Of a DNA stretch of 50,335 nucleotides, positions 1 to 50,335 are shown piece by piece (the stretch's first letter is position 1; each line of letters starts with the position of its first letter). The stretch is from Dehalococcoidia bacterium (lineage in GTDB: Bacteria > Chloroflexota > Dehalococcoidia > UBA2979). The stretch is from assembly GCA_009692765.1 (NCBI GenBank), contig SHYQ01000003.1:1-50335 (forward strand), in the 5' to 3' direction. Under the pieces are notes generated by a model, which saw only the letters and a list, made by a program, of their open reading frames with translations, was not told where the DNA came from and ran no database searches. A program made the position numbers and the translations under genes.

Positions 1-73
1 GATCGGCAAGCGTCGACTTCCCGTGGTCGATGTGGGCGATGATCGAGAAGTTGCGGATGCGTGATTGTTCCAC
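1..73 (-). CDS. lepA: Elongation factor 4 (LepA), N-terminal fragment, truncated by window edge
   Basis: Reverse strand from GTG at 73 reads (M)EQSRIRNFSIIAHIDHGKSTLAD, the LepA G1 motif; not in the ORF track. Confidence 0.92.
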   Translation of the reverse strand, partial: MEQSRIRNFSIIAHIDHGKSTLAD

Positions 74-119
74 CAGACCATCCTACGCGGCGGCTCGGCT
101 ACGCGCGGGCGGGCTCACG

Positions 120-149
120 CACGGCGCTGCACGGCGCTGCACGGCGCTG
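120..149. repeat. Tandem 10-mer CACGGCGCTG x3
   Basis: Three perfect copies in the oppF-lepA intergenic region. Confidence 0.9.
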
Positions 150-225
150 GACAAAACAATACCCCGCCTCCCGGCAGGGCATCGTTGCGGCGTCGCTGAG
201 ATGCGGGACGGTGCCCGCACGGGGG

Positions 226-1242
<1,017 letters not shown>

Positions 1243-1257
1243 GGTGTGTCCCTTGCC

Positions 1258-2274
1258 TTACTGCGCCAGGGCCACATGGCCCTCCGCGAACGTGCGGGCG
1301 TCCGTGCTCGGGTTTCGCCAGCAACGGGCGGTGTGGCCCGTGAACTTGATCTCCAGTTCCGGGTGGTCGACCGCACACTGGTCGATCGCCCAGTCGCAGC
1401 GTGGGCGGAACGGGCAGCCCAGGATCGGCTGGATCAGCAGGGGCGGCTGACCCTCGATCGTGGTCAGGCGGATCTTCTCCGTTTCGTCGAGGCGCGGGAC
1501 GGAGGCCATCAAGCCCACCGTGTAGGGGTGCGCCGGGTGCTTGAAGATGTCCATCGCCGTGCCGCTCTCCACAATCTCGCCAGCGTACATGACGTTCACA
1601 CGGTCAGCGTACCGTGCGACGACGCCGAGGTTGTGCGTGATGATGAGGACGGCGGTGCCGAGTTCCTTCGAGAGGCGCGCCATGATCTCGAGGATCTGCG
1701 CCTGGATCGTCACGTCCAGGGCGGTGGTCGGCTCGTCGGCGATGAGCACCTTGGGGTTGCATGCCAGCGCCATGGCGATCATGACGCGCTGGCGCATACC
1801 ACCGGAGAACTGGTGGGGGTAGTCCTTCAACCGTTGCCCGGAATCCGGGATGCCGACCATCTCGAGCAACTCGATGGCGCGCGCGGTCGCCTCTTCGTCG
1901 CCGAGGCCGAGGTGCAGGACGATTGCTTCCTTGATCTGCATCCCGATGGTGAGCACCGGGTTCAAGGAGGTCATCGGCTCCTGGAAGATCATGGCGATGC
2001 GGTTGCCCCGGATGGAGCGCATCTCCGCATCGGAGATCTTCAGCAGGTCGCGGCCCTCGAAGAGGACCTCACCCTCCACGATGCGGCCCGGTGGGTTCGG
2101 AATGAGTCGCAGGATCGAAAGCGCGGTCACGGACTTCCCGCACCCGGACTCACCCACGAGGCCGAGCGTCTCGCCCGCGTCTATGTCCCACGTAACACCG
2201 TCAACGGCGCGGACCACACCCTCGTCCGTGAAGAAGTAGGTGCGGAGGTTTTTCACTTCGAGCAGCTTAGCCAT
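1258..2274 (-). CDS. oppD: Oligopeptide/dipeptide ABC transporter ATP-binding subunit (OppD/AppD-like)
   Basis: [36 protein letters not shown]; start trimmed to MAKLLEVKN at 2274. Confidence 0.9.
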   Translation of the reverse strand: MAKLLEVKNLRTYFFTDEGVVRAVDGVTWDIDAGETLGLVGESGCGKSVTALSILRLIPNPPGRIVEGEVLFEGRDLLKISDAEMRSIRGNRIAMIFQEPMTSLNPVLTIGMQIKEAIVLHLGLGDEEATARAIELLEMVGIPDSGQRLKDYPHQFSGGMRQRVMIAMALACNPKVLIADEPTTALDVTIQAQILEIMARLSKELGTAVLIITHNLGVVARYADRVNVMYAGEIVESGTAMDIFKHPAHPYTVGLMASVPRLDETEKIRLTTIEGQPPLLIQPILGCPFRPRCDWAIDQCAVDHPELEIKFTGHTARCWRNPSTDARTFAEGHVALAQ

Positions 2275-2357
2275 GGATCTCCCTCGTGTCGCCGGGCGCA
2301 ACCCCGATATCACTGCGTGACCATCACCGCGCCACCGGCCACCGGCGAACCGGGGAG

Positions 2358-2442
2358 TGGTGGGGAAGAGGAGACTCGAACTCCTACGCCTTGCGGCACG
2401 TGATCCTAAATCACGCTCGTCTGCCAGTTCCGACACTTCCCC
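2358..2442 (-). tRNA. tRNA-Leu(TAG)
   Basis: GGGGAAG acceptor, CGTGA-TT-TAG-GA-TCACG anticodon arm, long variable arm, GTTCGAGTC T-loop, encoded CCA. Confidence 0.96.
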
Positions 2443-2512
2443 ATCGGAGTGGCCGTTCGCTGTACCTTCCCCGAGGTTGCGGCGATCTTCCGCATTCGGA
2501 ACGCGTTCTCGT

Positions 2513-2587
2513 TGGTGAGCCCCCCCGGACTCGAACCGGGAACCGGCTGATTAAGAGTCAGCTGCTCTGCCATTGAGCTAGAGGCCC
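2513..2587 (-). tRNA. tRNA-Lys(CTT)
   Basis: TAGCTCAATGGCAGAGC D-arm, GCTGA-CT-CTT-AA-TCAGC anticodon arm, GGTTCGAGTCC, CCA end. Confidence 0.96.
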
Positions 2588-2597
2588 CCGCGGCAGG

Positions 2598-2626
2598 AAG
2601 GTAGCAGCGGCTAGATCGCGTGTCAA
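2598..2626 (-). promoter_or_regulatory. Sigma70-type promoter for tRNA-Lys/tRNA-Leu
   Basis: TTGACA-17 nt-TACCTT on the reverse strand just upstream of tRNA-Lys. Confidence 0.7.
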
Positions 2627-2692
2627 CGAAAAGCGAACACGCCCACGATCTGTTTTCCCGTGGGGGAGGTCATTCCGCGGTCACGGGCCCCT

Positions 2693-2721
2693 TTGACGAT
2701 GCTTCGGCGGTGACATAGCCT
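2693..2721 (+). promoter_or_regulatory. Sigma70-type promoter for tRNA-Val
   Basis: TTGACG-17 nt-TAGCCT. Confidence 0.6.
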
Positions 2722-2770
2722 TCCTCTGTGGCCCCGGCCACCGTCGCCCCGGTCAACGGTGCGAACTGGC

Positions 2771-2847
2771 GGGTGGTTAGCTCAGTTGGTTAGAGCGCAG
2801 CGTTGACATCGCTGAGGTCACTGGTTCGAACCCAGTACCGCCCACCA
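2771..2847 (+). tRNA. tRNA-Val(GAC)
   Basis: TAGCTCAGTTGGTTAGAGC D-arm, CAGCG-TT-GAC-AT-CGCTG anticodon arm, GGTTCGAACCC, CCA end. Confidence 0.96.
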
Positions 2848-2989
2848 CTTCTCCTCCCTCCCCCCTCCTTCGCGTCCCCTCCCGTGGCCGTCGAGCGGGG
2901 CTGCCCCCCACGGCGCCCGGGCGATTCACCTCGGCCCGCTGCTCGCGTACACTCCGTGCATACCTGCGCCGTGCCGCAAGGCACGTCCA

Positions 2990-3272
2990 TACGAGCGCTG
3001 ACGGGGACACGTCCCGCGTCGCGTCGGCTCCAGAAAGCGGGGCCGTCCGCACCTCCCCCGGGGGTGAGCGGGCGGTTGTGAGCCCCGCAGCCGCACGCGC
3101 GGAGATACCACCCCGGAGCCCGCGGGCGAACCCGCGGCGGGCACGCCCACGTTACGGGTGCAGGAGCCTTGGCTGTGCTCGTCCCCCCGGGGCGCGCCGC
3201 CGCGGGAAGCCGGGTGGAACCACGTGAGCGCGCCTCTCGTCCCGCGGGACGCAGGCGCGTTTGTTTGTGTTC
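2990..3272 (+). promoter_or_regulatory. T-box riboswitch (Thr, specifier ACC) with terminator, controlling thrS
   Basis: T-box GGGTGGAACCACG at 3212-3224; AGAAAGC motif at ~3032; GAGAT-ACC-A specifier (ACC at 3107-3109); GCGCGCCT...AGGCGCG hairpin then TTTGTTTGTGTT (3228-3272); directly upstream of thrS. Confidence 0.88.
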
Positions 3273-3322
3273 TGGTTCGGCCGGGCTCCTCGCGAGTCCT
3301 GCGCTGCGAGAGGACTGGCGAG

Positions 3323-5110
3323 ATGAACGAGCACGACACCCCCTTCGACGAATTGCCCGCCGACGAGCGCCTGTTCCGTATGCGGCATTCCGCCGCGCAC
3401 GTGCTGGCGGAGGCCGTGCTGGAGATGTTCCCGGAGGCCAAGTACGCCATCGGCCCGCCGGTAGAGAACGGGTTCTACTACGACTTCGACCTGCCCCGCC
3501 CGCTCACGCCGGACGACCTAGTCGCGCTGGAGGCGCGCATGCGCGTCAGCGTCGCGCGTGACCTCCCGATCCGCGGCGAGCAGATCCCGAAGGCGCGGGC
3601 GCGCGAGGTGTTCAAGGACCAGCCGTACAAGCTGGAGCTGATTGAGGGCATCGAGGACGAGACCGTCGGCTACTTCCGGCACGGCGAGTTCCAGGACCTC
3701 TGCCGCGGCGGACACACGGAGCGCACCGGCCAGCTGGGCGCGTTCGCACTCGACCGCCTGGCCGGCGCGTACTGGCGTGGCGACGAGAAGAACGCGATGC
3801 TCCAGCGCGTCTACGGGCTGCTGTTCCCCTCGACGGGGGAGCTCGATGCATATCGTGCGACCCGCGCAGAGGCCGAGCGCCGCGACCATCGCCGCCTGGG
3901 ACGCGAACTCGACCTCTTCCACCTCGACCCGATCTCGCCGGGCTCGCCCTTCTTCCACCCCAAGGGCGCCGTCCTCTATAATGAACTGATCGACTACATG
4001 CGCGGCCTGTACCGCGAGTACGGCTACGACGAGGTGATCACGCCGCAGATGTTCTCGGCCGATCTCTTCAAGACGTCCGGGCATTACGACAACTTCAAAG
4101 ACGACATGTACATGCTGGAAATCGACGAGCAGGAGTTCGGGCTCAAGCCGATGAACTGCCCCGGCCACTGCGCGCTCTTCCGCAGCGGCCACTACTCCTA
4201 CCGCGACCTGCCGCTGCGCCTCGCCGAGTTCACGCGGCTCCACCGCAACGAGCGTTCGGGCGTGCTGCACGGCATGACCCGGGTGCGCTCATTCTCACAG
4301 GACGACTCGCACATCTACTGCACGCCCGATCAGGTCGAGCACGAGATCCGCGCGGTCTTCGAAATGGCGCGCCGGATCTACGAGGAGCTGGGGCTGGGGC
4401 TGCCGGTGATCCGGCTGGCGACACGCCCGGAGAGGTTCGCCGGAAACATCCCGGACTGGGATGTCGCCGAACGACAGCTCGGCGACTCCGTGCGCTCGGT
4501 CGGCTACGAGTACACGCTCGCCCCGGGCGAGGGCGCGTTCTACGGCCCGAAGGTCGAGTTCCATTTCCGCGACGCCATCGGACGGTCGTGGCAACTCGGC
4601 ACGCTGCAGATCGACGTGGCGATGCCGACCCGCTTCGGCCTCCAGTACACGGGCGCCGACGGTGAGGGTCACACGCCGATGATGCTGCACCGCGCGATCC
4701 TCGGATCGCTGGAACGCTTCATCGGGGTCTACACGGAGCACACCGCGGGGCACTTCCCGTTGTGGCTCGCGCCGGTGCAGGCGGTGGTGGTCCCGATCGC
4801 CGACCGGCACGTGGAGTACGCGCACCGCGTGCGCTCGCTGCTGCGCGAGCGGGGCCTCCGCATCCAGGTCGATGAATCGAACGAGCGCATGGGGGCGAAG
4901 ATCCGGCGCGCGCAGCTGCAGCGCGTGCCCTACATGCTCGTCGTCGGCGACCGCGAGCAGGAGGCCGAGGCAGCCGCCGTGCGCGACGGCACCGGCGCCG
5001 ACCTGGGCGCGATGCCCGTCTTCCAGATCATCGACCGCATGGTGGACGAGCGGGACAGCCGCGCCATCTACGCGGGACCACCCGCGCACCCGCCCGAGGC
5101 GGGCGCGTAA
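3323..5110 (+). CDS. thrS: Threonine--tRNA ligase (lacks N-terminal TGS domain)
   Basis: RHSAAHVL, DLCRGGH, RDHRRLG, KPMNCPGH, GAFYGPK, HRAILGSLERF; start trimmed to ATG 3323 after the T-box. Confidence 0.96.
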   Translation: MNEHDTPFDELPADERLFRMRHSAAHVLAEAVLEMFPEAKYAIGPPVENGFYYDFDLPRPLTPDDLVALEARMRVSVARDLPIRGEQIPKARAREVFKDQPYKLELIEGIEDETVGYFRHGEFQDLCRGGHTERTGQLGAFALDRLAGAYWRGDEKNAMLQRVYGLLFPSTGELDAYRATRAEAERRDHRRLGRELDLFHLDPISPGSPFFHPKGAVLYNELIDYMRGLYREYGYDEVITPQMFSADLFKTSGHYDNFKDDMYMLEIDEQEFGLKPMNCPGHCALFRSGHYSYRDLPLRLAEFTRLHRNERSGVLHGMTRVRSFSQDDSHIYCTPDQVEHEIRAVFEMARRIYEELGLGLPVIRLATRPERFAGNIPDWDVAERQLGDSVRSVGYEYTLAPGEGAFYGPKVEFHFRDAIGRSWQLGTLQIDVAMPTRFGLQYTGADGEGHTPMMLHRAILGSLERFIGVYTEHTAGHFPLWLAPVQAVVVPIADRHVEYAHRVRSLLRERGLRIQVDESNERMGAKIRRAQLQRVPYMLVVGDREQEAEAAAVRDGTGADLGAMPVFQIIDRMVDERDSRAIYAGPPAHPPEAGA

Positions 5111-5242
5111 CGCCCCTGCCCCAGGGGCGGGGGCGGTTGCCGCAGTGAACGCCGCATGTCAGGCTGGCGAGCAGCAGGGCCGCGCGGCTCATCGTCGGCG
5201 CGCACGGGCCGACCCGATGCAGCGGCCCCGCATTGGAGCACC

Positions 5243-6808
5243 ATGATCAAGCGCGTGCTGATCGCCAATCGCGGTGAGATCGCGCTGCGCATCCAGCGAA
5301 CCTGCCGCGAACTCGGCATCGAAACCGTCGCGGTCTACTCCGATCCCGACCGCAACGCGCTGCACGTGCGCAACGCCGACTACGCGGTGCGCATCGGCCC
5401 CGGCCCCGCGCTGGAGTCTTACCTTGTCATCGAGAAGATCATCGAGGCAGCGCGGCAGACGGGCGCCGACGCGGTGCACCCCGGCTACGGCTTCCTCTCC
5501 GAGAACGCGCGCTTCGTCGATGCCTGCGCGGCTGCGGGGCTCACCTTCATCGGGCCGTCTGCCGGCGCCATGCGCGCCCTCGGCGGCAAGGTGTCGGCGC
5601 GGCGCCTGATGGCGGCGGCGGGCGTGCCGATCGTCCCCGGCGCCAACGACATCAGCGCCGACGACTTCGCGACCGCCGAGCGCGAGGCGGCGCGCATCGG
5701 CTTCCCGTTGATGGTGAAAGCCTCCGCTGGCGGCGGAGGGCGCGGCATCCGGCTGGTGGAGCGTCCCGGGGACCTGGCGAACGCGATGCGCGCCGCCGGC
5801 AACGAGGCGGCCGCCGCGTTCGGGGACGCCACGATCTTCCTGGAGAAGTACATCTCGCCCGCGCGCCACATCGAGGTGCAGATCATCGGCGATGCGCACG
5901 GCAACGTGCGCGCCTTCGGTGAGCGCGAGTGCTCCATCCAGCGCCGCAATCAGAAGCTCGTCGAGGAGGCGCCATCGGTGGCGGTGACACCGGAGATCCG
6001 CGCACGCCTCTGTGCCGCCGCGGTGGCGGCGGCGAGGTCGTGTGGCTACCAGAACGCGGGGACGGTCGAGTTCCTGCTGGACCGCGACGGCAACTTCTAT
6101 TTCCTCGAGGTGAACGCGCGGCTGCAGGTGGAGCACCCGGTCACAGAGCTCGTCTACGGCATCGACCTCGTCGCGCTACAGATCCTCGTGGCGAACGGCG
6201 AGCCGCTCCCGGACGCCGGCGCGGCGATGGTGCCGGGCGGGTGGGCGATCGAATGCCGCATCAACGGCGAGGACCCGTACGCGAACTTCGCTCCGTCGGT
6301 GGGGCTGATCGACTTCGTCGACTTCCCGGCGGGCCCGGGCGTGCGATTCGACACGATGCTCTACAGCGGCCTGGACGTGCCGGTGTTCTACGACTCGCTG
6401 CTGGCCAAATTGATCGTCTGGGCGGAGACGCGCGAGCGGGCCATCGAGCGGATGCGACGGGCGCTCCGTGACCTCGTCATCTCCGGTGTCCAGACCAACG
6501 CCCCGTTCCACCTCGCGCTGCTCGAGCATCCCGACTTCCGCAGCGGCGACGTGTCCACGGGCTGGCTCGAATCGACATTTACGATGCCGCCGCTCCCCGA
6601 AGGGGCGTCGCCTGCAGAGGATGGCTCCCTCGCCACCGCCCTGATCGCGGGCGCGATCGCCGCCGGGATGCTCGCCGGCGGGGCGCAGGAGCCCGCCAGT
6701 GCCCGTGGCATCACGCATTGGGTGCAGGCCGCCCGAGGGATATCGCGGCGCGGACTGCGCGTCGATGGAGGGACGACCGGTTGGCGACGCGGCACCGCTT
6801 CCAGGTAG
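5243..6808 (+). CDS. accC: Biotin carboxylase subunit of an acyl-CoA carboxylase
   Basis: MIKRVLIANRGEIA, HPGYGFLSEN, KASAGGGGRG, ERECSIQRRNQK, EVNARLQVEHPVTE. Confidence 0.93.
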   Translation: MIKRVLIANRGEIALRIQRTCRELGIETVAVYSDPDRNALHVRNADYAVRIGPGPALESYLVIEKIIEAARQTGADAVHPGYGFLSENARFVDACAAAGLTFIGPSAGAMRALGGKVSARRLMAAAGVPIVPGANDISADDFATAEREAARIGFPLMVKASAGGGGRGIRLVERPGDLANAMRAAGNEAAAAFGDATIFLEKYISPARHIEVQIIGDAHGNVRAFGERECSIQRRNQKLVEEAPSVAVTPEIRARLCAAAVAAARSCGYQNAGTVEFLLDRDGNFYFLEVNARLQVEHPVTELVYGIDLVALQILVANGEPLPDAGAAMVPGGWAIECRINGEDPYANFAPSVGLIDFVDFPAGPGVRFDTMLYSGLDVPVFYDSLLAKLIVWAETRERAIERMRRALRDLVISGVQTNAPFHLALLEHPDFRSGDVSTGWLESTFTMPPLPEGASPAEDGSLATALIAGAIAAGMLAGGAQEPASARGITHWVQAARGISRRGLRVDGGTTGWRRGTASR

Positions 6809-7332
6809 ACGGCGTTACGCACACCGTGACAGTGGAGGTCGCCGGAGACGAATCCGGCGGCCGGATGACGGTCGCCATCGACAGTGCGCCCCCCGTCGAG
6901 GTCGACGTCACAGCGTCCGGCGTCCTGGGGCTCTTCTCGATCATTCGCGGTGGCTCTGGCGGTGGCACGAGCGGGGGCGTGCCCGCGCGCGCTTATGTCG
7001 CGCGTGACGGGCGAAGTTTCCGCGTCGTGGTGGACGGGCGCACCTTCGTACTCGCGCCGGCGGATGCCGGACGCCCGCGCGGTGCCTCGGGCGGTGCCTC
7101 CGATCCCCCCGGCACGATCACGGCGCCGCTCGCCGGCGTCGCGGTCGAGGTGCGAGTCGCCGTCGGCGATCGCATCGAGGCGCGCCAGAGCGTGGTGGTG
7201 ATCGAGGCGATGAAGATGCAGAACGAGGTGCAGGCCCCCCACCCGGGTGTCGTCACCGCCGTCTACGCCCGGCAGGGCGTCCGGGTGGAGAAGGGCGAGC
7301 TCCTGGTGGAGTACGCCCCCGACGAGGCGTAG
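6781..7332 (+). CDS. Biotin carboxyl carrier protein (biotin/lipoyl domain)
   Basis: IEAMKMQNEV biotinylation motif; TTG start at 6781 with GGAGG upstream, overlapping the accC end. Confidence 0.85.
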   Translation: MATRHRFQVDGVTHTVTVEVAGDESGGRMTVAIDSAPPVEVDVTASGVLGLFSIIRGGSGGGTSGGVPARAYVARDGRSFRVVVDGRTFVLAPADAGRPRGASGGASDPPGTITAPLAGVAVEVRVAVGDRIEARQSVVVIEAMKMQNEVQAPHPGVVTAVYARQGVRVEKGELLVEYAPDEA

Positions 7333-7431
7333 CCGAAGCCTCGGGTCGAGCCGCGCCGGGAGGCCAGCCCCGCGTCCGCAGCGGCCCCTCGCTCGCGTCA
7401 CACCCGGTTCGACCTGCTGGCCGGTTCGATC

Positions 7432-7440
7432 TGCTAGACT
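7432..7440 (+). promoter_or_regulatory. Extended -10 promoter of infC-rpmI-rplT
   Basis: TGCTAGACT matches TGnTANNNT. Confidence 0.55.
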
Positions 7441-7490
7441 GGACGCCCTGTTGAACTCCGTCGCAGCGGAGCATGGTGGAGGAGTTTTCG

Positions 7491-8063
<573 letters not shown>

Positions 8064-8099
8064 GGCGACCCGCCAAGGGCGCGAAGAGGGGTTCCCGCT

Positions 8100-8291
8100 G
8101 TGCCGAAGATGAAGACCCACAAAGGGACCGCGAAGCGCGTCCATCTCACTGGGACCGGGAAGGTCATGATCCGCAACACCAACCCAAAGCGCGCCAAGCG
8201 CAGCCGCACGAAGATGACCGGCCTCGGCCGTGACGTGGTCGTCGGCGGCGGGCAGGCCGCAGTGATCAAGGCCAACCTCCCGTACGCCTAG
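8100..8291 (+). CDS. rpmI: 50S ribosomal protein L35
   Basis: MPKMKTHKGTAKR...LPYA; position between infC and rplT. Confidence 0.9.
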   Translation: MPKMKTHKGTAKRVHLTGTGKVMIRNTNPKRAKRSRTKMTGLGRDVVVGGGQAAVIKANLPYA

Positions 8292-8338
8292 CCACTGGCC
8301 GCGCGCCTGTAACCCGACCCTAGCCCCGAGGTAACAAC

Positions 8339-8710
8339 ATGTCCCGCGTTCGCTCCCGAGTCCAGACCCGCAACCGCCACCGCAAGGTCTTCGCCCTCAA
8401 CGCGGGCCACCACGGCAAGCGCACGACCAACTATCGCGTCGCGCACCAGTCGATGATGCACGCGCTGCGGTACGCCACCGTGCACCGCAGGGACCGCAAG
8501 GGCGACTTCCGTCGCCTGTGGATCGTCCGCATCAACGCGGCGGCCCGCATGCACGACCTCACCTACGGCCAGCTGATCAACGGCCTCAACAAGGCCGGCA
8601 TCGACCTCAACCGCAAGATGCTCGCCGAGATGGCCGTCCGCGACCCGGACGCCTTCGCCGCTGTCGCCGCGCAGGCGAAAGCCGCGCTCGCCGTTGCCGT
8701 CGCCGCGTAG
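8339..8710 (+). CDS. rplT: 50S ribosomal protein L20
   Basis: [29 protein letters not shown]. Confidence 0.96.
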
Positions 8711-8730
8711 CCTCGACGCTCCGCTCGAAG

Positions 8731-8760
8731 CACGAAAGCCGCCCGCGGGCGGCTTTCGTG
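8731..8760. terminator. Probable bidirectional intrinsic terminator
   Basis: Perfect inverted repeat CACGAAAGCCGCCC-GC-GGGCGGCTTTCGTG between convergent genes. Confidence 0.8.
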
Positions 8761-8765
8761 TTATC

Positions 8766-9148
8766 TCAGCGCGCCGACTTCCGCCAGCCAGCTGCGATCG
8801 CCTCGCGTTCAGTGCAGAACCAGCGCTCACCGAAGGACTCGTTGATGACGGTCGCGTCATAGAAGGCCCCGCCCGGTACATGATAGATGTGCTCGGCGGC
8901 CCCGACGCTGATGTTCCCCTTGATCACGGGCTGGCCCGTCTGTGAGAAGTCGCAGGCGATCTGAGAGGGGGTACCTGCGGGGGCGTGCGTGATGGCGTAG
9001 GGAGTGCGGGCGTTGCGGTAGCGGGGCGCGGCGTCACGCTCGGCCGGGCTTCCGTCGGTGTGGCAGACGTGCCGGGGGCCCGGATAGCCGACGTGCAACC
9101 GCTCCCGAGCAACGCCACGCAGCCAACGAGGAAGGCGATCCAGCTCAT
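8766..9148 (-). pseudogene. Frameshifted putative lipoprotein: signal + Pro/Thr linker + 'sunset'/ExoI-thermonuclease C-terminal-like domain
   Basis: Frame A MSWIAFLVGCVALLGSGC + PT-rich linker; frame B CDF...IKGNIS...IYHVPG...GERWFCTEREAIAAGWRKS. Adding one base in a 5-G run (8967-8971 or 8979-8983) joins them into 127 aa. Confidence 0.7.
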
Positions 9149-9158
9149 GCCGATGAGT

Positions 9159-11687
9159 TTACCCCCGCAACTCCGCGCCGAACTCCCGTTCGAGGCGCTT
9201 CAGGAGCCGCGCCTGCTCCTTGTTCGCGTCCTCCGAGGTGAGCGTGCGATTGGGGGTCTGGTAGCGGATCGAGAAGGCGACCGACTTCTTGCCCGCAGCC
9301 AGCCGCCCGCCACGGAAGACATCGAAGACGCGCGCCGAGGCGACCAGCGGTGAGCCCTCGATGATGGCGACGACCGCGCCTGCCGCCACGCTCTCGTCGA
9401 GCACCAGCGCCAGGTCCTGCTCCACGGCGGGGAAGCGCGACACGGTACGCACGGCGGCGCGTTCCGGCGCAGCCTCGATCAGCCGCGCGACGTCGATGTC
9501 GAACAGCACGACCGGGCGCTCGATGTCGAACGCGGCGAGCGTGTCCGGGTGCACCTCGCCGACGACGCCGATCTCAGTGGCGCCGATCTTCAGGCGCGCG
9601 ACGCGATTCGGCGTGAAGCCGAACTCTGTGCCCGCTTCGTAGGTGACGGACAGACGCAGTGCGGCGAACGCGGCGTCGAGGATGCCCTTCGCGTCGAAGA
9701 AGTCGAGCGCGCGGTCGGTCGGGCGGTTCCAGCGGTCGATCTCGACGCCAGCGACGGCGCCGGTGACGTGCTCGCGCTCCTCGGGCAGCGTGCCGTCATG
9801 CGTGGGGAGGAAGATGCGCGCGGCCTCGAAGATCGCGACGGCGTCCGCCTCGGCGCGGAGGCTGCGCTCCACCGTCTCGAGGATCGCGTGGCGCAGCGTG
9901 GGGCGCATCACCTCGCGGTCGGCGGAGAGCGTGTTGCGCAGGCGCAGCGGGCGGATCGCGGCGAGCGCATCCGGCGCGATTACGCGCGCCAGCACATCGT
10001 TGGTGGTGAGCGAGTAGGTGATGATCTCCTGCATCCCCGCCCCGGCCAGCGCGTCGCGCAGGCGCTCGCGGAGGTCGAGCAGCGGGCTCGGCTCCCACTC
10101 GGGGATCGCGCCCTCGATGGCGGCGGGCGGCAGGCGGTCGTAGCCCGCGAGGCGCACCACCTCCTCCGCGAGGTCGTCCGGAATGGCGATATCCGTGCGC
10201 CACCACGGCGCGCGCACGCGGAACGCGCCGTCCGCGCGCCCGCCGTCGCTTTCGAGGAACGTGAAGCCGAGCGTGCGGAGGATCGCGGCGACCTCCGCGG
10301 TTGGAACGTGAACGCCGATCAGCGTGTCCAGGCGCGCGCGCGTCAGCGTGACCTCGGCGGGCGCGAGGGGCGCGGGGTAGGCGTCCACGTTTCCCTGCCG
10401 CGCGGTGCCGCCGCAAAGTTCGACGAACAACTTCGTGGCGCGGCGCGAGGCGTGCGCGGCGAGTTCCGGCGACAGCCCGCGCTCGAAGCGCGACGAAGCC
10501 TCGGATCGCAGCGCGAGGCGGAACGAGGTGCGGCGGATGCTCACCGGGTCGAAGCGCGCCGCCTCGAGGAGCACGCGCGTGGTGCCCTCGGTGACTTCGG
10601 TGGACGCGCCGCCCATCACCCCGGCGAGCGCGATCGGGCCGCTGTCGTCGGTGATCAGCAGCGTGTCCGGCGTCAGCGCGCGGTCGACGCCATCGAGGGT
10701 GCGCAGCGCCTCGCCGGGGCGCGCGAGGCGGACGCCAACGGCGCCCTGCACGCGGTCGGCGTCGAAGGCGTGCAGCGGCTGGCCGAGTTCGAGCATGACG
10801 TAGTTGGTGATGTCGACAACGTTGTTGATCGGGCGCATCCCCGCCGCGCGCAGCCGCTCCTGCATCCACTCCGGCGAGGGGCCGACGCGCACGCCCTCGA
10901 TCAGCGTCGCGATGTAGCGGGCGCAGAGCGTGGGGTTTTCGATGCGCACGTCGAGCGCGCCCGCGATCGCCGGGCCCGCCTCGACGTAGGTCTCGTCGGG
11001 CTCGCGCAGCATGGGCATGCCGAAGAGGCCCGTGGCGGCGGCGACATGCCCGATGATCGCGCTCGCGATGTCGCCCGGGATGCCGAGGCCCGCGGCCACC
11101 TCCTGCGACCGCGCGCCGCCGAGGATCGCGGCGATCTCGCGGGCGATGCCGACGAGGTTCATCGTGTCGGCGCGGTTCGGCCAGACGTGGACGTCGAGGA
11201 TCGTGTCGCCGAGCACGTCGGCGACCGGCGTGCCGATGGGCGTGCCCTCGGGGAGCACGATGATGCCCGCGTGCTCCTGCGAGAGGCCAAGCTCCATCTC
11301 CGAGAGCACCATGCCCGCCGAGACGACGCCGCGGATCGTGCCGCGCTTGAGGCGCGACGGCTTGCCGGTGTGGCCATCGATGAGGTCCGCGCCCTCGCGG
11401 GCGAAGGCGATGCGCTGGCCCTGCGCGACGTTCGGCGCGCCGCAGACGACGCGCATCGGCGCCTCGCCGCCGTAGTCGACGGTGACGAGGCGCAGGCGGT
11501 CGGCGTCGGGGTGCGGCTCGACCGCCAGCACGTGGCCAACGCGCACCAGGTCGCGGTCCCACGCGCCGACGCGGTGGATGCCCTCCACCTCCGCGCTCGC
11601 CATCGTCAGGCGGTGCGCGAGGTCGTCGACATCGAGGTCGGCCGGGAGGTCGACGTAGTCGCGGAGCCAGTTGAGGGAGACGAGCAT
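9159..11687 (-). CDS. pheT: Phenylalanine--tRNA ligase beta subunit
   Basis: MLVSLNWLRDYV start, VVCGAPN, PNRAD, NNVVDITNYVMLELGQPLHAFD, SRFERG, SRFPAVEQDLA; track ORF over-extends upstream. Confidence 0.96.
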   Translation of the reverse strand: MLVSLNWLRDYVDLPADLDVDDLAHRLTMASAEVEGIHRVGAWDRDLVRVGHVLAVEPHPDADRLRLVTVDYGGEAPMRVVCGAPNVAQGQRIAFAREGADLIDGHTGKPSRLKRGTIRGVVSAGMVLSEMELGLSQEHAGIIVLPEGTPIGTPVADVLGDTILDVHVWPNRADTMNLVGIAREIAAILGGARSQEVAAGLGIPGDIASAIIGHVAAATGLFGMPMLREPDETYVEAGPAIAGALDVRIENPTLCARYIATLIEGVRVGPSPEWMQERLRAAGMRPINNVVDITNYVMLELGQPLHAFDADRVQGAVGVRLARPGEALRTLDGVDRALTPDTLLITDDSGPIALAGVMGGASTEVTEGTTRVLLEAARFDPVSIRRTSFRLALRSEASSRFERGLSPELAAHASRRATKLFVELCGGTARQGNVDAYPAPLAPAEVTLTRARLDTLIGVHVPTAEVAAILRTLGFTFLESDGGRADGAFRVRAPWWRTDIAIPDDLAEEVVRLAGYDRLPPAAIEGAIPEWEPSPLLDLRERLRDALAGAGMQEIITYSLTTNDVLARVIAPDALAAIRPLRLRNTLSADREVMRPTLRHAILETVERSLRAEADAVAIFEAARIFLPTHDGTLPEEREHVTGAVAGVEIDRWNRPTDRALDFFDAKGILDAAFAALRLSVTYEAGTEFGFTPNRVARLKIGATEIGVVGEVHPDTLAAFDIERPVVLFDIDVARLIEAAPERAAVRTVSRFPAVEQDLALVLDESVAAGAVVAIIEGSPLVASARVFDVFRGGRLAAGKKSVAFSIRYQTPNRTLTSEDANKEQARLLKRLEREFGAELRG

Positions 11688-11690
11688 GCG

Positions 11691-11788
11691 GGAACCCTCC
11701 CCCCTGCCCTCTCCCGCTCCGCGGGCGAGGGTTCTGAATCTGGCCCCCTCTCCCGCGAAGCGGGAGAGGGTTGGGGGGAGGGTCTTCC
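11691..11788 (+). repeat. Dispersed two-hairpin palindromic repeat, copy A (REP-like)
   Basis: Outer stem CCCTCCCCCC/GGGGGGAGGG enclosing CCCTCTCCC..GGGCGAGGG, core GGTTCTGA, and CCCTCTCCC..GGGAGAGGG. Confidence 0.85.
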
Positions 11789-11801
11789 CCTCCCGCCCCC
11801 G

Positions 11802-11840
11802 GAACTGCGCCCCGCTAGAACTGCGCCCTAGAACTGGGCG
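11802..11840. repeat. Degenerate triplication of the pheS 3' end
   Basis: GAACTGCGCCCCGCTA / GAACTGCGCCCTA / GAACTGGGCG. Confidence 0.75.
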
Positions 11841-12874
11841 AGGAAGCGCGGGTCGTTGCTGTAGAAGGCGCGGATGTCGGTGATGCCGTACTTCAGCATG
11901 GCGATGCGCTCCACGCCCATCCCCGCGGCGAAGCCGGTGTAGCGCGTGGAGTCGAACCCCGCGGCGTCGAGGATCTCCGGGTGCACCATGCCCGCGCCCA
12001 TGATCTCGATCCAGCCGGAGCCGCGACAGACGGCGCACGCCGGGTCGTTGCCGGGGCAGGCGAAGCAGTCCACCGAGAGCTCCACGCCCGGCTCCACGAA
12101 CGGGAAGTAGGAGTTGCGCATCAGCACGCGCCGCTGCGGCCCGAACATCTGCCGCGCGAACTCCTGCAGCGTGCCCTTGAGGTTCGCCATCGACAGTCCC
12201 TCGTCGACGGCGAGCAGTTCGACCTGCTGCATCATCCACTCGTGCGTGGCGTCCGTGGCCTCGTAGCGGTAGCAGCGGCCCGGCACGGCGATGCGGATCG
12301 GCGGCTCGTGCGCCTCGATGTAGCGGATCTGCATCGGGCTGGTGTGCGTGCGGAGAAGCATGGCGGGATCCGAGGGCGACTCGCGCTCCAGCCAGAACGT
12401 GTCCCACATGTCGCGTGCCGGGTGGTGCTCCGGGATGCGTAGGTGGCCGAAGTTGTACTCGTCCAGCTCCACCTCGGGGCCCTCGACGGTGGCGAAGCCG
12501 AGGCGCGCGAAGATGTCGAGGATCTCGCGGCGCACCTGCGTGACCGGGTGCAGCCGCCCGCGGCGCGCCGGGCGGCCCGGCAGCGTGACGTCCAGCGCCT
12601 CCACCGAGGCGAGCGCGGCGCGGCGCAGCGCCTCGCGCCGGGCCTCCAGCGCCGCCTCCAGCGCCTGCTTCGCGATGTTCGCGGCGGCGCCCACGGCGCG
12701 GCGCTCCTCCTCCGGCAGCGCGCCGAGGCCGCGCAGCACGCCGGTGAGCGTCCCCGACCGCCCGAGGACGCCCGTGCGCCACGCCTCGAGGGCCGCCTCG
12801 TCAGCCGCCCCCGCGAGGCGCTTGCGCGCCTCCGCTTCCACCGCCGCCACCGTGCCGAGCGAGGTCGAGGTCAT
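11828..12874 (-). CDS. pheS: Phenylalanine--tRNA ligase alpha subunit
   Basis: [52 protein letters not shown]. Confidence 0.96.
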
Positions 12875-12962
12875 GCGGGGGAGTTTAGCGCGAGGGGGGC
12901 TTAGGGGGAGCCTGACGTTCCCCGTGTGCGCTGTTTCACAATGCCCTGCTAGACTGCGCGAA

Positions 12963-13154
12963 ACCACCGAGTAGTTCCGTCACCACGTACGGCGTGCCGC
13001 CCTCCTCACCAATCTCGAAGATGGTGACGACGTGCGGGTGCGTGCCCATCCGCCCCATCGCCTGCGCTTCCCGTGTGATTCGCTCACGACCCGTGGCATC
13101 GAGGCCCTCGGTCTTGATCAGCGCGAACGCCACGTCCCGATCCAGCAGCGCATC
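12963..13154 (-). pseudogene. Remnant of a Hanks-type Ser/Thr protein kinase (subdomains II-V)
   Basis: DALLDRDVAFALIKTEGLD...[40 protein letters not shown]; no Gly loop, no HRD/DFG. Confidence 0.75.
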
Positions 13155-13208
13155 CCCCGAAAGAAGCGCAACGCTGAGTGCGGCGGCCGCTTCCGCCTGA
13201 CTCGCCCC

Positions 13209-14093
13209 CTACCCCTCCGCCCCCAACCACCTCGACGCGGCGTCGATGAAGAGACGGGCGTCCGAGGTGGTCCACTGGGACGGCGTGGGGCCGAAGAGCG
13301 ACTCGATCATGTGCTGCTGCTCGAAGGCCGGGAGGTAGGCGCCCTCCAGGTAGCGCACCACCTGCTGCATGCGCGGGCCGGGTGCCTCGGCGGCGTAGGT
13401 GCGCGCGGGGACGTTCCACAGCAGGCACTCCAGGAAGTACGAGGGCACGCGGCCGCGCTCCAGCGCCAGCACGTCCTGCAGGTAGTCGCGCATCTGCCGC
13501 GCCGTGCGCACCGTCGCGCGGTAGCGCCCCTCCGTCTCGCGGTCCTTCAGCGCGCCGTTGTCGCGATGCAGCCGCGGGTAGTGCACCACCTGCTCGAAGC
13601 CGCGCGTGAAGTACGTGATCCCCGCCGTCCACCCGCCCAGCCCGCTGTAGTGGCGGTACGGCAGCGCCGCGATCACCTCGGCGGGGGGGCCGGGCGCGGT
13701 CACGGAGAGCGAGGTGTGCATCACCCGCAGCGCGTGCCGGCCATCGCGCACCGCGCCGGGGAACGCCGCCTGCAGCGCCGCCTGCACCTCGCCGCGAAAC
13801 TGCCAGTAGTCCCACGACCCCGCCGTGCCGTCGCCCTCGATGCTCTGGCGCGTGAGGTCGCTGACGTGCGGCGTGTACCCGGTCAGGTAGGCTGTGCCGC
13901 TCTCGATCACCACGTCCACCGGCTCGTCGGCGCGGATCAGCGTGTCCGAGGCGTGCGCGCCCTGCAGGTAGACGCGCACGTTGCGCGCCGCCAGCGCCGG
14001 GGAGGCGAGCAGCGCGTCCCGCACCACCTCGAAGGTGCGCTGGCCCGGCGCGTGGTCGGCGGGCGGCTCCCACGCGACGAGCAGGCTATCCAT
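13209..14093 (-). CDS. CD-NTase (cGAS/DncV-like, CdnE-type) homolog with degenerate catalytic motif
   Basis: YLQGAHASDTLIRADEPVDVVI aligns to family (F/Y)LQGSY.N.TN(I/V)..(D/E)SDVD; also QFRGEVQAAL, AEVIA, HYPRLHRDNG..K, PSYFLECLLWNVP, LFG..P.QW. Start trimmed to ATG 14093 (294 aa). Confidence 0.8.
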   Translation of the reverse strand: MDSLLVAWEPPADHAPGQRTFEVVRDALLASPALAARNVRVYLQGAHASDTLIRADEPVDVVIESGTAYLTGYTPHVSDLTRQSIEGDGTAGSWDYWQFRGEVQAALQAAFPGAVRDGRHALRVMHTSLSVTAPGPPAEVIAALPYRHYSGLGGWTAGITYFTRGFEQVVHYPRLHRDNGALKDRETEGRYRATVRTARQMRDYLQDVLALERGRVPSYFLECLLWNVPARTYAAEAPGPRMQQVVRYLEGAYLPAFEQQHMIESLFGPTPSQWTTSDARLFIDAASRWLGAEG

Positions 14094-14172
14094 GACGCAC
14101 TCGGATGCTGTCTGGCACGCTGCTCCTCCGCTCGACGGGTCGCGGGCGATTGTCCCACGCCCCCGATGCCCG

Positions 14173-14265
14173 CGCGCCCTCACCCTCCCCTCTCCCCGCA
14201 CGGGGCGAGGGTTCTGATCCCCCTCCCTCTCCCACTGCGTGGGAGAGGGAGGGGGTGAGGGCGCG
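14173..14265 (+). repeat. Dispersed two-hairpin palindromic repeat, copy B
   Basis: CGCGCCCTCACCC...GGGTGAGGGCGCG outer stem, same GAGGGTTCTGA core; imperfect inverted repeat extends to about 14143-14295. Confidence 0.85.
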
Positions 14266-14370
14266 TCACGGGGATCGCGGGACGATCGTCCCGCGCCCCG
14301 CTCGCCCCGCAACGAGAACAGCGCGCTACGATCTGGGCACACCGCGCGCAGCGTTGAGGGGAGGCCAGCG

Positions 14371-14619
14371 ATGATTCGGAGCTACGTACTGATCGAGACC
14401 GAGGTGGGCACCACCCACTCCGTGGGCGACACGATCCGCCACATCCGCTCCGCGCACGGCCGCATCACCTCGGTGGACACCGTCACCGGCCCGTACGACG
14501 TGATCGTGCAGGTGGAGGCGGAGGACCTGGACCACCTCGGCAAGACGATCACCAGCGAGGTGGCCACGGTGCCCGGCGTCCAGCGCACCACGACGTGCCT
14601 CTCGGTGAACCTCGCGTAA
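14371..14619 (+). CDS. Stand-alone Lrp/AsnC ligand-binding (RAM) domain protein
   Basis: YVLIETEVG...VTGPYDVIVQVEAEDLDHL...VPGVQRTTT, 82 aa, no HTH; GGAGG upstream of ATG 14371. Confidence 0.85.
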   Translation: MIRSYVLIETEVGTTHSVGDTIRHIRSAHGRITSVDTVTGPYDVIVQVEAEDLDHLGKTITSEVATVPGVQRTTTCLSVNLA

Positions 14620-14655
14620 GCGGTACGGGGGGCGGGGAGCGACCCTCCGCTCGGA

Positions 14656-14746
14656 GCCCTTCACCCTGCCCTCTCCCGCTTCGCAGGCGAGGGTTCTGAG
14701 TCCGGCCCCCTCTCCTGCGGAGCGGGAGAGGGCGGGGGTGAGGGCG
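14656..14746 (+). repeat. Dispersed two-hairpin palindromic repeat, copy C
   Basis: Closely similar to copy A: CACCCTGCCCTCTCCCGCT..GGCGAGGGTTCTGAGTCCGGCCCCCTCTCC..GGGAGAGGG..GGGTGAGGGC. Confidence 0.85.
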
Positions 14747-14776
14747 TCGTCCGCGCCTGCAAGGTAACATCGCCAC

Positions 14777-16210
14777 ATGACGAACGACCCCACCAGCGAG
14801 CCGAACCTCGAAGAACTCACCTACTCCGCGACGCGCACCGGCACGCGCAGCATCCTCCCCGACAACATGATCTCGGTGGAGGAGGCCCGCGCGCGCATCC
14901 TCGAGGTCTTCGACGTGCTGCCGGGGGTGGAGACGCCGCTTGACGAGACGCAGGGTCTGGTGCTGGCGCAGAACGTCGTCGCCGGCGTCACCATCCCGCC
15001 GCTCCCCAACACCGGCATGGACGGCTACGCCGTGCGCGCGGACGACACCGCCGGCGCCGCGTACGACCGGCCTCGCACGCTGCGCGTCATCGGCTACCTC
15101 GCAGCGGGCGCGGTGTTCGACGGCGAGGTGCGCGCGGGCGAGGCGGTGCGCATCATGACCGGCGCGCCGCTGCCCCCCGGCACCGACGCCGTCGTCCCCT
15201 TCGAGGAGACGGACGAGTACGACTCGTCGACCTCCGACTCGAAGTACACGCAGGGCCAGTGGCAGCAGACCCCGCGCGACGAAGTGCGCATCGACGTCGA
15301 GGCGAAGCCCGGCGCGAACGTCCGCCAGGCCGGCGAGGACATCGCCGCGGGGGAGATGGTGCTGCGCGCGGGCACGGTCATCGGCCCGGCGCAGATCGGC
15401 GTACTCGCCTCGATCGGCCTCGACTGCGTGCGCGTGCACCGCCGCCCCGTCGTCGCCGTGCTGTCGACGGGCGACGAGTTACTGCGACCCGGCCAGCCGC
15501 TCACCCCCGGCAAGATCTACGACGCCAACGCCTTCTCGCTGGCCGCGCAGGTGCGCGCCTTCGGCGGCGTCCCGCGCATCCTCGATGTCGCGCTCGACAC
15601 CATCGAGGCGCTCACCGCGCGCATCCACGAGGGCCTGGCGGACGCTGACCTGCTGGTCACCAGCGCTGGCGTCTCGCGCGGCGACTTCGATGTGGTGAAG
15701 ACGGTGCTCGCCGCGGAGGGGCGCGTGGGCTTCTGGACCGTGCGTATGAAGCCGGGCAAACCGCTCGCCTTCGGTACCTTCCACGCGCCGCAGAACCGCC
15801 GCGTCCCGCACCTCGGCCTGCCCGGCAACCCCGTATCCGCGATGATGACCTTCGAACTCTTCGGGCGCGCGGCGATCTTCAAGATGCTGGGCCGCCTCGT
15901 GCACGACGCTGAGGCGTGGCGACGCCCCACCGTCCGCGCGACCGCCCTCGACGCGATCCGCAACACCGACGGCCGCCGCTTCTACGCGCGCTGCCACGCG
16001 TCGCAGGACGCCACGGGCCGCTGGAGCGTGCGCCTCACCGGGCCGCAGGGCTCGGGCGTCCTCACCTCCATGTCGCTCGCCAACGCCTACGCCATCTGCC
16101 CGGAGGACCGCGACGTGATCGCCCCCGGCGAGGAGTGCGAGGTGATGCTCGTCGACCGCGAGTCGCCGCCCCGCCAGCCGCTTCCGGCGGACGCGCCCGA
16201 CCGGGCGTGA
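14777..16210 (+). CDS. moeA: Molybdopterin molybdenumtransferase MoeA
   Basis: MDGYAVR, RIMTGAPLPPGTDAVV, LSTGDEL, MKPGKPL, GLPGNPVS. Confidence 0.93.
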   Translation: MTNDPTSEPNLEELTYSATRTGTRSILPDNMISVEEARARILEVFDVLPGVETPLDETQGLVLAQNVVAGVTIPPLPNTGMDGYAVRADDTAGAAYDRPRTLRVIGYLAAGAVFDGEVRAGEAVRIMTGAPLPPGTDAVVPFEETDEYDSSTSDSKYTQGQWQQTPRDEVRIDVEAKPGANVRQAGEDIAAGEMVLRAGTVIGPAQIGVLASIGLDCVRVHRRPVVAVLSTGDELLRPGQPLTPGKIYDANAFSLAAQVRAFGGVPRILDVALDTIEALTARIHEGLADADLLVTSAGVSRGDFDVVKTVLAAEGRVGFWTVRMKPGKPLAFGTFHAPQNRRVPHLGLPGNPVSAMMTFELFGRAAIFKMLGRLVHDAEAWRRPTVRATALDAIRNTDGRRFYARCHASQDATGRWSVRLTGPQGSGVLTSMSLANAYAICPEDRDVIAPGEECEVMLVDRESPPRQPLPADAPDRA

Positions 16211-16220
16211 GCGCGTCCGC

Positions 16221-16739
16221 GTGACGGTCGCGATCCTGCGCGTCGTCGGCCCACCCGGCTCGGGCAAGACGCTGCTCATCGTGTCGCTCGCGGAGGCGCT
16301 GCGCTCGCGCGGCCACCGCGTCGCGACTGTTGTGCGCCGCCTGCTCCCGGGCCGCGAGGCCGCGACCGTCATCGTGCTCTCGAACAGCGGCCGCGTGACG
16401 AACGAGCAGTTGCTCACCCTCGAGCGCCTGCGCGCGCTCATGCCCTCGATCGATCCCAGCGTCGACATCATCCTCGCCGAGGGCTACGACGACGCGGCGT
16501 TCCCCGCGATCGCATGCGTCCCGCGCGGCGGAGACCACAGCGGCGACGCAATCGCATTCGTGGTGACCGAGGAGATCGCGGCGACGTTCGCGCGACTGGG
16601 TCCCGGGGATATGGGCGACACGAACAGCCTCATCGACCTCGTGGAGCAGCGCGTCCTCGGCCTACCGCCTCGCGAGGTGGCGCCGCCGAGCCGGACCGGC
16701 GGATGGCGCGGCGTGTTGCGGCGGCTGCGCGGACGATAG
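16221..16739 (+). CDS. MobB-like P-loop protein (divergent)
   Basis: GPPGSGKT..L.EALRSRGHRVA, DIILAEGY; directly after moeA. Confidence 0.65.
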   Translation: MTVAILRVVGPPGSGKTLLIVSLAEALRSRGHRVATVVRRLLPGREAATVIVLSNSGRVTNEQLLTLERLRALMPSIDPSVDIILAEGYDDAAFPAIACVPRGGDHSGDAIAFVVTEEIAATFARLGPGDMGDTNSLIDLVEQRVLGLPPREVAPPSRTGGWRGVLRRLRGR

Positions 16740-16757
16740 GGCGTGGGCCGACAGCGG

Positions 16758-17039
16758 CTAGATCACCGCCTCGAAGCCCGGGTGGGCGCGCGTTGGTTCC
16801 TCCCAGCGGAACGTCACTTCGTCGACGCGGGCGAACGTGGGGCCTTCGCGCAGGCGCTCGACGAACTGGCGCAGGATCGACTCGTCACCCTCCGCCAGCA
16901 CCTCGACGCGGCCGTCGGGGAGGTTCTTCGCGTAGCCCGTGACGCCCAGACGCGTCGCCTCGTAGGCGCAGAAGGCGCGATAGCCCACGCCCTGCACGCG
17001 CCCCCGCGCGAGGGCGATGATCTGACGTTCGCGTGCCAT
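16758..17039 (-). CDS. acyP: Acylphosphatase
   Basis: GRVQGVGYR, GYAKNLPDGRVEV; C-terminal part of track ORF 16758..18224. Confidence 0.92.
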   Translation of the reverse strand: MARERQIIALARGRVQGVGYRAFCAYEATRLGVTGYAKNLPDGRVEVLAEGDESILRQFVERLREGPTFARVDEVTFRWEEPTRAHPGFEAVI

Positions 17040-17050
17040 CGTGCTCCCCG

Positions 17051-18772
17051 CTACCCGCGCGCGAGCGACTGCACGGTGCGCGAGACAAGATCTTCCGGCA
17101 CGTCGCCACGGACGACGGTGCGACCGACGCCTTCGAGCAGCACGAAGCGCATCCGCCCCTGCTCGACCTTCTTGTCGCGCTGCATCGCCTCGATCACCGC
17201 GCGCACGTTGATGCCGGGCGCGATCAGCGGCAACCCGAACGAGCGCAGCAGGTCGGACTGGCGATCGACCACGGTCGCGTCGAGGATGCCGAGTTCGACG
17301 GCGATCCGGCCCGCGCCCATCATCCCGATCGCGACGGCCTCGCCGTGCATGTACTCCGTGTAGCCGGTCGCCTGCTCGATCGCGTGGCCGATCGTGTGGC
17401 CGTAGTTGAGGATCGCGCGGATGCCACGCTCCTGCGGGTCGCTCGACACGATCAGCGCCTTGAGGTGCGACGACCGCCCGATCACTTGCGCCAGCAGCTC
17501 CGGGTCCGCCGTGCCCGCGGCGAGGCTGCGCGCATTCGCCTCCAGCGTGTCGAGCAGGCCAGGGTCGAGGATGAAGGCGTGCTTGATCACCTCCGCGAAC
17601 CCCTCGATGTGCATCCGGCGCGGCAGCGTCTTGAGCACGCTGACATCCGAGAGCACAGCGGCGGGCTGGTGGAACGCGCCGACGAGGTTCTTGCCCTCGG
17701 GCAGATCGACGGCAACCTTCCCGCCGATCGCGGCGTCGTTCATCGCGAGCACAGAGGTGGGCAGCTGCACGATCGCCATGCCGCGCAGGTAGGTCGCCGC
17801 GACGTAGCCGGCCAGGTCGCACACCACCCCGCCGCCGAGCGCGAGGATCACGTCGCGCCGCTCGGCACGTTCGCCCGCCAGCCAGCGGTAGAGTTCCCCG
17901 GCCATGCGCTGCGTCTTCGACGCTTCGCCGGCGGGGATAACGTAGGACGCGCCGGCGATGCGCCCGGTGTCCAGCACATCGGCGACGGTGCGGCCGTGGG
18001 CCTCCATGACGTTCGTGTCGGAGATCAGGAACACGCGCCGCCCGGCCAGCCCGATCTGTTGCAGCCGGTCGGGCAGCCGCCGCAGCTCGCCCGGCGCGAC
18101 CCAGATCGGGTACCGCTGCACGCCGGTGTCGACGACCGCTGCGGGGCCGCGCGCCGGCTCGTCGCTGCCCAGGCGCTCGAGGCGGCGCGGCCGCGAGACG
18201 AGATCGGCGGCGTCCGTCGCCCACGCGCCCAGGATGCGCGCGACCGCGCGGTCGCGCGTCTCGATCGCCTCGTCCGGCCCGCCCATCACCGGCACCCAGA
18301 GGTCGGCGTGGTTGTAGTAGGCGCGGCGCTCACCATCGAGTTCGCGCAGGCGGCGCTCCAGGTCGCCGTCCACGAGCGGGCGCACCGGCTGACCCTCGGA
18401 CGGCAGCCGCCGCGCGATCTCGCTCGGCGTCGCGTCCAGGTAGCAGATGAACCCGCGCTCACCTAGCGCACGACGGTTCCCGGCGGACAGGATCACGCCG
18501 CCGCCGGTCGCGATCACCACGGGCGCCCGGCGTGCGGCCTCCACCACGATCACTTCCTCGACGCGACGGAACGCCGCTTCGCCGCGCTCGATGATGAGCG
18601 CGGCCGCGGTTCGCCCTTCCCGCGCCAGCACCATCTCGTCGGTGTCGATGAACGGCCAGCCCAGGCGCTCCGCCAGCGCCTTGCCGATCGTCGTCTTGCC
18701 CACGCCGGAGAGGCCGACGAGGACGATCTGCTGCGGCGCTGGCTGCGAAGTCGGCTGGGGAGTCGCGGTCAT
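17051..18772 (-). CDS. aroKB: Bifunctional shikimate kinase / 3-dehydroquinate synthase (AroK-AroB fusion)
   Basis: GLSGVGKTT, DTD, ATGGG followed by GGGVVCDLAG, LPTSVLAM.DAAIGGK, KNLVGAFHQP, LNYGHTIGHA, HGEAVAIG. Confidence 0.92.
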   Translation of the reverse strand: MTATPQPTSQPAPQQIVLVGLSGVGKTTIGKALAERLGWPFIDTDEMVLAREGRTAAALIIERGEAAFRRVEEVIVVEAARRAPVVIATGGGVILSAGNRRALGERGFICYLDATPSEIARRLPSEGQPVRPLVDGDLERRLRELDGERRAYYNHADLWVPVMGGPDEAIETRDRAVARILGAWATDAADLVSRPRRLERLGSDEPARGPAAVVDTGVQRYPIWVAPGELRRLPDRLQQIGLAGRRVFLISDTNVMEAHGRTVADVLDTGRIAGASYVIPAGEASKTQRMAGELYRWLAGERAERRDVILALGGGVVCDLAGYVAATYLRGMAIVQLPTSVLAMNDAAIGGKVAVDLPEGKNLVGAFHQPAAVLSDVSVLKTLPRRMHIEGFAEVIKHAFILDPGLLDTLEANARSLAAGTADPELLAQVIGRSSHLKALIVSSDPQERGIRAILNYGHTIGHAIEQATGYTEYMHGEAVAIGMMGAGRIAVELGILDATVVDRQSDLLRSFGLPLIAPGINVRAVIEAMQRDKKVEQGRMRFVLLEGVGRTVVRGDVPEDLVSRTVQSLARG

Positions 18773-19950
18773 GAGCGCGGCTCGCGCGGGCCGACGGTGG
18801 TCACGAACGCCGCGAAGTTGCGGTAGATCTCGTCGACGTGGTCGCCGCCGAACTTCTCGAGCATCGCGTCCGCGAGCACAATCGCGACCATCGCCTCGCC
18901 GATCACGCCGCCCGCGGGGACGACCGCGACGTCCGAGCGCTCGTAAAACGAGGTGGCCTCCTCGCCGGTCAGTAGGTCGGCGGTGGGCATGCGCTGGGGC
19001 ACCGTGGAGATGGGCTTCAGGAACCCGCGAATCACGATGTCCTCGCCGTTGGTCATCCCGGCCTCTAGGCCGCCCGCCCGGTTCGTGGCGCGCTCCCACT
19101 TGCGGCGTTCCCACGCGGAGGCGGGCAGGATGATGTCCTGCACCTCCGAGCCGCGCTTCCCCGCCCCCGCAACGCCCTCGCCGATCTCGACGGCCTTCAC
19201 GGCGTTGATCGACATGATCGCCTGCGCGAGCCGGCCGTCCAGCTTGCGGTCCCAGTGCACGTGGCTGCCCAGGCCGAACGGCGCGCCCGAGGCGCGCACC
19301 TCGAACACCCCACCCACCGTGTCCAGCGCATCGCGCGTCCGGTCGACCTCGTCGATCATCGCCTGCTCGATCGCGCGATCGGCGACGCGCATCGGCGAGG
19401 CGTCGACGGCGTCCCAGTCGATGCGTTCCGGCACGTTCGCGTGCACCGGGCCGATGGAGAGCGTGTGCGAGTGCACGGTGATGCCGATCGTCCTGATCAG
19501 CGCGCGCGCGATCGCCCCGACGGCAACGCGCGCCGCCGTCTCCCGCGCGCTGGACCGTTCGAGGATCGGACGCACGTCGTCGAAGCCGTACTTCTGCGTG
19601 CCGGCGAGGTCGGCGTGTCCGGGCCGGAGCAACGTCACGCGCTCGACCTCCTCCTCGACGGGGTCGGTCGCCATGCGCACGCGCCAGCCCTGGTTCTCGA
19701 AGTCGCGGTTGACGATGGTCATCGCGATCGGCGAGCCCATCGTCTTGCCGTGGCGCACGCCGGACAGCAGCTCCGCGCGATCCTGCTCGATCTGCTGGCG
19801 GCGCCCGCGGCCGTAGCCGCCCTGCCGCCGCGCGAGATCCGCCGCAATGATGTCCTCGCTCATCGTGAGACCGGCGGGGACGCCCTCGACGATCGTCGCG
19901 AGGCCCTTACCGTGCGATTCACCCGCGGTCAGCCAGCGGAACCGAGTCAT
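18769..19950 (-). CDS. aroC: Chorismate synthase
   Basis: TAGESHG, RPGHAD, ERSSARETA, NRAGGLEAGMTNG, KPIST, RSD. Confidence 0.96.
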   Translation of the reverse strand: MTRFRWLTAGESHGKGLATIVEGVPAGLTMSEDIIAADLARRQGGYGRGRRQQIEQDRAELLSGVRHGKTMGSPIAMTIVNRDFENQGWRVRMATDPVEEEVERVTLLRPGHADLAGTQKYGFDDVRPILERSSARETAARVAVGAIARALIRTIGITVHSHTLSIGPVHANVPERIDWDAVDASPMRVADRAIEQAMIDEVDRTRDALDTVGGVFEVRASGAPFGLGSHVHWDRKLDGRLAQAIMSINAVKAVEIGEGVAGAGKRGSEVQDIILPASAWERRKWERATNRAGGLEAGMTNGEDIVIRGFLKPISTVPQRMPTADLLTGEEATSFYERSDVAVVPAGGVIGEAMVAIVLADAMLEKFGGDHVDEIYRNFAAFVTTVGPREPRS

Positions 19951-20651
19951 GAACGGTGCTCCTGGGCTGTGGGGGTCGTGGGGATCGTGCGCCCTTCAGC
20001 CCGGCTGGCGGCGGCACGAATGACCGCGGTCGGATCCACGTCGGGGCCGTCCAGCAGCGCATCGACCGCGGGATCGACCGGCGCGGACGCCGTAGCCTCG
20101 CGGGTGTGCCACTCCGCCAGCAGCACCGAGGCTTCGACGGCGCTCCAGTCCGACCACGATGCGACCTCGCGGGTGGCGCGCGTGGTGAGCAGGCAGGGGG
20201 TGGTCACGGCGCCGTCCGCGGAACGGTACTCCGTGTGCACGTCCACCTGCACCGCAGCAAAGGAAACGTGGGGGACTTCGTACATCAGGCGCTCCACCAT
20301 CCGCACCGCGGCGCGGCGGGCGACCTCCTGCGCGGTCCCCACCTCCACGCGCCGCCCCTCGACGACGCGCACGTCCGGCTCCGCGAGGATCGAGACGCGC
20401 GCGTGCTCCCGCGTCGCCGCGATCAGCGCCGCCGTGTGCAGCGCGCGCCAGTCCGCGGGGGCGACGCCGCGGGACGGGCGGCCGTTGCGCCACGCCTCGA
20501 ACGTCTGGTCAAGGAGCTCGCCGAGCGCGGTCATGTCGCCGGCGGCGATCACCCGCCGCCACTGGCGCGCGGCGAAGCGGGCCTGGAACACCATGAAGCC
20601 GACGATGATGAACATCGCGAGGACGAAGACGATGCCGAAGCCGAGGCCCAT
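19947..20651 (-). CDS. Hypothetical single-pass membrane protein inside the aro operon
   Basis: N-terminal hydrophobic helix; AAGGAG upstream of ATG 20651; stop overlaps the aroC start. Confidence 0.7.
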   Translation of the reverse strand: MGLGFGIVFVLAMFIIVGFMVFQARFAARQWRRVIAAGDMTALGELLDQTFEAWRNGRPSRGVAPADWRALHTAALIAATREHARVSILAEPDVRVVEGRRVEVGTAQEVARRAAVRMVERLMYEVPHVSFAAVQVDVHTEYRSADGAVTTPCLLTTRATREVASWSDWSAVEASVLLAEWHTREATASAPVDPAVDALLDGPDVDPTAVIRAAASRAEGRTIPTTPTAQEHRS

Positions 20652-20760
20652 CCGCTGCTCCTTCGCGCCCACGCGGTTTGTCGCCGGTGCCGTCCCAGTG
20701 TCGGCCGCGCCGCCGCGCCCGTCGAGGGGTTCGCCCGGGCGCCGGCTTCTGGAGCGCGTA

Positions 20761-21654
20761 TCAGGAGCCGGCGCGACGTTCGGCCAGCGCCTGCCGCGCC
20801 GCGCGCACCATGACCTCGATCGGCGGCTCCTGGCCGAGCCAGAGCCGGAACGCCTCTGCGCCCTGGTGGATCAGCATCATCAACCCGCCAACGGTGGTCG
20901 CCCCGGCGGCCGCGGCGGCGCGCAGGAAGGGCGTCTCCTCCGGCACGTAGATGAGGTCGAAGGCGACCTGGCCGGGCGAGAAGAGCTCCGCGGGCACAGG
21001 CGACTCGCCCTCGGCCGGGCCGTGCAGCATGCCCATCGAGGTGCACTGGATGACGATCCGCGCCTCGCTCACCGCGCGGCGGAACGTGGCGTCCTGTGCG
21101 TCCAGCGGTGCGTAGCGCATATCCAGGTCGGGGCCGCCCACCTCCACCAGCGCGTGTGCGTTCGCGGGCGTGCGGTTCACGATGGTGATGCGCGCCGCGC
21201 GCGCGGCGCGCATCGCGACGACAACGGCGCGCGCCGCCCCGCCCGCGCCGATCAGCGCGATGTCCGCGCCGCCGGCCTCCACGCCCGCGTCCCGCAGCGC
21301 GTTCACAACCCCCACGACGTCCGTGTTCGTCGCATGCAGCAGGCCGTCGCGGTTGATGATCGTGTTGAGCGCACCGACGCGCTCCACGATCGCGTCCGGG
21401 CGATCGACGAGGCGCATCGCGGCGACCTTGTGCGGCACGGTCAGGTTCGCACCCAGCAGGTCGCCGGAGCGCAGCCGCTCCACGGTCGCGGCGAGATCCT
21501 CGGGCAGCGTGTCCCACGCCTCGTACCGCGCGTCGATGCCGAGCGCATCGAGCGCGGCCTGCTGGAAGCGCGGCGAGATGGAGTGGGAGACGGGATGGCC
21601 GAGCAGCGCGATGGTGCGGGTGCGTGTCGGGATGCGGGTGTGGTGGCCGGTCAT
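20761..21654 (-). CDS. aroE: Shikimate dehydrogenase
   Basis: GHPVSHSISP, GANLTVPHK, GALNT, NTD, GAGGAARA, GLMMLIHQGA. Confidence 0.93.
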   Translation of the reverse strand: MTGHHTRIPTRTRTIALLGHPVSHSISPRFQQAALDALGIDARYEAWDTLPEDLAATVERLRSGDLLGANLTVPHKVAAMRLVDRPDAIVERVGALNTIINRDGLLHATNTDVVGVVNALRDAGVEAGGADIALIGAGGAARAVVVAMRAARAARITIVNRTPANAHALVEVGGPDLDMRYAPLDAQDATFRRAVSEARIVIQCTSMGMLHGPAEGESPVPAELFSPGQVAFDLIYVPEETPFLRAAAAAGATTVGGLMMLIHQGAEAFRLWLGQEPPIEVMVRAARQALAERRAGS

Positions 21655-21656
21655 AG

Positions 21657-22760
21657 TCAGTCCCTTGCGCAGGCGGAAGCGGCGAACCGTTCCACGTTCG
21701 CATTGTGCACGGCCAGCGTCGACGAGAAGAGGTGCGTCCGATCGCAGGCGGCCGACGCCACGAAGTAGAGGTAGTCGACCGCGGCCGGATTGACCACCGC
21801 CTTGATCGATTCGAGCCCGGGGTTCGCGATCGGGCCCGGCGGGAGGCCGCGATTCCGGTACGTGTTGTACGGCGATTCGATCGCCAGGTCGCCGACGGTG
21901 AGGCGCGGCTTCCAGTAGCCGAAGCGCTCGAGGTTGGCCGGCACGCGCGACACGGCGAACTGCACGGTGGGGTCGGCCTGAAGCGGGACATCCTGCGCGA
22001 GGCGGTTGAGGAACACCGCCGCGATCAGCGGCCGCTCCGCCGCCGAGGCGGTCTCCCGCTCGACGATCGAGGCGAGCGTGACGATCTGGTGCAGCGTCAG
22101 GCCCCGCGCGCGACCGGCGGCCGTCATCTCCGCCGTCACCTGCTTGCCGAAGGCGTCCAGCATCGACTGCACCATGCCCGCCGCCGTGGTCTTCTCGTCG
22201 AAGGCGTACGTCGCGGGCAGCAGGTACCCCAACAGGCTCGCCCCGCCGGGCCGCCCCTCGAGGAATGTCGCCTGCCGAGGGGCGGCCAGCGCCGCGTCCC
22301 AGTCCGCGCGGCTCGCGATGCCCTCCTTCTGCAGCGTGTCGCCGATCTCTTCGTTCCGGAGCCCCTCGCGGAAGGTGACCACCTGCGGTCGGTTGGGCCC
22401 GGCGGCGAGGAGGCGGACGATCTCCGCCGTGGGCATGTCGGACGTGAACCGGTAGCGGCCGGCCTGCAGTTTCGGCGCCAGCCCGGCGAAGTCGAGCAGC
22501 GCGCGCAGCGCCTTGCCGTCGCTCGCGATGCCCGCTCGCTCGAGTTGCTCCACGATCTGCTCCGCGCTCGATCCCGGCGCGAGATCGACGCCGGTGGGGG
22601 CGTTCGCCGGTACCGCGCTCTTCGGCGGCGGGCGGCTCTGCACGCCGCTCGCCAGCACGCCCGGCACGCCCCACACCGCCACGCCGAGAGCAACGAGGAT
22701 CACGGCGGTGTAGATCGCCACCGCGATCGTCGCGCGGGCGCGGACGTTACTGCTCGACAT
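21657..22760 (-). CDS. mltG: Endolytic transglycosylase MltG (YceG family)
   Basis: N-terminal TM, EGLR.EEI, GYLLPATY, LASIVERE, NRL...LQADPT, SPYNTY...GLPPGPIANPG. Confidence 0.9.
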   Translation of the reverse strand: MSSSNVRARATIAVAIYTAVILVALGVAVWGVPGVLASGVQSRPPPKSAVPANAPTGVDLAPGSSAEQIVEQLERAGIASDGKALRALLDFAGLAPKLQAGRYRFTSDMPTAEIVRLLAAGPNRPQVVTFREGLRNEEIGDTLQKEGIASRADWDAALAAPRQATFLEGRPGGASLLGYLLPATYAFDEKTTAAGMVQSMLDAFGKQVTAEMTAAGRARGLTLHQIVTLASIVERETASAAERPLIAAVFLNRLAQDVPLQADPTVQFAVSRVPANLERFGYWKPRLTVGDLAIESPYNTYRNRGLPPGPIANPGLESIKAVVNPAAVDYLYFVASAACDRTHLFSSTLAVHNANVERFAASACARD

Positions 22761-23202
22761 CGGCGGGGCCACCGTCCGCGCGTTCGTCGCCGGTCTCGCG
22801 CCGCTGCGCGCGGCGGCGAGCGAGGAACTGCTCGAGGATCAGCACCGCGGCGAGATCGTCTGAGGGGCGGCCAGAGCGGCCAGAGCGACCGGTGCCGCCC
22901 AGCCGCTCCGCTTCGACCGAGGTGAATCGTTCATCCTCGTACTCTACCGGCAGCCCGAGGCTCCGCTCGATGCGATCGCCGAGACGGCGCGCCATGCGCG
23001 CGGACGCCTCCTCGTGGCCGCGCGGCGTGAGCGCCAGGCCTAGGACGATGCCCTGCACGCCATCGCGCGCGACGATCGTGCGAATCGCCGGGAAGGCGAC
23101 GCTCGCCGGCACGATCTCCAGCGGCACGGCGATGCGCTCCTCGGGATCGCAGATGGCGAGGCCGACGCGCACCGTCCCGGCGTCCACGGCGAGCCACCTC
23201 AT
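22747..23202 (-). CDS. ruvX: RuvX/YqgF Holliday junction resolvase-like (pre-16S rRNA nuclease)
   Basis: LAVDAGTVRVGLAICD, DERFTS, DDLAAVLIL. Confidence 0.9.
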   Translation of the reverse strand: MRWLAVDAGTVRVGLAICDPEERIAVPLEIVPASVAFPAIRTIVARDGVQGIVLGLALTPRGHEEASARMARRLGDRIERSLGLPVEYEDERFTSVEAERLGGTGRSGRSGRPSDDLAAVLILEQFLARRRAQRRETGDERADGGPADVEQ

Positions 23203-23252
23203 CGGCGTGCCGCCTGCGACGCGGTCATGGCGCGAGCGGGCGTCATATGCGG

Positions 23253-25928
23253 CTACGACGTCAGACGGTCCTTCACCGCCTGCAACGCCGCCGCGAGCGA
23301 CTCGTCGATCTTCGAGGCGTCCTTGCCGCCGGCCTGCGCGAGTTGCGGCCGGCCGCCGCCGGCGCCGCCCGCGATGTTCGCCGCGATCTTCACGATCTCC
23401 GCCGCGCTCAACCCGCGCGCCACCACGTCATCGGTCGCGGCGACGATGAATGTCGGCCGCCCCTGCACATCCGCGCCCAGCGCGATGAACGCGGAGCCGA
23501 GGCGGTCGCGCAGCCGGTCCACCATCGGACGCAGCGCGTCGGCGGATTCCACCTGCACGCGCGCCACCAGCACGCGCACGCCGCTGATCGTCTCGGCGCT
23601 GTCGGCGAGGCCGTCCGCCGTGCCCGCCGAGGCGCGGCGCTCCAGTTCCTCGAGGCGGTGGCGCTCCGTGGCCAGTTGCTCCTCCAGCGCCGCGACGCGC
23701 TCCAGCACCAGCGTGGGCGGGGCGCGGAAGTGGCGCGCCAGCGTGCTCACCAGGTCGCTCCGCTCCTCGACGTAGCGTTCCGCCTCCACGCCGGTCAGCG
23801 CCTCGATGCGCCGCAGGCCGGCGCCGATGCTGCTGTCCGAGACGATCAGCAGCATGCCGACCTGCCCGGTGGAGTGGAGGTGCGTGCCGCCGCACAGTTC
23901 GCGGCTGTAGCACTCCATGGTGTGCGCGCCGGGCGCGTGCCCGCGGGAGTCGCAGTACTCCACCATGCGCACGCGCGTGGTGTAGCGATCCTCGAAGAAC
24001 GCGATCGCGCCGCGCTCGATCGCCTCGTCGTAGTCGAGTTCGAACGTCGCGCTCTGGATGTCGGCGCGCACCTTCGCGTTCACGATGCGCTGGATGTCGG
24101 TCATCTGCTCATCGGACGGCGCTTCCGGGTGCGTGTAGTCGAAGCGCAGGCGGTCCGGCCCCACGTACGAACCCGCCTGCCGGACGTGCGTGCCCAGGAC
24201 GCTGCGCAGCGCCGCATGCAGCAGGTGCGTCCCGGTGTGGTTGCGCGCGGTGTCCTGGCGACGCGCACCATCGACCAGCGCCGTCACGTGCGCGCCGACG
24301 CCGATGGCGCCCGCCACCACGCGGCCGATCTGGACCACCGTCTCGCCATAGCGATGCGTGTCCTCCACGCGGAAGCGGCCCGTGCCGGTGATGATCTCGC
24401 CACGGTCGCCGACCTGGCCGCCGCCTTCCGGATAGAACGGCGTCGTGGCCAGCATCACCTCGCCGCTCTGCCCCTCCGTCAGCTCCTGTACCGCGAGATC
24501 GTCTGCGAAGAGGTGCACCACGGCCGTCTTCGCCTCCAGGGCGTCGTACCCGACGAACTCCGTCGGCGCGACAATCGCCGCGTAGCGCATCGCGCGATCG
24601 TCCTGCGCGTTCGTGAACGTCTCTTCACCCTTGGAGCGCGCGCGCTGCTGCACCATCTCCTCGTCGAAGCCGGGGCGATCCACCGCGTAGCCGATCCCCT
24701 GCGCGACCTCGATGGTCAGCTCCGGAGGCAGGCCGTGCGTGTCGTACAGTACGAACATGTCGCGGCCGGGGATGCGCTTCGACGCCTGTTCCCGCGCGAC
24801 GATCTCGTCCAGCAGCTGCAGCCCGCGATCGAGCGTCGCCTGGAAGCGCGCCTCCTCGAGCCGCACGATGCGGCCAATGAACTCCCGCTGCTCCCCGAGT
24901 TGCGGGTGCGCGGCCATCGAATGATCGATGGCCGCATCGACGACCCGCGCGAGGAACGGCTCGCGGACGCCAAGGCGGTGGCCGAAGTAGACGGCGCGGC
25001 GCAGCAGGCGACGCAGCACGTAGCCGCGCCCCTCGTTGCTCGGCAGCACGCCATCCGTGACGAGGAAGGCGAGCGCGCGGGCGTGCTCGGAGATCGCCCG
25101 GAGGCCCCGCGCGATCTCCGGCTGTTCTGCCGGGTCGTACACCCGGCCGGTGACGCGCTCCGCTGCGGCCAGCACGCCTCGCAACTCGTCCGTCCCGTAC
25201 ACGGCGCGCACGTCCTGCACGACCGACGCTAGGCGCTCGAGGCCGGCGCCGGTGTCGATGTTCGCGGCGGGCAAGTTGGAGCGTGAGCCGTCCTCCTCGC
25301 GGAAGTACGTCATGAACACGAGGTTCCAGATCTCAAGGAACCGCCCGCAACCGACGTCCGGGTGGCAGGTGTCGCGCGCGCAGTCCGCGCAGCCCGCCGT
25401 CTTGCCCCAGTCGTAGTGCAGCTCGGAGCACGGCCCCATCGGTCCGGTGTCGCCCGGGGGCCCCCACCAGTTCCCCTGCTCCGCCGTATAGCGCAGGATG
25501 CGCGAGGCAGGCAGGCCGAGGGCCGCCCAGTGCGCCGCCGCCTCGTCGTCGTCTGTGAACACCGTGGCCCAGAGGCGCGCCTTCGGCAGCCCCAGGACCC
25601 CGGTGAGGAACTCCCACGCCCACGGGATCGCCTCGGACTTGAAGTAGTCGCCCACCGAGAAGTTGCCAAGCATCTCGAACAGCGTCAGGTGGCTGTCGTC
25701 GCCCACCACCTCGACGTCGGTGGTGCGAAAACAACGCTGGATCGAGGTCAGGCGGCGGGCAGGCGGCTCCTCCAGCCCCATGAAGTAGGGCTTGAACTGT
25801 ACCATCCCGGCGGTCGTGAACAGGAGCGTCGGGTCGCCGTGCGGCACCAGCGAGGACGAGGGGATGCGTCGGTGACCGCGAGCCTCGAAGAAGGCGAGAA
25901 ACGCGCGCCGGATCTCGTCGATGGTCAC
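23253..25928 (-). CDS. alaS: Alanine--tRNA ligase
   Basis: LLFTTAGMVQFK, FEMLGNFS.GDYFK, LEIWNLVFM, IDTGAGLER, RGYVLRRLLRRA, HTGTHLLHAAL, ELCGGTH; start trimmed to GTG 25928. Confidence 0.96.
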   Translation of the reverse strand: MTIDEIRRAFLAFFEARGHRRIPSSSLVPHGDPTLLFTTAGMVQFKPYFMGLEEPPARRLTSIQRCFRTTDVEVVGDDSHLTLFEMLGNFSVGDYFKSEAIPWAWEFLTGVLGLPKARLWATVFTDDDEAAAHWAALGLPASRILRYTAEQGNWWGPPGDTGPMGPCSELHYDWGKTAGCADCARDTCHPDVGCGRFLEIWNLVFMTYFREEDGSRSNLPAANIDTGAGLERLASVVQDVRAVYGTDELRGVLAAAERVTGRVYDPAEQPEIARGLRAISEHARALAFLVTDGVLPSNEGRGYVLRRLLRRAVYFGHRLGVREPFLARVVDAAIDHSMAAHPQLGEQREFIGRIVRLEEARFQATLDRGLQLLDEIVAREQASKRIPGRDMFVLYDTHGLPPELTIEVAQGIGYAVDRPGFDEEMVQQRARSKGEETFTNAQDDRAMRYAAIVAPTEFVGYDALEAKTAVVHLFADDLAVQELTEGQSGEVMLATTPFYPEGGGQVGDRGEIITGTGRFRVEDTHRYGETVVQIGRVVAGAIGVGAHVTALVDGARRQDTARNHTGTHLLHAALRSVLGTHVRQAGSYVGPDRLRFDYTHPEAPSDEQMTDIQRIVNAKVRADIQSATFELDYDEAIERGAIAFFEDRYTTRVRMVEYCDSRGHAPGAHTMECYSRELCGGTHLHSTGQVGMLLIVSDSSIGAGLRRIEALTGVEAERYVEERSDLVSTLARHFRAPPTLVLERVAALEEQLATERHRLEELERRASAGTADGLADSAETISGVRVLVARVQVESADALRPMVDRLRDRLGSAFIALGADVQGRPTFIVAATDDVVARGLSAAEIVKIAANIAGGAGGGRPQLAQAGGKDASKIDESLAAALQAVKDRLTS

Positions 25929-26065
25929 GTGGCGCGCTCGTTTCGGCAGTTCTGCATCGTACGGCCCAGTGTGCAGGATGGGCCGCACATGGTGCACGGT
26001 GCTGCATACTGGGCACCATCATGGGCCGCAGCGTGGGCCGCATCATGGAGGTCCGCTGAAGGGCG

Positions 26066-26094
26066 AGTGTAGAATGACCCCCAGAGGCGGTCAA
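26066..26094 (-). promoter_or_regulatory. Sigma70-type promoter for the alaS operon
   Basis: TTGACC-17 nt-TACACT on the reverse strand; overlaps a plus-strand TAGAAT (26070-26075) facing glmU. Confidence 0.65.
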
Positions 26095-26168
26095 TTTCAG
26101 ACCGCACCGATTCTGGCCGCACCGAGCGCGGGACGGCGCCCGATAGCCCCGATAGCAATGATGCAGCG

Positions 26169-27635
26169 ATGACCACCCGCGCGCGCGGTGCGCCCCCCCT
26201 CTCCTCGCCGAAGACCACGGCGGTGACCTCGCTCGCGGGTTGGACGGCGCTCGTGCTCGCCCCGGGCGACGCGGTACGCATGCAGTCGGCGACGCCGACC
26301 GTGCTCCACGCCGTGGCTGGCGTCCCGATGCTCCGCCTCGTCTGCGATCTGCTGCGAGAGGCCGGCTGCGCCCGCACCATCGTCGTCGCGGGCGCGCCAC
26401 CGGCGTCGGTCGCCGCCGTGCTGGGCGACGGCCTCCGTGACAGCATCGGCGACGGCCTCGATATCGTCGACGCGCAGGACGCCGAGGGGTCGGCGAACGC
26501 CGCGCTCCGGGCGCGGGCCGCGGCCGGCGAGCACCGCAACGTCCTGATCCTGCGCGCCGACATGCCGCTGATCAGCACGCGGACGCTCCGCGAACTCGCC
26601 GGGCGACACCTGGGCGAGTCACGCGTGCTGACCTTCCTCACGGCGTACCTCACCGACCCGCACGGCTTCGGCCGGATCCTGCGCCGCAACGGCGAGGTGC
26701 GGGGAATCATCCACGAGCGCGACCTCACCGGGGCGATGCGCGGCCAGCCGGAGGTCAACGCGGGCCTTTACGCCGCCGACGCGCAGTGGCTCTGGGAGAC
26801 GCTCGCGGCGCTGCCGGCAAACGCGAATACCGACGCGCTGGGCGACCTCGTCGCGCGCGCCGTCGAGCGCGGCGGCGTCGAGGCGTACCAGGTGCACGAA
26901 TCCATCGAGGTCGCCCAGGTCGGCGACCGTCTGCAGCTGGCGCAGGCCGATCGCATCCTGCGCGACCGGATTCGCGACCGCCTGATGCGGGAGGGCGTGA
27001 CGCTGATCGATCCGCCCACGATCTACATCGACGCCGGGGTCGAGATCGCGAGCGACACGGTGCTGCTGCCCGGCACGCACGTCACGGGCAGGACGCGGAT
27101 CGGCAGCGGCTGCCGCATCGGCCCGAATGCGATCCTGCGCGACATGGTGATCGGTGATCGCTGCGAGATCGGCGGCTCCACGCTGGAGGGCTCCACCCTG
27201 GGCGAGGCGGTGACGGTGGGCCCCTACTGCCACGTCCGGCCGGGATCGACGATCGAGCGCGAGGTGCACCTCGGCAACTACGCCGAGGTCAAGGCCTCCC
27301 GCATCGGCGCGCGCACGGCAGTGGGCCACTTCTCCTACATCGGCGACGCCGATGTGGGCGCGGACGTCAACGTGGGCGCCGGATCGATCACCGCGAACTA
27401 CGACGGCGAGGCGAAGCACCGCACGGTGATCGGCGACGGCGTGCACCTGGGCAGCGACACGATCATGGTCGCCCCCGTGACCGTCGGACGGGGGGCGCGC
27501 ACCGGCGCCGGGGCGGTGGTGGTGGACGATGTGCCGGAAGGCGCTACCGTCATCGGCGTCCCCGCCCGGGTCCGCGCCGCCGGCCCTCCTGCCACAGGAG
27601 ACGCGGGCACAGGAGAAGGAGGTCACCCGGCGTAG
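26169..27635 (+). CDS. glmU: GlmU-family protein: intact-looking acetyltransferase domain, degenerate uridylyltransferase domain
   Basis: Hexapeptide repeats with GNYAEVK, HFSYIGDA, NVGAGSITANYDG; N-terminal LAPGDAVRM..TPTVLH replaces LAAGxGTRM..LPKVLH. Confidence 0.88.
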   Translation: MTTRARGAPPLSSPKTTAVTSLAGWTALVLAPGDAVRMQSATPTVLHAVAGVPMLRLVCDLLREAGCARTIVVAGAPPASVAAVLGDGLRDSIGDGLDIVDAQDAEGSANAALRARAAAGEHRNVLILRADMPLISTRTLRELAGRHLGESRVLTFLTAYLTDPHGFGRILRRNGEVRGIIHERDLTGAMRGQPEVNAGLYAADAQWLWETLAALPANANTDALGDLVARAVERGGVEAYQVHESIEVAQVGDRLQLAQADRILRDRIRDRLMREGVTLIDPPTIYIDAGVEIASDTVLLPGTHVTGRTRIGSGCRIGPNAILRDMVIGDRCEIGGSTLEGSTLGEAVTVGPYCHVRPGSTIEREVHLGNYAEVKASRIGARTAVGHFSYIGDADVGADVNVGAGSITANYDGEAKHRTVIGDGVHLGSDTIMVAPVTVGRGARTGAGAVVVDDVPEGATVIGVPARVRAAGPPATGDAGTGEGGHPA

Positions 27636-27656
27636 GCGAACGCGCCATCCCGCCGT

Positions 27657-28985
<1,329 letters not shown>

Positions 28986-29020
28986 GGCCTCTGGGGGGGT
29001 GCATTGATGCGGGTGCTTGC

Positions 29021-29499
29021 TTGGCAGTCGCTTTGCTGGGAATTGTGACCGCGTGCGGAGCCACGCGCGGTCGTGAACCTTTGGCCGACCCGACACCAAG
29101 CCTACCGTCGGCGGCTTCCGTGATACCCGGCACTCCCCAGACTGCAACCGCCTCAGATTCCGCGACCCGGACCCCGATTAGTTTGCCCGTTCTCGTTGTG
29201 GTGCCAGGTGCGCGCTGGACCGAAGACCGCGGCGTCGCCACGTTCCGTGGCGAGGTCACTAACCAAGATGCTAACCCCGTTGCGGGTATCCGCGTAGTCA
29301 TCACGTACTACTCGAAGGACGGAAGCTGGGTAGCTGAGGACTCGGCACCTCTCGCGACTGATCCACTGCCCCCCACACGATCGCGCCGTTCGTAGTCATC
29401 ACTCCTTACGATCCTAGGATGGCCGCCGCCACTATCCGCTTCCGTTATCCCTCTGGCACCGCCATCTTATCGACCGAGAAAGTCCCGGGCGGCCACTAG
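29021..29499 (+). pseudogene. Frameshifted putative lipoprotein with FxLYD-like beta-sandwich domain
   Basis: VTAC lipobox, PT-rich linker, GEVTNQ...VVITYYSKDG; one extra C in the 6-C run (29369-29374) continues as LPPHTIAPFVVITPYDPRMAAATIRF to TAG 29499. Confidence 0.65.
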
Positions 29500-29744
29500 T
29501 GCCCTGCCACCGGTGAGCCGCCACGACCGGTTCCCCCTGCCCGCCCCTAGATTCCGCTGAGGCCGTTGAAGACGCGCGCCACAAGCACCTCGACAGCGCG
29601 ACCACGTCGGCGTCTCCCGCGCGTGAGAACCGGGGCGGTGCGTTGTAGTGGCCGACCTCGGTCCGCCGCGCCCCTTCGCGAATAGGCGGTAGGCAGAGTC
29701 CCGTCTGGCGTCGCGACCGCGGGCAGCCTACCCTACCGCCGGTA

Positions 29745-30881
29745 ATGGATGAGTCTCCCGCCGACCTGCGCTTTCGCGTCGCGCTCTACCGGGTGCACCG
29801 GCTGGGGAGCATGCGCTTTGGCCTGCTCGATCGCTTCTTCCCCGACATGGAGCGCGCCGGGCTCGCGGATCTGGCTGCGGCGGGTCTGGACGCCCGCACC
29901 GCATCCGAGGTGCGGCGGGCGCAGCAGGAAACCGACCCGGATGCGGAGATGAAGCGCCTCCAGCAGGCGGGCGTGACCGCGCTGGCAGCGGGCGATCCCC
30001 GCTACCCGAGCCGCCTCGGCGAGATCGATGACGCCCCGCCCGTCCTCTACGTGCGCGGCGAGTGGCGGCCCGAGGACGAGTGGAGCGTCGCCGTGGTCGG
30101 CACGCGCCGCGCCACCGCATACGGCCAGCAGGCGACGGCGGCGCTCTGCCGGGGCCTCGCGGCGACCGGCGTCACGGTGGTGTCCGGCCTCGCGCGGGGG
30201 GTGGACACCATCGCGCACCGCACCGCGCTGGACAGCGGCGGGCGGACGGTCGCCGCGCTCGCCAACGGCCTCGACACCGTCTACCCGCCCGAGAACCGCC
30301 GCCTTGCCGAGGAGATCGTCGAACGGGGCGCGCTGGTGACGGACTACCCGCTGGGCACGAAGCCGCGCGCCGACTTCTTTCCTCGACGCAACCGCATCCT
30401 GTCCGGGGTGTCGCTGGGCACGCTGGTCGTGGAGGGCGACTACCAGTCCGGAGCGATGATCACGGCGAAGTACGCGACCGAGCAGAATCGCGAGCTGTTT
30501 GCCGTACCGGGCTCGATCTTCTCGCCGCAGTCCCGCGGTCCGCTCGGGCTGATCCGGGACGGCGCGACCCCGGTCTCCTCGGCGAACGACATCCTGGAGG
30601 CGCTGAACCTGACGCAGCTCGGCGCGCAGATGGACTTCGGTCGCGCGGCCCCGCCGGACAGCCCCGACGAGCGCGCGTTGATGCGCGTGCTGAGCCGCGA
30701 ACCCCAGCACGTCGATGTCGTCGCACGCAGGAGCGGTTTGGCACCCCCGGTTGCGTCCGGTACGCTCGCTCTTCTTGAATTGAAGGGTCTCGTCCGCGAT
30801 GTGGGCGGGATGCAGTTCGTTCGGGTGCGCGAAGAGAGCGCCGATTACGACCTCGCGGGCACCGACGGGACAGCTTCATGA
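29745..30881 (+). CDS. dprA: DNA-processing protein DprA
   Basis: PPVLYVRG, VAVVGTR.AT.YG, VSGLARGVD, FPRRNRILSG, EGDYQSGAMITA, VPGSIF. Confidence 0.94.
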   Translation: MDESPADLRFRVALYRVHRLGSMRFGLLDRFFPDMERAGLADLAAAGLDARTASEVRRAQQETDPDAEMKRLQQAGVTALAAGDPRYPSRLGEIDDAPPVLYVRGEWRPEDEWSVAVVGTRRATAYGQQATAALCRGLAATGVTVVSGLARGVDTIAHRTALDSGGRTVAALANGLDTVYPPENRRLAEEIVERGALVTDYPLGTKPRADFFPRRNRILSGVSLGTLVVEGDYQSGAMITAKYATEQNRELFAVPGSIFSPQSRGPLGLIRDGATPVSSANDILEALNLTQLGAQMDFGRAAPPDSPDERALMRVLSREPQHVDVVARRSGLAPPVASGTLALLELKGLVRDVGGMQFVRVREESADYDLAGTDGTAS

Positions 30882-33697
30882 CGACCGAGCCGACAGCCGC
30901 ACCCCGCCGTCGCGCCGCCGCGAAGGCCTCCACCGTCCGCGCTGCCACCCGTGCAGGGGGCCGCGTCCGTCGCCTCGTGATCGTCGAGTCCCCGGCAAAG
31001 GCCCGCACCATCGCGCAGTACCTCGGGCCGGAGTATGTCGTGGAGTCCTCGATCGGGCACATCCGCGACCTCCCCTCCTCCGCGGCGCAGATCCCGAAGG
31101 AGTACAAGAAGGAGGCGTGGGCGCGCCTCGGCGTGAACATCGACGCCGACTTCGAGCCGCTGTACGTCGTCCCGCCGGACAAGGCGGAGCAGGTCAAGAA
31201 GCTGCGCGCGCTCCTGAAGGACGCCGACGAGCTCTACCTCGCGACAGACGAGGACCGCGAGGGGGAGGCGATCGCTTGGCACCTGCTCCAGGTGTTGAAG
31301 CCGCGCGTCCCCGTGCACCGCATGGTGTTCCACGAGATCACCCGCCCGGCCATCGCCGCGGCGATCGCGAATCCTCGCGCGGTGGACTTCGCGCTGGTGC
31401 GAGCGCAGGAGGCGCGGCGCATCCTGGACCGCCTGTTCGGGTACGAGGTGTCGCACGTGCTCTGGAAGAAGGTCGCGCCGCGCCTCTCCGCAGGGCGCGT
31501 CCAGTCCGTGGCCGTGCGCCTGATCGTTGACCGCGAGCGCGCCCGCATGCGCTTCAACTCCGCCTCCTACTGGGACGTGGACGCCACGCTCGCGACGCGC
31601 GAGCGCCGGACCGACGCGACGGTGGGTGCGCACCTTGTCGAGCTCGGCGGGCGGCGGGTGGCCAGCGGTCGCGACTTCGATCCCGAAACCGGCCGCCTGA
31701 GCGGCGACGCCGGTGCCGGCCCGGGGGTCCGACTGCTGGACGAGTCCGCCGCCCGCACGGTCGCCGAGCGGCTGCGCTCCTCGACGTTCGTCGTCGCCGA
31801 GGTGAACGAGCGCCCGTTCACGCAGCGCCCGCCCGCGCCGTTCATTACCTCCACGCTGCAGCAGGAAGGGGCGCGCCAGTTGCGCTACACCGCACAGCGC
31901 ACGATGCAGGTGGCGCAGCGCCTCTACGAGAACGGCTACATCACGTACATGCGTACGGACAGCACGAACCTGTCGCAGGAGGCGCTGGTCGCCGCGCGCC
32001 GGCAGGCGGCTTCGCTGTACGGCGACGAGTACGTCCCGGAGCAGCCTCGACGCTACGCGAGCGGCAAAGCCGCGCAGGAGGCGCACGAAGCGATCCGCCC
32101 CGCCAGCGACATCTTCCGCACGCCGGAAAGCCTGCGCGGCGAGCTGGATACGGACGCGCTACGGCTGTACGAGCTGGTGTGGAAGCGCACCGTCGCCTCG
32201 CAGATGCGGGACGCCGCTGGGCTGCGGACGCAGGTGCGGCTGACCGCCGATGCGGGCGCAGACGGCACGGCGACCTTCCAGACCGCGGGCAAGGTGATCA
32301 CCTTCCCCGGCTTCCTGCGCGCCTACGTAGAGGGCTCCGACGACCCCGATGCGGAGATCGAGGATCAGGAGCGCGTGCTCCCGCCGCTGCGCGTGGGCGA
32401 GGAACTCGACCCGCGCTCCCTGGACGCCAGGGGGCACGAGACGCAGCCGCCCGCCCGCTGGACCGAGGCCAGCCTGATCCGCGAGCTGGAGGAGCGCGGG
32501 ATCGGCCGCCCGTCCACCTACGCCTCCATCCTCCAGACGGTCCAGGACCGCGGCTACGTCTGGAAGCGCGGCAGCGCGCTGGTCCCCACGTTCGTCGCGT
32601 TCGCCGTGGTGAACCTGCTCGAGCTGCACTTCCCCGACCTCGTCGACCTAGGCTTCACGGCGCGCATGGAGGAGCGTCTCGACGAAATCGCCGACGGCGA
32701 GCGCGACCCGAAGCCGTGGCTACGTGCGCTGTACTTCGGCGATCCGGGCGCGCCGCCGACCGAGCCGCTCGCCCGCCAGGGTCTGCACGCCACGATCGAC
32801 CGGGGCTGGGAGGCGATCGACGCGCGCGCCGTCTCGTCGGTGGCGATCGGCAACGACGCCGACGGGCGAGAGATCGCCGTCCGCGTGGGGCGCTACGGCC
32901 CCTACCTGCAGATCGGCGACGGCGAGGAGCGCGCCTCGCTCCCCGACAGCATCGCCCCGGACGAGGTGACCGTGGAGGGCGCGCTGCGCCTGCTCCACGA
33001 GGAGCGCCTCGGCGACCGCCTGCTGGGCGTCGATCCGCCGACGAACCAGCCCGTGTACCTCAAGACCGGCCGCTACGGCCCCTACGTGCAGCTCGGCGAG
33101 GATCCGCCGCGCGGGAGCAAGGAAAAGCCGCCGCGCGCCTCCCTCTGGGACGAGATGTCGATGGAGACGCTCACTTTCGACGAGGCGCTGATGCTGCTGT
33201 CCTTCCCGAAGGTGCTCGGCAAGCATTCGGAGTCGGGCCACGACGTCACGGTGCAGGACGGCCCCAATGGCCCCTACGTCCGCACCGGGCGCGAGAGCCG
33301 CAGCATCGAGGGCGGCCACTTCGCGATGAAGACGATCACGCTGGAGGAGGCGCTGGCGCTCCTCGCCGCGCCGCGCCAGTTCGGGCGGCGGGTGTCGCAG
33401 AGCGCGATCGCCGAGCTCGGCGTGCACCCGGACAGCAAGGCGGCGATCACCGTGCGCACCGGCCGCTTCGGCCCGTACGTCACCGATGGCGTGGTGAACG
33501 CCTCCCTGCCGCGTGGCCGCGATCCCAAGACGCTGACCGTCGAGGATGCCGTGGACCTGCTCGCCGCGCGCGAGGAGAAGCTCCGCGCCGAGGGCAAAGA
33601 CCCGCGCGCCCCGAAAGCCGCGACGAAGCGCGCACCGGCGCGCCGTGCTACGAAGTCCACGCGCGGCACGAGCCCTCGGATGCGCCGCAGCGCGTAG
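30878..33697 (+). CDS. topA: DNA topoisomerase I with C-terminal toprim_C repeats
   Basis: IVESPAKA, ATDEDREGE, AGRVQS, ITYMRTD, QEAHEAIRP, GIGRPSTY; repeated GRYGPY units. Confidence 0.96.
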   Translation: MTTEPTAAPRRRAAAKASTVRAATRAGGRVRRLVIVESPAKARTIAQYLGPEYVVESSIGHIRDLPSSAAQIPKEYKKEAWARLGVNIDADFEPLYVVPPDKAEQVKKLRALLKDADELYLATDEDREGEAIAWHLLQVLKPRVPVHRMVFHEITRPAIAAAIANPRAVDFALVRAQEARRILDRLFGYEVSHVLWKKVAPRLSAGRVQSVAVRLIVDRERARMRFNSASYWDVDATLATRERRTDATVGAHLVELGGRRVASGRDFDPETGRLSGDAGAGPGVRLLDESAARTVAERLRSSTFVVAEVNERPFTQRPPAPFITSTLQQEGARQLRYTAQRTMQVAQRLYENGYITYMRTDSTNLSQEALVAARRQAASLYGDEYVPEQPRRYASGKAAQEAHEAIRPASDIFRTPESLRGELDTDALRLYELVWKRTVASQMRDAAGLRTQVRLTADAGADGTATFQTAGKVITFPGFLRAYVEGSDDPDAEIEDQERVLPPLRVGEELDPRSLDARGHETQPPARWTEASLIRELEERGIGRPSTYASILQTVQDRGYVWKRGSALVPTFVAFAVVNLLELHFPDLVDLGFTARMEERLDEIADGERDPKPWLRALYFGDPGAPPTEPLARQGLHATIDRGWEAIDARAVSSVAIGNDADGREIAVRVGRYGPYLQIGDGEERASLPDSIAPDEVTVEGALRLLHEERLGDRLLGVDPPTNQPVYLKTGRYGPYVQLGEDPPRGSKEKPPRASLWDEMSMETLTFDEALMLLSFPKVLGKHSESGHDVTVQDGPNGPYVRTGRESRSIEGGHFAMKTITLEEALALLAAPRQFGRRVSQSAIAELGVHPDSKAAITVRTGRFGPYVTDGVVNASLPRGRDPKTLTVEDAVDLLAAREEKLRAEGKDPRAPKAATKRAPARRATKSTRGTSPRMRRSA

Positions 33698-33714
33698 CGA
33701 CCCGCGAAGCGATC

Positions 33715-33723
33715 TGCTAGGCT
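33715..33723 (+). promoter_or_regulatory. Extended -10 promoter upstream of xerC
   Basis: TGCTAGGCT in the same GATCTGCTAG context as the infC promoter. Confidence 0.45.
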
Positions 33724-33773
33724 CGTTTATGTCGTTAGTGTGACCTCGGGCGGGGAGTCCGAGGGATGCGCCC

Positions 33774-34760
33774 ATGCCACGCAAGTCTGTGGTCGCCGAG
33801 CCGCCCCCGGAAATCGAGGCCGCCGCGAGAGCCGCGCTCGTGCGCTACCTCGTGCACCTGTCGGACGTGCGCCGCCGCTCCGAGTACACGATCCGCAACT
33901 ACCGCAGCGACCTGCTGGACTACCTCCGCTTCCTCGCGCCGAAGGGGATCGCCTTCGACGCCGCCGGGCGCGCGGACGGGCGAGCGTACCTGTCGCGGCT
34001 GCTGGACACCGACGTCGCCGAGGGCTCGATCCGGCGGCGCGCCACGACGATCCGCGGCTTCTACGCCTGGCTGGACGCCAACGGCTTGGAACTCCGCGCG
34101 CGCCCCGGCGACTCGATGCTCCGGCTGCGCTACCCGAAGAAGGGACGGCGGCTCCCCCACTTCCTGGACGTGGAGGAGGCGCGGCGGTTGGTGGATGCGC
34201 CCGATACGGAGCAAACGGGCGGCCTGCGCGACCGCGCGATCCTCGAGCTGCTGTGGGGCGCGGGGCTGCGCGTGAGCGAGGCGTCGAACATCGACGTGCG
34301 CGACCTCGACCTGACGAACCTGCAGGTGCGCGTCACCGGCAAGGGCGACAAGACGCGCATCTGCCTGTTCGGCACACCGGCCCGTGACGCGATCCGCGTC
34401 TACCTGGACGATGCCCGCCCGCTGCTCGCCACGGGGGCGCAGACCGCGCTGTTCCTCAATCGCGCGGGGGGGCGGCTGACCGCGCGCTCGATCCAGACGA
34501 TCGTCCGCAACGCGGGGATGCAGGCGGCGCTGCGGCAGGGCGTCCACCCCCACCTGCTGCGCCACTCCTTCGCGACACACATGATCGAAGGGGGCGCGGA
34601 CCTCCGCGTGGTGCAGCACCTGCTGGGCCACTCCTCCCCCGACACCACGCAGATCTACACCACGGTCGCGCACCGGCGGCAGGCGGCGTTCGTGAGCGAC
34701 GCCCTCGAGCGAGCACGCGTCGTGGAACGGCGTCGCGGGCACGCCGAATCGCCTCGCTGA
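33774..34760 (+). CDS. xerC: Tyrosine recombinase XerC/XerD
   Basis: LRVSE, GKGDK, HLLRHSFATH, LLGHSS, TTQIYT; conserved dprA-topA-xerC order. Confidence 0.88.
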   Translation: MPRKSVVAEPPPEIEAAARAALVRYLVHLSDVRRRSEYTIRNYRSDLLDYLRFLAPKGIAFDAAGRADGRAYLSRLLDTDVAEGSIRRRATTIRGFYAWLDANGLELRARPGDSMLRLRYPKKGRRLPHFLDVEEARRLVDAPDTEQTGGLRDRAILELLWGAGLRVSEASNIDVRDLDLTNLQVRVTGKGDKTRICLFGTPARDAIRVYLDDARPLLATGAQTALFLNRAGGRLTARSIQTIVRNAGMQAALRQGVHPHLLRHSFATHMIEGGADLRVVQHLLGHSSPDTTQIYTTVAHRRQAAFVSDALERARVVERRRGHAESPR

Positions 34761-34861
34761 CGCTTCCCGCGCGCCTCTGGCCTGACCAGTGCAGCCGCTG
34801 ACCGCTACGCGGGCGGGCGGTACTATCGAGTCCCACGGATTGGGATCGTCGGAGGTGTGCC

Positions 34862-35305
34862 ATGCGCGTGCTGGTGCTCAACGGACCGAACCTGAACCTG
34901 CTCGGCAGTCGCGAGCCTGAGGTGTATGGCCGCGAGACGCTGGCTGATATCGAGGTGCTGGTGCGCAACCGCGCGCAGGCGCTGGGCATCGAGGTGGCGT
35001 TCGCGCAGAGCAACCACGAGGGCGATCTGGTGGACGTGATCCAGGCGCACCGCGGCTGGGACGGGCTGATCCTGAACGCCGGCGCCTACACGCACACGTC
35101 GCAAGCGATCCCGGACGCGATCAGCGCCACGCAACTCCTGACCGTCGAGGTCCACCTGTCCAACGTCTTCAGGCGCGAGGCCTTTCGGCACCACTCGACC
35201 ATTTCGCCGGTCGCGTGGGGTTGCATCGTCGGCTTCGGCTTCCGCGGCTACCTCGCGGCGCTCGATCTGCTGCACGGCCGCCTGACCGAGGGCACCGTCG
35301 GGTGA
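34862..35305 (+). CDS. aroQ: Type II 3-dehydroquinate dehydratase
   Basis: [38 protein letters not shown]...RE.FRH.S. Confidence 0.95.
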
Positions 35306-36441
35306 GCCGAGCGGGGCGCATCGACCGTTTGCGCGCGCGCTTCGACGCGCCCGACTTCGGCGCATCGGGCATCGACGCGCTGCTCGTGACCACGCCGTCG
35401 AACCGGCGCTGGATCAGCGGCTTCACCGGCAGTGCCGGCGTGGCGCTGGTCACGCGCAGCGAGGCGCGGTTCGCGACGGACTCGCGCTACTGGGAGCAGG
35501 TCGCGCGCGAGTGCGCGGACTACGCGCTCGTGCGCTTGGCGGGCGCGAACACCGGCGTCGCGCCCGCGATCCTCGAGGGCCTCGCCGGCGCGCGCATCGG
35601 CTTCGAGCCGGCGCACATGACCGTCGCCGCACTGGAGGGCTGGACCCGCGCGATCGCGGAGTTGCCCGCGCACTCGCGGCCCACGCTCGTCCCCGCCCCG
35701 CGCGCCATCGAGGACCTGCGGATGGTCAAGGAGCCGGAGGAACTGGACGCGCTCACGCGCGCCGTGCTGCTCGGCGACGCCGCCTTCCGGCACGCGGCGG
35801 ACCGTGCCGCCCCCGGCATGACCGAGCGCGATCTGGCGTGGCTGGTGCAGGAATACGCGCTGCAGCACGGCGCGGAGGAACTGTCCTTCGGGACGATCAT
35901 CGCGGGTGGCGCACACGGCTCGCTGCCGCACTGGCGTGCCTCGGACGCTCCGCTGGAGGCAGGGACCGGCGTGGTGATGGACCTCGGTGTCATCGTGGAT
36001 GGCTATTGCTCCGACCTGACGCGTACCATCTTCCTCGGCGAGCCGGACGAGCGCTTTGCCCGCGTGTATGACATCGTACTGACCGCGCAGACCATGGCGG
36101 AGGAGCGTATCGAGGCCGGGATGACCGGCGCGCAGGCGCACGCGATCGCCGCGGAGGTGATCGCTCGCGCCGGGCACGCGGATCACTTCGGCCACGGCCT
36201 CGGTCACGGCGTGGGCCTGGACATCCACGAGGATCCGCGGCTCGCCCCGGCGTCGGACCACGTGTTGGCGGATGGCCACGTGGTGACGGTGGAGCCGGGC
36301 ATCTACGTCCCCGGGTGGGGCGGGGTGCGCATTGAAGACCAGTGCGTGATGGAGAGCGGGCGACTGCGCCCGCTCTCCACCGCGCCGAAGCTCGATCCAT
36401 CGAGACCCTCGAGACCACCGAGACCACCGCGAGGAGCCTGA
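35302..36441 (+). CDS. Xaa-Pro aminopeptidase (M24B)
   Basis: [47 protein letters not shown]. Confidence 0.93.
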
Positions 36442-36443
36442 CC

Positions 36444-37007
36444 ATGATCTCAACGTCGGATTTCAAGAAGGGCGCCTCCGTTGAGCTGGATGGCCAGCTC
36501 TACCGCATCGAGGAAGTCCAGCACGTCAAGACGAAGAAGTCCGCCGTGTACCGCGTCAAGTTGCGCGACCTGCGCGCGGGGCACATCACGGAGCGCACGT
36601 TCAACGCCGGCGACAAGCTGGTGGCCGCGCGCGTGGAGCGCCGCCGCATGCAGTACCTCTATGGCGACGCCGACAACCACACCTTCATGAACGTGGAGAC
36701 GTACGAGCAGATCCAGATCCCGACGCGCGTGATCTCGGACGACCTCCCCTACCTGAAGGAGAGCGACGAGGTGCAAGTGATGCTGTACGGCGACGAAGCG
36801 CTCGGCGTCGAGCTGCCCGCGGCCGTGGAGCTGGTGATCACGGCGTCCGACCCCGGCGTGAAGGGCGACACCGCGACCGGCGCAACGAAGCCGGCCACGC
36901 TGGAGACCGGCCTGGTGGTGAACGTGCCGCTGTTCATGAACCCCGGCGACACGATCAAGGTCGCCACCGCCGACGGCCGCTACCTCGAACGCACCAAGAC
37001 GGCGTAG
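36444..37007 (+). CDS. efp: Elongation factor P (non-canonical loop)
   Basis: MQYLY, FMNVETYEQ, PGVKGDTA, KPATLETG, VPLFM; loop reads HVKTKKSAVYR. Confidence 0.93.
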   Translation: MISTSDFKKGASVELDGQLYRIEEVQHVKTKKSAVYRVKLRDLRAGHITERTFNAGDKLVAARVERRRMQYLYGDADNHTFMNVETYEQIQIPTRVISDDLPYLKESDEVQVMLYGDEALGVELPAAVELVITASDPGVKGDTATGATKPATLETGLVVNVPLFMNPGDTIKVATADGRYLERTKTA

Positions 37008-37035
37008 CGCAGGATCGCAGGGCGGGGGGGCGTCT

Positions 37036-38244
37036 ATGCCGACCGAGGTTCGTCCCGTCTGGCAGGTGGTGCGGTACCTGCGTGAGTTGCTGGCGCACGA
37101 CCCCGTGCTGGCGGACCTGTGGGTGGGTGGTGAGGTCACAAACCTCACCACCGCTGCCTCCGGCCACATGTACTTCACGCTGAAGGACGCCGGCGGCCAG
37201 TTGCGCTGCGTCTTCTTCCGCAGCGCCAACATAGGTCAGCGGGGCCTGGTCGCGAACGGCGCGTCGCTGATCGCTCACGGCGCGATCACGATCTACGAGA
37301 TGCGCGGGGACGTGCAGCTGCTGGTCGACTTCGTGCAGCCCGCCGGTGTCGGCGCGCAGCAGGCGGAGTTCGAGCGCCGGAAGGCGCGCTTCGAGGCCGA
37401 GGGGCTGTTCGACCCGGCACGCAAGCGCGCGCTGCCGCGCTTCCCGCGACGCATCGGCGTGGTCACCAGCGCGCAAGGTGCGGCGATCCACGACATCCAG
37501 ACGGTGCTGGCGCGCCGCTGGCCGCTGGCCACGATCGTGTTTCGGCCCGCGACGGTGCAGGGCGACGAGGCGGCGAACTCCGTCGCCGAGGCGGTGCGCG
37601 ACATCGCGCCGCTGTACGCAGCCTCCGAGCGCTGGCCAGACGTGTTGATCGTCGGACGCGGCGGCGGGGCGAACGACGACCTCTCCGCCTTCAACGAAGA
37701 ACCCGTCGTGCGCGCGATCTTCGGTTGTCCGATCCCCGTCGTCTCTGCCGTGGGGCACGAAACCGACGTCACCCTCGCCGATTTCGTGGCGGACGTGCGG
37801 GCGGCAACGCCGTCCGCCGCCGCCGAGCTGGTCGCGCCGGATCGCCTCGACATCGTGCGGCAGGTCGATGCGCTGCGTGCGCGGCAGGAGGTGCGCGTCA
37901 CGCGCGCTGTGGCCGCCGCGCGCGAGGCGACCGACGGCACGACGCAGCGCATGGCGCGTCGCCTGCCGGACGTCGCGCCACTGCACCGCGGCGTCGCGCT
38001 CCATGCGGAGGCGCTGCGCCACCACGTGTTGCGCACCACCGCAGAGGCGCGCGAACGCATCGCGGGCACCGTGAGTCGCCTCCACGCGCTGTCGCCGAGC
38101 GCCACGCTGGAGCGTGGCTACGCCCTTGTTTCCAATGCGGACGGCGCGCCCATCTCGCGCGCGAGCGACGTGACGCCCGGCGACGCGATCGAGGTGCGGT
38201 GGAGCGACGGCAGCCACGGCGCGCGTGTAGAGTCGCGATCATGA
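37036..38244 (+). CDS. xseA: Exodeoxyribonuclease VII large subunit
   Basis: SGHMYFTLKD, RIGVVTS..GAAIHD, VQG, GRGGG, SAVGHETD.TLADFVAD.RAATPSAAAE, TLERGY. Confidence 0.95.
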   Translation: MPTEVRPVWQVVRYLRELLAHDPVLADLWVGGEVTNLTTAASGHMYFTLKDAGGQLRCVFFRSANIGQRGLVANGASLIAHGAITIYEMRGDVQLLVDFVQPAGVGAQQAEFERRKARFEAEGLFDPARKRALPRFPRRIGVVTSAQGAAIHDIQTVLARRWPLATIVFRPATVQGDEAANSVAEAVRDIAPLYAASERWPDVLIVGRGGGANDDLSAFNEEPVVRAIFGCPIPVVSAVGHETDVTLADFVADVRAATPSAAAELVAPDRLDIVRQVDALRARQEVRVTRAVAAAREATDGTTQRMARRLPDVAPLHRGVALHAEALRHHVLRTTAEARERIAGTVSRLHALSPSATLERGYALVSNADGAPISRASDVTPGDAIEVRWSDGSHGARVESRS

Positions 38245-38540
38245 CGCCCGAACGACGCACCGCGAAGCAGGATCCCGCCGTGACCGAGGCACAGGCACAG
38301 GCCAGCCTCGACCTCCCGGACGAGGGCTTCGAGGCGCTCTTCGCGCGGCTCGAGGCCGTCTCGCAGCAGCTCGAGGTCGGCGGGCTGTCGCTCGATCAGT
38401 CGCTCGCGCTGTACGAGGAGGGGATGCGGCTCGCGCAGCGGTGCCAGGCGCTCCTCGGCGCGGTCGAGCAGCGCATCGAGACCCTCCGCACCGAGGCACA
38501 GCGCCCCAATATTCCGCGTGATGGCGCGAGCGGCGAGTGA
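38241..38540 (+). CDS. xseB: Exodeoxyribonuclease VII small subunit
   Basis: FEALFARLEAV..QLE.G.LSLDQSLALYEEGMRL...C; C-terminal part of track ORF 37725..38540. Confidence 0.9.
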   Translation: MTPERRTAKQDPAVTEAQAQASLDLPDEGFEALFARLEAVSQQLEVGGLSLDQSLALYEEGMRLAQRCQALLGAVEQRIETLRTEAQRPNIPRDGASGE

Positions 38541-39364
38541 CGATCGCCGTCGGCTGGTACACCACGGCGCGGGGCGCGGGGTCGCGCGGCATGTTCCTCG
38601 CCGTGCGGAACGCGATGGAGGCCGGCACCCTCGACGCACGCTTTGCGCACGTCTTCTGCAACCGCGAGCCGGACGAGGACATCGCCACCGATTCCTTCTT
38701 CGACCTCGCACGCGACACGGGCGCGCCGCTGGTCACGCTCTCCTCGGTGCGCTTTCGACGCGAGCACGAGGGCGCTCGATCGCGCCCGAACGAGCCGCTG
38801 CCGGAATGGCGCGAAGCCTACGACGCCGAGGTGGCGCGCCTCGTCGATCCGCACGGCGCGCAGGTCGGCGTGCTGGCGGGCTACATGCTGATCTTCACGC
38901 CCCCCTTCGTCTTGCAGCACCCGATCCTCAACCTGCATCCCGCGCTCCCCGGCGGCCCCACCGGGACCTGGCGCGAGGTGATCCGGTGCCTCATCCGCAC
39001 GGGCGCGAACGAGAACGGCGCGATGATCCACCTCGCGATCCCGGAGGTCGACGCCGGGCCCGTGGCCGCGTTCTGCCGTTACGCCATCCGCGGCGGCGAA
39101 TATGACGCGCTCTGGGATGCCCTCGGAGATATCCACAACCACTCGATGATCGACGACGCCACGATCGATGACAGCGCGCTGTTCGCGCGCGTGCGTGAGG
39201 CACAGATGGCGTATGAAGCGCCGCTGCTCGTCTCGGCGCTGCAGGCGTTCGCGGATGGACGCATGCGCGCCCGGCCGGGGCACATCCTCGATGCGCGCGG
39301 GCACGACGCCGCGCCACTCGATCTGACCGCAGACGTCGAGGCGCGACGCGCACGCCGGGAGTGA
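38537..39364 (+). CDS. purN: Phosphoribosylglycinamide formyltransferase (Dehalococcoidia-type long form)
   Basis: LAGYML, LNLHPALP, GAMIHL, VDAGPV. Confidence 0.82.
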   Translation: MTIAVGWYTTARGAGSRGMFLAVRNAMEAGTLDARFAHVFCNREPDEDIATDSFFDLARDTGAPLVTLSSVRFRREHEGARSRPNEPLPEWREAYDAEVARLVDPHGAQVGVLAGYMLIFTPPFVLQHPILNLHPALPGGPTGTWREVIRCLIRTGANENGAMIHLAIPEVDAGPVAAFCRYAIRGGEYDALWDALGDIHNHSMIDDATIDDSALFARVREAQMAYEAPLLVSALQAFADGRMRARPGHILDARGHDAAPLDLTADVEARRARRE

Positions 39365-39468
39365 GCGCGGAGCACTGGCGGCCGGTGGCGCGGCGCTGCC
39401 GGTCGCTGTACGCTGGCGCGGGCCGTACACCCCCAGTAGGCGCAGCGAGTACGCGCCGGAGTGAATCG

Positions 39469-39744
39469 ATGACCGTCCTGCATCCCGTCCCCATTCGCTC
39501 GCTGCTCCCCGCGACACGCGGGGAGCGGATCCGCGACGCGGTGGTGCGGCGCGCGCTGCCGATCATCGCCGGGTCCGCCGCCGCGCTCGTGGCCACGCTC
39601 GCCGCGGAACGCGCGGTGCGCGAGATCGCGATGAGCGCGGCCGGGCACCTGGGCGGGCCGGCCAATCATCGAGGATCAGAGGCCCTGATCCGCACCGTGG
39701 TGACCGAGGTCACCGTCGTTGAGCGGATCCGCCGCCGCGCCTAG
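39469..39744 (+). CDS. Small hypothetical protein with one hydrophobic segment
   Basis: GGAG upstream of ATG 39469; fills the purN-rluB gap. Confidence 0.55.
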   Translation: MTVLHPVPIRSLLPATRGERIRDAVVRRALPIIAGSAAALVATLAAERAVREIAMSAAGHLGGPANHRGSEALIRTVVTEVTVVERIRRRA

Positions 39745-39757
39745 TGCGAGCAAGCCC

Positions 39758-40498
39758 GTGCCAGCAGAACGCCTCCAGAAACTCCTCGCGCGTGCCGGCC
39801 ACGGCAGCCGCCGCAGCGCCGAAGTCGTCATCGCGGCCGGGCGCGTCACCGTCGATGGGACGATCGCGATCCTCGGGACACGCGCCGACCCGGACACGCA
39901 GCGCATCGAGGTGGACGGCGAGCCGATCCGCCTGCAACCCGGCGAGGTGACGATCGCGCTGAACAAGCCGACCGGCATCGTGGTCACCGCCGTCGATGAT
40001 CGCGGTCGCCAGACGGTCTTCGACATCCTGACCGACCCACCGCCCCACCTCCGCTACGTCGGCCGCCTCGACCGCGACACCTCGGGCCTGCTCCTGCTGA
40101 CCACGGACGGCGAACTGGCGCACCGCCTGAGCCACCCGCGCTACGAGGTGATGAAGACGTACGAGGCAATGGTGGACGGCATCGTCGCCGAAGGGGCGCT
40201 GGAACAGCTGCGCCGGGGCGTGATGCTGGAGGACGGCATGACGGCCCCCGCGATCGTCGAGCAACTCCCCGGTACGCCGCCGCCGGCGCACTTCCGCGTG
40301 GTGATCCACGAGGGCCGCAATCGCCAGGTGCGCCGCATGTTCGAGGCGGTGGGCCACCACGTCTCACGGTTGCGCCGCACGGAGTTCGGCCCGGTGCGCC
40401 TGGACGGCCTCGCCCCCGGCGCCTCGCGGCAGTTGACGCCCGAGGAACTCGCCGCGCTGCGGGCGCTGGTCGGACGCGGCGACCCGCACGAGGTCTAG
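39758..40498 (+). CDS. rluB: 23S rRNA pseudouridine synthase RluB family
   Basis: ERLQKLLA..G.GSRR S4 domain, LNKP, VGRLDRDTSGLLLLT, EGRNRQVRRM. Confidence 0.92.
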   Translation: MPAERLQKLLARAGHGSRRSAEVVIAAGRVTVDGTIAILGTRADPDTQRIEVDGEPIRLQPGEVTIALNKPTGIVVTAVDDRGRQTVFDILTDPPPHLRYVGRLDRDTSGLLLLTTDGELAHRLSHPRYEVMKTYEAMVDGIVAEGALEQLRRGVMLEDGMTAPAIVEQLPGTPPPAHFRVVIHEGRNRQVRRMFEAVGHHVSRLRRTEFGPVRLDGLAPGASRQLTPEELAALRALVGRGDPHEV

Positions 40499-40554
40499 CG
40501 CCAGCGATCCCTGCTGCCTATGATCCGGCGAACCTCATCCGGCGATGTCCGGCG

Positions 40555-41283
40555 GTGTGGGGCGATGTGGGGCGGAGGAGCACCATCACAGACGACGCCC
40601 TCCAGCGCTGCATCGCGATCGACGGCCCCACGGCCTCCGGCAAGAGCGTGGTCGGGCGCGCGCTGGCCGATCTCCTGCACCTCGGATTCTTCGACACCGG
40701 GCTGATGTATCGCGCCTGCACGCTGGCCGTGATCGAGGCCGGCATCGACCCCGTGGACGAACCGGCGGTGTTCCATCTGCTTCACCACCTGGACCTCGAC
40801 GTCCGCTGGCCGGAGCCGAACGACCCGCGCATCCTGCTCGCCGGTGTGGACGTGACGCCGCGACTGCGCGGCGCGGCGATCGAGCAGACCGTCTCGCTGA
40901 TCTCGCGGATCGAGGATGTGCGCAGCGAACTCGTGCGCCGGCAGCGCGCGATCGCGACCCGGGAGCCGGTGGTGATGGCGGGGCGCGACATCGGCACGCG
41001 CGTGCTGGTGGAGGCGCGCGCGAAGATCTTCCTCGACGCGTCCACCGATACCCGCGCGCGCCGGCGCCTGGGCGAGGAGCGCGTCGAGGGACGAGACTCG
41101 ACGTTCGACGCGGTGCTGGCCGCCACCCGGCGGCGGGACGAACTCGACAACACCGGCCATCGCGCGATCCACCGCGAGCAAGCCGCTGAAGGGGCGCTAA
41201 TCATCGACACCGACGCGATGGGCATCGACGAGGTGGTGGCCCGGTGCGTGGAGTTGTACCGCCGGGCGAACCCCGCGAAGTAG
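40555..41283 (+). CDS. cmk: Cytidylate kinase (start uncertain)
   Basis: IAIDGPTASGKS, DTGLMYR, GRDIGT, KIFLDAS...RARRR. Confidence 0.92.
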   Translation: MWGDVGRRSTITDDALQRCIAIDGPTASGKSVVGRALADLLHLGFFDTGLMYRACTLAVIEAGIDPVDEPAVFHLLHHLDLDVRWPEPNDPRILLAGVDVTPRLRGAAIEQTVSLISRIEDVRSELVRRQRAIATREPVVMAGRDIGTRVLVEARAKIFLDASTDTRARRRLGEERVEGRDSTFDAVLAATRRRDELDNTGHRAIHREQAAEGALIIDTDAMGIDEVVARCVELYRRANPAK

Positions 41284-41291
41284 GCCGATCC

Positions 41292-42053
41292 ATGCGTGCG
41301 CGCCTGGCCCTATTGATCTACGCCGCCTGCGTCGCGCTGACGCGCCTCATCGTGCACGTATTCACGCGCCTGGAGGTGGTCGGGCGCGAGCGCGTGCCGG
41401 CGGAGGGGGCGCTGATCTTCGTCGCCAACCACGTCCACCTGCTGGATCCGCCGCTGGTCGCCGCCTGCGTGGATCGCCGCGTCCATCCGATGGCCAAGCG
41501 CGAGTTGTTCGAGATCCCGCTGATCGGCTGGTTCTTCCACGCCTACGGCGCATTCCCCGTGCGGCGCTTCTCCGCGGACATGGGCGCGCTGCGCGTGGCC
41601 CGGAACATCCTGCGCAACGGCGAGGCCGTGCTGATGTTCCCGGAGGGCACGCGCGGCATCCGCCAGGGTGCGGCTACCGAGTTGCGCCCCGCGCGACCCG
41701 GCTCGGCGGTGGTGGCGCAGATGTCCCACGCCCCCGTAGTGCCGGTGGCGATCACGGGCAGCAACGTCGCGCTTCCCGGCGTGTTCATCGCGTGGATCTT
41801 CGGACGCCGCCCGCACGTGCGCGTCGAGTTCGGTGAGCCGCTGGTGATCGCGGAACCATCGAGCGGCGGCGACTCCCCGGAGGTGGCGACCGACCGCATG
41901 ATGCGCCGCATCGCGGCGATGTTGCCGGAGAGTCACCGCGGCGCCTACGGAGCAGCCAGCGAGGGCACCGTCGTGGTGCTGCGCGAGACACGCGAGCGGT
42001 CGGCGCGCCCGTCGCCAGCCGAGCGGGACGACGAGGCCACGCCCCCGGGATAG
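41292..42053 (+). CDS. plsC: 1-acyl-sn-glycerol-3-phosphate acyltransferase
   Basis: NHVHLLD (HX4D), MAKREL, FPEGTR. Confidence 0.9.
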   Translation: MRARLALLIYAACVALTRLIVHVFTRLEVVGRERVPAEGALIFVANHVHLLDPPLVAACVDRRVHPMAKRELFEIPLIGWFFHAYGAFPVRRFSADMGALRVARNILRNGEAVLMFPEGTRGIRQGAATELRPARPGSAVVAQMSHAPVVPVAITGSNVALPGVFIAWIFGRRPHVRVEFGEPLVIAEPSSGGDSPEVATDRMMRRIAAMLPESHRGAYGAASEGTVVVLRETRERSARPSPAERDDEATPPG

Positions 42054-42141
42054 TGAGCGCCACGTCTGCCGCGCCTCGCGTCCCCCGCGCTGGCCTGCGT
42101 TACGGTTACACTGGTCACGGCGGGCGCATCAGGAGCACTTC

Positions 42142-43980
42142 ATGTGTGGCATCGTCGGCTACACCGGGCACCGCCCCGCCGGACCGATCGTCCTCGACGG
42201 CCTCCGCCGCCTCGAATACCGGGGGTATGACTCCGCAGGGCTCGCGCTCTTCGACGATCAGCACCAGCTCTTCGTCGCGCGCGCGACCGGCAAGCTGGAC
42301 GCGCTGCTCCAGCAGGTGGAGGGCACGCTGCCCCCGGCGGTGGCGGGCATCGGCCACACGCGCTGGGCCACGCACGGCGAGCCGAGCGACCGCAACGCCC
42401 ACCCGCACCTGGACCCGGATGGCAACGTTGCGGTGGTGCACAACGGCATCGTCGAGAACTTCGAGGACCTGCGCCGCCGCTACGCGCGCGGCCCGTTCCT
42501 CTCCGACACCGACACCGAGGTGCTCGCCCACATGCTCGCGACCCGCGTCGAGGACGGCCTCGACCTGCTGGTCGCGCTGCGCAGCGTCGTGGCGGAAGCG
42601 CAGGGCGCGTTTTCGATCGTCGCGATCTCGCGGCACGAGCCGGGGCGCATCGTGGCGGCGCGCGCCGGCAACGCCGGCGGCATCGTGATCGGCGTCGGCG
42701 AGGGCGAGCACCTGGTCGCCTCCGACCTGAGCGCGCTGCTGCCGCACACGCGGCGCGTCACCTTCATGGAGCCGGGCGAGTTCGCGGACGTGCGCGCGGA
42801 CAGCGTGGCCTACGTGGACGCCACGGGCACACCGATCAGCAAGCGCGTGGAGGTACTGCCCTACGACCCGGTGGCCGCGGTCAGAGGCCACTACAAGCAC
42901 TTCATGCTCAAGGAGATCTTCGAGCAGCCGGATGCGGCGCTCGATGCGATTCGCGGGCGCTACCAGACGCGGCCCGCCCGCGTGGTGTTCGAGGGGCTGC
43001 CGCTGGACGAGGCGCGCGCCCGGTCGCTGACGCGCGTCGTGCTCGTCGGCATGGGCACCTCGATGCACGCCGCGATGGTCGGGCGGCACTACTTCGAACG
43101 CTTCGCGCGCCTGCCCGCCGAGGTCGATAACTCCGCCGAGTTCCGCTACCGCCAGCCGGTGCTGGACGCGAACACGCTGGTGGTCTCGGTCGCGCAGTCG
43201 GGCGAGACGGTGGACACGCTGGCCGCGATGGACGAGGCGCGGCGCGCCGGCTGCCTGCAGATCACGCTCTGCAACACCCCCGGCGCGCAGACCACGCGGG
43301 TCGCCGACGGCACGATCCTGCTGCGCGCCGGCCCGGAGATCGCCGTCGCCAGCACGAAGACGATGGTCGCCTCCATGCTGCTGCTCCACGGCCTCGCGCT
43401 GCACCTCGGGCGGCTGCGCGGCACGCTGGACGCGGCGGTGGAGGCGCAGCAGATCGAGGCGGCGCTGCACCTCCCGTCGGCGATCGGGCAGGCGCTCGAC
43501 GGCGCGCCGCGGATCGAGGAGATCGCCAGCCGCTATGCGAACTACGAGGACTTCCTGTTCCTCGGACGGGGACTCGGCTATCCGATAGCGCTGGAGGGCG
43601 CGCTCAAGCTCAAAGAGGTCTCGTACATCCACGCAGAGGGCTACGCGGCCGGTGAGATGAAGCACGGCCCGATCGCGCTCATCGATGAGCACATGCCGAC
43701 GCTGGCGATCGCGCCGCGCGACGAGGTGTTCGACAAGATGCGCTCGAACATCGAGCAGGTGCGCGCGCGTCGCGGCCGCGTGATCGCCGTCGTCTCGCGC
43801 GGCGACCACAGCCTGGAGGGCGTCGCGAACGACATCATCGAACTGCCCGACGTCGACCCGATGCTCGCGCCGATCGTGACCGTCGTGCCGCTGCAACTGC
43901 TGGCGTACTACATCGCCACGCGCCGCGGCGCGGACGTCGATCAGCCGCGCAACCTCGCGAAGACGGTGACGGTGGAGTAG
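42142..43980 (+). CDS. glmS: Glutamine--fructose-6-phosphate aminotransferase
   Basis: MCGIVG, EYRGYDSAG, GHTRWATHG, SQSGETVDT-like, ASTKT, EMKHGP, DVDQPRNLAKTVTVE. Confidence 0.96.
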   Translation: MCGIVGYTGHRPAGPIVLDGLRRLEYRGYDSAGLALFDDQHQLFVARATGKLDALLQQVEGTLPPAVAGIGHTRWATHGEPSDRNAHPHLDPDGNVAVVHNGIVENFEDLRRRYARGPFLSDTDTEVLAHMLATRVEDGLDLLVALRSVVAEAQGAFSIVAISRHEPGRIVAARAGNAGGIVIGVGEGEHLVASDLSALLPHTRRVTFMEPGEFADVRADSVAYVDATGTPISKRVEVLPYDPVAAVRGHYKHFMLKEIFEQPDAALDAIRGRYQTRPARVVFEGLPLDEARARSLTRVVLVGMGTSMHAAMVGRHYFERFARLPAEVDNSAEFRYRQPVLDANTLVVSVAQSGETVDTLAAMDEARRAGCLQITLCNTPGAQTTRVADGTILLRAGPEIAVASTKTMVASMLLLHGLALHLGRLRGTLDAAVEAQQIEAALHLPSAIGQALDGAPRIEEIASRYANYEDFLFLGRGLGYPIALEGALKLKEVSYIHAEGYAAGEMKHGPIALIDEHMPTLAIAPRDEVFDKMRSNIEQVRARRGRVIAVVSRGDHSLEGVANDIIELPDVDPMLAPIVTVVPLQLLAYYIATRRGADVDQPRNLAKTVTVE

Positions 43981-43988
43981 GCGGGCGG

Positions 43989-44129
43989 TCAGTGATCGCC
44001 CTCGACCGGGACCGTGTGGTCGACATCGCCCGAGGCGATGCCGAACGGCATGCCGTCGGGGAACGCGTCCGTGCACGCGCCGTCGAAGAGGTTCCGGGCG
44101 CAGAAGAAGCAGCCGCGCCATTCAGTCAT
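43989..44129 (-). CDS. 46-aa Cys-rich protein (CxxC...CxDAFPxGxP...DHxxP motif)
   Basis: MTEWRGCFFCARNLFDGACTDAFPDGMPFGIASGDVDHTVPVEGDH; GGAGG 5 nt upstream of ATG 44129. Confidence 0.65.
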   Translation of the reverse strand: MTEWRGCFFCARNLFDGACTDAFPDGMPFGIASGDVDHTVPVEGDH

Positions 44130-44206
44130 TTGGCCTCCGGTCGGCTGAGAGCTGGGTGACGGCGAAGCGCCGAGCGCTACTCCGCGTGCGGGGAGCGGGC
44201 CGGTGC

Positions 44207-46990
<2,784 letters not shown>

Positions 46991-47000
46991 GGCGTACCTT

Positions 47001-47051
47001 CCACTCCGGGCATTCCGGCGACCCCATTCCGGGGATCCCATTCCGGCGACC
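47001..47051 (-). repeat. ~14-nt direct repeats in the ppdK leader
   Basis: On the mRNA strand: GGTCGCCGGAATGG / GATCCCCGGAATGG / GGTCGCCGGAATG / CCCGGAGTGG. Confidence 0.8.
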
Positions 47052-47329
47052 AATACCGCAGCCGTCGACGCCCCGCGGCGCTCGCTCGCGTGTCGGCCCG
47101 GCCATGCAGGCCATGGGGAGAATCAACGTACGCTCCCCGCAGGGGTCCCCGCCCGCGGGTGCGCCAACCGCGCAAGTATACGAGCGATTTCGCTTCTGCC
47201 CTAGCCGCCCCGCATCCGGCGCCTCTCGGGGGTGCCCCCCCGGCGAACGACGGTGCACACTGCGAAATGGTTGCCGGACACCCCCCGGCTCAACTTGCCG
47301 CCATCGCCGACAGCCAAGGAGCGGGCGAA

Positions 47330-47899
47330 TTGCCGGGCCCGAGTCAACACCGCAGGCTCGTCGCGCTGCTTCGCGGCATCAACGTCGGTGGAAACAAGAA
47401 ACTACCGATGACGGCGTTGCGCGACCTCGCAACGGGACTCGGCTACCGCCACGTCGAAACCTACATCCAGAGCGGCAACCTGCTGTTTGAGGCGAACCTC
47501 GCGGCCGACGCGGCGGAGGCCGCACTGGAGGAGGCGATCGCGAACCGTTTCGGGTTCTCTGTCGAAGTAATCGTCCGCACTGCCCAACAGTGGGAGCGCT
47601 ATGCCGCCGGCAGTCCGTTCGCCGACGCCGAGGCTGACCGCCCCAACCTGCTGCTCCTTGGGCTGTCGAAGCGGCCGCTGAGGCCCGGCACGGCGCAGAC
47701 CCTCCGTGAGTACGCGAAATCGGGCGAACGGATCGAGGCGCGCGCCGATGCCACTTGGATCGACTTCCGCACCGGAATCGGGTCGTCGAAGCTGAGTCCC
47801 GTCGTGCTGGACCGCGCCGCCGGATCGACTGTGACGGCCCGTAACTGGAAGACGGTCCAGAAACTCGCGGCGATGGTGCGGGTGATCGAACCGGATTGA
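47330..47899 (+). CDS. DUF1697 family protein
   Basis: VALLRGINVGG..KLPM..LR, VETYIQSGNLLF, TARNWKTV.KL; TTG start with AAGGAG 8 nt upstream. Confidence 0.85.
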   Translation: MPGPSQHRRLVALLRGINVGGNKKLPMTALRDLATGLGYRHVETYIQSGNLLFEANLAADAAEAALEEAIANRFGFSVEVIVRTAQQWERYAAGSPFADAEADRPNLLLLGLSKRPLRPGTAQTLREYAKSGERIEARADATWIDFRTGIGSSKLSPVVLDRAAGSTVTARNWKTVQKLAAMVRVIEPD

Positions 47900-47969
47900 G
47901 CATCGCGGCGAGAACGCTGCTTCCCCCCAGCCGGTGGCCCCCCGGCGAGCGAGCGTGCACACTGCGGGC

Positions 47970-49040
47970 ATGGCCGCCCAGCAGCCCCTCGCCCGCTTCC
48001 GCGCCCCCCTGGAGGCGCACGAGGCCACCCTCTCACCGCTCGCCGCGCGCGAGGCGACGTCAGCCGGGCGAGCGCGCGCCGAGGCGCCGGACCCGCTCCG
48101 CCTCGCCTTCCAAGTCGATCGCGACCGCCTCATCCACACGCGGGCATTTCGGCGGCTGAAGCACAAGACCCAGGTCTTCGTGCACCCGGACTCCGACCAC
48201 GTGGTGACGCGCATGACGCACACCATCGAGGTGCAGCAGGTGGCGCGCACCGTCGCGCGGGCGCTGAACCTGAACGAGGATCTCGCCGAGGCGGTGGCGT
48301 GGGGGCACGACCTTGGACACACGCCGTTCGGCCACGCCGGTGAGGAGACGCTGGCGCGCCTCATCCCGGAGGGCTTCCGCCACAACGAGCAGTCGCTCCG
48401 CATTGTCGAACTCCTCGAGAGCGGCGGTCGCGGGCTGAACCTCACGGCGGAGACGCGCGAGGGCATCCTGAAGCACTCGAAGACGCGCGAGTCCGTGGCG
48501 GCGGAGGCGTGGGGCTTCGCCAGCACGCTGGAGGGCCAGATCGTGAAGCTGGCCGACTCCATCGCCTACCTCAACCACGACATCCAGGACGCGATCCGCG
48601 CGGGCCTGCTCTCTGAGGCCGTGCTGCCGAAGCAGGTGCACGAGGTACTGGGCGCGACCCACTCGGAGCGGATCGCCACGCTCGTCACCGATTGCGTGCT
48701 TGCCTCCGCCGCGACCTTCGAGAGCGACGCCCCGACGATCCGGCTCGGCGAGCGCGTGCTGGCCGCGGCCGACGCGCTGCGCGAGTTCATGTTCGAGCGG
48801 GTCTACCTGGATGAGTCGACGCTCCGCGAGGCACGCCGTGGACAGGAGGTGGTGGAGGCGCTGTTCCACTACTACGTCGCACACCCCGACCAGATCGCCG
48901 GGTGGTCGCTCCCCGACGACCCGCCGTGGCGACGCGCCGCCGACTACGTCTCGGGGATGACGGACGGCTACGCGGGGACACGTGCGCGTGCGCTCGGCCT
49001 CGTCGCCGCCCCCGCAACCGCGCGCGGCGTCGGGGGATAG
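47970..49040 (+). CDS. dgt: Deoxyguanosinetriphosphate triphosphohydrolase-like HD protein
   Basis: FQVDRDRLIH..AFRRLKHKTQVF, TRMTHT.EV, GHDLGHTPFGHAGE, ADSIAYLNHD, DYVSGMTD. Confidence 0.92.
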   Translation: MAAQQPLARFRAPLEAHEATLSPLAAREATSAGRARAEAPDPLRLAFQVDRDRLIHTRAFRRLKHKTQVFVHPDSDHVVTRMTHTIEVQQVARTVARALNLNEDLAEAVAWGHDLGHTPFGHAGEETLARLIPEGFRHNEQSLRIVELLESGGRGLNLTAETREGILKHSKTRESVAAEAWGFASTLEGQIVKLADSIAYLNHDIQDAIRAGLLSEAVLPKQVHEVLGATHSERIATLVTDCVLASAATFESDAPTIRLGERVLAAADALREFMFERVYLDESTLREARRGQEVVEALFHYYVAHPDQIAGWSLPDDPPWRRAADYVSGMTDGYAGTRARALGLVAAPATARGVGG

Positions 49041-49041
49041 C

Positions 49042-50088
49042 GTGATCGAGCCTGCCACCGGCAGCGATCGCTCGATCGTCCGCATCATGGGCATCGTGAT
49101 CGCCGTGGTGGTGGTCGCCACGCTCTCGGCGGCGGGCGCGGTGCTGCTCGCGCGGAAGAGCGGCGTCAACATCACGCTACCCACCCGCGCCACCGCGAGG
49201 CCCGCGCCCGCGCTCTCGCTGCGCCGCGCGATCGAACTACGCGCGGGGGCCGCGCCGGATACGGCCATCGTCACGCGCCTGGCGGCGGGGACCGGCGTGC
49301 ACGTCCTCGGTCGCTCGATCGACGCGACCTGGCTGGTCGTCGGGCTGACCGGCGCGCCGGACGTCGTCGGCTGGGTGCCCGCCGACGCCGTGGAAGGGGT
49401 GAGGGACGCGAACCGGCTCGTGGTGATCGCGGACGCACGCACCGTGACCGCGGCGCCCAACGCCGGCGCAGCCCAGCCGCGCGACCTCCCCGACCTGCGC
49501 ATCGAGGCCGCCTCCAGCCGCAATAACCGCCTGATTGCCGTGATCATCAACGACGGCCCCGGCGACCTCCCCACGCCGATCCTCCTCGCCGTGAACGACG
49601 GCGCACCGGTCCGCATCGAGACGAAGGCCGGCGAGCCGCTGCGCGCGAAGGAGCGCGTGGAGGTCACGGTGCCCGGCGAGTACGTGCAGCTGAGGGCGCG
49701 CGTGTCGCTGCACGTGCAAACGGAGCCGGCGAGCCGCGAGGCCAACACCGCGAACAACGGCTGGAACGGCATCATCGAGCCGGACCGCCCGAACAACCTC
49801 GGGATCGCGCAGGCGGTCGCGGTCGGGCCGGAGCGGCGGCTGGTGGTGACGGTGCAGAACGACAGCCCGATCCCCATCCGCGGCACGCTGACTGTCACCG
49901 TGCGGGAGCGGCTCCCGAGCACCACGCTGCTGGGCCGCGACGTGCGCGAGGCGATGCTGGAGGCGGGGCGGACGCTGGACATTCCGTTCCCCGACATCCG
50001 CGATGTCGACCTGACGCGCATCGCGGTGCGACTCTCGAGCGACGCGATCCACGACGCCGTCCTCGCGGACGATTCGTACCCACGCTAG
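49042..50088 (+). CDS. Hypothetical membrane-anchored protein (SH3b-like plus Ig/CARDB-like domains)
   Basis: N-terminal TM; LRAGAAPDTAIV..L..G..V.VLGRS..ATWL.V...GWV resembles bacterial SH3; two PDL/NL..N.G repeats. Confidence 0.65.
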   Translation: MIEPATGSDRSIVRIMGIVIAVVVVATLSAAGAVLLARKSGVNITLPTRATARPAPALSLRRAIELRAGAAPDTAIVTRLAAGTGVHVLGRSIDATWLVVGLTGAPDVVGWVPADAVEGVRDANRLVVIADARTVTAAPNAGAAQPRDLPDLRIEAASSRNNRLIAVIINDGPGDLPTPILLAVNDGAPVRIETKAGEPLRAKERVEVTVPGEYVQLRARVSLHVQTEPASREANTANNGWNGIIEPDRPNNLGIAQAVAVGPERRLVVTVQNDSPIPIRGTLTVTVRERLPSTTLLGRDVREAMLEAGRTLDIPFPDIRDVDLTRIAVRLSSDAIHDAVLADDSYPR

Positions 50089-50089
50089 G

Positions 50090-50335
50090 TGTAGTGAGCA
50101 CAGAGGTTGGTGACAGCGGCCGGTGAATGAAGGGGACCCCCGGGAGAAGGTGTGGCTACCACAGTCGCACCAGGTTCCAAGAGGTCCTTCTTGCACGATA
50201 ACGCGAAGCTCACACCAGCGGGACGCCGCGTGCTCATCGGTCGCATCGCCTCGGGCCGACCCGTCGCCCACGTCGCCGCTGAGATGGGGGTGTCGCGCCA
50301 GACCGCCTACCGCTGGTGGCGGCGCTTCGTGGCCG
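50090..50335 (+). mobile_element. IS481-family insertion sequence, left end
   Basis: Starts TGTAGTGAGCACAGAGGTTGGTGACA; preceded by GCTAGG (NCTAGN); transposase begins at 50191. Confidence 0.85.
50191..50335 (+). CDS. IS481-family transposase, N-terminal leucine-zipper/HTH part (truncated by window edge)
   Basis: TTG start: (M)HDNAKLTPAGRRVLIGRIASGRPVAHVAAEMGVSRQTAYRWWRRF; not in the ORF track. Confidence 0.88.
   Translation, partial: MHDNAKLTPAGRRVLIGRIASGRPVAHVAAEMGVSRQTAYRWWRRFVA

Follow-up and report, generated by a model that had tools for sequence, protein, structure and literature searches.

An open reading frame in the window (the whole stretch of DNA analyzed, 50,335 nucleotides of contig SHYQ01000003.1 from a Dehalococcoidia bacterium) probably encodes a domesticated, catalytically disabled and effector-less descendant of a type I CBASS cyclase, which would act by binding without turnover. 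CD-NTases are regarded as enzymes that make signals, and the family is defined through its active-site residues. We found that most of the active site has been replaced in a clade of orthologs restricted to a single genus of uncultured Chloroflexota.

Assignment of the protein to the CdnE family

13209..14093, minus strand: gene for a CdnE-fold protein with a degenerate active site (294 aa, stop codon included)

The first-pass annotation, made from the sequence alone, had described an intact 294-aa reading frame with host-like GC3 and CdnE motifs along its whole length, and each of these points was borne out. The frame on the minus strand has zero internal stops, and its GC3 is 0.98, compared with 0.95–0.97 in neighboring core genes. 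Every quoted motif was located: LQG at residues 43–45, QF..V..AL at 98–107, AEVI at 138–141, YP..H..N...K at 172–183, PSYFLECLLWNVP at 217–229 and FIDAA at 282–286. A longer frame of 377 aa, starting from position 14342, was rejected because all orthologs align from [M/V]DSLL, share no related sequence upstream of this point, and a REP element is crossed by the longer frame.

By fold and full-length profile, the protein is a clade-E CD-NTase (CdnE). The PADLOC Cyclase profile PDLC00788 covered residues 5–288 (E=2.1e-51) with a score of 173 bits, versus 273 bits for a canonical relative, and the sequence of RmCdnE (6e0k) matched at E=4e-30. The AlphaFold model (pLDDT 83.5, pTM 0.78) contains a Pol-beta-type nucleotidyltransferase core and a C-terminal helical lobe, i.e., the cGAS/DncV cage fold. 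Foldseek aligned this model with 6e0k, 6e0l, 7x4a, 7x4c, 7x4f and 6e0m (E values from 3e-23 to 4e-16, TM scores of 0.76–0.84; 0.80–0.84 for five CdnE structures and 0.80–0.82 for RmCdnE 6E0K/6E0L), so that the structure search proposed in the first-pass annotation did recover a CD-NTase fold. The protein thus resembles the CdnEs of type I CBASS (RmCdnE 6E0K/6E0L; LpCdnE, ClCdnE and EfCdnE, 7X4x) in length, two-lobed cage fold and full-length profile, and it shares their C-lobe motifs YP..H..NG..K, VR..K, PSYFLECLL.NVP and LFG...W. A precomputed match to PF26305 (CD_NTase_C) is on record for it; our own Pfam scan was empty up to E≤10, and the Pfam copy used apparently lacks or misses the PF26305 model. 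The score against the NCBIfam equivalog NF053871 (DS2_2 anti-phage nucleotidyltransferase) was 133.8 bits, below the curated cut-off of 350, and the protein is therefore a homolog of this family rather than a member.

Remodeling of the active site

13917..13961, minus strand: former hG[GS] motif and loop into the DxD strand (codons 45–59, with Ala46, Leu52, Glu57 and Pro58)

Catalytic positions were placed via a gap-free alignment to RmCdnE and LpCdnE, plus 156 canonical relatives. In LpCdnE, Asp65, Asp67 and Asp139 ligate Mg-A and Mg-B, the donor gamma-phosphate is held by Ser53, Asn59, Lys201 and Ser220, and the acceptor base is contacted by Gln51 and Asn173 (PMC10442399). In the window protein, these residues align with P58/D60/E139, A46/L52/R199/S218 and Q44/H171, respectively. 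The hG[GS] motif reads G45-A46, with Ala in 7 of the 8 orthologs where all 156 canonical relatives have Ser. The first metal-binding Asp, also 100% conserved in the canonical relatives, is Pro58 in 8/8 orthologs. Only the second carboxylate, D60, is kept throughout (8/8 orthologs and 100% of the canonical relatives). The third site, 139, is always Asp in the canonical relatives, but is Glu in four orthologs and Gln in the other four; the window protein has Glu, for which a role as third carboxylate is chemically possible. The gamma-phosphate Asn (92% of canonical relatives) is replaced by Leu52 in the window protein and by Leu or Val in the clade, and the lid-1 Asn (96%) by His171 in the window protein and by His or Gln in the clade. 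Of the catalytic substitutions named in the first-pass annotation, Ser to Ala in GS, first Asp to Pro, third Asp to Glu and the Asn before YP to His all stood, but the change it gave as NTN to DTL is really N49/[D,S]50/T51/N52 to S49/D50/T51/L52. Judging from these residues, catalysis appears to have been lost in the window protein.

Other parts of the site are retained. The C-lobe residues that contact the donor nucleotide are present (K199, which is Arg in the window protein and Lys in 7 orthologs, S218 and Y219), as are other family-conserved residues such as K183 and R196. Besides, all 8 orthologs have Glu or Asp at position 57, a Ser in 90% of canonical enzymes, and D56 and D60 are invariant in the orthologs. 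The protein might therefore still be an enzyme with a rewired site, in which Glu/Asp57 or Asp56 supplies the carboxylate formerly at position 58 and Glu/Gln139 serves as a weaker metal-A ligand, maybe with a new substrate or product and a receptor elsewhere in the genome. A shifted carboxylate could in principle rebuild the metal site, the retained residues include the donor triphosphate and base contacts, and reviews of pseudoenzymes describe migration of catalytic residues as possible (PMC10211241). However, four independent ligand positions are gone together (Ser46, Asn52, Asp58 and Asn171), and site 139 swaps between Glu and Gln among close orthologs, which is unexpected for a metal ligand. 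Also, residues 57 and 58 alternate on the strand, so that 57 would be expected to face away from the metal site in the canonical fold. We regard a rewired enzyme as unlikely. Codons 45–59 are the most remodeled stretch of the gene, and residues 46–56 are modeled with a confidence too low for the geometry of the metal site to be read from the model.

Conservation, selection and phylogeny of the orthologs

Eight intact orthologous reading frames were identified, which are 60–96% identical and have the active-site substitutions in common. NG86 dN/dS among the seven closer orthologs was 0.20–0.42 (bootstrap upper bounds 0.45–0.62), and pairs including the faster evolving L003 lineage, whose dN/dS is about 0.6, gave 0.55–0.71 (upper bound 0.93); the ratio was significantly below 1 in each pair tested. 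GC3 is extreme in these genes, and NG86 likely understates dS, so the values are conservative. In the same genome pair, flanking genes fell in the same range as the cyclase homolog (0.33 for moeA, 0.27 for pheT and 0.19 for pheS), and the protein identity of the cyclase homolog (85%) was similar to that of flanking core genes (82–92%). The orthologs have diverged at the pace of their flanking genes, which speaks against recent transfer of one sequence. In addition, 58 positions are invariant in the orthologs and specific to the clade. We conclude that the gene is selectively retained and is not a decaying pseudogene. These data agree with the first-pass proposal of a kept scaffold with a lost active site, and the check it suggested gave the expected outcome: the orthologs share GA and D[ED]PVD with dN/dS<1 instead of carrying an intact site with random decay. 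The specific roles it suggested (sensor, decoy or scaffold) are candidate ones.

In the phylogenetic tree, the ortholog clade was monophyletic (support 1.0) and its stem was the longest internal branch, with 1.05 substitutions per site versus a median of 0.11, and branches after the stem did not exceed 0.37. A long stem followed by short branches is a signature of neofunctionalization. The cyclase homolog was present in 4 of 8 genus genomes. A metagenomic copy, P0051, had looked like a distant member (57% identity), but this was rejected: P0051 is an L002/G005-type copy that no longer resembles the family beyond residue 74, pointing to a frameshift or misassembly.

Selection as strong as that on core genes would also suit a rewired enzyme. 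It fits poorly with a relic without function, left over from a dismantled CBASS operon and not yet decayed. Such a relic would account for the missing effector and for the absence of the gene from about half of the genus, P0051 may be a frameshifted example, and single degenerate homologs are scattered in the family (about 5% of 188 sequences examined). Nevertheless, eight independent intact copies across core-gene-like divergence, dN/dS significantly below 1 and matching core genes in all tested pairs, conserved replacement residues such as Pro58 and the clade-specific invariant positions, and host-like GC3 make this explanation highly improbable.

A variable defense hotspot

11828..12871, minus strand: pheS, which forms the distal, conserved boundary of the variable defense slot
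12936..13133, minus strand: foreign Ser/Thr protein-kinase gene relic (65 aa, subdomains II–V only)
14173..14265, no strand: REP-like palindromic element with two hairpins, within the spacer of 277 bp upstream of the cyclase homolog
14371..14619, plus strand: stand-alone AsnC/Lrp RAM-domain gene (82 aa), divergent

The neighbors named in the first-pass annotation (a kinase remnant, palindromic repeats and an AsnC RAM-domain gene) were all found at the positions listed here. The kinase relic, which matches Pfam Pkinase (E=0.003) and PADLOC PD-T4-6 (E=1e-8), has a GC3 of 0.77, lies in frame with the cyclase homolog directly after its stop codon, and fills the variable slot. Sister copies of the REP-like element are located at 11691–11784 and 14653–14746. 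The AsnC RAM-domain gene is part of a conserved mobB-moeA-asnC core synteny that is also found in genomes without the cyclase homolog. A functional link between the two genes was rejected because asnC adjoins moeA in G002, G004 and G009, which represent genomes and genera without the cyclase homolog, and because L003 has the cyclase homolog without asnC.

The slot between asnC and pheS is a defense hotspot whose other residents vary by genome. In 3 of 7 assessable genus genomes, other cassettes fill the slot and the cyclase homolog is absent; slot contents in genomes of this type include GmrSD_N plus HEPN and Schlafen/AlbA_2 genes. As these defense-type genes occur without the cyclase homolog, the slot counts as a hotspot independently of it. 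The cyclase homolog itself is accessory and dispensable.

Where the cyclase homolog is present and enough flank is available, a foreign gene lies 3–480 bp from its stop codon in every orthologous locus, and this gene is different each time. In G001 and L004, whose cyclase homologs are 89% identical, it encodes a CAP12/Pycsar-type TIR protein (34% identity between the two). The other downstream neighbors are a STAND-like AAA ATPase (G005), a 653-aa protein (G003), a TPR protein (L001) and the kinase relic of the window. This arrangement is what would be expected if the cyclase homolog were the constant half of a modular two-gene defense system whose downstream gene is an effector that can be exchanged; with only a relic of its partner kinase left, the copy in the window would be a disabled form of such a system. 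We consider such a system quite improbable. The orientation of the neighbors relative to the cyclase homolog is inconsistent (TIR and 653-aa genes convergent, the rest co-directional), their GC3 is foreign (0.65–0.81) whereas the cyclase homolog is fully ameliorated, and the slot holds other defense-type genes even when the cyclase homolog is missing. Moreover, the TIR family comprises at least 1494 members, is solitary, with no CD-NTase nearby, in the 3 unrelated genomes examined, and is listed by PADLOC as the single-gene candidate PDC-S35. A functional pairing with the TIR protein was also rejected as the main reading, given this large solitary family, the convergent orientation, the foreign GC3 and the absence of the TIR gene from the window and from orthologous loci other than G001 and L004.

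CBASS ancestry and absence of the effector

Canonical type I CBASS pairs (CdnE with Cap15/2TM) were found both for the sister of the clade and for its nearest relatives within the bacterial family. In the sister, P0042, the Cap15 gene starts 4 nt after the cyclase, and each of the canonical homologs G012 and G095 from the same family adjoins a 2TM effector. CBASS is recognized by a Cap effector, such as 2TM/Cap15, patatin, endonuclease, TIR-SAVED or STING, in an operon with the cyclase; downstream of the window gene we found only the 65-aa kinase relic and then pheS. With the G012 effector as query, tblastn detected no 2TM/Cap15 remnant in the window, the orthologous loci or the whole assembly of the window. 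Profile searches for 2TM, SAVED and SMODS were likewise empty in all 8 genus genomes. Because the SAVED and 2TM searches were also empty in the first control genomes, the 2TM search was verified on G012 and G095, both of which matched; the SAVED result is one obtained without a positive control. The first-pass statement that no CBASS effector is present thus holds both at the locus and in the 2TM and SAVED searches of the genus, and the search it had proposed for Cap effectors or an active CD-NTase returned no 2TM/Cap15, SAVED or SMODS match in these 8 genomes. A protein search of the window's own genome for a paralogous cyclase returned only the query itself; this genome is about 76% complete, and absence of a trans-acting partner there is therefore weak evidence. 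On the basis of the profile searches in the genus (0/8 genomes), a trans-encoded receptor or a second active cyclase was rejected. The same lack of SAVED, 2TM/Cap15 and SMODS matches also speaks against a rewired enzyme.

Proposed history and comparison with known systems

According to the explanation that we favor, domestication of a disabled cyclase, the ancestor of this Chloroflexota genus would have carried a CdnE and a Cap15-type 2TM effector in the asnC-pheS hotspot. The effector would then have been lost, and a burst of change in the cyclase would have replaced Asp by Pro58, Ser by Ala46, Asn by Leu/Val52, Asp by Glu/Gln139 and the lid Asn by His/Gln171, after which purifying selection would have held the protein steady. 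At present, its ligand may be a nucleotide, a nucleic acid or the ancestral, phage-derived trigger, and it would not synthesize a cyclic oligonucleotide. Binding without turnover is the most likely mode of action because the cage fold and the C-lobe donor-nucleotide residues are kept; since the active site is mostly lost and selection has nevertheless kept the gene intact, the protein probably binds something and makes no signal. A more specific version, which we put forward as a rather doubtful one, is that the infection-sensing surface of the CBASS ancestor (for phage RNA or a virion-assembly cue) was kept, and that the protein now acts alone and non-enzymatically, as a phage sensor or a sequestering protein, which either titrates the trigger or a phage anti-CBASS factor or activates an adjacent hotspot effector (TIR, STAND ATPase or kinase) by contact.

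Unlike known CdnEs, the clade lacks the hG[GS] Ser, the first Asp, a fixed third carboxylate, the gamma-phosphate Asn and the lid-1 Asn. It also differs from the CdnEs of type I CBASS in having no adjacent effector and in its very long stem branch, and from cassette-borne CBASS CdnEs in being vertically inherited with host codon usage. The same DxD carboxylate is lost in catalytic-dead point mutants that serve as controls, e.g., the D62N/D64N mutant of Pseudomonas aeruginosa CdnD (PDB 6P8J), which was crystallized with ATP according to the PDB title. As this title indicates that a dead CD-NTase still binds ATP, it supports the idea of binding without turnover, although 6P8J is a laboratory clade D mutant with a single-site change, whereas the remodeling described here is natural, conserved and affects many sites. 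Another CBASS-type nucleotidyltransferase domain without the carboxylates persists in the 614-aa fusion P0043, which reads DGNVD and has Asn at the third site; by comparison, the present clade is stand-alone and has the Asp to Pro change. These are independent events because substitutions, architecture and lineage differ. Animals have inactive Mab21-family/cGAS-like proteins that retain the superfamily fold but not its catalytic acidic residues, and that are conserved because of non-enzymatic functions. These proteins, however, serve in eukaryotic development or regulation, with no close evolutionary link to the clade and no defense-island context. A limited literature search found no description of bacterial pseudo-CD-NTases of this kind.

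The practical weight of the finding is limited, as the gene is dispensable and occurs in one genus of uncultured Chloroflexota. On the other hand, this soluble protein of 294 aa, of which eight natural variants exist, is a tractable test case for roles of the CD-NTase scaffold besides catalysis. The clade would be a natural case of a defense enzyme recycled as a non-catalytic protein, comparable to the inactive Mab21/cGAS-like proteins. If the protein is indeed a phage sensor, this would represent CBASS-type sensing uncoupled from nucleotide signaling, and the clade may show which part of CBASS sensing can be separated from signaling.

Gene and fold of the cyclase homologue

Features of the cyclase homologue and its surroundings in the window
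13209-14093, minus strand: cyclase homologue, uninterrupted 294-codon frame, start MDSLLVAWEPP...
12936-13208, minus strand: protein-kinase relic, 65 aa, subdomains II-V, GC3 0.77
11691-11784: REP-like element, pheT-pheS spacer
14173-14265: REP-like element, spacer between cyclase homologue and asnC
14653-14746: REP-like element, asnC-moeA spacer

A longer frame back to 14342 was rejected: all eight orthologues align from [M/V]DSLL and the sequences upstream are unrelated. Because the alignment starts exactly at this motif, the 294-aa product is the real one. Its GC3 of 0.98 was host-like, as the first-pass annotation had stated, with 0.95-0.97 in the surrounding core genes (pheS 0.97, pheT 0.95, asnC 0.96, moeA 0.95). 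At the C-terminus (window 13209-13230), five of eight orthologues have ...RWLG, with Gly as the last residue, and the remaining three have ...WLGAEG, ...WLGAEGN and ...WLGAEGS. In type II CBASS (anti-phage systems of a cyclase and an effector), Cap2 conjugates the cyclase through its C-terminal Gly or Ala; the Gly of the orthologues may be a coincidence.

The product was matched by the PADLOC oligonucleotide-cyclase profile PDLC00788 (E=2e-51, residues 5-288) and by four more PADLOC cyclase profiles (E down to 3e-18). Its best solved relative was Rhodothermus marinus CdnE (6e0k, E=4e-30), followed by EfCdnE, ClCdnE, LpCdnE and EmCdnE. An AlphaFold2 model built from a 14-sequence alignment (pLDDT 83.5, pTM 0.78, with low confidence at residues 46-56 and 129-132) recovered the CD-NTase fold: Foldseek ranked CdnE structures first (E 3e-23 to 4e-16, TM 0.76-0.84) and the more distant CD-NTases CdnD, DncV, CdnG and CdnC after them. 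Both profile and structure thus bear out the earlier assignment to CdnE-type CD-NTases along the whole length. The NCBIfam anti-phage nucleotidyltransferase equivalog scored 134 bits, far under its 350-bit cut-off, and a Pfam scan with a local copy gave no match; a precomputed PF26305 CD_NTase_C record exists in the protein collection.

Active-site degeneration

In LpCdnE, Asp65, Asp67 and Asp139 are ligands of Mg-A and Mg-B, the donor gamma-phosphate is held by Ser53, Asn59, Lys201 and Ser220, the donor base is stacked by Tyr221, and the acceptor base is bound by Gln51 and Asn173 (lid 1) (PMC10442399). We mapped residues by HMMER alignments to LpCdnE and RmCdnE, gap-free across the N-lobe motifs, and counted conservation in an alignment of the eight orthologues and 156 canonical relatives (length 270-330 aa).

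Active-site positions: window residue; LpCdnE residue; canonical relatives (n=156); orthologues
Q44; Gln51; Q 96%; H 6/8, Q 2/8
A46; Ser53; S 100%; A 7/8, S 1/8
L52; Asn59; N 92%; L or V 8/8
P58; Asp65; D 100%; P 8/8
D60; Asp67; D 100%; D 8/8
E139; Asp139; D 100%; E 4/8, Q 4/8
H171; Asn173; N 96%; Q 7/8, H 1/8
R199; Lys201; K 100%; K 7/8, R in window protein
S218; Ser220; S 97%; S 8/8
Y219; Tyr221; Y 93%; Y 8/8

The active-site changes reported in the first pass were real, A46, L52, P58, E139 and H171 replacing residues 92-100% conserved in the canonical relatives. The strongly conserved family residues K183, R196, E222, N227 and W274 were retained; the losses therefore cluster in that part of the N-lobe which serves the metals, the gamma-phosphate and the lid, and the C-lobe half of the nucleotide pocket survives. 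Pro at the first carboxylate was confined to this clade among 188 family sequences, about 10 other, scattered members of which show unrelated degeneracies. The GA/[ED]PVD motif is conserved among orthologues (P58 in 8/8, A46 in 7/8), with no pattern of intact sites in decaying genes. A conserved acidic residue at 57, beside Pro58, could form a shifted metal site with D56 and D60, both present. Two observations speak against such a site: Glu alternates with Gln at 139, and Ser46, Asn52 and Asn171 have all been lost together. We infer that cyclic oligonucleotide synthesis would have been lost.

The second-best match in the representative library, P0043 (614 aa; L034 1913-3757, GCA_028717525.1), has a C-terminal CD-NTase domain that is degenerate too (DGNVD, with the third acidic residue replaced by Asn). 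The domain is fused to an N-terminal region of 360 aa that carries no annotation; a large TPR protein adjoins. P0043 provides another example, independent of this clade, of a CD-NTase domain that looks dead.

Orthologues and selection

A search of 5.8 billion proteins found five close clusters at 64-87% identity, all others being at ≤33%, and an exhaustive representative search gave 1031 matches, with the next relative, P0042, at 36%. Eight full-length orthologous genes were compared, all from MAGs or metagenome contigs: the window copy, four on metagenome or MAG contigs (L001-L004) and three in species-representative genomes of the window's genus (G001, G003, G005). The reading frame was intact in all eight. 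Pairwise dN/dS, estimated by NG86 only and in genes of extreme GC3, was 0.20-0.42 among the seven closer copies and 0.55-0.71 for pairs with L003, the most divergent copy; codon-bootstrap 97.5% limits (0.45-0.93) stayed below 1 in every tested pair. The gene is under purifying selection, retained and not decaying, as had been proposed. Calibration against flanking genes in one genome pair, window versus G001, showed that its divergence kept pace with that of the core genes beside it, at comparable constraint.

Divergence between window and G001: gene; amino acid identity; dN/dS
cyclase homologue; 85%; 0.32
moeA; 84%; 0.33
pheT; 82%; 0.27
asnC; 84%; 0.26
pheS; 92%; 0.19

Across the eight copies 149 of 294 positions were invariant, 58 of them clade-specific, and the unusual residues of the clade are themselves fixed. 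The clade was monophyletic (support 1.0) in a maximum-likelihood tree of 164 sequences, and its stem was the longest internal branch (1.05 substitutions per site; median 0.11, 95th percentile 0.33); no branch inside the clade exceeded 0.37. Such a burst with stasis after it usually marks a protein whose function has changed.

The metagenome protein P0051 (138 aa) is near-identical to P0004, a protein of the L002/G005 type, for ~74 residues and then loses all similarity, which points to a frameshift in this allele or a fault in the assembly.

Genomic context

The whole family, G009 of another genus included, shares the order mobB-moeA-asnC-slot-pheS-pheT; in G009 the slot holds an MFS-type membrane protein of host GC3.

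Contents of the asnC-pheS slot
Window: cyclase homologue, kinase relic
G001 and L004: cyclase homologue, convergent CAP12/Pycsar-type TIR protein (L012 9084-10223 in G001 and 1438-2622 in L004, both minus strand)
G005: cyclase homologue, STAND-like AAA ATPase
G003: cyclase homologue, uncharacterised 653-aa protein
L001: cyclase homologue, 305-aa protein with weak TPR matches
L002: cyclase homologue, C-terminal remnant of the 653-aa gene, IS3-type transposase
G002 (genus genome): no cyclase homologue; GmrSD_N (DUF262), RiboL-PSP HEPN
G006 (genus genome): no cyclase homologue; Schlafen/AlbA_2 protein
G004 (genus genome): no cyclase homologue; unannotated low-GC ORFs

GC3 of the variable slot genes was 0.65-0.81, versus ~0.95 for the host. 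This spacer is a defence-island hotspot of the genus, where nearly every genome has a low-GC cassette of its own, and the cyclase homologue is an old, ameliorated resident of the active island. It is accessory: 4 of the 8 genus representatives have it, and none of the other genera among the family's 21 does. Neither Pfam nor PADLOC matched the 653-aa protein of G003 (L013 3701-5662) or a 287-aa protein of G004 (L024 7439-8302), both of which are candidates for undescribed defence genes. The divergent asnC RAM-domain gene is part of the conserved backbone; a specific link to the cyclase homologue was rejected, since asnC occurs without it in G002, G004 and G009 and the L003 copy lacks asnC.

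The kinase relic lies in the frame of the cyclase homologue directly after its TAG stop, kinase-like sequence (...LSGDALLDRDVAFALIK...) beginning ≤25 codons past it, and no related kinase was found elsewhere in the window's assembly. It is probably a defence kinase gene truncated at both ends, because its best PADLOC matches were PD-T4-6-type defence kinases. The three REP-like copies (~92 nt) each consist of two GC-rich hairpins (CCCTCTCCCGC...GCGGGAGAGGG); two are 87% identical, and their translation gives the recurrent 'LSRSAGEGxG' peptides of spurious ORFs.

The TIR proteins of G001 and L004 occupy the same position in these two closely related genomes and share 34% identity over their full length, versus ~89% for flanking genes, as if one defence cassette had replaced another as an allele. 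For their N-terminal domain (~220 aa) there was no family or PDB match, and PADLOC assigned the G001 protein to the single-gene candidate PDC-S35. A minority reading takes the neighbouring TIR protein as a modular effector partner of the cyclase homologue. Against this, the family of ~370-aa proteins is large (at least 1494 matches at 50-62% identity), in three unrelated long contigs a member stands alone, surrounded by housekeeping genes or by other defence genes and with no CD-NTase nearby, and the TIR gene is convergent with the cyclase homologue. The TIR neighbour is probably not an effector, and we regard its gene as a fellow resident of the hotspot.

Ancestry and loss of the effector

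The sister P0042 has a canonical active site, and a 192-aa Cap15 gene (PF18153) follows its gene by 4 nt in two independent contigs. Two genomes of another genus in the same family, G012 and G095, encode canonical homologues at 35-36% identity (273 bits on PDLC00788 for G012), each with a 2TM effector gene directly downstream. Because these relatives pair with Cap15/2TM effectors, the ancestor was almost certainly a two-gene type I CBASS. The effector has since been lost, in agreement with the first-pass annotation: 2TM (a search validated on G012 and G095), SAVED and SMODS profiles matched none of eight genomes of the genus, and a tblastn query with the effector of G012 gave no trace of a remnant at the orthologous loci or across the window's assembly. 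Likewise no second homologue or active CD-NTase was found in the window genome (assembly 1.26 Mb, ~76% complete).

Possible function

Mutating the equivalent Asp is the standard means of inactivating CD-NTases. Because this mutation kills such enzymes, yet a CdnD D62N/D64N mutant crystallises with ATP (title of 6P8J), the cyclase homologue would probably act by binding. One candidate ligand is a nucleotide, which the retained C-lobe would hold; another is the nucleic-acid or protein trigger that the CdnE ancestor recognised. A staphylococcal CdnE binds a phage RNA, according to a preprint. A word-matching search of the open-access literature returned no description of an inactive or orphan bacterial CD-NTase clade like this.

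The protein is homologous to the CD-NTase family but departs from it at three of its defining active-site features, and unlike CBASS it has no effector operon. Because of these differences, we class it under 'CD-NTase-like, predicted inactive', outside the cyclases. The clade, restricted to a single uncultured genus, seems most like a pseudo-enzyme derivative of CdnE.

Follow-up and report, generated by a model that had tools for sequence, protein, structure and literature searches.

A GlmU ortholog from Dehalococcoidia with an intact acetyltransferase domain and a degenerate, probably non-catalytic uridylyltransferase domain

In bacteria, GlmU is regarded as the essential enzyme through which UDP-GlcNAc is universally made, and it is an antibiotic target. 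The locus described here lies in a window of 50,335 nucleotides (the whole stretch of DNA analysed) from a Dehalococcoidia bacterium, and raises the question of how an organism would make this precursor when the uridylyltransferase half of its GlmU appears to have lost its catalytic residues. An earlier note, covering the span 26169–26960 (residues 1–264 of the product, P0001, i.e. the N-terminal domain and linker), had proposed either a monofunctional GlcN-1-P acetyltransferase, UDP-GlcNAc perhaps having to come from another enzyme, or an enzyme of changed nucleotide specificity. The first of these fits all of the evidence assembled below, which is computational throughout: we consider it probable that P0001 is a GlcN-1-P acetyltransferase with a pseudo-enzyme N-domain, that uridylylation falls to a separate PF00483-type nucleotidyltransferase, and that the dead domain is retained non-catalytically. 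The source genome (G000) comprises 67 contigs totalling 1.26 Mb, is 75.6% complete and has about 70% G+C; its closest named relatives are Dehalococcoidia MAGs, and all genomes compared with it are, like G000 itself, metagenome-assembled bins.

P0001 is encoded by a frame whose start position is conserved among homologs (Table 1). The protein scores 399.6 bits against the NCBIfam model TIGR01173, exceeding the equivalog cut-off of 366.85, and scores under the cut-offs of the other GlmU models (NF0109xx); among solved structures it comes closest to GlmU from M. tuberculosis (E 7e-86), S. pneumoniae and E. coli. An AlphaFold2 model (36 homologs, mean pLDDT 91), in which each domain is folded with confidence, has the two-domain GlmU layout of a Rossmann-like nucleotidyltransferase domain, a helical arm and a left-handed beta-helix, and Foldseek matches it to GlmU structures with TM 0.82–0.85 over about 450 residues. 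Pfam recognizes the N-domain through a weak MobA-like NTP_transf_3 match (49.6 bits, residues 27–148), and PF00483, the usual sugar-1-P nucleotidyltransferase model, gave no match to P0001 at E<=1.

Table 1. Features of the glmU locus and of related genes in the window.
Feature	Coordinates	Strand	Basis or remark
mltG (YceG), peptidoglycan lytic transglycosylase	21687..22589	-	PF02618, 276 bits
alaS, divergent upstream neighbour, marker of the ancestral locus	23253..25997	-	flanks glmU in the family
glmU ortholog (P0001), 488 aa, intact ORF	26169..27635	+	ORF, TIGR01173, model, homolog start
N-terminal nucleotidyltransferase-fold domain, residues about 26–250, apparently catalytically degenerate	26244..26918	+	9/21 active-site matches
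Former signature loop, LAPGDAVRMQSATPTVLH against LAAGxGTRMxSxxPKVLH	26256..26309	+	Thr44 for catalytic Lys; Asp34 in phosphate-binding loop
QVGD in place of GVNN/QVNx	26916..26927	+	Mg-binding Asn (E. coli N227) is Gly252
Left-handed beta-helix GlcN-1-P acetyltransferase domain, residues about 276–465, intact	26994..27563	+	Hexapep, 88.7 bits
CBS-domain CorC/HlyC-type gene, downstream synteny marker	27657..28985	+	flanks glmU in the family
glmS (GlcN-6-P synthase), first pathway step	42145..43977	+	TIGR01135, 719 bits, over cut-off

The uridylyltransferase site was scored at 21 active-site positions in E. coli numbering, with E. coli GlmU from NC_000913 as reference and a position list that we take to represent the E. 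coli, S. pneumoniae and M. tuberculosis GlmU structures. P0001 agrees with E. coli at 9 of these; 73 comparison GlmUs from Actinomycetota, Dormibacterota, Acidobacteriota and other phyla agree at 17–21, with G16, R18, K25, Q76 and E154 each present in 73/73 and N227 in 72/73. The degenerate motifs quoted in the earlier note (LAPGDAVRM, TPTVLH, AEGSANA, RAD, GFGR, ALGD and QVGD) are all present, and alignment with E. coli GlmU bears out the loss of the catalytic Lys (K25→T; Thr or Ala among clade members) and of the Mg-binding Asn (N227→G). The signature thus reads LAPGDAVRM...TPTVLH, which departs from the uridylyltransferase signature with its catalytic Arg and Lys through A13→P, G16→A and T17→V as well, and puts an Asp into the phosphate-binding loop (position 15). 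Further replacements affect the uracil-Gln region (Q76→A, T82→S, G83→A), Y139 (to F), E154 (to H, with a Glu one residue later, the alignment here being ambiguous by one residue) and the GlcNAc-contacting Tyr and Thr (Y197→A, T199→G), such that the set of uracil/sugar residues and Mg ligands (Q76, G81, T82, E154, N169, Y197, T199, D105, N227) is incomplete; G81, D105, G140, R141, N169 and G171 are kept. The note had also held that Arg and Asp are retained, which stands for D105 and only in part for the Arg: R18 (R37 of P0001) persists across most of the genus, and several orthologs have Gly, Ala, His, Pro or Val there or lack the residue. In M. tuberculosis GlmU, K26A abolishes uridyltransferase activity and leaves acetyltransferase activity (PMC4619583).

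The acetyltransferase half is conserved, as had been noted: R333, E349, K351, H363, Y366, N377, N386, K392 and S405 are kept in P0001 (9/9), all clade members likewise hold 9/9 of the catalytic and substrate residues, and 64% of acetyltransferase-domain columns are invariant in the degenerate clade. The C-terminal fragment of M. tuberculosis GlmU is by itself an active acetyltransferase (PMC4619583), and the best reading of the residues retained in P0001 is that its own beta-helix would acetylate glucosamine-1-phosphate. Bifunctional GlmU (TIGR01173), as known from E. coli, M. tuberculosis and S. pneumoniae (PDB 1HV9, 3SPT, 1G97), has the same architecture, fold and pathway context as P0001 at 37–40% identity, with identical acetyltransferase catalytic residues. 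P0001 differs by replacements in the signature loop and at the catalytic Lys, the uracil Gln, one of the Mg ligands and the GlcNAc-contacting Tyr/Thr, and is probably monofunctional.

The source genome holds one GlmU homolog, and each of seven other genus genomes (72–93% complete) holds exactly one, degenerate in every case. Six of the seven are 79–86% identical to P0001 and share its degenerate motifs; G006, the remaining one, has degenerated along a different course, its identity to P0001 being 46% over the N-domain and 83% over the C-domain. The sister genus (G017, locus L013) also carries a degenerate GlmU. These degenerate sequences are monophyletic (SH-aLRT 99) in the full-length tree and in a tree of the C-domain only, and their clade is nested within the canonical GlmUs of the same family, in nearly all members of which, canonical or degenerate, glmU is flanked by alaS and corC. 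Because this gene order is kept across the family and the tree places P0001 inside the family GlmUs, P0001 is a positional ortholog of GlmU. In a search of 5.8 billion proteins, sequences of the degenerate type, with the reading frame intact, fell into about two dozen clusters at 90% identity; where the source gives these homologs a name it is 'bifunctional ... GlmU'. As a description of the uridylyltransferase half this label is probably incorrect, and metabolic reconstructions relying on it would be misled.

We define a pseudo-enzyme domain operationally, as one whose catalytic positions have been freed from constraint while the fold is still under purifying selection. The 12 canonical GlmUs compared from the family show no variation at 19 of the 21 active-site positions (mean entropy 0.08), compared with 18% of the other N-domain columns being invariant (entropy 1.16); across nine degenerate sequences only 4/21 are invariant, and the 21 positions are on average more variable (mean entropy 0.75) than the remainder of the domain (0.60). 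For comparisons inside the genus, Nei-Gojobori dN/dS comes to 0.08–0.31 for the N-domain and 0.08–0.32 for the C-domain, values that are approximate, dS being 0.4–0.8 and partly saturated. By entropy and dN/dS the N-domain of P0001 has both properties of the definition, and as a whole it is under purifying selection and not decaying. Comparison of P0001 with a canonical relative gives 54% identity over the N-domain and 74% over the C-domain, canonical pairs being about equal between domains, which points to an acceleration of the N-domain on the stem of the degenerate clade. Only seven N-domain substitutions are fixed in genus and sister genus (R15D, P79A, G83A, N103R, L106M, Y139F and N227G), and G006 departs from six of these, sharing L106M only; such a pattern is what loss of catalysis should leave and is unlike that expected for a new specificity. 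Two relatives (G019, L017; G024, L015) are intermediate, keeping the loop, Lys, Gln and Asn and lacking Y197, T199 and E154, which suggests that the sugar pocket relaxed ahead of the loss of catalytic residues. These two belong to a sizeable clade (P0026–P0033 and others) in which the catalytic loop, Lys, Gln and Asn persist and the Y-L-T-D sugar motif and E154 are lost, and whose sugar specificity may differ.

Might the N-domain nonetheless still be a nucleotidyltransferase, using substitute residues to act on another NTP or sugar phosphate, or to make UDP-GlcNAc much more slowly? The retention of D105, N169, G140, R141, mostly R18, and a Glu beside E154 makes residual or altered activity possible; purifying selection has kept the fold intact, genus and sister genus share two fixed changes of charge (R15→D and N103→R), and the S. 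aureus GlmU, which carries the single change N169S, is impaired and not dead (bioRxiv 10.64898/2026.06.23.733835). We nevertheless regard such altered chemistry as unlikely, since the catalytic Lys, Gly-rich loop, uracil Gln, Mg-binding Asn and sugar-contacting Tyr/Thr are all lost, an Asp now sits inside the phosphate-binding loop, and even R18 has given way to Gly, Ala, His or Pro in several orthologs. The ortholog alignment that the note had called for further reveals that the positions vacated by catalytic residues are unconserved within the clade, with G006 differing at most of them; had a new specificity arisen, different residues would be expected to have become fixed in the pocket, yet the pocket is the most variable part of the domain, and the suggestion of changed nucleotide specificity is therefore disfavoured.

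Under the preferred reading of an acetyltransferase with a pseudo-enzyme N-domain, this domain would keep the nucleotidyltransferase fold and have lost UTP-Mg binding and uridylyl transfer, a loss that we infer from the residues replaced, and selection would maintain it for a non-catalytic role, putatively in trimer folding or stability or in partner docking. A point against this reading is that the N-domain is kept by selection although, in M. tuberculosis, the C-terminal fragment acetylates without it. Catalytically inactive nucleotidyltransferase paralogs are known in human GMPPA (a regulator of GMPPB; PDB 7D72) and E. coli GalF, which resemble P0001 in that a sugar-1-P nucleotidyltransferase fold is kept under selection after loss of catalysis; GMPPA and GalF are separate subunits with shown regulatory roles, whereas the dead module of P0001 is fused to a predicted active acetyltransferase. 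P0001 would as such illustrate cleanly, in a natural protein, how a catalytic domain can become a conserved pseudo-enzyme module. A literature search for pseudo-enzyme forms of GlmU returned nothing.

An alternative of very low probability is that a canonical glmU has been missed in incomplete bins and that the degenerate gene is a spare paralog. The incompleteness of the source bin (75.6%) would allow for this, and the sister-genus bin G017 does hold both types of copy, but the degenerate gene sits at the ancestral alaS/glmU/corC locus, and the search for a second GlmU, another check that the note had proposed, found one in 0/8 genus genomes (72–93% complete), whose missing fractions multiply to a value of order 1e-7 if independence is assumed. 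In G017 (reported contamination 3%) there are two complete alaS-glmU-corC loci, one degenerate (L013, G017:C44) and one canonical (L038, G017:C10), with the alaS and corC of the canonical copy less similar to those of the window. Since each glmU copy has its own alaS and corC, and alaS is normally single-copy, we take this bin to be a mix of two organisms and reject the reading of its second GlmU as a paralog.

A demand for UDP-GlcNAc is indicated by the peptidoglycan genes. Both glmS and mltG lie in the window, as the note had stated, and tblastn with E. coli queries located a dcw cluster on contig C54 of the source genome (ftsI, murF, mraY, murD, ftsW, murG, murC, ddl, ftsA, ftsZ); murE is missing from this incomplete bin and is present in three genus mates, and murG is present in another genus genome (G001). 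The source genome also has two murA homologs (C46:24854-26098 and C26:7921-9156), each about 40% identical to E. coli MurA. That the gene is instead a decaying relic, neither half of which matters, in a lineage losing peptidoglycan in the manner of the wall-less Dehalococcoidales is hardly credible, for although several class members lack both GlmU and MurG (those without GlmU are also without MurG, and are presumably wall-less Dehalococcoidia), about two dozen clusters at 90% identity retain an intact frame, dN/dS is about 0.1–0.3 in both halves, the acetyltransferase site is perfectly kept, and the genus has a full dcw cluster together with murA, murG, murE, glmS and mltG. Given a uridylyltransferase half without its catalytic residues, no second GlmU, and peptidoglycan genes whose products consume UDP-GlcNAc, some other enzyme is needed to make it.

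The route that we propose on the preferred reading would begin with GlmS, yielding GlcN-6-P, and continue through an archaeal-GlmM-like phosphohexomutase (contig C55) to GlcN-1-P, which P0001 would acetylate to GlcNAc-1-P; a separate PF00483-type sugar-1-P nucleotidyltransferase, P0002 or P0003, would then form UDP-GlcNAc. No searched family genome reached the cut-off of the bacterial GlmM model TIGR01455, and the mutase on C55, of the sole phosphohexomutase type found in the source genome and its relatives, scores 291.6 bits on the archaeal GlmM model TIGR03990 (cut-off 439) and 169.7 bits on the bacterial one.

Candidates for the uridylylation step were sought among known families. UDPGP/UAP (NagU-type) proteins, PF01704, were not found in the source genome or in G001–G003 and G009 (G000 75.6%, genus mates 90–93% complete), and tblastn of one Chloroflexota PF01704 protein against G000 gave nothing (best E 0.05); the same search yielded strong matches in 3/151 Chloroflexota genomes. 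NagU/UAP was accordingly rejected as the partner, this positive control elsewhere in the phylum having worked, and the missing activity should come from another family. Surveys with PF00483 and PF12804, which answered the note's call to look for other sugar-1-P nucleotidyltransferases, left only two others in the genus, P0002 and P0003, besides MocA-like and probably IspD-like proteins.

P0002 (contig C55; listed ORF 379 aa, about 349 aa from the likely start Met31) combines a nucleotidyltransferase domain and a short beta-helix. Among solved structures it comes nearest to human GMPPB and to a UTP-glucose-1-P uridylyltransferase that we take to be of the cyanobacterial CugP type, and it scores 140 bits on the archaeal GlmU model, below cut-off, a ManC-like model scoring higher. 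The gene lies directly upstream of the sole phosphohexomutase gene, an arrangement that recalls the archaeal glmU-glmM pair; the two genes together span C55:19033-21602 (L121:5034-6644 and L002:1039-2175, both minus). P0003 (contig C62; about 310 aa from the likely start) is RmlA-like and bears a pyrimidine-type Gln motif, VQxEPKGSGDA; its neighbours (a semialdehyde dehydrogenase, FAD oxidoreductase, methyltransferase and HAD protein) hint at neither cell-wall nor rhamnose synthesis, and gene context was discarded as a clue. Either protein could be the UDP-GlcNAc maker, and we put the likelihood of each at roughly one third; these would be the only two plausible candidates for an essential step that the lineage appears to assign to another uridylyltransferase. 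An extra nucleotidyltransferase specific to the clade was ruled out, since relatives with canonical GlmU also have both types (one such genome, G009, has no P0003 ortholog), and no clade-specific active-site switch was seen in the P0002 or P0003 orthologs.

How does this arrangement relate to known departures from the GlmU route? In S. aureus most UDP-GlcNAc comes from a eukaryote-like uridylyltransferase, NagU, and many NagU-bearing bacteria hold only parts of GlmU, including acetyltransferase-only GlmUs (bioRxiv 10.64898/2026.06.23.733835, a June 2026 preprint). The S. aureus pair and P0001 are alike in keeping the acetyltransferase half and outsourcing uridylylation (here by inference), but differ in the extent of damage, which is wholesale in P0001 and confined to a single residue in S. 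aureus; the uridylyltransferase domain of P0001 is also of full length, in contrast to its deletion in the partial GlmUs of NagU-bearing bacteria. If NagU is one exception to GlmU, the present lineage appears to be another, and one without NagU too.

The archaeal route to acetamido sugars uses adjacent genes for GlmM and for an RmlA/ManC-like GlmU (MJ1100/MJ1101; ST0452, PDB 2GGO/5Z09). The source genome resembles it in that the mutase is archaeal-GlmM-like and is encoded beside P0002, a gene for a nucleotidyltransferase with a left-handed beta-helix. It differs in that both mutase and P0002 score under their family cut-offs, P0002 is without the long acetyltransferase helix, and the mutase/P0002 pair also occurs in relatives with canonical GlmU. 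It is conceivable, if somewhat short of an even prospect, that peptidoglycan-making members of the class have a third bacterial route to UDP-GlcNAc, independent of both GlmU and NagU for uridylylation and built from a PF00483 RmlA/ManC-type nucleotidyltransferase and an archaeal-type GlmM; the resulting redundancy would have allowed the GlmU uridylyltransferase half to decay, apparently three times, and the dead domain would have taken on a new non-catalytic role in the genus.

The two further decays are represented by murG-positive genomes. In G015 (same family; L171, G015:C16) the GlmU N-domain matches at 4/21 positions, and in G025 (another family; L173, G025:C6) a 379-aa protein with a shrunken N-domain likewise matches at 4/21, the acetyltransferase site being perfect in both. 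The converse is found in G027 (L172, G027:C12), also murG-positive, whose GlmU is uridylyltransferase-only (20/21) with a truncated beta-helix. All three fall apart from the genus clade in the C-domain tree, with weak resolution, and those of G015 and G025 apparently represent two more N-domain degenerations in Dehalococcoidia, separate from that of the genus. A nucleotidyltransferase shared by the degenerate lineages was looked for and dismissed, there being no consistent ortholog: G015 has a P0003 ortholog, and G025 only a 27%-identical relative.

Two other family members deserve mention. In G022 (L170, G022:C23), a 1.2-Mb AT-rich genome, GlmU is the sole PF00483 protein and keeps R18, K25, Q76 and N227, which is consistent with redundancy being a precondition for decay. 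The glmU locus L032 (G014:C5:88536-92870), of the same GTDB family, departs very strongly in composition from its relatives, with a G+C content of 36.7% against about 68–75% in the other members.
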